This document shows positions 1 to 64,000 of a DNA stretch of 64,000 bases, one piece after another. Position numbers and translations under genes: made by a program. Source of the DNA: Auanema rhodensis (taxonomy: Eukaryota > Animalia > Nematoda). Where the stretch lies: positions 6,262,001 to 6,326,000 of the forward strand of contig OZ059895.1 of the NCBI GenBank assembly GCA_964057225.1, written 5' to 3'. The notes under the pieces were generated by a model. It was given only the letters and a program-made list of their open reading frames with translations. It searched no databases and was not told where the DNA came from. Position 1 is the stretch's first letter. Every line of letters starts with the position of its first letter.

Positions 1-842
1 TTCAGAAACTCTTATATTAGACTTGGTTTGTATGTAGTTGGCACTCATCAAGCTCTTGTATAAAGACTGAAGCAGTGTGTTCAACCTATATTCAGGTCAC
101 ACTACATACTACCTAGCTGCTCAATACAATTTGAGTAGAAACTATGGAACATAGCTGGAAAACAAACACGCAGGCATATTACATAACATGCTTTCCATAT
201 TGTTAATGAAATCTCAGAAAAGATAAACATTTTTCTGATTCATAAGAATGACTACAGTGCTAGTATCATTAAGTTCCATAACTTACTTAATTAGCTTTCG
301 ATGATATGATACAGAGCAAATTGGAACCAATTATCACAATACTTTTTTTCTTCTAGCAGACATAATAGACTTTTCAAATGAATTTTTAGAAATAATAGAA
401 AAAAGATACAAGTGATATTAATAGCTATAGACACACAATGCAACACATAGATTTTGAAACCGCAGTATCAAGAACATATTTAAATCATATTGAAAAAAAC
501 AAATATAGTTAATATTATACACAATTTTTAAATGAAAAAATATAGACAGAAAATACGATATCAATATCTTAAAATAATTTTATATTGTATGTAAGATCGT
601 TGTTGACAGGCTCTATTAAAAATATATAATAGCACTTATATATCACATGTGCATCATATAGAAGTATAACTTACTCTAAGAACAGAAATAAAATATAGTG
701 ATTTTCTTATAATCCATACAAATACATCAAAGACCAATATAATTTTATTTTTATCCATACAAAACTTATTTATTTATCATTCATGGATAATTATATCTGT
801 CTGTTCGTACTGTAGACTGTAGCAAAGGCTTGAGACGCGCCC

Positions 843-867
843 TTTGGCGAAACAATCTGGCGCGAAA
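843..867. promoter_or_regulatory. E2F/DP-type sites upstream of the coiled-coil gene
   Basis: TTTGGCG at 843-849 and GGCGCGAAA at 859-867 (TTTCGCGCC on the minus strand) lie in a CG-rich patch ~200 bp before the ATG at 1071. This is typical of cell-cycle/germline promoters. Confidence 0.5.
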
Positions 868-1070
868 AATCAAATTTCATATGTTGCGGCAATTACGCTT
901 ATTAGGTTATTATCATCATCTTAACACTATCAATTACTAATTTTTCACTTTTAATGCATCGAATTATTGAAAACGTGTAATAAGAGCATAGCCAACTGTC
1001 TTGCTCATTGCAAATTATATTTTAATTGTGTTTTGAAGTCGTCTAAAGTTAAAATTTTAAAAGGGTTAAC

Positions 1071-4000
1071 ATGTCTTCGCCTGAAAGAATCATGGAAAAT
1101 AATGAAAATATAAGTAATGTTTCAACTGTGGACTCAAAAACTCCTCAACCCACCAGACAGGTAACACAATAGTTAATTTATTTTCTAATTTGCTTTTTTT
1201 AGGGAAAGAGAGTTCCTACTGAGAGTCCCTATTCCTGGGCCACTCCATCACATAGGAAACCATTGAAACAAGTATATCTTATTCTTTTGATATTTATACG
1301 TATATTTCTTAGTCCCGGCAGCCAACTTTTGTCGATGATATTAACTTGGAACAAACGTTTCTCGAGCAAGATACTATCATGATGTTTCCCAAGAGCGGTT
1401 TGCTAAATCTTAAAATTTTTCTTTGTAAATTTTGCTTGTTCTAGACTCTATTAGTTTTTGTGAAAATACTCCATCTAGGGAAGGAAACGAAAATATTAAA
1501 GTTTTTTTGAATCCGTTTCATCGTTAACTTTTTTTTATTCATAGATTTTTGGTGATATGTCTCCTACACATTTTCCTGATCAAGAAATTGAGGCGAATGA
1601 TTCATCGAAAAAGTATATATTTTTCGAAATAAAAGTATTTTTATTGTTGTTCAGAGATTCTTTGGATCAAATCTTTGACTCAGCTAGTAACCAAGGCGAT
1701 ATTGTGGACGCTACGGTCGATCCTGTAGATGTTGCTGGACCAACAAACTCTTTATCGGATGTAGCTAATGAAAACTGTCTGGAAAACTCTACTGTTCCTG
1801 ACACCAACGAGGATGAAGGTATACGCAAAAATATTTTTGATTTTCGTTCAAAGGTCAAGATTATATTACAGACACTGAAAAAGTAACTGATGATGATAAT
1901 GTTCTTGCCTCCGATTTAGCTTCGTTGCAAGAATTGGGATTGTTTGCGGATATGCCTGTCCAGGAATCGAAGGACTTTGCCGCTGAAATGGCATCAGCAG
2001 ATGAGCCATCTTACTTAGATTTTCAAATGGCTGCCCTTCACGTTCCTTCGGATTTATCTTCTGAGCTAGCTGTCGCTGAGACTTCTACTTACGTCCCAAC
2101 CGCGCAAAATGATGACGAGGAAACTTGCACCAGTTTTACGCTTTTCCAAGAATCTTCCGATCTAACAAATGAGATGGGGGACACTTTGATACCTTCGGAC
2201 CCTGAAATAACTACAAAATCGTTGGCAGAATCAACTTTGGAAAATTCTCTAAAGGAATCTGATAATAATTTGGAATCAAGCGCAATAAACTCATCTGCGT
2301 TGAATATTCCCGTTGAACCATCTACCGCACCTGACTGTTCAGTTCCTGATTTTGAAATGGCTTACGAAGAAAAATGTTCTGACTTGGCTTCTGAATTGGC
2401 AACCGCTGAAGAATCTAATTTTAACGCTGTTATGGATGATGTTGAAAACTCTGCTTCTGAGTTTGCAGTGGAGCAGCCAGTCATGGAAGAAACTTGTCTG
2501 CCTACATCTGATAGTGCGAATGAAATAACTGTTCCCGAAGAAGGTTCTAACTTTACTTCAGAAAATATCTCCGTTCAAGGATCATCTGATTTTTCTTCGG
2601 AAGTAGCTACAGTAAACGAGAATTTTGATTTATTGACAGAGTTCACTGTATTTCAGGAATCTAACACTATTACTGAGATGGTTGCAGATGAGGAGTTGAA
2701 AAATGATCAAGAAACCTTGAGTATTCCTGTCGAGATCCCAGCCATAGAAGACATTTCCGGTTTTTCTGGTTCAGAGTTTTGTTTTGCAACCAAATTGATT
2801 ACAGAGAAACAGATTTATGAAAATTCTGATGAGAATGCACCGGACCAAGAATTATCAAACATGACCGATGAAAATGTTTCTGCTTCTGAACCTACTGACA
2901 TGGTCGATGAAAATGTTTCTGCTTCTGAACCTACTGACATGGTCGATGAGACTGTTTCTGCTTCTGAACCTACTGACATGGTCGATGAGACTGTTTCTGC
3001 TTCTGAACCTACTGACATGGTCGACGAGAATGTTTCTGCTCCTGAACTAACTGACATGGTCGATGAGAATGTTACTGCTTCTGAATTAACTGACATGGTT
3101 GAACAGAATGTTACTGCTTCTGAATTAACTGACATGGTTGAACAGAATGTTACTGCTTCTGAATTAACTGACATGGTTGAAAAGAATGTTTCTGCTCCTG
3201 AACCAACTGACATGGTTGAAGAGAATGTTTCTGCTCCTGAACCAACTGACATGGTCGATGAGGATGTTTCTGCTCCTGAATCATCTGAAGTGAATGATGA
3301 AAGTATTGTTGCTCCAGACTTGTCCAAAGTAGCTGATGAGAGTGTTTCTGTTCCCGAAATTAATATGCTAGAAGAGGGATCCGATTTAGCTGCCGAGCTT
3401 GATGCTGTTCAAGGATCTGATCTATCTGCGGATATGGCAGCAGCGGACCTCACTTCCAATTTGGTGGTAGAGATGGAGCATTCTGAATCGTCAGATCTGG
3501 CAATCGAACTGTCTGTAACGGATAACATCCCTGAAGAAAAAACTGAGATGGAAATCAAAGAAACATCGTCGGAAATCGGTATTGTTATCTACATATTTAG
3601 ATTTGTATGTAAACAAATTTTAGCTACTGAAATAGTTGAGTCTTCTGTTTCTCCTGATCAAGAATCATCTCAATTTGTGAAAATGGAAATTAATAATGAA
3701 CAATCTGGTATACTCGAGACTGAAAACGAAAGTGCTCGTGATGAAATTCCTTTCGAAACCTCGGGTGTTGAAACTGCTCATGAAATTTCTGGAAGATCAA
3801 TCGGAAAATCCAATGCTGATATTTCTATTATTCGTCCTGATGAGGATTCAGCTCTCGAAGACATGGTGGGTAAATCGTGAACTTATTTTCTATTTTCAAT
3901 TTAGATGGAGTCTGAGGGTCGTGACATGTTCGATGTTACTAAAGATATGCACACTTTCCCTTCACCTAGCAAAGGAAACTTTTCGGATTCTATGTAATTG

Positions 4001-7000
4001 TTTAAATCTTGATAATTTTCTTATTTTATAATTGAAGGGTCGAGTTCTTGATTTTGGAAAACAATATATCCCGAGAACTTGAGGGTAGCATGGGACAAGA
4101 ATTGACTGACACCAATACCAACACTATTCAAAGCGACCAGGTAATGTTTTATACTGTAAAATCGTTCAATCTCAATTATATAGGCAGACTTATTGCAGTC
4201 AGAAAACATAAAACTGAAAAGTAAGTTGTTAAATGAAAATATTTATCATGGTTTGGCTTTAGATGAAGAGCTTACATACCTAACTGATACTAATATAAGT
4301 CTTGTTGAAAAAATAGCTCTTTTGGAAAACGAAATGGAGCAAATCAAAATAGAACATAACAGTCAAATAAGTTTTCTATATAACATGCCTAAATAATATT
4401 TAGTTTTAAGTGGAATCTGTTACTTCTAAGTTGATTAATACTACGAAGGAATTGGATTCATTAAGATTCGATAGGTTATTTTTGTTCTCTCACTTTTCTT
4501 AATTTTATTATTGTAGGAACAGCGAAAAGAACATTGAGTTTAATGAACGTGTTTCTGAACTTGAACGCACTGTCAAAGAATCTGCTTGTGTAGTAGCAGA
4601 GCTAAGAATGAAATTAGATCAGAAGAACAATGAATTGTAAGCTTAACTGTGGTTTGATATTTTAAGCTTTCTTAAAGAATTGCTGCTGAGAATGCAGCTA
4701 ACGAAGCCAAGATGCTTTCTTTTGAAATGCAGGAACGATTAGTCGCAGATACTGGATTTTTAACTGATGATTTACAAAGAAAAAAGGAACAGATACTCTC
4801 TCTACAGCGGGAATTGGATCAATGGCGAGGAAAGGTCTCGTCCAATGACGATACCGTGGAGGAGTTATTTGTTTATGTTAAGAACAATTTCGAATCAAGC
4901 TGGAATGACATGTTGGTGAAATCCACTGTTGAAAACATAATATATTATGTTCAGAAGTGGAGATGATGAAGACGATAGTGAAGCTAAACTTCAAAATACT
5001 CGCAAGAGACTTGTTGGATTTAAGCAATTCGTTGATGAACTTGAGAAGGCTAAGTATGTTTTTCTTTCATAATTTATGGTCATATAAGATGTAACAATTC
5101 AAGAACTACGAGCGCAAATCTTTTGGAAGAATCTCAGAAGAGCATGTCTGATCTCTCTGCTGAATTCGAAGTTGTGAAATCTACTCTTTTAGCTAAGGAT
5201 ACTGAACTCAATTCTCTTCGTGAATCAATGCAAGCATGCGATATTTAAAAAAAAATTGAAGCAAATATTTTAGCCGTTCTGAGGGAGATTGTTCTTCTTC
5301 GTTGATTAAGGATCTTGAATCTCAAGTGTCATCTTTAACTTCACAACTCTCTGCAGCACGTGAAGAGTTAATAGCAATAGAGGAAGATCGGTTTGTTTTT
5401 TAAAAGTTGTATACGATATAAGTGTTTCTTTCGATTATAGTAAAGAAGTAACATCTGTGTTTGAAAATAAGGTTTCCCTAATTAATAATGAGCTTGACAC
5501 AGTTAGAGCACAGTTCTCAGAGGAAACTGAAAAGCTACGGTACTTGTCCATTTGTTTGTCTTACTAACATACCCTTTAACAGAACTGAGCACCAAGAAGC
5601 TTTAGAAGTACTCAATGCCAAATCTGTTGATATTCAAGAAAAATTATCTTTAACTGAAGCCGAATTGGCTGAGGCTAAATCTTCTTGGTAAATTTAAATT
5701 TCTGACGTCTTGTGCAATTTTTCGTTCAATTTTTTCCGTGCATGAATGCAGAAATGTTTAAAGCTTGTTACTCGAGAAATATTTCAGCGAAAAGGAAAAG
5801 ATCAACCTTGCGAATACTCTCGAAGAAATTGCTGAACTCAAGGCTTCTATTGAAACCAAAACTGACCTTCTTACTTTAAAGGAGGAAGAGCTTCAAACAG
5901 TACAGGCTAAGAAGTATGTTCAATGTTCATTATATTTGAAAAAGTATAATTTTAGTGCGGAATTGGAAGAAGCGCTCAAGAGCAATAATGAAACAGAACA
6001 GAAGCTAATTGATGCGACTTCAAAGATTGCCAATTATGAATCTGAGAAGTCTACCATTTGCGAAGAATTGTATGATTTTGTCGTATAAAAAGGATGCAAG
6101 GCAGACTTTTCAGGGATGAAGCTAAGGCCAAATTATGTTTGGAAATAGAGAACAAAAATTCGCTCATTCAAGAACTTGATGTTATCAAAGAAACATTAGA
6201 AGCCACTACCCGGGAATTATCTTCTAAAGAAAAGGAATTGTCTGAGATTTCTGCTACTAAGTTTGCTTAGCTGTTAAATGTTATTTCAACTTTTTCTTAC
6301 AGGGAAGAATTAGTTAGTACTTCAACCAAACTCTCTGAAATTGAAAAAGATCTCATAGAAGCTGTTTCAAAGACTACATATTTGGAAAATGATTTATCCA
6401 TTGCTAAAGAAGAATTGTAAGAATTTCTCAGAAATTCAATTATCTGTTTTTTCTAGAACCGAAAAAAGCAATAAGTTGGAAGAGGAAGTTCAAAAGGCAG
6501 TTTCATTGTCCAATGAGATTGGTATGTTAAAGAAATCAATGGAAGAGTCTGCTGAAGCTCTCAAAGCTAAAGATGAGCAACTTCAGGTTGCTATTGCTGC
6601 CAGGTTTCGTATACACTTATACGTTTTGTTATTCCTCATATTTAGAGATGAGTTAGCAGAATCTGCCAGAATGGCTGATGAGCTAGGTAAGAAAGTTGTC
6701 GAAGCAACTTCTAAAATTTCCTATTTGGAAACCGAGCTTAATGATGCTCAAGAGTTGCTGTATGTTATTTGCAATTTGTACTGTTTTGTATATATGTCTA
6801 TTTTAAGTTCTGAGGAGCAGAAAAAGGTTAATGCTCACAAGCAAGCTGTTGTAGAGAAAGATCAGGAATGTGAAACGTTGAGAAAAGATCTAACCGCAGC
6901 TAGTCAGCTTCTCTCTTTGAAGGAAGAAGAGTATAAGTCTCAATCTTCAGAATTAGAATCTCTTCGCGAATGCAGGTATTTGAAAAATGTTAAATACATT

Positions 7001-8750
7001 TGTTATCTCATTGTTTTAGTGACAAAATGAACGAAATGGTTTCTAATATGACATCTACCCAAAATAAGGATCGTCAGGAGCTTGACGCTGCTAATGCTAA
7101 AATTGCAGATATTCAGACAAAATTAGCAGAAGCAGAAAAGGAAAAGTAAGGGAATATGCATGATACTCATATAAATTTGACTAGGGATAATGCTCGTGAA
7201 GAGAATGAGACTGCTCTCGAAAAGATTTCTCTGCTTAATAGTGAACTTAGCGCTTTGAAAGAAGCTTATGAAGCCTCTAAGAAGCTGCTAGAGGAAAAAG
7301 ATCAAGAACTAAAAACTGCAGGAACTAATAAGTATGATCACTTTTAAAATTTTTGAATTTATGAAAAATATTGAAGTTCCGAACTTGATGAGTTGAAAGA
7401 AAAGCTTGTTCTTCGCGAAAAGGAGTTTTCTGAAAAATTATCAATGTACGAACAGTCTGCTGCTACCGCGGAAGAAAAATAGTTAGTAGATAACAAACTT
7501 ACTGCTAATAACTGCAAATATTTCAGTTCTTCATTAAACTTAGAACTTCAATGTGAGATCGCTAAAGTTTCTGGCCTTGAGAAAGAGAGGTATTTTCTGA
7601 AATACTTTAATGAATGAAAATATGAAATTCAGGGATACATACGCAGCTCAAATTTCGGTCGGTCGTGAAACTCTTCAAAAGTTAGAAGAAGAAAATAAAG
7701 TTCACACGGAAACCATAGCAAAAGTAGGTTCCTTACTTAAAAATCAACTAATTAGTCAGTTTTAGCTCACTGCTGAATGCTCAGAACTTACAACATTTAA
7801 AGCAAAGGCTGTCGAAAACGAAGAGCAAAAAGAGCTGCTTACCTCAGAAGTATTTTTTTTTGTTTTCTTTTTCATTATTTTATTTCTCTTATCAGAATTT
7901 AAATCTCAATAACCGCTTGTTGCAACATGTAGATGAGAAGAAAGCATTGAATTTGGAGCTCTCTCAATCTAGAGCTGAAGTGTTAGTTAATTTTATCTGT
8001 TTGTAAAACATTTTTCTATTTCAGCTCTTCTTTGAAGAACTCTCTTGAAGCAATGAAGCTACAGATAGATTCTAACGATTCATCGTCGTTAAAATCTGAA
8101 ATAGAAAAGAAACAGGTATAATTGTTTTTTTTAATGATATTTGTGTTTTTTTTTAGAAATATATTGAAGATCTTGAAAATAAGAGTCAATTGAAAGAAGA
8201 AGAGGTTGAGCGCTTGTATAAGGTTTTTTATATTTGTAATCCTGTATTTGTACTTTTTGTCTAGATGTGCGACGAATTCGATGATATTGAATCGGAATTG
8301 AAACAGACTATTGCTGATTTAGAGGATGAACTTAATGAGCTTAAACGCAAAAATGGTGATCTTCCTCCATTGCAGCCAGGTCTTCTAGACGTTATTAAAC
8401 AAGGGTAACAAATATTTTGTGAAACAACCCATTTTTGCTTCTTCTATTCAGTGTAAATCCATTAACTCCCAACACTTCTACTGCTAAGGTAGATATAACA
8501 ACTGTACCCGAAGAGGATATGGAGGTGCGTTCTTATCATATATCAAAAACTAAAAAAGTTTTTGTAGGAAGGAGAAGGATTCTCTTCAGCTCCCTCATCA
8601 CCTACAAGAAAAAATCCAGAAATGGACGTAAGCAATATGCTTGACAATGTGACAATGAGCACAACAATGTACAAGAAAATACATGCTGATACATCGATGA
8701 GAAGTCCACAAGCTAAAGATGCTAACTCTAGCCGATGCGCACAGCAATAA
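1071..8750 (+). CDS. Very large multi-exon protein: acidic low-complexity N-half, long coiled-coil C-half and C-terminal CaaX box (CAQQ); CENP-F/HCP-1/2-like candidate
   Basis: A continuous spliced frame was traced from ATG 1071 (MSSPERIMENNE...) through ~30 short introns. The last exon, 8568-8750, reads EGEGFSSAPSSPTRK...DANSSRCAQQ*. ORF-track fragments from 1557 to 7347 are its exons. The gene model is solid; the identity is inferred from architecture only. Confidence 0.8.
2861..3280 (+). repeat. Coding minisatellite, 39-bp unit (13 aa, DENVSASEPTDMV), about 11 copies
   Basis: GATGAAAATGTTTCTGCTTCTGAACCTACTGACATGGTC is repeated with few substitutions inside the large exon. Confidence 0.95.
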
Positions 8751-9018
8751 GTGAAGTTTTATTAATTTTATCTTACAAATCTCTATTAATTCACTAATTT
8801 CACATTCTATATTCGGCATGTACAGAATGTTATAACTAATCTCATTGAATTATGCATATCAGTTGTAATTAATTTTTTTCAAATATTTCTGTGAGTCATA
8901 AAGTTTTCTAGCGTTTTATTGTACTGTTTCGCAATCAATGTATATCACGTCATCAACAATTATTTTTCAAAGCTAGTTAATGTCCTTAATTTGATGCTGA
9001 TTTCAAGATTAAACAAAT

Positions 9019-12000
9019 ATGTTGGTTTCTGATAATTCTGATTACCATATCCCTTCTGAAAGCCCATATTTCTATCCTTTTCTACGCTTGTATTGGGATG
9101 AAATTCAAAAATTCTTAAGATCCGATAATGATTTTGTGTATTTTCGAGAGCTAGGACCTCACTTAGGTATGTTTAAAAAATGAATTTTAATTTATGGTTT
9201 TGGTTGTCAGAAGCTGAAAATAAACAATATCTACAATATGTGTTACGGGTTTTGTCTGATGCCACTGCTGTTGTGAGCCAGTATCATAAAGGGAAAACTT
9301 TGAAGAGCCGGAGAAGGTGAAATGGTGAAAACAGATTAAGTTTTCAATAGGTTTTAGAAGGTTGAATGAGGAAGATGATGCCAAGGATCGTGAAGATTTG
9401 AAAAGAAGTCAAGAGGCTGAGATTAGAACTCAAGCCAATGAACTAAGGGTTTCTTAAAAACAGAAATGAAATTTGATGATATCGTGCTTTAGGAACAGGT
9501 TATAACAGCATTTGTTCGCAGACTGCTGTTTGACAAGGGAGGAATGAAAAAGCTTGACCAAATTTTATATGAAAGTAACTAAAACATAATAACGCATACA
9601 TTTCAAAATAATATCTTCAGAGCAAACTGTTTTGTGGAAAAAGATTCATCTACCACGAAAAGGTTCAGTAGAATCCGTGGTCCAGGTATTTCTACAAAAC
9701 TTTTTCAAATTAGATACGGAAACAGAAGGCAGTGATCCATATTTTCTTGACAGGTTTAGGAATACAGCAATAATTAGTTTATTCAAGTATCATTTTAAGA
9801 ATTGTTACTAGTTTCCAGCCTTATCAGGTACAGAAATATCTGTTTAATAAGTTCAAAACTACTACCAGTATCTGGCTAAAATTCCTTAAAAAAATGTCAT
9901 CATTTGGTATGAATTTTCACTGAATTAAGCTACTTTTGTTTGTTTATCCAGAAGAGGATAAAAATAATTTTGTTGACACTCAGAGATGGTCAAGAGTTTT
10001 TCTACGCTCTTTACCAGGAGTTGCTTTTACGACAGAAGATTGGTAAATAAAGAATTATTGAAAATGTTTAAAAATATGTTTTTAGGTTTTATGATATTGT
10101 TGAGGCTTGTTCTCATGATCCATATAACTCTGCTGTATTGCTTTATCTTTTGCCAAATTATGAAGAGGTTCTATGTAAGTTAAACCATGGTATGTGCAAG
10201 TAACTATTTCAATTATCAGCAAATCGGGCCGCGGAATTAAGAGCATATAAGGTTAAACGATCTGTAGAAGCTACGCCTGTTATTGAAGTTGCTGATCCAG
10301 ATCAACCGAAAGAACTAAGGCCACCTAGTGATTATATTTCAAAAAGAGGTGAATGCAAATATTCTTGTGAAACTTATTTTTTGTTTTCAGAGCCGGACGT
10401 ATTGAGTGAGCCTGATGAGTTAGTTCTCAGACCTTATCAAGATGAGCTGGTCATTACATTTGCCTCTTTATTATAGTAAAGGTGTCTATTTAGGTCAGCA
10501 AAGCTATTGAACCAGATGCAGGGAATGTAGTGATTTGTGCTCCAACAGGTTCAGGAAAGACAGAAGTCGCTGTGTTTATTGCTATGCTTCATATAGAAAG
10601 AAGAATGAGAGAAGGAAAAGCTAGTAGAGTAGGATTTATCCCTGTTATCATAACTTTTGATTTTGATTTTGTTTATTAGGTTGTTATGCTCGTTCCAAAA
10701 GTACCGTTGGTTAATCAGCAAAAAGCACGATTCCACAAATATTGTCGTGGAAAATATTACGTTGACGGTTTCCATGGTCTAGAAAAACCAAAAGGAATTG
10801 ATGCTAGTGAAATTTTCTTGTGTGCTGATATCCTCATCATGACTCCACAAATTTTATTGTTTATACCTTTTTAGCAACATGACTTGATTTTTTTCTTTTC
10901 CAGAAATATGCTTTGCAGTGTGCGTAAGAGTGAAAGAATTTATGCATGTGATTTTTCTCTTTTGATTTTCGATGAGGTTTTCTTTTAAGATCTTATTACA
11001 AATTTATGTGGTTGATAGGTTCATCATTGCTCTAAAGGCCATCCATATATGAAGCTTATGCAGCGGATTATGAGTTATGAGTATGAAAAACCTCAGGTAT
11101 TCATTATAGGTTGCTTTGAAATATTTTACAAATCTAGATTATTGGCTTAACTGCTTCGTTGATTCAAAAAGGCTCACAAACAGTTGATCATGCATTAGAA
11201 GCTATTACCAATCTTTTGGCTAATGTAACAGCAACTAGTCTGAGTTGCGTTCGCAATCATATGAAAGAGTTGGAAAAATTTGTTCCAAAGCCAGCCGAAG
11301 GTTCTTTTATTTAACTAAATAGCAATTTTTCTTCATTATTACAGAATATTACAAGATTTCACAACCTATCACAAACTTCCAGAAGCTTTTATCACGGGTT
11401 ATAGCTGATATTAAGCGCATTATAAATCCAAAACTAAATGAGCTGAGGAAGAAAAATGATTTAGGCTTTTCTAAATTGCGCCAGGTATGTTGATCAAGTG
11501 TGTGTGGTTTCGCATTTTTTTATACTTTAAGAATGAAGGCAAATTCGCTAATGACTATCCAGCTAAAGTGTTCTTAGATAGTGTACGAAGTTTGGAACAA
11601 ACTATGCGCTTAATTCCTGATGTACCTTGCAAATCTGAAGTTATGACAGCTTGCAAATACTTACTGGTGAATTCAGAAGAATATTTACTTATAAATAATA
11701 GAATTTGACTCTTTCAGATTCTTGGAACATCTCTTGGAATGTCTGAGTTGATGCCTATTAAACAAGCATATGCATATTTGGATTTTGAGTTAGAGTTCCT
11801 CATAAAAAATCAATATCAATCAGAATGTTCACAATTATTCTTTGATATTTATCATAGTATGTTCTCAAGGTTGAATGCATTATATTCTTCAATCAATTTA
11901 GAAGTGAAACCAGAGCTTAAAGATATTTGTCAAAACGTGGAGACAGATTGTGAAATTTTGGAGAAGTTGAAAGTAAGTTATATTCTACTGTTTCGTTGTA

Positions 12001-13874
12001 TTTAATTGAAATTCTCTTTTAGGGCATTTTGGTCGAACGGTTTTCAATTGATAGCTCTTCTCGTTGTATTATTTTCGTACAAGAACGAGTAACAGCTTTT
12101 ATTTTATGTTCTTACTTAAATTCAATTAGATTATTAGGCGGAAAAGATGATTTCGGTTATGTTATAAGTGAGTTAGAGTTCGTTTTCTTTATATTTTTTA
12201 TTTATTTTTTAAGGTGCCAGAACAGAAGGCGACACCAAAAATTTTGGCCAGACTTTAAAGGATCAAGATAGAGTATTAAAAGCTTTTAATAATGGAGATA
12301 AAAAGGTTTATATTAAGAAGAAGACTTTTTAAAAATAATACCTTTAGTGTATTGTTTCAACATCTGTCTTAGATGAAGGTCTTGATGTAAGAGCATGTAA
12401 TTTAATTATTAAGTATAACTGTAGTTCAACAGCTGTTAGTAGAATCCAAAAATCTGGTAATATTAAGATATCTATCTTTACTCTAAGTCTATTTAGGTCG
12501 TGCTCGTGCTTTTAACAGTAAATCATATCTACTATGCTTGGACCGCAGTACTGCTAATAATGAATATGATGCTATTGTAGCTGAAAAAACAATGAATGAA
12601 GCTTTGAAAAAAATATATGAAGCGGGTCCTATGGCATTGGAACGAGCTGTATGTTTATTCTCAATGTTGAAAAGTTTGTTCGTTCTTTTTAAGGTTCGAA
12701 GTCGAATGGAACATAATTCCCAACTTCTTGAGAACGACAAAAAAATTTTAGAAGAAAAAAAGAAACATCTTCAGTTGGAAGAGTACGTCTCCTAAATTGT
12801 TTAGTCTTTTTATAAAATTAATCAATAATATACAAAAAGTATATATTGTTTCAGGTACGATGTCTGCTGTGAACGGGAGCATTTTATCTGTAGTAGTATG
12901 GCGATTCGCCAGATTAACAACAACCACGTAGCTGTAGATATAAACATCTGGGATCGTATAAAAATTGAAGTCAAAGAGTTGAAGAAGGTACAATATCATT
13001 TTCTCATTTCTCTCTTCTTTATTCTAGTGAATAGCTTTGCTATTCATCATTGCTCACGTGTTATATCCCGAATGTTTGTGGGTATCAGGCCTGATGTTAA
13101 TTGATGTTTTCTCTCATCACCTGAGCTTTTGATTCCTTGTTCATTTGTCTCAGCTGTTTGCTTTGCAGGGACATCGTGATATGGATTACAGTATGTATAC
13201 AGTTGGAAGAGCAACATGTATGGGGAACAAGGGAGATGCTTGTGGTGTTGAATTAGGGAAAATTATTCGTTTTAGGTAAATGAGCTTGGATTTCATTTTT
13301 TTGATAGCTTGTTTGTTTCATACTTATATGTTTAGTGGTGTTTATCTGCCAACTTTACGTGTGGGAAAATTAGTATTTCGCAAAGTTCTACACGAAGGCT
13401 CACGAGATATACAGAACATTGTGAAAAGGAAATGGGATGCAATCGGTGAACTCTTCATCATAAACCCTGCCATTGAATCAGATTTAGTAAGCAATTGATA
13501 CTTCCGTTCTTATTTATAAAATTAATTTACTCCTTTTAACTTATCAAATGTTATAAACTGCTTTAGACAGTTATGTTACGCGCGATTTCTGAATCTGAAG
13601 ATCAGTGTGATAAACAACAGAATTTGGATCACATGTGTGAAAGACTCCGAATGATTATGTTGCGTACAGAAGAACAGAAACGCCGAGAAATGGTAAGTCT
13701 AACTTAGTTTTACCAAACATTTTATGGTTTTAGGAAGATTTAAAAGCTCGTGCTAATCGAAAACTGAGGGATTGGATACCAACACGAGAAGGATATGGAG
13801 CAACAGCTCTCAGCGCAGAATCTAGCCCGAATATCAGTAGATCCAATTCTAGAAATAATTCTGAAGGAGAATAA
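9019..13874 (+). CDS. drh-3: Dicer-related RIG-I-like DExD/H helicase DRH-3
   Basis: The spliced product contains LRPYQDEL, APTGSGKTEVA (motif I), RVVMLVPKVPLVNQQK, MTPQILLNML, FDEVHHC (II), KPQIIGLTAS (III), STSVLDEGLDV, QKSGRARA (VI) and a C-terminal Zn-binding RIG-I CTD (GDACGVELG...GVYLPTL). The GKTEVA/VPKxPLVxQQK/EKPQIIGLTASL wording matches my recollection of C. elegans DRH-3 rather than DRH-1. Confidence 0.9.
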
Positions 13875-16800
13875 AAAAACTTTTTCAAATCTTTGGCTAA
13901 GTTTGTAATTTTTTCATACAACTTAGCCAATTAGTTTCATATATGTGTTTAGCTTTAATAATTTCATGTTTTAATTAATCCCTTGCCAAAAGATATTTTG
14001 CTTGAAAGCAAATCACTATAATCTGTTGTGAAAATCTCCAGAGGTACACTGGAATTACTTATGAAGTTTACCATTGAATGTCTTGTTATTTTCTTCGTTT
14101 ACAGATAATATGAAGATTGCAACTGCAGTTGCTCCGCGGAGAAAGGTCCATTAGAGTTCACTGCAGCTAAGGACATATTTCAAATTTTTATTTATAATGT
14201 AATAAATTAGTTTTTGTTCTTAGTGTATGTTCTTTTTTCTGTTTTAGACTTCATATATGACAGAACTACCCTTTCGCAAGAGATTAATTAACGAAATTTC
14301 CGTTTATATTATTAAGGTCCTAAAAAGCACAGCAACTTAGCTATTCCCAAATCAAATTTTTTGCCGCCGCTTTTTCATTTTGTTAAACACCCACGCATGA
14401 TGCAGCTGTACACAGGATATAGCTAGGCATGAATTCAAAATAATTCTTTTTTTCTTTGTTTCGTATAGTTTTTATAGGAATTTCTAATTTCAAATGATAG
14501 GTATAGTGTTCAATAATTATTTCAAAACTACATCAGTTTAAGCCTCCCACCCCCTTCCCTCTTCAATCCTTTCTTTCCGCTTATTTTTAAGATCATTTAT
14601 AAATCTAGTGTAATATAAGTAAAAGCTTCATTAAAAAAGTACGCGTGATTGCTAACAAGAGCAAGTTTCCTCTTTGTGATTAATCTGAACCTCTTTTTTG
14701 TGAATTACTATTTCTTTGCCTGATTTCATCGTTTTCCTATATCACATTAGAATGTTTTTTTCTTCCTTCTGTGTACCATAGAACAATGATTCAGTTCATA
14801 GTAGGAGACACACGTGTTTTTAAGGCAGATGCTTACGTCATTGAGGCAGTTTGTAGCTATTCAAACAAAATTTGGAAACGCAAATCTTCAAATGCTTCCT
14901 GTTTGTGTATTTAAATTAAAAAGAAAAACCATACCACAACTGACCGATTCGATCTATTTCACTTTATTAAGTAAATTTGAATAAATTGAATAGGCAGGTA
15001 TAGCTTACAGCATAAAATGTTTATTAAAATATGATTTTCATTAACAAATATTTGCTAATTTAAGTATTATTTCTTTATTTATATGATCATACTTTGAAGT
15101 CAATTTCTTTTTTGTTGTGTTTTTATTTGATATTTCTCCTTAAAAGTTGGGAAATGCTTAAGAAACAAAAAAATAAAATATATGAGCATGTTCCAGACGC
15201 ACATGTATCGTTTCATATTTGGTCATTGTTTCTCATAATTGTCATGTAATATATATTGAATCAAGCAAATAATATATGGTCAAATAGGCTTGTAATGTTT
15301 TTTGTATGTTCAAATATGATGATGACGATAATGGTGATGATGATGTTAAAGTCATACATGTGTGTTTCTCGTAATATAGCATGCTGAATGGACGAAATTC
15401 GACATCATGTCTGATTCTCATATCATTAACTGATATTGTACTGCTTAAACCGGTTTTCTTACTTGCTTACTTCATAGCTCTGCCTCTTCATATGCTTAAT
15501 GTCTGTGAACACCGTACTGGAACACCAGTATGCTGTATCGTGTTGTGGCATGCAACGTGATTCTGGCCAATGGAACGTGGTACACGTTGTTACTCGCAAG
15601 TACAGGTTATGAGGGTCTAGCCACTACCGGCAAACTAGCAACTGCTGACGTTGTGTTTCAAAAGAAGTATTTAAGTAAGCTGTAAGTTTCAATTTGTTCA
15701 TCAGCACTGTCAATGAATGTTCCTTCTTTGAAGCCATTGAACTGTTTTAAAAGCGTCACATAGTACAATTAGACTTTGTTTGAATCTCTACATGTGTATA
15801 ACCTCAACATTGAGCTTATCAAGGTCTGTAAAAGCTTTGATATGCTAAGCTGTTCAACGATTCTTTCGCTGCATTCCATATTCTTTCTTGGCTAATCATT
15901 ATTTTTGAATTCATTGTTCTTCTTCTAACTCAAAACTTGCAAATTCTGTTCAAAGCATATTAGGTTAATTCTCATAAAATATTTTTCTTTCTTTTATTAT
16001 TTGTTATTTTTACTGATATATAATTCTATTTAAACACACAATTTGTGTCCCTTCTTTCTCTTTTTGACTTGTTGCAGCTCAATAATCCTCGTTTTGCTGA
16101 ATCAGTTTCTATTACATATACCAATTCAACATTTATTTGCTTCACTACCTCTGCTAAACGTGGGGGAGGATTTTAACAACGAAGAGCAACGTCGATTTCG
16201 CTAACGTCGAGGTTGTTGCTCCATTCTGAACCATACACCCACGAGCGGGTTTGAAGGGGTCACATCAACTTCCGGTATTTTAAAAATTCATATGATGAAG
16301 CTTAATAGAATCACATAAGTAAGCTCCAACTTTTGTTTTTTTTTCATTAAAAATTTTAAGTTAACAGTTCTGTTTAACTAGAAACAGGTCTTTTCAATAA
16401 CTGATTTATCAATTATTTTCAATTTTATTCACTTTTCTACCCTCAAATAAGCATTTTACTCCTGATTTTCCTTAAAAGGAAATGACTTATTGAATCGTTT
16501 TTGTATCATTTCTCGGGTAGCTGCCAACTACTTTGCCGAAACAAGTTAGTGGTGTCCCAGTTCTGTTTAGAATCTTCTCTAACATCCAGTTTGAAGACGA
16601 CAGTACGTGTTTGGCATAAGTTGTACATAAGTTTCAACAAACGCTGATGCTTCAACACCTGTATTTAAAGTTGGCTTGTTGTTGCCCTTGTGTACCATTA
16701 TTCGTCGGACAATTATTTAAAATATTCCTACAGTTCTATCATAATTAATACTATTTCCTCTTAGAAATTCATTATTTAAATCTTATTATGAAAGATTTAA

Positions 16801-16962
16801 CCGCTTTTCATATTTGAATTCATCCGTTTTCCGCTGATTGCAATTGGTTTTCTGTTCTTTTCACGTTTTTACTCACGTTTTGTTGTGAGACAAGCTCTCA
16901 AGAGGCTGAGTTAAATTATATCGAAAAGGCTTTCAAACAGAGAAAGATGAGCTAGAAGTATT

Positions 16963-17028
<66 letters not shown>
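16963..17028. repeat. (GA)n microsatellite
   Basis: ~30 GA units seen directly. Confidence 0.95.
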
Positions 17029-17032
<4 letters not shown>

Positions 17033-18169
17033 CAGATGACAACAACTTTCGTGTTCCTACAATCTTTTGCTCAGCTGTTAAAAGAGATCAAGATCATTTC
17101 TTTTTTTTTAAAGTATTTGTCTCCATCTCTAGTTTCTATTTCACCTTATTTCTGATTCTCATATTTACTTCCTGGTGGATAGTTCAGAAGACCATCTCAT
17201 CCTTATCACCAAATTCACAAACATGTGCATGGTAGTGGATGTAACCATCAATCCATCTAATTTTCACAATTTATCTAAGAAATATATATAAATCTATATG
17301 ATTTATAAATGAATAAAAGAATTGTTGTAATGTATAGCTAAGCATAACCAACCATTTATTGCTTCAGGCGTTAAAAGCAGCATGACAGAATAGAGCATTG
17401 CACCAGTTGTTTTCATTAAATAACTTGTCTACTCTAAATGAAATAGCTTTATTTTGTTTGCATGTTGTTACTTCTAACTGTTTCTTTAGCTTTTTTTTGT
17501 CAAAAGCTCTATATCCTCTTACTCGCAGAGAGAGAGAGAACATGCTTCGATTTGAAGGCAACATTCTTTATTGGAAACTTGTCGATCTTTGCAGCTTTTT
17601 ATTCAAATTCTATTTACTTAATAGTTCAAATATTTTATGTTCAACTATATTCATATAGTTATATTATTGTTTATAAAGTTAAACACAATCCTCTTATAGT
17701 TAATTGATTATGATACTATATGTTCCTCCATCTGTTTTCAAATTCTGAAAAACTTGTAAAGTTCCAGCAAGTTCAAGCAAGTTCCAGCAAGTTATTTCAA
17801 TAGTTATTATCTTTTTTAACTATATATAATATCTAATTATATCCTCTTCTTACAGTTACTATACAAATTATTTTAATATATTCTTTACAAAAAAACGTAA
17901 AGGACTTTTCTTATACATAGTATAAGCTTAAAACTGAATACTAATAAAGCATTTTAGGATTTCTTTTCTCCTCTTTTATGTCCATTTCCATGTCTATTAT
18001 GATACCTTAAGGTTGTAACATAACAACAAGGTTCTAAAGCGTAGGTTGATTTCTCGTATGGTTTCGTCATAAGTTGGCTTGAAATCAACTTGTTGTACAC
18101 AGAATGTTTCTATTTTATTTAACCTGAACTCGATTTAGAATACATTTCGCCTGTTTTATTGTAAATTTC

Positions 18170-18170
18170 T

Positions 18171-18229
<59 letters not shown>
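18170..18229. repeat. Poly-C run followed by a (CT)n microsatellite
   Basis: Seen directly. Confidence 0.95.
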
Positions 18230-18232
<3 letters not shown>

Positions 18233-19763
18233 CTCCGTTTTCCTTCAATCGAAAGAGAGACTCAGCTGCGCCGATTGTCTGATAGGAAGTATCTGAGTTA
18301 ATTCCTTTGGGACTATTTTCTATAAACGAAACTTTCCATGAGAAAAGGAAGAGATTGAGGGAAATAAGGATGAATGGAGTAGCAGAAACGTATAAGCATC
18401 TCTGCAACGTGTGTGTTGTCAACACTAGATTGAGAAGATTTGAAGGGACAACACACATCCATACATGCTTATACACACATATACACGAATTCTGATGTCT
18501 TATTCCGTTCCTTCCTGAATGTCTGAATGTGAATGTTCATTAGCTTTGAAGGTTAAGCAGTAAAATTGAAGTTTTTGTGGACAATCGTTAACAAACAGAG
18601 TTTATTATAGATTAAGTACATTCATTTATATGTTCTTAACTATATTATGAATCTTAAAACATATATCTATATTCATATTTATAATAAATAAAATCCAAAT
18701 ATGATATAGTTAATATAAACTTTCAATATTAATTAACTTTTTACTTTTTTTGGCCTTTAAACAACTAATGAGACTAATTATTTTTTCTTTTTTAAAGAAA
18801 TAGATACTACTAATCACATATTTTGCTATTTGTCCTTTCATTCATTTATTTATTTATATATATATCTATCTTGTTAACTATATCTTATTATATCTTAGTA
18901 TAGTTATATATAAATCTATATTTCAGATTTTCAATCAACATCAGCAGCTTCTATTAGTAACTTTCAGTTTTAAAATATTCAATTCAATAATCCTTTTAAG
19001 ACAAAAATAATGTTTTTATAATTATAATTAAGTAATATTATATTATTATACTATTATTTTGTTAGTTTATATCTGAATATTCATAGTAAATTTCACAATA
19101 TTTCTAAAATTCCAAGAAAATGCTAATCAAAACTGTTTGAATACCCGTTTTAAGCATGTTGCAACCTAATGCTTTTCGATCATTTTGACAGAAAGAAGCA
19201 GAGAGGACGGAAAGAAAAAAAGGTTTTGTCTCCGTGTCTGTGTGTATGGTGCAAGAGAAAGAGGAAATGAAAATAAATTGTTGATTATTTTGATTTGAAA
19301 ATGTTTTTTTTCTCAAAATAACTCTATGAGTTTTCATTAAACAATATAAAAATATGAGATACAAGTAAAGAAAAATCAGATGAAATAGGGGACAAAGATT
19401 CATTTGAAGAGAAGGTGTGTGTGTGAGAGAGAAAGAGAAAGAGAGAGAGGGAGGTAAAAGGTAAAAACAGAAAGAGAGAGAGAGAAGAATGATGTGAAAG
19501 AATAGCTAAAAACTACTGGATGATTTGATGTAAATCATTCGGGTGCACTCAAGTTTTGCATCACACTTCATCTGCTACATTTTGGATTCGTTTTTTCCAT
19601 AAAATGTTGAAATGGAGTAAGAAAGGTTGATGAGCAAAACGATGAATTTAATTTATTTTAATGGCACATAATTTGAATTTATTGAGACTGCATTTGGTCA
19701 TTGAAAACCAAACTTATAAGAGGATATATAGTCTGGAAAAAAGTAATAGGTTATTGAAACAAT

Positions 19764-19826
<63 letters not shown>

Positions 19827-19850
19827 AAGAGAAAGAGAGAAATAGAGAGA
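19764..19850. repeat. Imperfect (GA)n microsatellite
   Basis: Seen directly. Further GA/CT tracts lie at ~19425-19486, 20203-20241, 20940-20973, 22978-23023, 26144-26192, 26661-26680, 28287-28366 and 53826-53860. Confidence 0.95.
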
Positions 19851-20198
19851 AACTGATGAAAGAGAGATAGCACTAGACCACACATAGTAAGCTATAGAAC
19901 AGCTGCTTCTTTAGTTTCTATCTCTCACATTCTTTCTATTTTTGAGCAAAAGCAGGAGTGATAGGAAGCTATTAGAATTTGATCAAAACGCACTTTAATT
20001 CTTTGAATTCCAGAAGATATTAGAGATGATATTTTTGATATTTGAGGTAATAGATTCACAACAATTATTCAAAATCAGTGTTTCCGTTTTTATTTTAAAA
20101 ATTGAGATTAAAGAAGTTTCCAGATAATCATTGTGTGTATCATCATCAGATTTGTCATATATACATACATTCTCAGCTTTTGATTCACCTTTGTTACC

Positions 20199-20249
<51 letters not shown>

Positions 20250-20936
20250 ATTCCCTTTTTCATCTTTATACTGCTATCATCTCTATTTAGCTCTGCTAAT
20301 GAGATTGGCATCTTCTTACTGTATTCAACGCTTTTTGAATAACATGAGGAATTAAACAGCATAATTGACTTAAATTGCCCTTACTAAGTTAGATTTTGTT
20401 CACTTTCAATATAATTTTTCACACTCATTTGCCTTATTTCCGTTTTTCCCTGGTGGTCTCTCTCTCTCTTTTTCTATTCTTATTTCTACATCTGTATATT
20501 CAATCTCATTAGCCTCTCCCCCCCCCCCTCCGTTCTCCCCTTTAACCATATCTAATTCCACGTAATATGGAATTTAAATGAACTTTACTTTAAAGTACTT
20601 TCACTTCTGAAATTTTATTTTTTTTTAAATTCAAAATATTCAGGAGATTGTTCTTCAAGATTCACACCACTCCCCTCTCTCTCTCAACCCCATCCTCTTT
20701 ACCTATACTATCCATGTGGTGGCAATTATTTAACCGAGGATTGTCCTTTTATTTCATCTTCCATTAAGTATTCTTTACGTAATTCTTGCAAATGTAATGG
20801 AGAGATGAATGCGATTAGAGAGAGTGAACAAACCTTCTAGACCTCGTGGCAATTTTCTATTTAGATAATCAAGTTTTTGTGGGATGTCATTTATGCCAGA
20901 AGACGAAAACCAATGTTCGACACAGTTAACATAACG

Positions 20937-20975
<39 letters not shown>

Positions 20976-22973
20976 AAAAACTGTGTTCTTGCATTACAAT
21001 TTTTGCATCATCTATTCCAGTACTGGTCATGTACTTTTATTCCAATCTTTGTTCTTATAGCGAATTTCCTTACCCCCCCCCCCCCGTTCTTCTGCACCTC
21101 TCCACCCAATTGGCCTGGTGTTACATCCTTTTATAATTTATAATATTTTCTTTTGTATCAATTATTATTACAACATATACTACTCTTATATATATATTTT
21201 TTTTTAAATATTACATACAGTATACTTAAATATATTAAAAGATATTTCAAGAATTTATATCTAATTTTGTAAAAATTAAATTAAAAATGAAAAAAGAATG
21301 ATAAAAGAAGAAGAAGAAGGAAGATATTAGAAATGTATAATGTTCCTTTTGTATTTATTTCTTTTCTTTTTTTCAATTCTACAACTTCATTCGTCGTTGT
21401 AAATGTGTGAGATAAGTGATCAAAGCGCAGACACGAAACTGCTGCTGATTCAAAGCATTTTTCAGTTAAAATTGTACAAAATCAACGACATTTATATAAA
21501 AATATATAACTATATGTATAATTAGTTAAGTTTAAAAACTTATTATTATCATTAATATTTGGTTAATTATTTAATTATTTCTGGAATAATAATGACATCA
21601 TACTTGATTTCTAAGTTTTGTAGATGACGTGATCCAAAATGTTTGGAAAACATCTCAGAGATGAGTTCGTATGGGGCATTTAAGAGCAAAAGCATGTGCA
21701 AAGCCTTTGAGCTGATTTATTGCAAGCATGATGCAAGCATTGCTCGTATCTACATCTTAACCATATCTATTTATGCATATATAGTTAGAAGTTACTAGGT
21801 TTTGTGATGCTTTCTTGATCAAGTTAGACCTGTCAATGTTGTTGAAAGCTATTACTTGACACACGAAGTAGTAGTCTGCTGATAAGCTAATATTGATGTG
21901 TAAGCAATATTATGGATATGTAAGAGAAGTAGTTAAGAAGATGTTTTATGCTTTCTCATGAGCATATTCCTCTCTACACATGAGATATTTGCTTCGTTAG
22001 TTGTTCTACTTCTGAAGCTTTGACCTTAAACGAGGAAAAACCTTTATATATATATATATATATACTTTTAACTATATATAGTTGAATGATCACAGCATAA
22101 AGTACTCTTTCAACACTTCCTAACCTTCGCCTTACTCCTCCTACCCCCCCCCCCTTATTTCACATTTCCAGCCACCCAACTTTAGCAAATCAATTGACCC
22201 TTCTAGCATTGTGATCTTTGAATTTTGTCGCTATGAACTAACGAATGAGAAAGGTTCTGGTATACCACGTGGTGACTTGAGCCTTAAAATGGCAATGAAC
22301 GCTGTAGTGTATCCAGAGTAAACATAACGCTGATGATGTGACGCATTGTCATCATCATCATCATCATCTTGCAACTTCTTCAAACTTGAGAAGATTTCAG
22401 ATATGAAATAAAACAGTAGAATGATATAAGTTGAATTCAAATTGAAGTTATCTTATCTCTATTCACATATTGTACCTAGTTTCGATTCATTTATCGGCTA
22501 TAATTGATGTATGTAAGAAACCATATAACTAAGGAATTGGCTTCAAATTTCATTAAATCATTTTATATATAATAATAGATTTTTAACTATACACTAATAA
22601 TTTATTTGAAGTTGACTAGCTTCACACAACACAAGAGCTTCCAATATTGTACTTCAATTTATGAATTTTCAATTTATCACCTAAACTAATCTAGTTTCCT
22701 TTCTTCTTCCTTTTTTTTTCTTTTTTTTTAATCTTTCTGATATGTATTAACTATTCTATTTATTACATTTTTCTTTGTTTTTTTTTTATGTTTTATTTCA
22801 ATTTTCGCACCTGATTCGCCTTTCAACGTGTGTGGCGACAAGCTTCCGACGTTCTACTGATTTCATTCTGCCACATAATTTCCTTTCAATGTTTATTCCT
22901 ATGCTCACATGCACACACGTATGTGTCAAACTTGATTCCACAGACTTTTTGAAACAAATCTTCAAAATTCTCT

Positions 22974-23015
<42 letters not shown>

Positions 23016-23583
23016 CTCTCTCTCTATATATATATTTCTTTCTTTTTATCTTCAAAATTATCAATAATTCTTAATATTTTTAATTTTTCAGAATTGAATG
23101 CTACCATGTGGTCAGACATATACTATTTGAAAATTATTTTTATCTTCAGGATAATACTCTTCATTCATTCAATTCCATCATTATTTCTTCATTTAAGTCA
23201 ACAATAGTGAAAACTAAGTTTCAAAGCAAAGTCAATATATAGATTTGACTGACATCTAAAGAGATATTCTTCAATTAATAGATATATATATAGTTAGTAT
23301 ATAGTTAGTATATTCTAATAATACTTTTGTTTAATTCATATATAGAATAAGCTGACGAAAAGTTTTTTTTTTCAAAATCATTCAAGAGTCTATGGTCATT
23401 CTATATGGCCGTTGCTCGTTGTAGCCCTCCTTAAGAGGTACAACAACGACGACAGGCTTCAGAAAACCACAAGAATTTATGGATTCAACATTTCTATTTT
23501 GAAATAAATTCAAAAGCTTTATTGGGCCAGCCTACAGAAAATCTTCCAATTTCTCACGTTGTTCTTGTGTTGTGCTGAGGGAT

Positions 23584-26500
23584 TGACGTCAACAAGCTCA
23601 GCGTAAAAGTCCCGCAGCTTATTAAACTTTGTAGCATTTAGCTTGATAGTTGTCCAGTTGGCATAATTAACAAAAATATATCTATTAAAACTATAAATTA
23701 AGATTGAATATATGAAATATTTGAAAAAAAAAAGAAAGAAAATAAAATATATTCAGTGATTTTCAACTTATGATGATGATGATGATGTGATGATGGCGAG
23801 AATAATGACGATGATGATGATGATGAGGATGCTTTATGTGTGATGTCATGATCATCAGGTCAATTCTATTTTGCGTAGGATTCTTCTCACGATCATCAGA
23901 TCATTTAGAATTGTCAAAATAGATTTTAAACTGTTCTAAGATCAAGATATAGAAATATCATACACATCTTCTAATGTTGATCAGTAGTAGAAGATAAATC
24001 ATTCAAATTTTCAGCTGATTTTTGAATATTCTTTGAATTGAATGAATATATCTAATGAGCTCTTATTATACTATACATATAGTTAAGAAACAATAAATGA
24101 TAAAGTTTAAGTCTATTTTGTATTTCAAATTCGTCCAAATATTCTTTTCTTTGTTTTTGATTTTTACAAAAATTTTTGATCGAATATTCTTTTTTAAAAC
24201 TGTTCATCATTCTATCAAGTCAGCCGAATGGGTGTGGGCTGAAAGGAAAAGGGATGATGGGCCTGAGGGCTGTAGGTTTTTGTGAAAGGAAAGAGAAAAA
24301 GGGGGCAGAGGTGATGATGTACATCATAACAAACTTTTGATAGACATTGCTCTTTGTCATATTAGTATTACAACATATAAATGACATAGTTAGACGAAGA
24401 AGTAGAGCATTTCATCAAAATTCGCATATGTTTTTCCATCCTTTAAGCTGAATCTTAATGATGAGCTTGAAAGCTTAAAGATGAGCTTGAAGAACAACTT
24501 CTTCACAAATGTTTTGATCTTTTCGGCCAAAAGTTGTCTATTGCTGGAGGATAGGATAAGACGTGTTTAGCTTCACTGCTTGTGGGTTCAGCTTTGAACT
24601 CCTCTACCCACTTGTGCTCATTATCACATTCACACGGTAAAATGGAAATAATGATTGTTAGATCATATATTTTCATTCAACGAAGACTTAGCTCCCCCCT
24701 CTTGTTGAGTGGTTAGAGTTTTCCCTATGTGGGTCTTCGAATCTGCAATGAATCCTCCGACGTCTGCGTTAATTTCAATAGAGCAACTGATCTACTTCTG
24801 ATGACGTAAATACTAACACATTGAATCAGAAAAGTAATTTCAGTGTTTTTCTTGCTCTCTGTATTATTGCACGTCTTCTGCATCTGAAAAGAAGATGCAA
24901 TAGCTATTGTCACATCATGTGGGCTGTTGCCTGCGGACGTCATCAGAACAACATAAGTGGTTGATGTACTGCGTGTGTTTCAAGTTTTTTATCAATCTCT
25001 CTTTTCTCTTTATTTGTACAAATTGATCATTTTCCAAAATAGCATATGCTTTCAAGTAGTTGATACTTACTGTGTGTAATACGACAACAACTGTCTAGAA
25101 TTAAGCATCATATGTTTGATCATTGAAACAAAAAGGAATTGGAAAAGAAATTAAAAGAAATAAAAGCAATTAATTATGCTAATTACACAAATATTTATAT
25201 GTAATTGATATTCTTTTTAACGAACTTGTTCAAGAAATATTGCTCAAATCGCAAATTCAATGAAAGTTCTAGGATGTCATCATGATGGCTGATTTTCAAT
25301 TTAAACAATTTATATGTTATTAAGTTATCAATTACATATAATTAGTAAATATTAATATTGATGAATCATTTGAATTTACGTGAAATGTTACATGAAGCGT
25401 GGAGTTGTTTATGTTTTTTTTTTAAATTTATCTCTCTATCTCTCTATGTTTCTCCCTCTATGTTTCTCTTTATTTAAAAAAAAACTCATTTAGATTTATA
25501 TTTTTCATTGAAATAACTTGTATTTTCAAATCTTCTTAAAGAATTTATTTCAAAAAATGATGATGAAATAAGTAAAATTGAACTCTTAGTAATCATTTAA
25601 CATATCTGTCATTCACATTAACTAGAAAAGAACAACGAAATGTTGATGAACTTCGATCCATTTGTACTCATAATCATCTGAAATTTTCATTTTTTTTCGT
25701 CTTCTTCGGCAAATAAACTGAAACAATTTGTCAAAATCTTTATTATATGAATATAATTATTATAATTTATATGAAAAAAGGTTAAAGTATTTATCTTTTG
25801 AATGCAAAATATAAGAAGAATATAATCTGCTCTCTATACGTATATACATATTGGTCATGTTGTTCTCTTGAAAATCGGACAATCTGACGTCATTGGAGTA
25901 GTTCAATCCAATAGTTCATGTATTTCTTTTTTTCTTTTTTTTTTAAATTTTAATTAATATTTTAATTTGGAGATACTCAATCAATAAAATATATTATTGT
26001 TATTATAGAATAATACTGTATGAATATGGTGTGAGAGTTTAAAAGCTTAATAAGTCAAAAGATTAGAATTGATAATGATGATTCAAAAATTTATATTTAT
26101 TATATCTTATGGAATAATACAGTAATCATGTTTGTCATCATCACTCTCTCTCTCTCTCTTTCTTTCTCTTTCTCTCTCTCTCTTTCTCTCTCTTTGTCCT
26201 ATTTCTGTTTCAGTTTTCTATATTTAACATCTCACGGGCAGTCATCACACTGATCAGGCTTGTCGTTTACATATCATGAATCTTCTACATGCAGGTTTCT
26301 AATCTCTATTGGCTTTGTCCCAATTACAATGACGTCATATCCTGTCTGGTCATGTTTTTTTTAGATTCGTCAAACTCACACACACATATATACACATAAA
26401 ACTGTCCTTATCTAGTAGTCATGTGCTATGTCAACGTGACTGTCTTCATTCATCGTCTGTCCAGCACTTCAGATGATTAGCTGACGATGTTGTGCAGTGA

Positions 26501-26640
26501 TGTGTGTGTGTGTGTATGTTGTGTATACGTGTGTTCAAATTCTATTTCTAGTTTGAGATAACTATTTAAATCATTACTCCCCCTACTGAAGATACCCGCC
26601 TTCGTTTTCCAATCCTCTACATGATTGATGACGTCATCAA
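23584..26640. promoter_or_regulatory. Cluster of four perfect CRE palindromes (TGACGTCA) upstream of nlp-8
   Basis: TGACGTCA occurs at 23584, 25885, 26330 and 26629. The last sits inside the 16-bp palindrome TTGATGACGTCATCAA (26625-26640). Confidence 0.55.
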
Positions 26641-28334
26641 ACTCCTATATACATACGTAAAGAGAGAGAGAGAGAGAGAGGGGGGGGGGGGATTGAGGGA
26701 GAGGTGGAGGCGGCTGCCCGTCCCACTTTTGGTCCGAAAAAAGAAACGAAAATGGTGTGGACATCGAAAGCTTGGCCGTGATGTCTACTCAGCTTGTCTC
26801 CGGATGAGCGTTTATTAGTTTCTCTGCTTCAACTACTCCTCGTACTACTACAACTGCTAAATACTACTTAAACAGAGTTTGGTACATATCCATCCGGCCC
26901 TACATGAATCATAGACATCTATATCCGGCTACTCTTCATCTTTGAATCATAAAGCTATCTCATTAAGTTTTCTATTGCACCCTTACTATCCAGGACATGC
27001 CCTTTGCCATCGCTCGACATCTTCAATTCCATCTCCATGAATTTCCTTCATTAAAATCTTTAAAACTTTAATTGTTGTGTGCAAAAGACATTGGCTAATC
27101 ATGTTAAACGCCTCCAGACATTGTTGTTATTGTCTGTGACTGTCTCATCTTCTAGAATATCGTCTCCCTTTATCTACATCACGCCATTCTCCTCAGAATA
27201 TCATCATTCAGAATATTTTCTTACAGCTCTATTGTCTGCGTGGTGTTTAGGCAATAAAGGCGGAGTCAAACAGTTAAATCACGTTTGTCTCCCACCCTGT
27301 TTCGCATTTACTCTCTCAGTCTCTCAGTTCATTCGTTAGTAGATGTCACTACTGTGCTCGATGCTGCTGCTGAGCTAGAACATGCATGTTCAATCGTCGA
27401 ATCACATAGCTTTCCCCCCGTCTTTAGGATACTGTAATGATATCATTCAAGTCGACTAGTTCGCTTTACCAATCGTCACAGTATCATTCAAACATGCATA
27501 TCTCTTCCTTGTTCTTCCGTTTTTACTGATCTTCCATTCAACTTTCTTCATCACATTCATCTCTCATTCGAAACCTCTCCTTCACGCCCTTTGATCGAAA
27601 ATTCATTTAAGCTTTTGCCTTCTTCATATGCACCATCTGACATCAAGATATTGTGCATCTGGCTCTCTATTATCGAAATAATAGAAAATTACTTTTTTCA
27701 TCCTTCCCTTCTTCATTTTCTGATATGATATATGTAGAAAAGTACAAAGAGAGTGAACGAGAGTAAGAGATACACATACATTCGAGTTCTTCGAACTTGT
27801 CAGTTAAGCTATATACTATGCCTTTTATAATTACCGTATAATATTATTAAAAAGCATCGGAGATTCATAGATTATCATAGAAATCTTGATTATGGCCAAA
27901 CCAAACCAAACAAATACTATTCATTTCCTGCTTCGTTCGCATATTTAACAAATCAAATTACTTATTCTGTTTTCGAACACATTTCTATTAAATTCACTTT
28001 TCTACACATTCTTCATAGATTTAACTTATATTATTTGAATATATATGTATTTGATAATCATTTCAATACATACATCATTTATTTCTTTTTTTTTCTGATT
28101 TCTGATGACTATTTCTAATTTATTTTTTCAATTTATATCAAAATTAATTATTCATTTTTATATAAAAAAAAGTTTTTAATATATTCAACATCTTGTTCAT
28201 TTTAAACAAAAAAGTTTATCTTTCGATCATTTTCATCTCACCTTTGTTTTTTTCTTATTCATTCTCTTTTACTTTCGATGACTCATTCTCTCTCTCTCTC
28301 TCTCTCCCTCTTTCTAATTCTTCACCTTTCTCTG

Positions 28335-28366
<32 letters not shown>

Positions 28367-28882
28367 ACTCACTCTTACTCTCTTCATCGTAAAGCGGTTT
28401 TTCGTTGAGAAAAGCTTCCTTCTTCTAAAGAATTATTGCTTTCTCTTGTTTTAATTTTCCGCTTATTTCATCATCTTTATCAAGAAGGTTGCATCATTTA
28501 CTGTCAACAGTAGCTCCTCCCACTCGTGTCCCTTTCATGTGCAAAGCATTTCTACTCTATTTTACTTTTAATTCATTTCTCTTTGAATATGGTATTCAAT
28601 CCTACTTTAAATCATTCAATTTGTAATCAAAATTCAAACAACATGTAACAACATAGATCATTTACATACATTACATCAAATTGTTCCAATTACCTTATAT
28701 CATATCGTACTATTACTGAACTATACTTTCATATTCGTTCAACAATCTCATTGCGATCATTTTGCAGGTAAATCTGACGACAACCCTTCAGTCAGCCTAA
28801 GTTCGTTCGTCCTACTTGACAATCAACTTTATCAATTAACCTTTACTCATACTCATAATACATTGCGAAGCCTTCTAAAAGC

Positions 28883-30891
28883 ATGTTGAGAATTCTTGTT
28901 CTACAGGTTAGTTATGAGATATATTTCATTAACTATTATTTTTATTTATATTTAGAATAAACAAGTAAATATATGAGTTATTTATAAAAATAATTTCCTT
29001 TTTTTCCTACCATTTCGACATTTTAGAATAAAACTTATCACACAACCTGTCAACGAACAGGTGTTCTGTTGTGAAAATTAAAATGAAATTGATCTGCAAC
29101 CAACCAAAAAAAAATTCTTTTGATTTCCATGCAAAAAAAATTAAAAAAAAAGAAACAAAACAAAGAAAAAAAAGTTTTTATACTTATTTTTCATTTAATT
29201 TATATGAAATAAAATAAAATATAACTATACCATCTATAAACTCTTGGAATCTATCCAATCATTCGATGAATCCAACATTTTTTTCACTGAAATACATCAG
29301 AATGTTATGATAAGAATATTATTATTACAGATTGTTGTCTGCACTATGTGTCTGGCTTATCCATCCTACATCTTTGTTCCAACAGCTATGTAAGTTAAAT
29401 ATACATATAGTTTATATATATATATAGTTATATATTTATTTTAATTTTAAATTAATTTTGTTAATTTCACTTTATTTATGTCATTGATTTCATTTTAATT
29501 CTTTTTAACTAAACAAAAATAACAATAAAATGAATTAAAGTCATTTCTCTTTTTCTGCTATAATTATTTTTAGTTTTAAATTTCTTTTTATATATTTATC
29601 TACATATATATATATATATAGAACTATAACTATATATATCATATTTTTATAAGTTTATTCTATTCTCTTTTTTTTTTGAAAAAAAAAAAAAATTATTGAA
29701 AACAAGACATGTATCAATAGGTGCTCTCTCTCTCTCTTATCTCAACTTTTGAATATATTATTATGATGACTATGCTATTTGTATATATTTGATCATTAAT
29801 TAAGTATTAGTTCTAAGAAAATTTATGGAAAATTCCGATTATAAGAATGAAAAAGCAATTTTATTAATATTTCATTTTTATCTTGTTCTTTCTATTGTTA
29901 TAAAACAAATATAAATAAGAAGAAACACAATCATATAATAAATAATAATTAAAATATAATAAAATATATAAAATTAATTATATTTTCTTATTTCAGTCGT
30001 CCTAAACGAGCATTTGACCGTGTAGAAATAGGCGCTTTCGGTTTGGATAAGCGCTCATTTGATCGTCTTGAAGGATCAGCTGGTGATTTTGGTCTCAGCA
30101 AACGATCTATCAGTTCAGCATTCGATAGGTTCGTAAATTAATATATAAATAGATATTTAATTATATATATATAGTATAAAACAACAAAAAAAAATAATAA
30201 TGAATGAATGATGTTTTGATTAACAGACTTCTTCTTGCATTATAACATCTTTGATGATTATATATGTCATTAAATTAAATTTATTTTTAGTAAAATAAAC
30301 AAAATAAAACTAAAAATAGCTTTATATATGTATTTAATTATAAATATATTCTATTTCAGACTAGATTTCGCTGATTTTGGACTCAGACGTAAAAGAGCAT
30401 TCGATCGTATTGCTCGCTCAGAGTTTGGTCTTAGAAGAAAGCGTTCCTTTGATCGTTTAGCCAGATCTGAATTCGGCTTAATCAAGAGAAGTGATCCAGA
30501 TATGGCCAGTGCTCTCATTGATGAAGAACGCTTTGATAGAGGTTTGTTGTAATTGATTAATATTTCAATTATTTGATTTGAATACAACTCTTAACATCAC
30601 GAAATGTTCATTTAATTTCATTTTCTAAATTATTTGACCTTTGGAACAATTTTTCGAAAGAAACAAAACCTTAACCATTTGGGAAAAACTTAATTTCAAA
30701 TACGTGTTATAAGTCAAATGAATGAAAACTGTTTCCAAAATTCATTAGTGTTCGAAATAATTTTTGTTTTCTTTTCAGAAGATGCCGTACGTGATCTAGC
30801 TAGATCAATCATAGCATTACGTCAGCAACAACAAGATCAGCCACAAGATCAAGTACAACAATCAAATACTGTTGAGCATACTCAGTTGTAA
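28883..30891 (+). CDS. nlp-8: Neuropeptide precursor NLP-8 (orcokinin/pedal-peptide-like FDR...FG peptides)
   Basis: Five coding exons. The signal peptide MLRILVLQIVVCTMCLA is followed by YPSYIFVPTAI and then dibasic-flanked peptides AFDRVEIGAFGLD, SFDRLEGSAGDFGLS, SISSAFDRLDFADFGL, AFDRIARSEFGL and SFDRLARSEFGLI. The C-terminal DLARSIIALRQ resembles NLAESIITLRR of C. elegans NLP-8. Confidence 0.9.
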
Positions 30892-31210
30892 GCATCATCT
30901 ATGTTCAAAAGCTGATGACAAATCTCCATCTCTCATATGCGCCTAAGGTGTTTCATTATGAAGCCCCGCATTTACAACACAGCAGTAATCATCATCATCA
31001 ACATCATCATTATCTCCAGTTATAACTATTCAGAAGAAAAACATCTAAAAGACGATTTCTAGAAACATCCGATATCCTCTAACCTTCACTCCTCTCTTTT
31101 GTTTACTTCGTTTTCGTTTGACAAAAATAATCAAAAGAGATTATCTGTATTTTAACTTTCGTTGTTCGGCATCAAGTAGTGTTAGACAATTCCTTGTAAC
31201 ATAGCTTAAC

Positions 31211-31242
<32 letters not shown>

Positions 31243-32145
31243 GTAATATACATATAGTATTATAGTATTTTTTAAAATATATATAATAACTATGTTATCG
31301 ACTATCTAGATTTTAGTTACTGCTGTTAACGCTCTTAATGTTCCGAGCCTACCATACTCCTACTCTCTTCAACAATCCAATCACAATCGTCTGGAATTCT
31401 GCTTCTCTCTCTCTTTCTTTCTTTCCTTTTCCCATTCTCTCTCTCACCATCCTTGATCTCAATATCTTTACATGAAGATGTACAAAATTTTCGTCGTCAC
31501 GAGCCTTGCTTGCCAACTACATAATAAATATATTGTTAACTATATCATATAGTCATTTTTATTTATATAAAATTTTGGAAAAAGAAAATAAAAACATGAA
31601 ATAATATATGTATCATATCACATTTCAACAACCAACGAATCTAATTGTCGAAGAAAATCATGACAAACGCAATCTTTTCAATATTGTTTAGATCTTACCA
31701 TATACCATATACCATATAATACTATTTATATTATATAATATACATTTATATAATCATAAACAAGAATATAATATTATTTAAGAATAATATTACACATATA
31801 CATATATTCATATAATATAGTTAGCTTTTTTTCAAAACGAATCATGCTTGCTCAATCAGTTGAATATGAATTCATAAATTGTTTCAGAGGTCCTCGTCAC
31901 GTCAATATTAAATTAAATTTATAAATAATTTGTAAAGAAATCATGAATTTATAATATAAATCACAAAATAATTTTTAAAAAAACAATAATTAAATTATTT
32001 ATTATAGTTAAAACTTTATTATATTGAGATGACCTTAGTATATATGTATACTACTATTATTTCTATCATATTATATATAACATAATATAACTAAATTTAA
32101 TAAGTTATGTAATATAATTAATGCTATAATTAACAATATGTTTTT

Positions 32146-34195
32146 CTATGCTGGTACAAGCATATCACATCCTGTCAAACTTAAAGATTGAAACATATTA
32201 GTTGGATACGTAATCTCTACTCCTGATCCCAAAGTATCCTAAATGAATGACATAACATATACATATTATATCATATAGTTTACCTCAGTTACACGAGCTT
32301 GACAAGTATGATGTTTAGCTAGAACGATTTCAACTTCATTTGCAAAATAAGTCCAATCCAGATACATTCGAGTGTAAGCAGGTGAATGTCCATACGTATT
32401 TCTACCATAGCCCATCAGCACCTATATATAATTTGAATATGAAAAGCAATCTAATATATAAAACATACAGCTTTTTCCTCAGGTATGTAGATTATCTGAA
32501 AACGTGTTAAGTCACTACCTGGCATATTAATTGCACTAGCAGCATCTTAATTATATATAAATATATATAAAATGTATTAATAATATAAGATTATACCTGT
32601 ATGTGTTGGTATGAATATACGTGAAGCTGTCAGTATATCTAATGTACGCGGTGGATCACTACAGATTGGATTAGATTTTGAAATTCCAAAACAAATTCTT
32701 ATCCTAATAGTAAAGAATAATAATAATCATAATATATGTATAATATATATTGAATACCATGGACAATCTAATGGATTTAACAATTCAATCGCAAATGAAT
32801 TTATACTTTGTTTTATAGGAGCATATCGTGCACTCTATAATATATATATATAATTAACTATTCTTTTGAAAATTATATAATTATATATTATATGATATTA
32901 TCATACCTTTGTAAATGTATACTTTATAAAGTCAGGCTTGGAATCTGTTTTAGATAGCGTCAAACTGAAATACAATTAAGTTATATAATAAAATAATCTG
33001 GGCACATAGCTAGCTAGAACTAGCTGTCGCTAGTACGTGTTGATTTATAAAAATGACTAACTATTCAGAATATCCTGTATGTAAATTAGGGGGCAAAAGG
33101 AAATTATTACAAAATCCATCCGTATTCGAAATTTTGTATTTAGCCAGTTGTCCATTAATAATAAAATTCTGATTTCTAGAAGAAAAAGATGTTAGCATAG
33201 ATTTACTTTTTGTACGCCAATTCTAACCTTTTGGAAGAAAATGCAGATAAACCTGGGAAAAAGTTATCAACAGTGGCATTGCGATACATAATACGATAAT
33301 ACGAAGGTCTTTTTGTAAATTGAGTTAAAATTATACTACAATATGGACTGAAATTAAATATTAAAATTAATAAATAAGAACAATAAGAATTTAATAAGAT
33401 GTAATATACCTTGAAGTGAATACTAACAATTGGTTAATTGGAATTTTTAAAAGAATATTAGGTGGAGCATAGGATGATTTTTCAGTATCCCAAACCTGCA
33501 ACAAATTGTATATTGTGATTTACAAGTTAATTAACAGAACTGGTAGAATAAAACCTTCTTCGCTTTTCTGAAGATGCACTCGCGACAACGGATAGAAATA
33601 TTTTCTTTTAAAAACTGTGAAAAATATATCATTTCAATAAGGATTATATTATAAAATAAAGATAAATATCAATTATAATAGAAATCTTACTCGTTACTGA
33701 TTGTTCCCATGGGCGGAAAACTATCATATAATCAGTAGGTTCACCATAATGGTTAATTTTAATAGTTGAATTAACGTAATTAATGTCCACCTTGTCTCCG
33801 ACAGGATACAGTGCAACACTATAACATGCGATTTTCAAGCTTATGATTTTCAAAACTAACGATTGACATTCAGTATATGGTGATAAGTAAAGTTCAATGT
33901 CTTCATCTGTTGTAATATTCCAGAGAGTTATATATGATGGTAATTCTAAGTGTAGTCTATTTCTAAAGTTAATATTGATATCATACAAGCAGCTTAAGCA
34001 AAATAAAGTATAACTGACAGATTTACACTGAACATTTTAAATATGCCAAGATTATTCGTTATAACTGCATCATTTTCCTTGAATCAAAATAATATTCTTC
34101 ATAAGCTTTTTAAGTTTTACCACAGGCGATGCTTCAGCTATGCTTTGCAAGCTAAGCAATAAAATAAATATTGTAGCGTAAATTGTACCGGCCAT
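32146..34195 (-). CDS. Secreted protein of unknown function (~430 aa, beta-rich, scattered Cys)
   Basis: ATG at 34195 begins the signal peptide MAGTIYATIFILLLSLQSIAEA-SP. The frame was traced over 13 exons to ...GCDMLVPA* at 32146. ORF 33644-33988 is one of its exons. Confidence 0.75.
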
Positions 34196-34593
34196 TAAAG
34201 CTTGTTTAATACAACCACTCATAGAAATTTTGAAAATGAAAAATTCGACACGTTCCTTACGTGAACTATTTTACTCAAAAATGATGATTATAGAGGGCTA
34301 CACGTTGTTTTCATTGATTGAATTTGAGAAGCGTCCAAGAAATTAGCATATTAAAACACTAATGCAAGGATGTTTTTGGCAAATATCTTATGTTACAACA
34401 GAAGTAATCGATACCTCTATATTCATATAGTTTACTGTGCAGTTCATTATTTCATTAAACAGGTTAGTTGTTATCATTTAAAATTCATCTTAAGAACGAC
34501 AAGAGAAGCAATAAACACAATAAAACTGAGCAGCCTGATACAAGCGCGAATATGACGAAAAAATAAGCAGGAGATACAATTAAAAATAATAAT

Positions 34594-35064
34594 CTAATAG
34601 TCATCGTCATCAGAATCCAAATTGTTTCTTCGTCGGTCAAACTGAAGAGACGAGATAAGATTTATATTTAAGATGGCATTATACCTTTACAGTAGTTGAG
34701 CGTTGAGTTTGTTGAGAGACACGCTCCATTAATTGTTTAAGAGAATCATCGGACATTTTGCCGGCGATTTGTCCACGTCTGAAACAATGCGGCTATTAAT
34801 GCGAAGTATCAGCTATTATAATAATACCTTGCCATGCCAATCAAAGTAGCTTCCACAGCTTTAGCCTTGTCGGGCTTAGCAGCAGCTAAATTACTTAATC
34901 GTACAATTGCTTGCTGGTCAAGAATCTTAACATATATAATTAAAATAAATTAATTAACAAAATTATACTTGTGAAAGCATAGAATTCATAGCCATTTCCT
35001 GCTTTTCTGCCATTTCTTGTTGTTGGCGCATTTTGTCTTCTTGAGAAGGTTGTGGTTGAGCCAT
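34594..35064 (-). CDS. PDCD5: Programmed cell death protein 5 (PDCD5) homolog
   Basis: Four exons encode MAQPQPSQEDKMRQQQEMAEKQEMAMNSMLSQILDQQAIVRLSNLAAAKPDKAKAVEATLIGMARRGQIAGKMSDDSLKQLMERVSQQTQRSTTVKFDRRRNNLDSDDDDY*, a classic PDCD5 signature. Confidence 0.93.
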
Positions 35065-35725
35065 GATCAAGCTAAAATTAAATATTTTAACATAATTAAT
35101 ATGAACCAAAGCTGAGAAAAAAGAAATTAAAAAACTATTAGATTGCTCTTTAGAATAATATTTGATCAGAAAGTTTTCAACCTGTGAGAGAAACGAATGT
35201 TTGCGTACATCAAATCATAACTCTTATTATAATACAAAATATATTAATAAATATAAAATACTAATTATTCAATGCGAATATCACCAATGTATCTGAAACT
35301 TTGTATTCTGACACCCCTCATATAAGGTATTCCCATAACTCCACGATATTCAAATATCGCGTTCAGTTTGAAATGTAGTACGCGACTATTCGTATTTGGG
35401 GCGCTATTTTTGCTTGCACAAAACATCATTTTTTAAATAAATATCTAATAATATTCGTTTTCGCAAACTAGTAAATCGAATATGATATAATAATATTCAA
35501 TTTTTGATATTTTGGGAAACCCAAATACGAATATATTATTGAGAACTCGTTAACGTCTTAGCTTTTTTTTATCAGAAGGTATAATTGTCATTATTTGCTA
35601 TATGCAAGTCTATGTATTCGAATTCATGACTTTTACTAGGTGTTGATTGTATTCACAGTATGTTCACAATCTATGTTATGTTTCCGACTATCTTATGAAA
35701 TATAGTTACTGTATATTTTAGTTCA

Positions 35726-38700
35726 ATGCGTTTAGTTAGTCTTTTAAGTAGGCAATTAGTATCAAATTATGTTCCTAGAACATATTTTTCATTGAACAAT
35801 AATAATTTTATCAAAAGATCTGCACTAAATGCACAGGCAAAGTATTTCGTTAATATTCACTCCTTCCTTATGCTTCTACTTTTAACTTCAGAAGATTAGT
35901 TTCAACTTCCAAAGGAATGGCTTCTGTAGACCGTTCGTTGTATATTCTTCCTAATGAGAGCCCAGTTTGTGCTCTGGACTGTAAGGATGCTTTCGAACGT
36001 ATGTGACAATGTTCTATTCTATTTTAAAAAAGTTGTCTAGGCTTGAACCCTCAAGAGAAGCGGTATGCTCACCACATTGCTAAAGCATCATTTGATGGAT
36101 CACTGATCGTGTTTCTTCAAGTATGTTTAACATTTCAAGAAGTTGTTTAATTCTAATTATAAGGTGTCTCCTGAATCAGCAGGAATTTTCGCAGTTTTAC
36201 ATAAAATGTTCAGTGCTGAACCATTGGAAAAACTGAAAGGTGTTTTTTTTCTAATAACGGTAACTTATTGAAACTATTTAAGTGAAAGCTAACAATCTTG
36301 GATGGACCGACGAGGATTGGGCATCCTTATTGGTGTACGTTTCTGGATTTTACGCTAACAGTGGAAACTACAAAGGATTTGGTGATAGTAAAATTATTCC
36401 CGCAATTAGTGCTGTTAGTAAAAGTTTAAGTATTTACTTTTATCAAGTTTTCTCAGGAAAATATTGGAAAATTAGTTGCTGCTAGTGCTGCACATGCTCA
36501 AAACCCATCTATTCTACAGACTTGGCAAGCTGTTTCCAAGACTATTGATTCTCTTAATAGTAATCAGCTCCAACTCGGATTCGGACATGACGTAATATAC
36601 ATTAAAAGATTAAAAGATTTCATTTTTTGTTATAGGGTGTGACTACATATCATAGTGAAAATGTAACAAAAGAAGAAGCTGAACTTATTGACAGATTTTT
36701 CAAAGCAAGTTTTGATGTTAACGAAATGTTTATTCAAAACGTTTAAGGCCAAAAATATTGAATCCTGGAATAGCCGATTGTTCAAGGAGCACGAGCTGAG
36801 AGGTGGAAAAAAGGTTTTCCGTGTACGCCTTGCTAGTGTTGAACAAAGTACTGTTGAATTATTTTTCAAACAATCATTTGTTTTAATCAGAAACCTTATC
36901 TGAAGAAGAATTTGAAGGCGCTATTGTTATTGTGGAAAATGGAGATTATTCTCCTATCCTTTCTTGTGTTAACGAAAGCTTATCAAAGGTTATTCAGATA
37001 ATTCAACAGTTGAAAATATTTTAAAACTATTTAGGCAGCTGAGTCAGCCCTTAATGAAGAACAAAAAAATATGCTTGTCAAGTATATTCAACATTTCGAG
37101 AGCGGAGATATCAATCATCATAAGGCACTTTTGTTTCCAATGTTGGAAAATAATGCTTTTATTTATATTTAGGATGGCTCTCGTCATTGGATCAGGGATG
37201 TTGGACCAAATGTTGAGAGTTATATTGGATTCATTGAGAATTATCGTGATCCAGCTGGAACTCGCAGTGAATTTGAAGGATTTGTCGCTTGTGTTAACAA
37301 AGAAACTTCGAAGAAGTTTGCTCTTTTGGTTGAAAGAGCCGAAGATATTCTTCCCCGTTTACCTTGGGGAAGTGATTACGAAAAGGATAAATTTTTGAAG
37401 GTAGTTCATTGAGACAAATCTCCTTTTTAGTGTTATGTTTAGCCTGATTTTACTGCTTTGGAGGTTATCGGATTTGGAAGCAGTGGAATTCCATCAGGAA
37501 TAAATATTCCAAATTGTTTGAATAACACTTGAGAAATTCAACTTTTATTTTGGTTTTCAGACGATGATATTCGTCAAAATGAAGGATTCAAAAATGTATC
37601 TCTCAGTAACGTTATTTCTGCTACACCTAAGCAAAAGATGAATTTCTTAGATGAAGAAGATGAGGTTCAATGATAAACACTGATATATAGTTCTCATTTG
37701 TTTTCTTTAGGATCTGATGTTTAAATATCACAAAGATTCTTTTGAAGTTCAAGTTGGATTGCACGAGTTATTGGGTCACGGAAGTGGCAAATTGTTCCAA
37801 GAAAATCCTGATGGATCATTAAATTTTGACAAAAATACCAAAGACATTATCACTGGCGAACCAGTTAAATTAACATATTTGGTTTAATTTTTCCTTGTAT
37901 ATTGAAGGTTACTTCCTGGTACAAACCTGGTGAGACTTGGTCTTCCAAATTTGGTGCTCTTTCTGGCGCATATGAAGAGTGTCGTGCCGAAGCTGTTGGA
38001 TACGTTCTCTGTTGTGATGCTGATATCTTAGAGTATGAATCGACAAACTTAATTTTTGTAAATATCACTACATTAAGAATCTTTGGATACAAAGGGGATT
38101 TGGGTCAAACTGTAAAATATGTAAACTGGCTTAATGAAATTCGTGCTGGTCTTATGGCATTGGAGTTCTATTCTCCGGAAAAGCAAAAATGGGGACAAGT
38201 AAGTTACAATTTTTTAAAAAATAATTAATTTAAATTTAGGCTCACTGCTATGCCCGCTATGTACTCACTCGAGTTTGTTTAGAAGCTGGACAAGGTTTTG
38301 TAACTATTGAAGAGTGTACTGGAGAAGATGGGCTTCCTGATTTGAAATTCAAACTTGATAAAACCAAGATTGATACTGTTGGAAAACCAGCAGTCGCTGC
38401 TTTCCTTGGAAAGCTCCAGGTGTGGTTCCTGCTATGCATACAGTAAAAACATTCACCGTTTCAGTCTTATAAATCTACTGGAGACTTTGTTGGTGGATCG
38501 AAGATGTTTGAATCTTATGGTGAGGTAACTGAAGAAGCTCTTCGCTGGAGAAGCGTCTGTGTTGCCCGCCGTAAGCCAAGACGTATCTTTGTACAAGCTA
38601 ATACAGTTTTGAATGCTCAAGGTTGGCTTGGTATTATTTTATGAATGTTTATTTATAATTTTGTTTTAGGTGAAGTTGAACTAAAGACCTATCCAACCAC

Positions 38701-38815
38701 ATTCGAAGGAGTTGTCCAATCATTTGTTGATCGTTATGATGGACAAATCATTAACGAATTGGAAAAATGCTGGAAAGCTGATCAGCAATGGTTCCCTTCA
38801 GCTTTCTCTTGCTAA
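35726..38815 (+). CDS. dpt-1: Dipeptidyl peptidase 3 (M49 metallopeptidase); core protein starts at ATG 35917
   Basis: Motifs [57 protein letters not shown], the HELLGH zinc motif and EECRAE are all present. Stop at 38813-38815. Confidence 0.95.
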
Positions 38816-39217
38816 GGATCTTCCCGATTTAGGTTTCTGTTCTGTTTATACTCCCTGACCCAAAACCACCATGTCTGTCTAATATTTTCATTGTCAGAAT
38901 TGGGTACGGGAAAGTATTATTTAGTAGGCCTAAAATAACAATATTCGAATTTATAATTATGCAAACATAATACAACTGGATACTATCCGTTCTGTTGATA
39001 TAAATTTTGATTCTCCCAAACATTGCGAAAACTACTAAAGGGGCGGGGTTTCTTCTGGGGTTAGTGAAACGGTTTATGAATCCTGGTGTTTTTCAATGTA
39101 TTTTGTATTAATTTATTAAATATTTGTTTTGGTCTTTTCATGAAATGTAAAATCTTTTACATACCTGTTGCAAATTTTTCATTACCATAAATTAAGTTTT
39201 TGAAAAAAAAGGCAGAT

Positions 39218-41007
39218 ATGAATGATCACGAGGCAGAGGAGCATCATGCTGTTGAGTTTTCCCTGGCTGGTAAAAAGGAAAAAGGTTCTATATGTCGTTG
39301 GGTGCGCATACTAACTTCATTGTTTTCAAAATTTAGCCCATTCAAGAGGAATTGTTGGTATATTTACGTATGATGCCGGGCATGACGGGTTAAAATTGAT
39401 CTCAGTTGGACATGATTCTCTTAAAATTTGGAAAATGTTCGGTATACTGCCCTGGTTCTCTCATGATTTGAATTTTTAAGGGATATTGAACCAGCTGGAA
39501 ATGTTTCTTTTTCGTTGTTACATGAAATGGTCAAGTGGAGATGTGGAGTTCAATCTACTGATGCTACTATTGACGGACGATGTAATAGTTCCGATTCTGA
39601 TTTAGAAGTACTACTGTTTTGTAGGCGTAGCAGTAGTTGGATTAGATTCTATTTTATATGAAGTCATAGTTAGTGAAAGTGGGCCCACTGTCGTAGCGTA
39701 TGACTTAGGATATATGGAGAGCTGGCACGTACGAATAGCACGAAACAAAGTGAATTATATGACAAGTATTAACCTAGGATTTTGCTCTGATATTTTATAA
39801 CTTTACTTTATAGCTAGTTTCTCCGGATTTCTATCTGAAATCAACATGTCTGGAGAATTTTCTCGTAGAGAACCAATTAACCATGTGAAGCAAGTTTCTG
39901 TTCTAGCATATGCAAGTCTGAGATCAAAAAAACAAAATTTTAATTTTTTTTAGAGTAATGACAACAGAATACTTGCTGTAGGTAATTACGAAGGAGTAGT
40001 TCGTACGTATGATGTCTCTTCTTTCAAAAATCTCAATTCTTACGAAAGTATATTCTTCAGTCTTTTAGTTTTAAGGAAATTATATTTTAGTTCACGCCAT
40101 GAAAATTCGAGCTATTGTTTTCTCCCCAGATGATGATAAATTCCTTACAGCTTCGGATGATAAGACTCTGAAACTTTTCTCTTTGTATGGTTTAGATACA
40201 TTTATGTTACTAGGTCTTAATTCTTACAGGACATCGGGTACTACTATTAATACTTACTGTGGCTGCAGTTCTCCTATTTCTTGTGTATCTTTGGAAATGA
40301 ATAGATATGAAGGAAAACTGTTTGTTACTGGTAGTGTCAATGGAGATGTATGTTATGTATAAATAATATATTTCAAATGTTCCATTTTAGATTCTTTTAT
40401 GGACGCTATCGGAGTTAGTTCCCCTATGTACGCTCTCTAATCAACATGAAGGCGGTGTAAGCTATACACCATAATTAGCTTATTACTTGAATGTTTTGTT
40501 ACAGGTATGGTCTGTAACGTTTTCAAATGATGGACATTATTTGTTTTCTACTGGAGAAGATAAGCGTATCCTTTGCTTTAATATTCCTAATTTGGAATTT
40601 GCTTCCGAATCATCAAAAACAGCTCAAGCAAGTCGTTTACAGATGGGTGAAGATACAGGTATTTCTACAGAAAAAAATATATATTTGATCAAGTTGTTTC
40701 AGACCTTCCTGAAACAATGCCACCATATAAAGAAATTCGGGTGAAGCAAGATGTTATAACCGAATATGAGGAAGAAGAAGGCTTGAGAAAGCCTGCGATT
40801 AGAGATGAACCTCTGCGGAAGCCTGCTATCAGAGAAGAAGTTTTGCTTAAGCCCGCCATCAGAGAAGAAGCGGAAAATCAGGAAATGGAGCTAGACCTAA
40901 ACTATGTACCAATGAAAATGGAGCAACCAGATCCTGAATCTGAGCCGGAGCCCGTACCGCAACAAGAACCTATGGATACATCTATGGAAGCTAATGAAAC
41001 AGACTAA
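39218..41007 (+). CDS. WD40-repeat protein, WDR61/Ski8-like, with an acidic C-terminal extension
   Basis: HAMKIRAIVFSPDDDKFLTASDDKTLKLF and HEGGVWSVTFSNDGHYLFSTGEDKRILCFNIP align by eye with WDR61 repeats (HAMPIRSLTFSPD...TASDD; HQDQVWGV...SVGDD...IYDCP). Confidence 0.75.
40775..40870 (+). repeat. Coding 30-bp tandem repeat x3 (EExLxKPAIR)
   Basis: EEGLRKPAIR-DEPLRKPAIR-EEVLLKPAIR in the last exon of the WD40 gene. Confidence 0.85.
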
Positions 41008-41196
41008 CCAAAACTTTTTGCCTAAACGGGTTAATTATCCTCTCTCGTTATGATCTGATCATCTTATTTTGTAGATAGTCAATAATATTTATACTATCAT
41101 TTTATTCTGTTTAATCACGTTCACTCTATATTACTATATTTTCATAATTTTTCATTTAATTATTATTGTCTTTTGATTGTTTTGAGATTTTACAAG

Positions 41197-42200
41197 ATGT
41201 ACCAAAAGCGGTTCAAATTTGATGAGGATTTACATAATGAATTCAAGATGCATACAAAGAATATGATCTCGGAAATACCAAAAAAGTATGTTGTTCACAA
41301 TCTATAACTCTATCATCGGGTTCCACTAGATGCGAACGAAGAGTTGAAGGCCGTATTATTCGTACCATGCAGCCAAACAGCAAGTGAGAAAGCTTCCAAC
41401 CGGGATTTTGATTTAATTCAAAGCGGAGTGACAACTTATGATCACTCTTTTAGATCAATTTGTGGGTTTCTCAATAGCGCTGGAGGTCGAATCTATCTTG
41501 GTGTTGACGATGCTGGAGAGGTCTTAGGTTTAAACCTGACAGCTTTTCAGGTGAGTATGTTCGGTTTGTGCAGAGAACATTACGGTTTAGATAGATCATA
41601 TTATCTTATCTCTGCATCGTACTTTGCAACTTTTCAATCCTCCAGTACCTACACATTTGGTAAAACGTATGGATTGTAGATATGTGGCATAACTAGACAC
41701 GCTGCTATTTTTAAGTGAAACTGATTCATTTGACTAATGGTCCTAAAGTTACGGATACGAATGAAAATGTTCAAGATGACAGTGATGTCTGTGCGAATTT
41801 CAAAGGAACTTTAGAACATGTAATTGGAGGAAATTATTGTTATTGTTGGAGTTCATCGCATCGTAAACAAAGATATCTTATTATAATTGATGTTTGTTTA
41901 TTAGTTCTGAAATTTATAATTATATTTTTTTATAATTATAGGTAAAAAAATCAGAAAACAATGTAACCTATCAAAACGAAGAAGGCTTAGTTTATAAGCG
42001 AAGAAACGGATCTAATCGTTTAGTTTCTATTGATATTTTTAGACAATACGCAAGCTCTCGACGTATTAGACAGTAAGTTGTCTTCAGGTTTTTCATAAAA
42101 TTTGAAGAAAAAATGCTTTAGGCCTGTTCCATTACCATCCTATGAAAAGAAATCATACTTTGAAAAATTATATGAAAAGTTTGTAAAGTTGCTATATTAA
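41197..42200 (+). CDS. Schlafen (AlbA_2) domain protein, predicted RNase
   Basis: The spliced product reads MYQKRFKFDEDLHNEFKMH...QPNSKSICGFLNSAGGRIYLGVDDAGEVLG...PPVP...YQNEEGLVYKRRNGSN...FVKLLY*. ExxxxEFK, FLNxxGGxIYLGVxD and YxRxxGS are Schlafen hallmarks. Confidence 0.88.
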
Positions 42201-42888
42201 AAAAAAATTTGTTGTAATAATTTGTGAACCAATACTTATATGCTATACAATAGCAATCTCACCTTTTTTCTTTTGTTATTATTTTTTATTTGTTGAAATA
42301 AAAAATATTTATAAATATTTTCTTATAATATTTTTAACATAACGTTCGCCTTCTAAGGCGAAATTTCAAGGCTGGATTTGTATGCCGTTCTCTTCTTTTT
42401 TAGTCTGAGTGTGTTCATCTTGTTCTTCTGACAGCCTATCAACCTTCTACGCATCTCTTATAAGTAGTAGAACGATTGTTTAGTATATTACTCAACCTTC
42501 TCATCCAACGGTCATCTTGCCAACTAATGATTGTTCTTTCTTATTTTGTTTGTCAACGCCATCAGATTTATTAAATATCAAACACTACAGAAATTATGAA
42601 TAGAAAATAAGAACCTATCTTCGTTTCCGAGTAAAGAGCAAGGAACGGTTGAATTTCTTCTTCTTTTCTTTCTGCCTCTCTATCTTGTTAATTGTATCTT
42701 AGATAACCTTTTGTCATCTCTACTACCACTTTCATTGAAATCTTGGAAGAGGAGTGGCAAAAGAGGAGGAGTAATCGCTTGTTAGGCGGGCGTTATTCAC
42801 TTCAACAGAGAATTGTATCCCATTCGTTACTCATTAGGCATATTGCCATCTTTATTAGCTGGTGATTTCCTCCTGTCTAATATTTAAA

Positions 42889-43378
42889 ATGATTTTCATT
42901 AAGTGTTCCCTTTCTATGTTATTTCAAATAGTGCCAATAATTCTTCTTTCCTTCTATCCAATGACATCAGCTAGTCCAGCAGTATTTGATAATCAAGTAA
43001 TAGGTAAGATTGATCATTGATGCATTGGGTTTAAAAGGAATATATACATCTATCTTTCTAGATTTACCGTCCGTTGAATGTATGGATGATCATTTGAAGC
43101 TTATATTTCATACTGAAAAACCATTTCATGGACGTATTTTCGTAAAAGGAATGGTAGACAAGGTCAGTCTGAAAGTCACGTTATTGTTGCAAATCGTAAC
43201 AAACCTCAATCACAATTCGTCAACATCATCATTTTTGTTCTTTTAACTTCAAATAAATAATTACAGGAGCCTTGTGAAAAACGTTTTATTGGAAATAAAA
43301 ACAATACTGTTGATTTTGAACTTGAAAATGGATCATGTAATATGCGTCGTCAACGAATGGTTAGTACAAACTTTAAAC

Positions 43379-43409
<31 letters not shown>

Positions 43410-45056
43410 TCCAATCATTATATTAATTATTTTTACAAAATTTCTAAATATTAAATGAGTTAAAGATTTATGTTACATATATATAACCTTGAAGCTATTC
43501 TTCATCGACTTTAGTAAGAAAACACTTATAATATGTATAATGAATAGAATAATAAGTGAAGTATGTGTGTGCAGTAGTCGTTACACATCTACAGAAGTGT
43601 CAGTTATGATGATATTCAGAGAGTTGGCTAACGTTTGTCGGATTCTTGAAACAGAAACCTTTGAACATCTATGCCATCATATTCATGGTCATTTATAAGT
43701 ATATTATAACTGACAATAGAATGTCCAACAAGTAAAATATATAATATGTGAAAATGAGAAGATTATTTATATTAACTTTATACTAAATTGAAATATTTTA
43801 TTAAAAATCTAATTCTTTTATTATTTTAAAAATAAATTTTAAAATAATTTCAGAATAGTGCAACTCAGAGAGGTATAGAACAGTCAATAACAGTTATTAT
43901 ATCCTTTCACGATACATTCATTACAAAAGTTGATAAAGCTTTTCGATGTACTTGCTTTTACATGGAAATGGATACAATTGTAACACAAAGCTTAACTGTT
44001 AGGTATTAACTATATTATCTTTATCATTTAATAAAAAATTATTTAAGTCAACTTCCAACAACTGATTTACAAGATCAAGCACGTTTACCAACATGTACAT
44101 ATGCAGTTCGAAAAGATTCAATTGATGGTCCTGTTGTTCAATTTGCTCGTGTAGGAGATACTGTCTTTCATGTATGGGAATGTGATAATGGTTTATTTAT
44201 ATATTTAACTATATATATAGTTATAATATATAAATTATAGATATGTATTCAATGTATGTTCATAGTTGTTTCGTTGATGATGGAGCTGGTAATGATCGAA
44301 AAGCATTACTTGATGAAAATGGATGTGCTATTGATACACTGATTGTTCCTGATCTTCAATATAGTTCAGGATCTGGAAATTTAGCATATGCTGAAGTGAA
44401 TGTCTTCAAATTTGCTGATAAAGTAAATATATAGTATAATATTATAATATTATCAATAATAATATAGGTTACAACATACTTTCAATGTGCTATAACAACA
44501 TGTTTAGTAGCTGAACATGGCTGTGAAAATGTTATGGTAAGTTTATATATATATAGTTAATATACATATAATATACATTATTTTATATATTTTTGTATAT
44601 TTTAGCCTCCAAAATGTGGTCCACTTCAACGTAAATCACAAAGAAATAAAAGAAATATTAGATCTCATCATCGATATGTAAGTCTATTTTTCATATAATT
44701 TATATATATATAATCTTTTATTATAGAATAATAATAATAATACAATTGACGTTGCTTCACATGGAATTATGGTATTGGATCCATTAGATGAATTTGATTC
44801 ATCTGATTTCAAAACTTCTAATTCTCCAGAAGCTTTTTCTGAATCATCATGGAACTTATCTGCTAATAAAGCAACATCAAATGAGCCTATATGCGTTGGC
44901 TTTCAGAAGATGATGTTTTTCCTTTTACTGGTTTTAACCTTAATCACTTTTCTTCTTGTATTTATTTCTTGGTATATTTTAAGTACAAGAAAACGTGTTT
45001 CTTTCACTTCATCAATATCATCAAATAGTCTTGGCACAAAGAAATCTGTTTTTTAA
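42889..45056 (+). CDS. ZP-domain cuticlin (CUT-1/CUTL family), type I membrane protein
   Basis: A signal peptide is followed by PSVECMDD...FHGRIFVKG, CNMRRQR, VIISFHDTFITKVDKAFRCTCFY, PTCTY, VGDTVFHVWEC, VHSCFVDDG, LLDENGCAID and FKFADK...YFQC, then a furin site (RNKR) and a C-terminal TM helix. Confidence 0.93.
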
Positions 45057-45721
45057 ATAATTTTGTTATTATGCATGACCAATCTGATTCTTCAATCTAC
45101 CTCATTTATTTGTTTTAGAACAATATGTTCTAATCTTTTGTTACTTTCAGTTTTTAAATTTCAAATAAATTCATACACTTTAACAACCTTCTTATCATAT
45201 ATTCGTCCAGTTGGATAACCCCAACCGAACATTCCAAATATTTAGTTTATTTTAAACATTTACATGTTTGAAATCCCCTACATACCTTTGAGTACTGGGT
45301 TTAAACCAAATAAGACATGGAAAACAGGGTCCATACTATTATTTATATCGTATGCCATATGGGTTTGAATAGACGACAATTTTCCTCTCTTGTGAAATTT
45401 GTGAAATAAAAGCTAAAACATGAAACTCAGATGAAAAACATAAAACAAAAGGAAAATGAATACAAAACATGCGAAATCTTAATCTTTGAGTACTTAGCTT
45501 GGATGTTGTAGGAAAGATAAACAAAATAATATTTGATTATCAAAGAGGAAGTTTTTCAGTTTTTTTAATCTTTCATTATTTAGAAAAATATTTCTTAAAA
45601 TAATGATAATATTGGGAAATTATATAGATAACTTTCATAATTATGAGTAATATGAAGAAAAAAAGGTTAACATGATGATACAGATGATACATTTCGTTTT
45701 TCTCAGATTACTTTGGGTACA

Positions 45722-45776
45722 TGAGTCATGACTCAGCCCTCGCATTTCAATGCTTGACGTCATTTCGTTTGATAAG
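45722..45776. promoter_or_regulatory. Compact AP-1/AP-1/CRE/GATA module upstream of the His-rich gene
   Basis: TGAGTCATGACTCA (two abutting TREs, 45722-45735), TGACGTCA (45755-45762) and TGATAAG (45770-45776) lie 120-175 bp before ATG 45897. Confidence 0.6.
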
Positions 45777-45896
45777 AGCAGGTGAATGATGGGTCTATTG
45801 ACATAAAAGCAATCTAAGCGAGCAGTCTGATCATAGTCGACACATAGACAGACACGAGCTTCTTTCGCTTTTACACAGACACATTCCAAATTTAAG

Positions 45897-46490
45897 ATGT
45901 CATATCCATATTACCCCAATGGTGCTTATCCAGGAGTACCAATGCCATCCGTGTATCCTCCTCAACAACCAATAATGTATCCACAACAGGTTAGTTTTCT
46001 TATTTGATATTTCAACAACTTAATTCCTATTTACCTATCATTTCTTCAATTCATTTTTCTTATTTTAGCCTACAACAATCATTCAAGCTCCTCCAATTGT
46101 TCCAATTGTTCAGCCAACTGTTGTAGTAGAAGACTGTTATCCACACTATTATCATCACCATCATCATGGATATCATCACCACGGTATGTAAACTACTTTC
46201 ATCTTCTATTCCTTGTAAAATCAAATATTATGAGTTGATTTCAATGACCAAAAAAGCTTTTTTTTCATGTCGTTTAGTCATCTCTTATCATATTTGCCTT
46301 TCTATTTGAGAAAATCACTGATATCATTGTACCAGACTTTTCAACTAATCGAAAAATTTTTCTCATTAAACAAGATTATATTATTTGAAAATCTATTTAA
46401 AAACTTAAATATAATGATATATAAAGAATATATAATATTATAGGTTATCACCACCATCATCACGGACATCATCATCATCATTGTGATTAA
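45897..46490 (+). CDS. 84-aa Pro/Tyr-rich protein with a poly-His tail
   Basis: Exons 45897-45989, 46069-46183 and 46444-46490 encode MSYPYYPNGAYPGVPMPSVYPPQQPIMYPQQPTTIIQAPPIVPIVQPTVVVEDCYPHYYHHHHHGYHHHGYHHHHHGHHHHHCD*. It is absent from the ORF track. Confidence 0.85.
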
Positions 46491-46690
46491 ACAATTTGTA
46501 TAATTCAAATGTAATTTTTGAAATATATGAATATATTAATTGAATTGTATAAATTATGTATATAAAATATAAATAAAGCCTGAATGCTACAACATATTTA
46601 CTATATATATATATATACAGAATACAAAAAAAAAGATTAAAGAAAACATTCAACCTTAATCATATTTGAAAATTCATACTTTTTAGTCCT

Positions 46691-47729
46691 TTAATTCATT
46701 ATCAATGCTTCAATTGGAATTAAACTTAAATCCCGTGTTTCTGCAAGTTGAGCTTGACGAATATTTATTTCTCCAAGTTCTTTTTGTAGCATTTCAATAC
46801 GATTTCTTAGATCTTCGTTCACCTTAAATCTTTATTAAAATCAAATTTGATTGATCTGCCACAAACTTGACAAATATTTCTAGTATTTGCTTTAAATATC
46901 TGAAACTTTTCCTCATATAATACAGCTTTTGCTTCATCTTCTTTACGTTTACGTTCTTCTTCTTCTTTCTAACAATCAACAATTTTTTACAAAACGATAA
47001 ATAGCAGTATTAAAACTTTTTTCTGACGCATTTCAGCAATCACTGTCAATGTTTTTTTTATTTTTAATTCTTCAGTAATATCATCCGATTCCCGACTGAA
47101 AGCAATTAGTCTTAAACAAGAAAAAACAGTTTTATGTATTCAAGTTACCGTGGCAGAGTTGTAGCACCCATTGATCTTCGACGACTTATCTTGGAATCCT
47201 TCCTTAAAATATCTAAAACTCATTATGAACTTCAAATACTTACTTCTCAATAGTTGAATTCTTAGTAGGAGCTTCCTATAACAATTGAATTATTAATATT
47301 CACAGAAACCTAAATCATACCGTACTCTTAGCAGTACCATCTGAAGTAGCTAGTGCTGAACCAGAATATCTACGGATTCGAGTAGAAGGTGGAATAGGAC
47401 GAACTTCGGTTGTTTCAGTTTTAACATCTGTTGCTTTAGTTGGTGTTATTACTGATTTAGATCTAATTTATATAAATTGATATAAAAATAAAATAAAATA
47501 AAAACCTTTGGACTAATTTAGGATCCATAGACCGACGACGTTTAATACTTTGTGTATTTTCTCTAAATTAAAATTAGTATATACCATATAGTTATAATTA
47601 CCGTCGAATTGACATTGATCTTATTTGTGTAGCTTTCTGTTCAGCATTAAAAGCTTGAGCATGTTTACTATAAATACCTCCAATACATGCTGGTGGTTTA
47701 GCAGTAGGTTGTGGAATACCAACTGTCAT
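46691..47729 (-). CDS. Uncharacterised protein with a basic disordered N-terminus and C-terminal coiled coil
   Basis: MTVGIPQPTAKPPACIGGIYSKHAQAF...RRRSM...RESDDITEELKIKKTLTVIAEMRQKK...VNEDLRNRIEMLQKELGEINIRQAQLAETRDLSLIPIEALIMN*, read across 8 short exons. Confidence 0.75.
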
Positions 47730-48074
47730 ATCTGCATGTAATGTAAGAATTTTAAATTATATAATATATTCTTTATACGGTAATAGTACAGTAATATAAG
47801 ATTAAATAATCGAATTATATACAATATTTATTAAAATAAAATGAATTTATTATAATTTTTATATATTATTATTAATAATAATATTAATTATTATTATATG
47901 TACACATTTTATATTTAAGTATATTATTGATTTCTATATTTATTGATTAATTTTTTATAATTCTACGATCTACAATTGATGTAAAAATAAAAACAAATAT
48001 AATAAAAAAAAAGATTTATTAACAGTATATAACAGTATTAGTATTCAATTAAAAGTTGATTTTTACTTATTTTA

Positions 48075-48578
48075 TTAATGATGATGATGATGTCCTAAAT
48101 AATTTATATAAAAATATTTTTATTTTATTAGATTATATGAATATTATTCTGTATTTCTTAAAGATATTTCTTATATATTTAGATTTAGATAAATAACTAG
48201 ATGTATAGTTAAAGAGACGAAAAAATCTTTAATAGTATATGAAATACGGAATAAGAATTTATTTTTTATGATTATAAGACTGACCATGATGATGTTCATG
48301 ATGCTCTTCATGACGCTCATAATGAGTGTGATGATGACCAAACATTGGTTCATGATGTCCCATTCCTGTAGTAACATGTCCTCCAACATGAGGGCCACTA
48401 TGATGAACATCAACATGAACATGTGAGCCTACATGTGGTCCAGTATTGTATGGATTCTATAAATATAAATTAAATAATTAAAATTATAAAATATGAATCA
48501 TACATATCCAGTTCCGTTTGGATAAGATCCACCGTGAGGTGGTTGATTGTATGGATTGTAATTTCCGTATCCAGACAT
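48075..48578 (-). CDS. 88-aa Gly/His-rich protein with a poly-His tail
   Basis: Exons 48578-48504, 48456-48285 and 48094-48075 encode MSGYGNYNPYNQPPHGGSYPNGTGYNPYNTGPHVGSHVHVDVHHSGPHVGGHVTTGMGHHEPMFGHHHTHYERHEEHHEHHHGHHHHH*. Confidence 0.85.
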
Positions 48579-49759
48579 TTCTAGAAAATTAGATATTTCT
48601 TTTTGAAAAGAAAAAAAAATCAAATTGAAAGGAAAGTTGAGAGGAGCGTCAACGATAGCTCTCTACAGAGTTGTGTGAAAATGTTGAGACTATAACAGTC
48701 GTGTATATTTGTCTTCCGGATGATATGAACATACGTAAGGTAAAGAAAAACGAAATGATAGATAAAATGAAATTTAAGATGATAATCTTTCGATTAAAAA
48801 ATTATCTTTGAATAAAGAAATAGAGCAACATGATAAGAGAAATCACAAGACATCCTAAAATGATATTCTTGTCTTTGGAAGAACAACCGTACTACAGTCT
48901 ATAACTTATTAAAATGAAAACTATATAATACGATTAAATATGCTAATTATACGTTGTGACACGTGAATATTTATAAAAAATATAACGTCATATTTTATAT
49001 TTAATTAAATATAATTATAATAATAAATTATGATTATAATATAGAAAAAAAATGATTAAAATGTGATAAAATAGAAATAAAAATGAAGAATTAATTAAAT
49101 AATAATATTTCTTTCATTTTTAAACATAAGGAAGAAAGAGAATAATTAAAAAATTATAAAATATTTTGATAGAAAATGAAAAATTTTTGTCTTTTATAAA
49201 GAAATATGATAACCGTAATCAGATGGTATATACTGATAAAAATTGCTTGAAATAACATATAATTGAAAATGACGAATAATCTAGAATTGGGGTGTAGGCA
49301 CATATTGTGTATCATCTGACATTCTGTTCAAATAGTGAGTGATACCATAGCTATGAGCAATCTCTTAGATGAAAATCGTGGAAATTCATTGAAAATCAAA
49401 GCTCTTCATAGACATTTATATTAGTTTTCGAGTGAGAATAAAGAAAAAAAAAGGCGAAGAAGATGAAATGAAGGGTTAGAGTTGATGATTTGTTTGATTT
49501 TGGATTAATCATTCCTCTTTTCACCCCTCCCTTTTCTCCTTCCAATCACTCAAACCCCAAACACATTATCCTCAAAAAAAGATTTATTTCATTCATATTG
49601 CACAATAAAAGTTAAAAGTAATAAATCAATATGATATTTCCTTTTTTTTTTTTTTGAAATCTATTTCTCAATTATTTGAATTGTTATCATATTGAAAATT
49701 GAGTATTAACATAGAATACAGATTATAGTTGTAAAAGAGGTGGGACGTTTAACATCATT

Positions 49760-52717
49760 TCATGTGCTATTGCTATTCATCATCTCAGGGTTGACCATTT
49801 TTTCTGATACTATACGTTTTCTTAGATTTTCTTCATATTGCTCACGACTATCAATTTCTTTAGCAACTTCTTTAATATCCTGAATTTTAAAATATATATT
49901 ATAGAATTAATATATAAATTTATATAAAATAACCTTTATACGATCATCAGCATCATATTCAAATTCAGATGGTCGTACACGTATACCTCCACATGTGACA
50001 CAGTAACATAACAATAGAATAAGTAATCCAGTTACCTGAAGAAAATATAAATATAATAATTAACTATATATATGTATAGTTAATATACTTCAACGATTGA
50101 AATAACAGATAATCCTAACCATAATCCAGCTTGACCACCAAGATCATTAATGATATCACTAATCTTAATTATATTATTTATGAAAATGGGGAAAGCTTTT
50201 GAATTTTCCCCATTTTTTCAACCGTCGAGAGACAGTTGCTTTGTGAACCTTCAATTGGTTCCCGATTTGGAGTTGAGTTGCTCCAGGAGTGGAATCGAGA
50301 ACCTTTTGGAGGTCACAGTTGCTGAATTTTTCAGCAGCTCCGGGTCTAGGACGATCTTGGAGATCGAACTCGCCGGATTTAAAGCGGCTAAACCACTTCT
50401 TACAAGTTGAATACGATGGAGAAGAATCTCCGTAAACAACTTTCATTTTTCTGAAGGTTTCTTTGGCAGAAATACCTTCATTAAAATGATGAAGAAGGGC
50501 GCTACGCATAAGGGTTACATCCATAACGAAATCAAAATAAAAAAACGTTCAAAGAAAAAAGAGAATTTTTCAAATGTAATGTTTTTTATCTTTATTATAT
50601 TTAAAAAATATTCTAATTTTTGAATTTTAAATTTATTTTTATGCTAATTTTGTAAATTTGATTTTCTCAAAGGGGGGCCGGGAATCAATGCAACCACCTA
50701 ATATTAATAATAATTCATAAGAAAACATACTCCATAACTTGGTGTTTCAGTATATTTTTCATATTTTAAAGTTTCAAAGAATACTTGTAGAAGTAATGCA
50801 TTATTACTGTACCAACTACGACATTCATCTGATTTCTAGATTTTTTTATAAAAAAAAGTTTAAAAATTAAAGTTTTATACTTACTGTTCTCCATGGAGAT
50901 GCCATATTATCACAACTTGGAGCCTAAATATAAATACATAAAACTATGATAAGTTTATGGATTCGAAATGTACAATCTTGACGATCAAGTTTTTTTCTGA
51001 GACACTACGAACTCAAGTTTTGTATTTTGAAACATAAAAATCGTGAATTTCAATAATTTTAACACAAAAATAATATTTTTAATTGAATAACATAATTTTG
51101 AATAAATTATATAATAAAATACTTACAGTATAATTAGAATCAGTTGCAACATTATATTTACTTGCTGGAAATTTAGCCAATGATGTTGTTGTAAAATAAT
51201 TAATTTCATGACAAGGTGGTTCACATCCACAATCCTATATTATAATAAATTATTTTAATAAAAAAAAAATAAAAAAACAATACCCTTAAAGGATTTAAAT
51301 TTTTTTCATTTACATTAGATTGATCACCTTTTAATGTTTGTAAACAATGTACTAAATATAAATAAATAAATAATATAAAAATAAAAATAAATTTACAATT
51401 AGCTGTATCACATAGGGTAGTTGATGGAGTATCATAACGTGGATTAGAACATTGACATCTTTCTTCTGTATAACGTTGACGACATCCCGTAAAGCATGTT
51501 TCAAGTGTATATGTATAATCTTTGAATAAATCCGATGTTTCTGATTCTCGATCAACACATCTTCCATATGGTCGTTTATGCCGTTGTGTCTTTGCCTTGA
51601 ATAATTTATGATAAACTATTCATAATATAGTTATTGATTACCATAGTTACAGATACAGCTGTTTGATAACCTACTCCAATGTTCATTCCATGACTTTCTA
51701 AAGCTGGATGACTTCCACGAGCATGAACACTAATACGAGCTCCAGCTAATTGTGTTGTTGATAAGAAATCAGTTTTAACATTTGTTTTTGGATATTGCTA
51801 TAAATATTTTTTTAAAATTATAAACTAATTATATATATATATTTACACTTATAGTTAATAATAATTTTAATCCAAATTTCATTCCTGCTCGTTGTACAGA
51901 AAAATTTTGATTGGATTGAGCATTAAAGGAGTAACATGCTCCATAAACAGGATCAATGATTTGTGTAAAATCATTTCTAAATATAATTTGTTAATTATAT
52001 GTATAAGATTGAGAAAAAATACCTTGTACACTTAGTACCTGCAAATGAACATTCAGATATTAAATCATTATAACTATATAATAATTGATTTTTATCATTT
52101 TGTGGTAATTTAGCTGCTAATATAGCTAAAGCATCTCGAGCAAGTGAATCTCGTTTATATGGATCACTTTGAACTGCCTGACTACTTGTTAATATAATTT
52201 ATAATTATATTATATATATACTAACCGTTAAATTATAAATATCAGGATTTGAAGATCTTAATTCATTTTTCACAGCTTTCTCATATATTTCCATTAATTT
52301 TGATATTCCTTCATATCGTCTTTTATCATTATCAATTACTGAATATTTATATGGATTATAATTACATACAGTAACAACTGGGAATAACTATAAACTTAAT
52401 TATATTTTTAATTAATTTTATAAATAAAATCAACCTGTTCTTCAAAAAATATATCTGTTGTTACTTTAACTGGAAATTTAAAAAATTTGATGATCATAGT
52501 AAAGAGTTGATAACCAAAAACACCAATCAAACATATAAACACTAAAGCCCAAAAAGCACGTGATAGCTAAGATTTATATATATATAATATTAATAATATA
52601 TAATATAGAAAAATATTTGTATATACATACCTTTGTTTGGGCGTTAGCTATATGTGGTACACCACAAACCGTTGACCAATTGGCAAAATCACAAAAGAGT
52701 TGAGCAAGACTCCGCAT
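49760..52717 (-). CDS. DEG/ENaC (amiloride-sensitive sodium channel family) subunit
   Basis: Contains FANWSTVCGVPHI, TM1 RAFWALVF, FPVVTVCNYNPYK, DPVYGACYSFN, AGMKFGLKL, PYGRC, a Cys-rich thumb, CEPPC and the pore motif DLGGQAGLWLGLSVISIVE. Confidence 0.93.
50174..50703 (-). mobile_element. 3'-truncated mariner (Tc1/mariner) element in an intron of the DEG/ENaC gene
   Basis: A TA dinucleotide (50702-50703) is followed by a left TIR, TTAGGTGGTTGCATTGATTCCCGGCC, and a 116-aa ORF (50524-50174) with the mariner HTH motif WFSRFKSGEFDLQDRPRPG plus a second HTH. There is no catalytic domain and no right TIR. The host intron spans 50164-50730. Confidence 0.9.
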
Positions 52718-53830
52718 AGTTAATATATATAGATATCTTATCTATATCTATATATTTATATATATAATTTAATTAAAATAATGACAAAAAAGAAGTAAAG
52801 AAGGATGACGAAAATGAGAAAACAGATGAGTGATTGGGAGGGTCAATGTTCATACATGTACCTGGTAACAACTGAAGGTTGGTCATAGCAACTTTTGTTC
52901 AAAAAATTAATTTTAAAGTGGCTTTTCGTTTAAGTTCTTCACACAAAAAACTTTTTTCATTGAAATATTCTTAAAAAAAAAAAAGAAAAAAAAGTTCTGG
53001 AATATCTATGGTTAAAAGTTCAAAAAATTAAATAAAAATTAAAAAATTATAATTAACATATATATTTTTATATAATATTATATAATTTAACTATTATTAA
53101 TATTGATTAAAAATAATATAATTAAAAATTTATAGTTTAAATTAACATTTCCATCACCCCCCCCTTACCATCACCACTTCTATAATTACAGTATGCTGTT
53201 CATTTCAATAAAATAGAAAGATAAGTTTTAATAAATATTTTATATTGTATACTATATATAGATAACTATAACTATATATAGTTAAGTTTTATTTTTTATA
53301 AATTTGAATATTTGAAAGTTGACGTAAATAACGTGTAACATTTGACATTTTTAAACTTCAATACTTACAGAACGGTCAAGTCTCAATGCTTCCGCATTCT
53401 CTCCTTTTACTCTATCTCGTTCTAGTTCTTTCTATTCCATTTCCTCTTTAATTCCGTTTTTGCGAACACATAGTTTAGTTAAATTTTAATTTTTTTATTC
53501 ATTTGATAAAGAAATTTATATAAACTTCCGTATATTCAATTAGTATACTATACAAAGATATTTTTAGTTTTTAAAGAAAAAAAAAGTTTTTTTTTTACTT
53601 AAAGTCTCTATGAAGATGATGAAGATCTTGTTCAGTCTTCATATCGTTTTTGAATTATATTCATTTATATTTTCTCTTATATATGTTATTATTTAGTATA
53701 TAATTAAGACAAATATTCTTCAATTTTGAAAAGCTTCTCTAATTATATAGTTAATATCGCATGACTAGCCAATTACAGATTTCATACCATAGCACCAAAT
53801 CGAGCCATGTTGTCATGACTGAACGCTCTT

Positions 53831-53863
<33 letters not shown>

Positions 53864-54258
53864 TTTCTTTTTGAGAAATAATATTTATTAAAGAAGAAAT
53901 AGAAACACATTGAACCGTATAATATCCAATTAAAGTACTTTATATAATATTATTATAATATAATATTTATTTATTTCATTTAAAAACTATTTCGTTTTTC
54001 ATAATTACTATTTCTAACTAATAATATTTTCTATTTTTATATATTTTTTTTGTCTATATCTTCTAATTCAACTGTAAATATTATATTCATTTTCTGCTTC
54101 ATTTGCAACCTTGGAGACTATTCTTTTGATTGTTTATCTGTCTATATACTAAAAGTTTTCAAAATTGAAACGTTTTGTTTTTCTTAATTATATAAGAAGA
54201 CAAGACTTATATTTACAAAATATTTTATTTATTATAGCTAATAAACTTCTACATACAT

Positions 54259-55940
54259 ATGTTGGATTTTGCATTTTTTTATTATTTGGTTATAACAACT
54301 ATTTCATTACTTCTTAATAGTTTTATAGTTGTAGCAAGTCTTAATAAAACAATCAGGTAAATATATATAAATTATTATTATTTATTATAAATATTTTATT
54401 AAAAATTATATTTTTAGAGGTGAATTTAAATGGATTTTCTTTGCTAGTTCAATTACAAATATGTTTTTTTCAATTACTCAATGTATATTAATGCCAACAA
54501 TTATTAAATGGCCTTCACATAATGAATATAATTTAATTTTAACATCAAATCCTCTTATTGCATTATTATCAGAAGAATATGATAATCCAGGTAAAATATA
54601 TATATATATAATTCTTTTGTTTTCGAAAGAAATTCATATACATTTACTTTAATTTTTAAAAATTCAATAATATTTTTGTTACTATTTTCAGCAAAAAAAT
54701 CTCTCTGTTATAATCTATATCATATACTTTATTTTCGACAAATTGAAGCAAGTGTTCTATCTATATGTCTTGTACCTTTAAATAGAGCTTTTGCTGTTTG
54801 TTGGAAACATGTAGCACCAGGTAATGCTAAGTTATGGATACCAATTTGTATGTTTCATATATTGATTAATATAATTATTTCAAATTTTTAGCTATTATAC
54901 CTAATATAATACCTTTCATTGTTTATATTATGCTTAGACAATTACCATCAACTCATTTACAAGATTTACATCATTTCTCAGCTGAAGCAATTGTTCGGTA
55001 TTAACTAGATTATTCGTGATCTTAACTATATTAATTATATTTTTAGATTAAAAGAATTTACTGATTCATCAGCATTTTGCTCATTAGTCAGCAATTATCG
55101 AAAAGTAGGAGATGTAGCTGAAACAGTATTTCTCTTTCTATGTCCCGTAATATCGTATCCAATCGCTATAGTAAGCTCTATATTCAGTTTATACAGTTTA
55201 TTATAATTTATAATTTATAGTATTGTGTTATAAAACTTTTTATATTTGTTCGTACAAGTCAATCAAATGTTCGAAATACAGTATCAAATCAAGTTATAGT
55301 TCGTCAAAAAGGTATTCTGATGACAATCTGTATTCAGGTATATTATAATCAATATATATTATATATTATTTTTATTTTATTTATAGGCTTTGGCTCCATT
55401 GATTATATATTTACCATTATTTCTTTCTGTACTTATAGTTGATAATTCATGGGGAATTCAACAACATAGTGAAATGAATTGGTAAAATATTGATTTTCTT
55501 TATTATTTATTATATTAAACAAATATTTTTTTATTTTATTTTAGGTATCCAATGAGTGTTATTCATTTTACTATTAGTTGGAGTCCATGTATTGATGCTT
55601 TAGCAACAATTATCTTCATTAAACCATACCGTCGTGCTTTTATTGAATATTTTAATACAAATATACCAACTATTCCTTCTGGTATGGTACAAGTTGAACA
55701 AGGTCCTGTTTCCAAAATGTTTGGTGTTACTCGTCGTGTGAGTGATGTAGCACTACATGTAAGTTATATTTCTTATTTGAATTTATAATCAATATAGTTA
55801 ATGATAATCTGTTTTAGGCTAATCAGAAATCAGTTGTTTCTGAACATCCTGGAAATTCCAGTGTTATATTTGATAATACAGATATAATGATGAATGAGCC
55901 ACCATTGATTGATAATGAACTTAAAGAAACAACATTATGA
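54259..55940 (+). CDS. Nematode serpentine chemoreceptor (Str superfamily 7TM GPCR)
   Basis: Seven hydrophobic segments lie across 9 exons. TM6 QKGILMTICIQALAPLIIY and TM7 SPCIDALATIIFIKPYRRAF are typical of Str/Srd/Srj/Sri receptors. Confidence 0.8.
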
Positions 55941-56254
55941 TTCTATTAATATAGGCTTTCAAATATTATTTTTTCTTCAAATACTTTAGAAAGCTTTAAA
56001 TGTTGTTGTAGGTGGAAATTCATCCAAAATACAATTTTTTGTAAGAAAAATAAATTGAATATCGGAAATCTTTGTGAATAGTTCAAGTGGAAAATTACGG
56101 AAATTAAAATCAATGAAATCAAGTATTGTTGTTTTGGAAGAAAAAAAAAATTAAGTTTAGTTGCCTGCAGAGCATAATTTTGCTTTTTCAATCATATGCT
56201 TCCGGTATATGTGTGTATATGGAAAGAGTTAAAGTCAAGCATTTCCATCCGATG

Positions 56255-56268
56255 ATTACCATAGAAAC
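56255..56268. promoter_or_regulatory. X-box (RFX/DAF-19 site)
   Basis: ATTACCATAGAAAC matches the consensus RTHNYYWTRRNRAC at all positions and lies upstream of the ZNF474-like gene. Confidence 0.6.
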
Positions 56269-56709
56269 GACGTTTGGAATATGAAACTAAAAGTAAAAGG
56301 AAGGATTTCTGCTACAAGAGAGTGAGAGTGAAGGGGGTGGACGACAATGCCATATCTATGGGATCAGACGCTGTTAATTGTGATTGGCTTCTGTGTTGTG
56401 TAGGAATATTCTAGTAAGCTCTATTTCAATCACATTGTCTATCTGGAAAAGACTATTAAGATTATAAATCTTATATAAAATTTCGAATTAAACAGTTTAT
56501 TTGTATTGATTATGCTATATATATATATACATATATATCCTGATCTACATACATACATACATACATAAGTATGCGATATAAAATTTATTTATTTTTATAA
56601 TTAATAATTATTTTTATTTAATTATTTAAAAATTAAAATTAAATATATATATTTTAGATTATAAATTTATAAAGAAACAACGTTTAAATATTCTTCGAAC
56701 AATAGAATA

Positions 56710-57783
56710 ATGTCTTCTTTAACCTCATGTCCATATTGTGAGCGCTTATATACAAGCCATTCATTGGGTATTCATCTTCCAAAGTGTCGAAGCAATCCTT
56801 CAGGTAACATGTACTACTTATATATATATATATTTATATACATTATATATCTTAAATATACATATAATAAAGAATATTATATATTTAAATATGTAAAATA
56901 TTGATTTCAGTTCAATATATGGCTCGTAGCTCATCAGTAAAAACTTCAAAAAAGAAATGTGTCAAAGACAGACCACGAACACGTTCGATATGTCGTCATG
57001 AAAAAGGTATTAAATCTTTTTTTTTTTCAAATATAATTGTTATTATTATAAAATAAAAAATGAAATATTTATTAAATTCTAGTTGATTTTCGAATTTGTC
57101 TGATATGTGGAAATCAAATTGATGTGAACGTTATTGATGCTCATGAAATTAATTGTATAGAAAGTAAGTAATAAACTTTTATATTTTGTAAAATTATATA
57201 ATTTTTAATCTTTCACTTATGATCAAAGATAAAATAATTTTAATATTTTCTATTTATAATATAAAAAGTTTATTTTTACTTTTTTTTTGACGAAGAAAAC
57301 GGTTGTGTTTTGATGTTATAACTCAAAATTTAAATTGCAGTAATTTAATTTAAATAAATTTTATTTTAAGAAATTAGTTATGTAGTATCATAATTACCAT
57401 ATATTACTCTATATATATATTCATTTTCATTTATTATTTTAACTGAAAATCATTAAAAGTTTGATCAAATTGTATGATAGACGTTTATTATTTGCAGAAT
57501 GGGATAGTTTTACGAAACGAATAGCTTCTCGATTTGAAGTTCGAAGACCAATTCCTTTGCTTATTCCATCTATAGATGGTTCTTCCGATATGCAAAGATT
57601 AAATAAACATGCTATGGAACAGAGTCGAAAAGCTCAGGTTTATTCTATAATTTGGATTTTCAAGTTTAAAAATTAAGTTTTTAGGTAGCACGTTGTAGGC
57701 GTTGTCAAATTACAATACCAATTATGTCAGCTATAGATCATAAGTGCACTCGTTTTGAACCAGCTGTGGAGTTCTTTTTCTAA
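56710..57783 (+). CDS. C2HC zinc-finger protein, ZNF474/ZNF475-like
   Basis: Contains CPYCERLYTSHSLGIHLPKC, then ICLICGNQ...AHEINCIEKW...RRP...NKHAMEQSRKAQVARCRRC...HKC, and ends VEFFF*. The CxxC...HExxCxxKW...RRP...N..A...AQL..C pattern matches my recollection of ZNF474. Confidence 0.75.
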
Positions 57784-58096
57784 ATGAGGTTTGAACGTAA
57801 CTTATGGTGTCTGCGATTATCATATTTGCTCAGCCAATGATATTAAGAATTTGAATTTGTTGTGACTTTTATAAAGTTCTGTTATATACAATTGATTATG
57901 ATCACATATATTATCTGATTTCTACATGTATATATGGAATAGTTGCTCAATTCTTCATAAGGCACACAACTCGATGATATTGAAAAAGAGAAATCTGCAA
58001 ATAAGAAGTAAGAAAAAGAATTAAAAGAAAAGTTTCTAATATAGCAAAAAGGGAGGAGGGGGGCTGGAGGGACAAAAAAAAAATTAGTGGCTTACG

Positions 58097-58273
58097 CTAA
58101 ACATAAAATTCTTTGCTCATCGTTATATCAGGTCTGTTTAGTGATGCTGAAGACAACTCATATGATGTTGATCTATAACGGAAATAGAAGCAGAGAGCTA
58201 CTAATAGAGCCATAAATCCTATACACAACATTGCTATCATCCATTGTAGCCAATCCAAAGCCAGGAAGAACAT
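58097..58273 (-). CDS. 58-aa single-pass membrane microprotein with a C-terminal PDZ-binding motif (KEFYV)
   Basis: MFFLALDWLQWMIAMLCIGFMALLVALCFYFRYRSTSYELSSASLNRPDITMSKEFYV*. It has a ~20-aa hydrophobic helix and an RYR stop-transfer. A GTAAG donor sits 1 nt after the stop, with a pyrimidine-rich TTTGCAG acceptor at 57995. It falls below the ORF-track cutoff. Confidence 0.7.
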   Translation of the reverse strand: MFFLALDWLQWMIAMLCIGFMALLVALCFYFRYRSTSYELSSASLNRPDITMSKEFYV

Positions 58274-60743
58274 GAAGTTGTTTACCTAGATGAAGGTTTT
58301 TTCTTCTTTTTTTTTTGGAACAAAGCAAGTAGGCGAGAATGTTAAAACAGACATCAACGAAAACTATCTTCAAGATATGACAAAAGAAGAAATTTAGTTT
58401 TTTTTTGGAAAAAAAAGTTTTCAATTCTAAAAAAAAAATATATTTTTGTGAAACATTGAGGTTCATGCGTTGAAAGGAAAAAATAAATTTTTTTTCTGTT
58501 TCATGTGAATTGAGAAAAACACCTGTTACATCCTCATAAAGCTCAAAAATAAGAATTAAATAAAGAAGAAGTAGAAGAGTATTGAGTAAAGTACGAATTT
58601 AGCTCATTAGAAATAGATGTACTAAACTGAAAAGTGATGTTTCTCCATATAGGCATTTTACGAAATGCTAGCTTTCTAGACGTGAACAGACTTAAAAAAC
58701 ACTCATCATTTTTTAGAGTCAAAATGTAAAAATCGGTTGCATTCAAACAAACAAACAACAACAACAACATGAGTAAACATGAGTAATATTTTGAATTTGA
58801 ATATGAATGTGTAGTTGATATCAAAATTTATAATGGCACAATATAGAAAGGAAACTCAGTATTAAAAAGTAAAAAAATACATGAAGAGATGGAAAAAAAA
58901 AAGAAAAATTGTCATGAAGTTGACACTAATGAAGAATTCAGCAAGCTGTGAACACAAGTGTATGTTTACTATATATGGATACATGTGGCGACTTTAAGAA
59001 GGAAGACACAAGAGAAAGAGGACTACTAGAGAATTCTTCACAGAGTGGAGGGACTGATTTCAGTTTCAACGAAGTCTAGCTTTATCCCATTGAAAAGAAC
59101 AGGGCTTGATGACAAGGCCGGAAAAAGAGAGATGGATCGCTGGTGAGACATATGCTGGAAGAAATGAAAAATTTGAAATTAGGAGCCAAGTTTTAAAAGG
59201 GTTAGAAGAGCCATGGGATTCAATGTGGCCTTTCAACGAACTATTATTTGGGTGAAGAAAAAAACAGATAAATTAGGGAAAAACGAAAGCGGCTCATGCC
59301 TCTGAATGTCACTCTCATCGTGTATGTGTGCGAATGTATTTGTGGGATGAACGAAAAGCTGACTCAAAGCTAGAAGCAGACATCAGGATGACACTAGAAT
59401 GCAAAAAGACGACGAGACGAGGTCGCAGCTAATCAGCTCTGGATGAGCACACTGAATCGAGACAGCCCAATTGAGATGGAATATGAGTCTTAATAAGGAG
59501 TGAGAAGGCTAAAACCAGATATGGAAGCATGATCTCAGAGGATCTGTTTCTGATAGACAATCTCAACAAAGAACGATGGAAATCTTTATTAACCTTGCAA
59601 ATATTATAATATTAATTGAATAAGAATATCAAGATGATATTGCCGGATATTATTGCTTCATTCATCTTGTGACTGGAAATAGACAAATCGAAAAACCAAC
59701 AAAACCTGCAAAATATATAATATATTCTACGAATAGGTTTCAGTTGTTTAAGTATTTGAAATCCCACTTCGGGTTTTGAAGATTATTCAAGCAAAACTCG
59801 GGAGAGATGTTAAAGTAGATTTGCTTCGAAAGTTTTTATACCATCATAAAGATAAATGTAAAAGCAAAAACGCTTTTTTTTATTTGTTCTCGTCGGATAC
59901 AACAAAAACTTTTCAAATATATAACTGAAAATAAGAAATGTGGAATAGCCTTTGAACATCTGAATTCGTTAGGGTAAAAGACGAACACAGCCTTTCTTGG
60001 AAAATATCCGGATTTCCTTCAAACTCATCTTCATGCATACGTAATATAATAGAAAACTAGTAACCTTTTCAAATACGTTTGTTTAAGATAGAATGTCTAA
60101 AAAGCCTTGAAATAAATCAACTGAAGTTGATGAGAGAAATGTCCATCTATTGCTCTTTTTTTCAGAACCATGGTTATGATCCAATTATATGCAACCTTTT
60201 ACTGCTTTGAAACATTTGCTCGTATATATTATATGTTACTTTGCCAAATTCAAGTACAGCTTGGTTACAGCAATCTGCAAGTTAGCGAAAAAAATTAAAA
60301 CCTTGAATGCTACTGTTCTGTATATTTTCATAGGAGCATAATCCCTATGGATTATTAAATAAAGAAACTCGCATTGGAGTCTAAATACATAGATTCTCCC
60401 AAATGTAATGCAAAATGAGCAAATGGTGTTTAAACGAATCAAAAAAACAAAGAATAAGAGGTAAATATTCATCTAAAGAACGCTATGACGTCACTTCAGG
60501 CATATGTAATTATAATAAATAATATTTAGAAATATACAATGTACTCGCGTTAAGTTCCCGATTAAACAATAATGAGCACACGATGATTTGTTGATAACAG
60601 ATTGATGACGAACATAACATACCCAGTTACTCTCGGAGAAAAACTAAAGAAATGCATAGAATACTATGCACATATCTAATAGAAAGAGGAGAATATTAAT
60701 GTCACTTGCTATTTGCTTAAAAACGTTAAAAATCTAATTAAAT

Positions 60744-63700
60744 CTAGTTGTAGAACTTCTTTCCATTCTTGGCGTAATCTCTCAATAATTGGCATGGCTC
60801 AAACTGAAAAGAGGATTCTTACTTTTCCCAACATTTCATGGTTTGTTGTTCATGTCGAAATCAAAACATACTTGTTCACGAGCGTAGGCAGAAGCGAACT
60901 TGTCCATGGAGTTGACAAGCTTCTCAGCACCATAGAGATCTAAGAAGCGGAATGGTCCTCCCCAGAAAGGTGGGAATCCAATACCGAAGACGGATGCAAT
61001 ATCTCCATCAGACTATAAATTAATTGATATTCATGGTATACTGAAATTCATCGAATAACGTACAGGAGATGCAATAACTTCTTCTTGAAGACAGAGCACA
61101 GCTTCGTTAATGAAACGAGATGCAAGTCTAAGTTGACGATCTTCTGTTGTGTTGCTATAAAAATATCATCATGAATAACTCAGAAAATGCTAGTTACCAG
61201 TTGGCTGGAGCAGTCAAACGGTACTTCTGGAGCAGCTTGGATGCTTCCTCGTTAACGCGCTTGCTTCCCTTCTTACCATCTCCGTAAAGATAGATACCTA
61301 GATATCAGAAATTAAAACAGGTAAATATTTAAATAAAAAACAAACCCTTTCCATTCTTCTTTCCGTAGAATCCAGCGTTAACCATAGAGGTGAGAAGTTC
61401 AGCATTACCACCCTGGACACGTGGGCCAAGAGCTTTGCCCAAAAACTCGGCAACATGAGCTCCAACATCAAGACCAACCTTAAAATAGAAAAAAGAAGTT
61501 AACTCTTTTAGTAATGATACACCTCATCAGCAAGAGTAGCAGCTCCAACTGGGAAACCGAATTGCTTAGTAAGTTTATCAAGATCATTTGGAGAAACTCC
61601 TTCTTGAAGGAGTCTGACTACTTCTGACATCATGGGTCCAAGGCAGCGAACAACAAAGAATCCTGGGCAATCCTTGAAGAATTCGATTGTAACATATCAT
61701 TAAATAGGTTTCTTTCATACCTTAACAACAACAACCAATTTTCCTTGCTTAAGGCCAGCACGAGCAGCAGTTGCAAGAGTTTCTTTGGAAGTTCCGTCAT
61801 GAACAATAATTTCCAAAAGTTGCATTTTGTCAACAGGTGAGAAGTAGTGCATTCCAATAATCTGGATCAAAGTATTGTTGGAAATATGAGAGATATATTA
61901 GTTTTAACCTTATCTGGCCTAGCAGAAGCTTTGGCGATTTCCTTGATTGGAAGAGCAGAGGTATTAGAAGCAATAACGGTATTCTAAGAAACAAATTTAC
62001 ATTCAAACAGATTTGTTGAAAAAAGAAACATACGGGTCCAACAATGCTTTCGATTTGCTTGATAACTTTATGTTTCAAGTTGATATCTTCGAAAACTGCT
62101 TCAATAACAAGATCGGAATTCTTAATAGCATTGTAATCAGTTGCAGCAGTCATGTTGGAAATAATGCGTTCCTTTTCAAGCTTATTAATCTTCTTTTTCT
62201 TCTGTTGAGTGTTCAATTGAGTGATTATTTGGTTTTGGCCACGCTCCAAACCCTGAAGCATTATAACTTAAATAATTAATCGAGAACTTGGTAAATTACA
62301 GATTCGTTCATATCGATCATGACGGCTTTTACTCCCTTGTCAATAGTGACATTAACAATACCGGCACCCATCAAACCTGCTCCAATTACGGCAACCTCGC
62401 TAAAAAAAAATTGTTATACTTAGGAGAAGAAAAACATACTTGACAGGGATTCCTTCTCCGTATTTGCTTTTCTTAGCTTCAGTGGATCCATTGAATAATC
62501 CGATCAGAGCAGCAGATTGGTAACTTTGAGTAAGCTCTCCAAAAGCCTGTAACCAAAACTTTACAAAACAAGCATTAATCACGACATTACCTTAGCTTCA
62601 TGAGCATATCCGGCTTCACCTCCCTTGATAACTCCAGTGCGAATAACATCAAGAATCTTTAGAGGAGCAGGGTAGTTACCAGCAGTCATTTTCACGATCT
62701 GAAGAAGATATTTTTCCATTATTTGAAATGAATAAAACCTTTTCTCTGGCCATCTTCAAAACCACATTGTCCAAAACTAAAGAAGATTTTATAATCTGAA
62801 AGTACAAATTTACTTTTCCACAAAGAAATTACTCATATACCGATTGGGTGAGATTATAAATCTTCCCCTTATCGCGGTTGATCTTTAGAGAACCCTCAGA
62901 TAATTGACGAGCAGTTTTGATAGCTACTTCTTCCAAATATCTAAATGTCTAGTTGACAACATAATTTTTCAAATTGAAAAACCTGTGAGTATTCTTTACA
63001 CCAGGTTCAACACCATCTCCAAGAGGTTGGATGACCTGATCCACTAAGCCAATCTTCTTAGCCTTGTCAGCCTTAACACGCTTTCCGGTAAGAATCATAT
63101 CAAGGGCGTTTTGGAGAGACACAAGTTTAGGCAAGCGTTGGGTTCCACCTGCACCAGGAAGAAGACCAAGCATGACCTGAAAAGAATTCGATTAATTTCA
63201 TCTAAAGATTCAAGCTCTCACCTCTGGTAGAGCCAACTGTGTCTTCTTGTCGTTAACAGCAATTCTATAGTGGCAAGCAAGAGCCAACTCAAGACCTCCA
63301 CCCATACAACTACCCATGATAGCGGCAACAATTGGCTTAGTAGATTTTTCAAGCTTGAAGAACTGCTCCTGGCCACCCCTCAAACAATTTTATATAGAAA
63401 TACGTGTTCCAGTTTAAAATACTTTGCAATAGCTTCACCATCGGCAGCGGTCTTAGCATTCTTTAACATGTTGATATCGGCACCAGCAACGAAACTATTG
63501 GGTTTTCCAGACATGAGTACGATTGACTTAACTGAATCATCCTTTTGAGCCTAAACAAAAAAGTAGTTAAGCATTGGAAAATTTACTAACCGATTCCATG
63601 GCACTCTTGATATCATTGCTAACAGCCTCATTCAAGGTGTTCTCCTTCATATTTGGAGCATCGATCTTGATGATAGCAACATCTCCATTTCTTTCAACTC

Positions 63701-63931
63701 TGACTGTTCCTTAAGGTTATATCATTTTGAGGAAAAGAATCTCATAACGAACCTTGATTCACCGTCTGGGTGGTGCTGAGTAAACGAGCAGAGGGAGCTA
63801 AAAATGTTGAGATATTTAGAAATAATAATAAAGATATTATAATGGAAATTAGAATTAGTTATATTCTTCGAAGATTTTAAACTTTAAAACATACCAAAGA
63901 GCTTCTTTCCATATGCCAATCGAGACAGCAT
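60744..63931 (-). CDS. HADHA: Mitochondrial trifunctional enzyme alpha subunit (enoyl-CoA hydratase/3-hydroxyacyl-CoA dehydrogenase; ech-1 family)
   Basis: The presequence [12 protein letters not shown] is followed by [95 protein letters not shown] and [16 protein letters not shown], and ends KKFYN*. Confidence 0.96.
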
Positions 63932-64000
63932 GATGGAAATCTGTCTGAAATGATATAAATAAAGAAATAAACTGGGTTACAAGAATATAATCAAAAATAT

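Follow-up and report, generated by a model that had tools for sequence, protein, structure and literature searches.

What does a 58-codon open reading frame (ORF) on the minus strand of a nematode genome encode, and is its product a membrane protein that carries the tail of an adhesion receptor without the receptor itself? The ORF lies in a 64,000-nt stretch of Auanema rhodensis DNA (contig OZ059895.1, positions 6,262,001 to 6,326,000; hereafter the window, in which all positions below are counted). An earlier note, made from the letters of the window, had described it as a membrane microprotein with a syndecan- or neurexin-like tail and no ectodomain. The minus-strand ORF is present at 58273–58097, with its TAG stop at 58099–58097, and its translation was checked. 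We judge the minus-strand gene with two exons at this locus to be real, and we consider it probable that the gene's RNA encodes a 58-aa membrane protein. A role of this protein at PDZ scaffolds is a more tentative matter, to which we return below. The features of the locus are as follows.

58096..58285, minus strand: exon 1, 190 nt, made up of 12 nt of leader, the complete ORF and 1 nt past the stop; RNA contigs of runs X1–X4 lie on 58096–58287 with no differing letters
58286..58287, minus strand: acceptor AG (catctAG/GTAAAC, the slash marking the exon boundary); contigs continue just 0–5 letters further, and a spliced leader 5' end is probable
58097..58273, minus strand: coding sequence, likely, 58 aa plus TAG stop; no earlier ATG in the exon
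58181..58243, minus strand: predicted transmembrane helix core, residues 11–31 (WMIAML...CFYF), from hydropathy, AlphaFold2 and the translation
58154..58180, minus strand: juxtamembrane RYRSTSYEL, basic/aromatic and then S/T-Y-x-L; resembles, without matching, the syndecan C1 or GNP 4.1-binding region
58100..58111, minus strand: C-terminal EFYV, a class II PDZ-ligand pattern in the sequence, compared with the CASK PDZ preference and with EFYA/EYYV ligands
57995..58095, minus strand: intron, 101 nt, GTAAG...TTTGCAG; joint 57994/58096 in X1, X2 and X4 contigs, and splice sites
57866..57994, minus strand: exon 2, untranslated 3' part on the present reading; contig pieces 57866–57994 (X1) and 57891–57994 (X4)
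59594..59672, minus strand: upstream exon proposed in the earlier note, unsupported; zero depth in all four runs

Two exons on the minus strand

The RNA data are contigs from four runs (X1–X4) of one study, unstranded, which were placed on 56600–62400. The microprotein gene has two neighbours in this region, a HADHA-like gene about 2.2 kb upstream with a Pfam 3HCDH_N match (3-hydroxyacyl-CoA dehydrogenase), and a small, convergent zinc-finger gene that is itself RNA-supported and spliced. The runs hold spliced RNA, since the contigs skip all introns of the HADHA-like gene, each with minus-strand GT..AG ends, and since RNA depth over intergenic DNA is zero in the four runs. At the locus itself, a contig covers 58096–58287 in all four runs with zero mismatched letters, and in three of the four the same contig carries the joint from 58096 to 57994, skipping 101 nt with GT..AG on the minus strand. 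The intron at 58095–57995, predicted from the letters to start 1 nt after the TAG, is thus found in RNA. Cover of exon 2 reaches down to 57866, and the convergent plus-strand gene (56675–57861) has four GT..AG introns, so that the 3' ends of the two transcripts meet at 57861–57866. Within the window, 30 loose letters at 60279 have no second occurrence.

Where does the mature RNA begin? The acceptor of exon 1 had been placed correctly beforehand, with AG at 58287–58286 and the exon starting at 58285: the contigs of all four runs cease matching the genome at 58287, beyond which they carry 5, 5, 1 and 0 letters when record lengths are compared with aligned lengths. The acceptor catctag falls among the forms that confirmed acceptors take in this genome (CTAG, TTAAG and ATCCAG among others). 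At every junction of the HADHA-like gene, contigs carry the upstream exon for at least k−1 letters. The nematode spliced leader is about 22 nt long, and contig ends within about 25 nt of an acceptor are what it would give. Because the contigs end this close to the acceptor, where a cis-spliced exon would normally show at least 30 letters, we infer that the 5' end is a trans-spliced leader, which fits the data better than a larger upstream gene. The upstream exon suggested at 59672–59594 has to be given up, as depth is zero across 58346–59897 in all four runs and the exon's own ATG frame stops after 17 codons.

Coding potential and architecture of the probable 58-aa product

Is this RNA translated? 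The ORF fills the 190-nt exon, starting from the exon's first ATG, 12 nt from the exon start. Among 9,670 random 190-nt segments drawn from presumed non-coding DNA of the window on both strands, just 0.11% hold a complete ATG-to-stop ORF of at least 58 codons; the stop density here is 7.1%. RNA defines the limits of the exon and the ORF is read from the sequence, and the coincidence of these two independent results supports coding, which we regard as likely. Codon usage is uninformative in this setting. The ORF scores −0.38 bits per codon against a non-coding null mean of −0.29, under a model trained mainly on the HADHA-like gene, and the RNA-supported zinc-finger neighbour, at −0.27 bits per codon, also fails the test, which therefore lacks power here. 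The start context is cttcATG, without the A-rich consensus of nematode start sites. No Rfam match was found in 57400–60500, and no meaningful repeat. Past the TAG, the frame (C/AT TTC ..., the slash marking the splice joint) stays open for 37 further codons in spliced exon 2, an outcome with a probability of about 0.07 given how often stops occur locally. The TAG itself is present, without any mismatch, in each of the four RNA samples. An intron so close behind the stop and the 37 open codons together give a hint that the present C-terminus may have arisen by recent truncation.

Residues 1–31 of the product are hydrophobic except for D7 and Q10, and a 27-aa tail, RYRSTSYEL...KEFYV, follows. 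The hydropathy maximum falls on residues 11–31 (19-residue Kyte–Doolittle mean, 2.6), which agrees with the single transmembrane helix after some ten N-terminal residues that had been read from the letters. Run without an alignment, AlphaFold2 predicts a single helix over residues 2–46, with pLDDT values of 88–96 over the first 30 residues; confidence is low in the tail, where the final 12 residues are predicted to lie outside any helix. RYRSTSYEL next to the membrane and EFYV at the terminus were found where the earlier note had put them. Its description of a protein with essentially no ectodomain also stands, in that just 10 residues precede the helix and no upstream exon is covered by RNA. 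By the positive-inside rule, the positively charged flank of a membrane helix faces the cytosol. Given that both arginines follow the helix, the predicted topology places the N-terminus outside and the C-terminus in the cytosol, with almost no ectodomain. Membrane-like segments as such are common in this AT-rich DNA, occurring in 22 of the 153 ATG-started ORFs of at least 40 aa in the window.

Searches for relatives of the protein gave blanks throughout. A word-index search found no relatives of 32–101 aa, an exact-sequence look-up of the 58-aa protein found no match, and an exhaustive phmmer search of 1.84 billion representatives, in collections without the window's genome, gave zero matches at E up to 0.001. 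In Pfam, hmmscan at E up to 10 returned just weak, helix-driven matches (A43R, MLANA, TMIE), with Syndecan and SMAGP absent. For the 58-aa protein, neither PDB sequences nor a metagenome scan yielded anything specific, and querying the feature search with just the tail produced no usable match. These blanks are weak evidence, because the collections lack the genome of the window and those of near relatives: the well-conserved HADHA-like exon 60872–61012, used as a probe, retrieved only fragments of 65–87% identity and no 100% self match.

The same exon led to contigs of related nematodes (L001–L009) for a synteny comparison. No counterpart of the ORF was found on these contigs, either by tblastn with the 62-aa exon translation or by a scan for [ED]-aromatic-aromatic-aliphatic endings. 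These relatives are distant, with about 73% DNA identity in the HADHA-like exon, and synteny is broken. The zinc-finger neighbour is likewise absent from L001–L009, one locus having an L24e ribosomal protein gene downstream instead, and most of the contigs end 0.85–1.75 kb past the HADHA-like stop codon. With distant relatives, a changed neighbourhood and contigs that end early, the synteny blank is uninformative rather than negative.

The C-terminal motif and its possible role

What might such a protein do? At its very end, as had been proposed, the tail has a class II PDZ-ligand pattern, with F at −2, V at 0 and E at −3, followed by the stop. E-F-Y-V-stop thus offers the free C-terminus and the hydrophobic or aromatic residues at −2 and 0 that define this class, and it is a predicted ligand. 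An E at −3 is common among class II ligands. As a string of residues, EFYV combines the EFYA of syndecans with the EYYV of neurexins. The PDZ domain of CASK has been reported to bind syndecan EFYA and to prefer hydrophobic or aromatic residues at −2, with binding of neurexin EYYV predicted. In Caenorhabditis elegans, loss of EFYA from the syndecan SDN-1 abolishes LIN-2-dependent receptor clustering, and the FERM protein FRM-3 binds SDN-1 through the C1 sequence KKDEGS. No PDZ ligand known to end in EFYV came out of a literature search.

In the window, the pattern E[FYW][YFW][AVIL]-stop fits 2 of 6,145 stop-terminated tetrapeptides, and among the 153 ATG-started ORFs of at least 40 aa this ORF is the sole one that joins such an ending to a membrane-like segment. 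A scan of the whole genome would be expected to meet several such ORFs by chance; what lifts this case above chance is the conjunction with an expressed, exon-filling ORF, not the motif by itself.

We tentatively favor the following model as the best explanation of the locus, drawing on short motifs for the part that concerns function. The mature RNA begins at the 58285 acceptor, onto which a spliced leader would be trans-spliced, and the ORF's ATG, 12 nt on, is its first AUG. The 101-nt intron is removed from the 3' untranslated region, its donor lying 1 nt past the end of the ORF. The 58-aa product would insert into the membrane with its N-terminus out and its C-terminus in, exposing a flexible 27-aa tail to the cytosol. 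There, the free EFYV may dock to PDZ domains of class II (LIN-2/CASK, syntenin or MPP type), and a second contact, weak and either FERM-type or phospho-regulated, could possibly form through RYRSTSYEL. The protein may then act as a minimal membrane anchor for such scaffolds or as a competitor for them, in keeping with the suggestion of the earlier note that it is a receptor mimic recruiting or competing for PDZ scaffolds. We speculate further, and with considerably more reserve, that a nematode-specific, tail-only microprotein might titrate or relocate scaffolds of the LIN-2/CASK type and FERM scaffolds in competition with adhesion-receptor tails, and that read-through might mask its motif; we think this elaboration unlikely. 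Should the 58-aa product be translated and bind scaffolds with class II PDZ domains, it would provide a naturally minimal tool for asking how tails of the syndecan and neurexin type organize LIN-2/CASK complexes, along with a case of a functional microprotein of the sort that standard gene finders may miss. Otherwise it is another expressed orphan small ORF. The two-exon gene model that the RNA adds for the locus in this nematode genome stands in its own right.

Several other readings of the same data have to be weighed against the preferred one. The protein may be a young, lineage-restricted small membrane protein whose likeness to syndecan and neurexin arose by chance, and whose function, if any, resides in the helix or elsewhere and not in PDZ docking. 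We regard this as the most serious of the alternatives, if still rather unlikely. The searches returned no relatives, membrane-like segments abound in the AT-rich DNA and the codons for EFYV are AT-rich themselves, the motif definitions were picked post hoc, and window frequencies lead to an estimate of some ten chance ORFs genome-wide that combine a membrane segment with an E-aromatic-aromatic-aliphatic ending. Against this, the ORF fills an expressed exon (p about 0.001), and the helix, the basic juxtamembrane stretch and the free class II ending follow one another in the right order, in a combination unique in the window. It is conceivable too that the transcript is non-coding or regulatory, for instance one that converges on and overlaps the zinc-finger gene at its 3' end, with no productive translation of the ORF. 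Codon usage no better than that of non-coding ORFs, the weak start context and the meeting of the convergent 3' ends at 57861–57866 would agree with such a role, but an ORF that fills the exon from the first AUG is very improbable by chance, no Rfam match was found and the codon test lacks power, and we consider this reading improbable.

A comparably small probability goes to a truncated or read-through gene, in which the ORF once continued, or still continues, into exon 2 to give a protein of about 96 aa, EFYV being accidental or masked in the longer isoform. The position of the intron 1 nt past the stop and the 37 open codons point that way, but the chance of about 0.07 for so long an open frame is weak evidence, the extension is of low complexity without any recognisable feature, and the TAG is present in all four RNA samples. 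We give slightly less credence to the disfavoured view that the exon is the last one of a larger gene, whether a syndecan-like receptor or the HADHA-like gene with an alternative 3' exon. In the ORF's frame, the exon can be read from base 1 (VNNFM...), which means that a phase-0 junction would read through, and several exons of the HADHA-like gene end in phase 0 with ...AG. Yet the RNA contigs of the four runs, in which the HADHA-like gene is about 20 times deeper than the microprotein exon, hold no joint from any HADHA-like exon to 58285; all four end 0–5 letters past the acceptor, where a cis-spliced exon would have left a longer stretch; depth upstream is zero; and no Syndecan domain is present. 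Least probable is a cleaved signal peptide releasing a secreted 27-aa tail. The hydrophobic stretch does begin at residue 1, but at 31 residues it exceeds the length of a signal peptide, neither a small-x-small cleavage site before R32 nor a dibasic processing site is present, and the positive charges come after the helix.

Likeness to known systems

How close is the protein to the receptors whose tails it recalls? With C. elegans SDN-1 it shares a single-pass helix, then Y-R...S-Y-x-L, and a tail ending in E-F-Y-x, and EFYV is identical to EFYA at positions −3 to −1. Unlike syndecans, it lacks the C1 core KKDEGS(Y), which is nearly invariant in animals, and reads RYRSTSYEL instead; its last residue is V in place of the near-universal A of syndecans, for which the endings EFYA, EYYA and EIYA, all with a final A, have been reported in bilaterians; and it has no signal peptide, ectodomain or Ser-Gly glycosaminoglycan sites. 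Compared with neurexin EYYV, the ending has the same residues at −3, −1 and 0, but the microprotein has no LNS (laminin G)/EGF ectodomain, its tail is much shorter and HMMER detects no homology. Membership of the syndecan or neurexin family finds no support, given the absence of a Pfam Syndecan match, of a KKDEGS C1, of an ectodomain and of any HMMER match. Of the syndecan/neurexin-like tail that had been claimed, the class II ending is therefore borne out and the family link is not.

The juxtamembrane stretch also invites comparison with the GNP motif, which is common to glycophorin C, neurexin IV and paranodin and binds 4.1 FERM domains. The microprotein keeps only the outline of this region, a basic/aromatic start and S-Y, without DEGS, in a comparison made by description.

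More distant look-alikes came from the feature search, in which TMEM52 scored 0.92, stannin 0.91, a Glycophorin-C/SMAGP cluster 0.90 and coronavirus E 0.85, all with low shared-feature counts that make them leads only. Coronavirus E is about 75 aa long and has a similar architecture: its outside N-terminal part is very short, a single helix follows, and a PDZ-binding motif at the C-terminus engages scaffolds of the host; it is a viral, pentameric channel with the motif DLLV, and its sequence is unrelated to that of the microprotein. Nearest by architecture are SMAGP and glycophorin C, small single-pass proteins with a short cytoplasmic tail and no cleaved signal peptide, the tails of which bind protein 4.1 and the MAGUKs p55/CASK. 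Both are vertebrate proteins with glycosylated ectodomains of tens of residues, whereas the microprotein has merely about 10 hydrophobic residues ahead of its helix and no sequence match to Pfam SMAGP or other families, the absent SMAGP match speaking against membership. Small tail-dominated proteins are thus already known in vertebrates, and the idea of one in a nematode is less unprecedented than the earlier note implied.

Convergent partner of the microprotein gene

Contigs assembled from four RNA runs of one study, which are spliced and unstranded, delineate two neighbours of the microprotein gene, the minus-strand two-exon gene that most likely encodes a 58-aa protein with a single membrane helix.

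56675-57861, plus strand: five-exon zinc-knuckle gene, in which RNA contigs span four GT..AG junctions
60455-63710, minus strand: HADHA-like gene (trifunctional enzyme alpha; 3-hydroxyacyl-CoA dehydrogenase); RNA contigs confirm its introns

The zinc-knuckle gene, whose ~170-aa product carries three zinc knuckles of the form C-x2-C...H-x3-C (MSSLTSCPYCERLY...), forms a convergent pair with the microprotein gene, and only 4 nt separate the contig ends of the two (57861 versus 57866, respectively). A palindromic TTTATAAA at ~57867-57875 adjoins both ends and could act as poly(A) signal on both strands. Following the TAG stop of the microprotein, the spliced frame, comprising the final base of exon 1 and exon 2, runs for 37 codons without a stop (HFSFSISSSCVPYEELSNYS..., 57884-57994, minus strand), with a probability of ~0.07 for an open stretch of this length by chance. 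This frame may represent a one-time coding exon or a read-through extension.

Upstream HADHA-like gene and intervening RNA

The HADHA-like gene contains numerous introns of 43-68 nt, all of them confirmed by RNA contigs, and its product terminates in ...AKNGKKFYN. Its contig depth is ~20 times that of the microprotein exon. Between the two genes, contigs from two runs cover 60027-60259 at 2-4x depth, and another contig aligns from 60279 upward, its 56 preceding letters having no other occurrence in the window. The RNA at 60027-60279 may reflect read-through of the HADHA-like gene, may belong to an outron upstream of the microprotein exon, or may stem from a chimeric contig.

Reach of the protein searches and other elements

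Queried with a very conserved HADHA-like exon (60839-61012, minus strand), the large protein collections proved to lack the window's own genome, and hence blanks in protein searches say little about that genome. The top matches, 85-87% identical, were fragments originating in metagenomes, in Logan contigs and in a single fragmented assembly at NCBI (GCA_024449465.1).

Elsewhere in the window, a further small ORF of 95 aa (44769-45056, plus strand) would combine one hydrophobic helix with a basic, serine-rich tail (STRKRVSFTSS...), and 50174-50524 (minus strand) holds part of the N-terminus of a mariner/Mos1-type transposase (Pfam HTH_48, E 5e-16).
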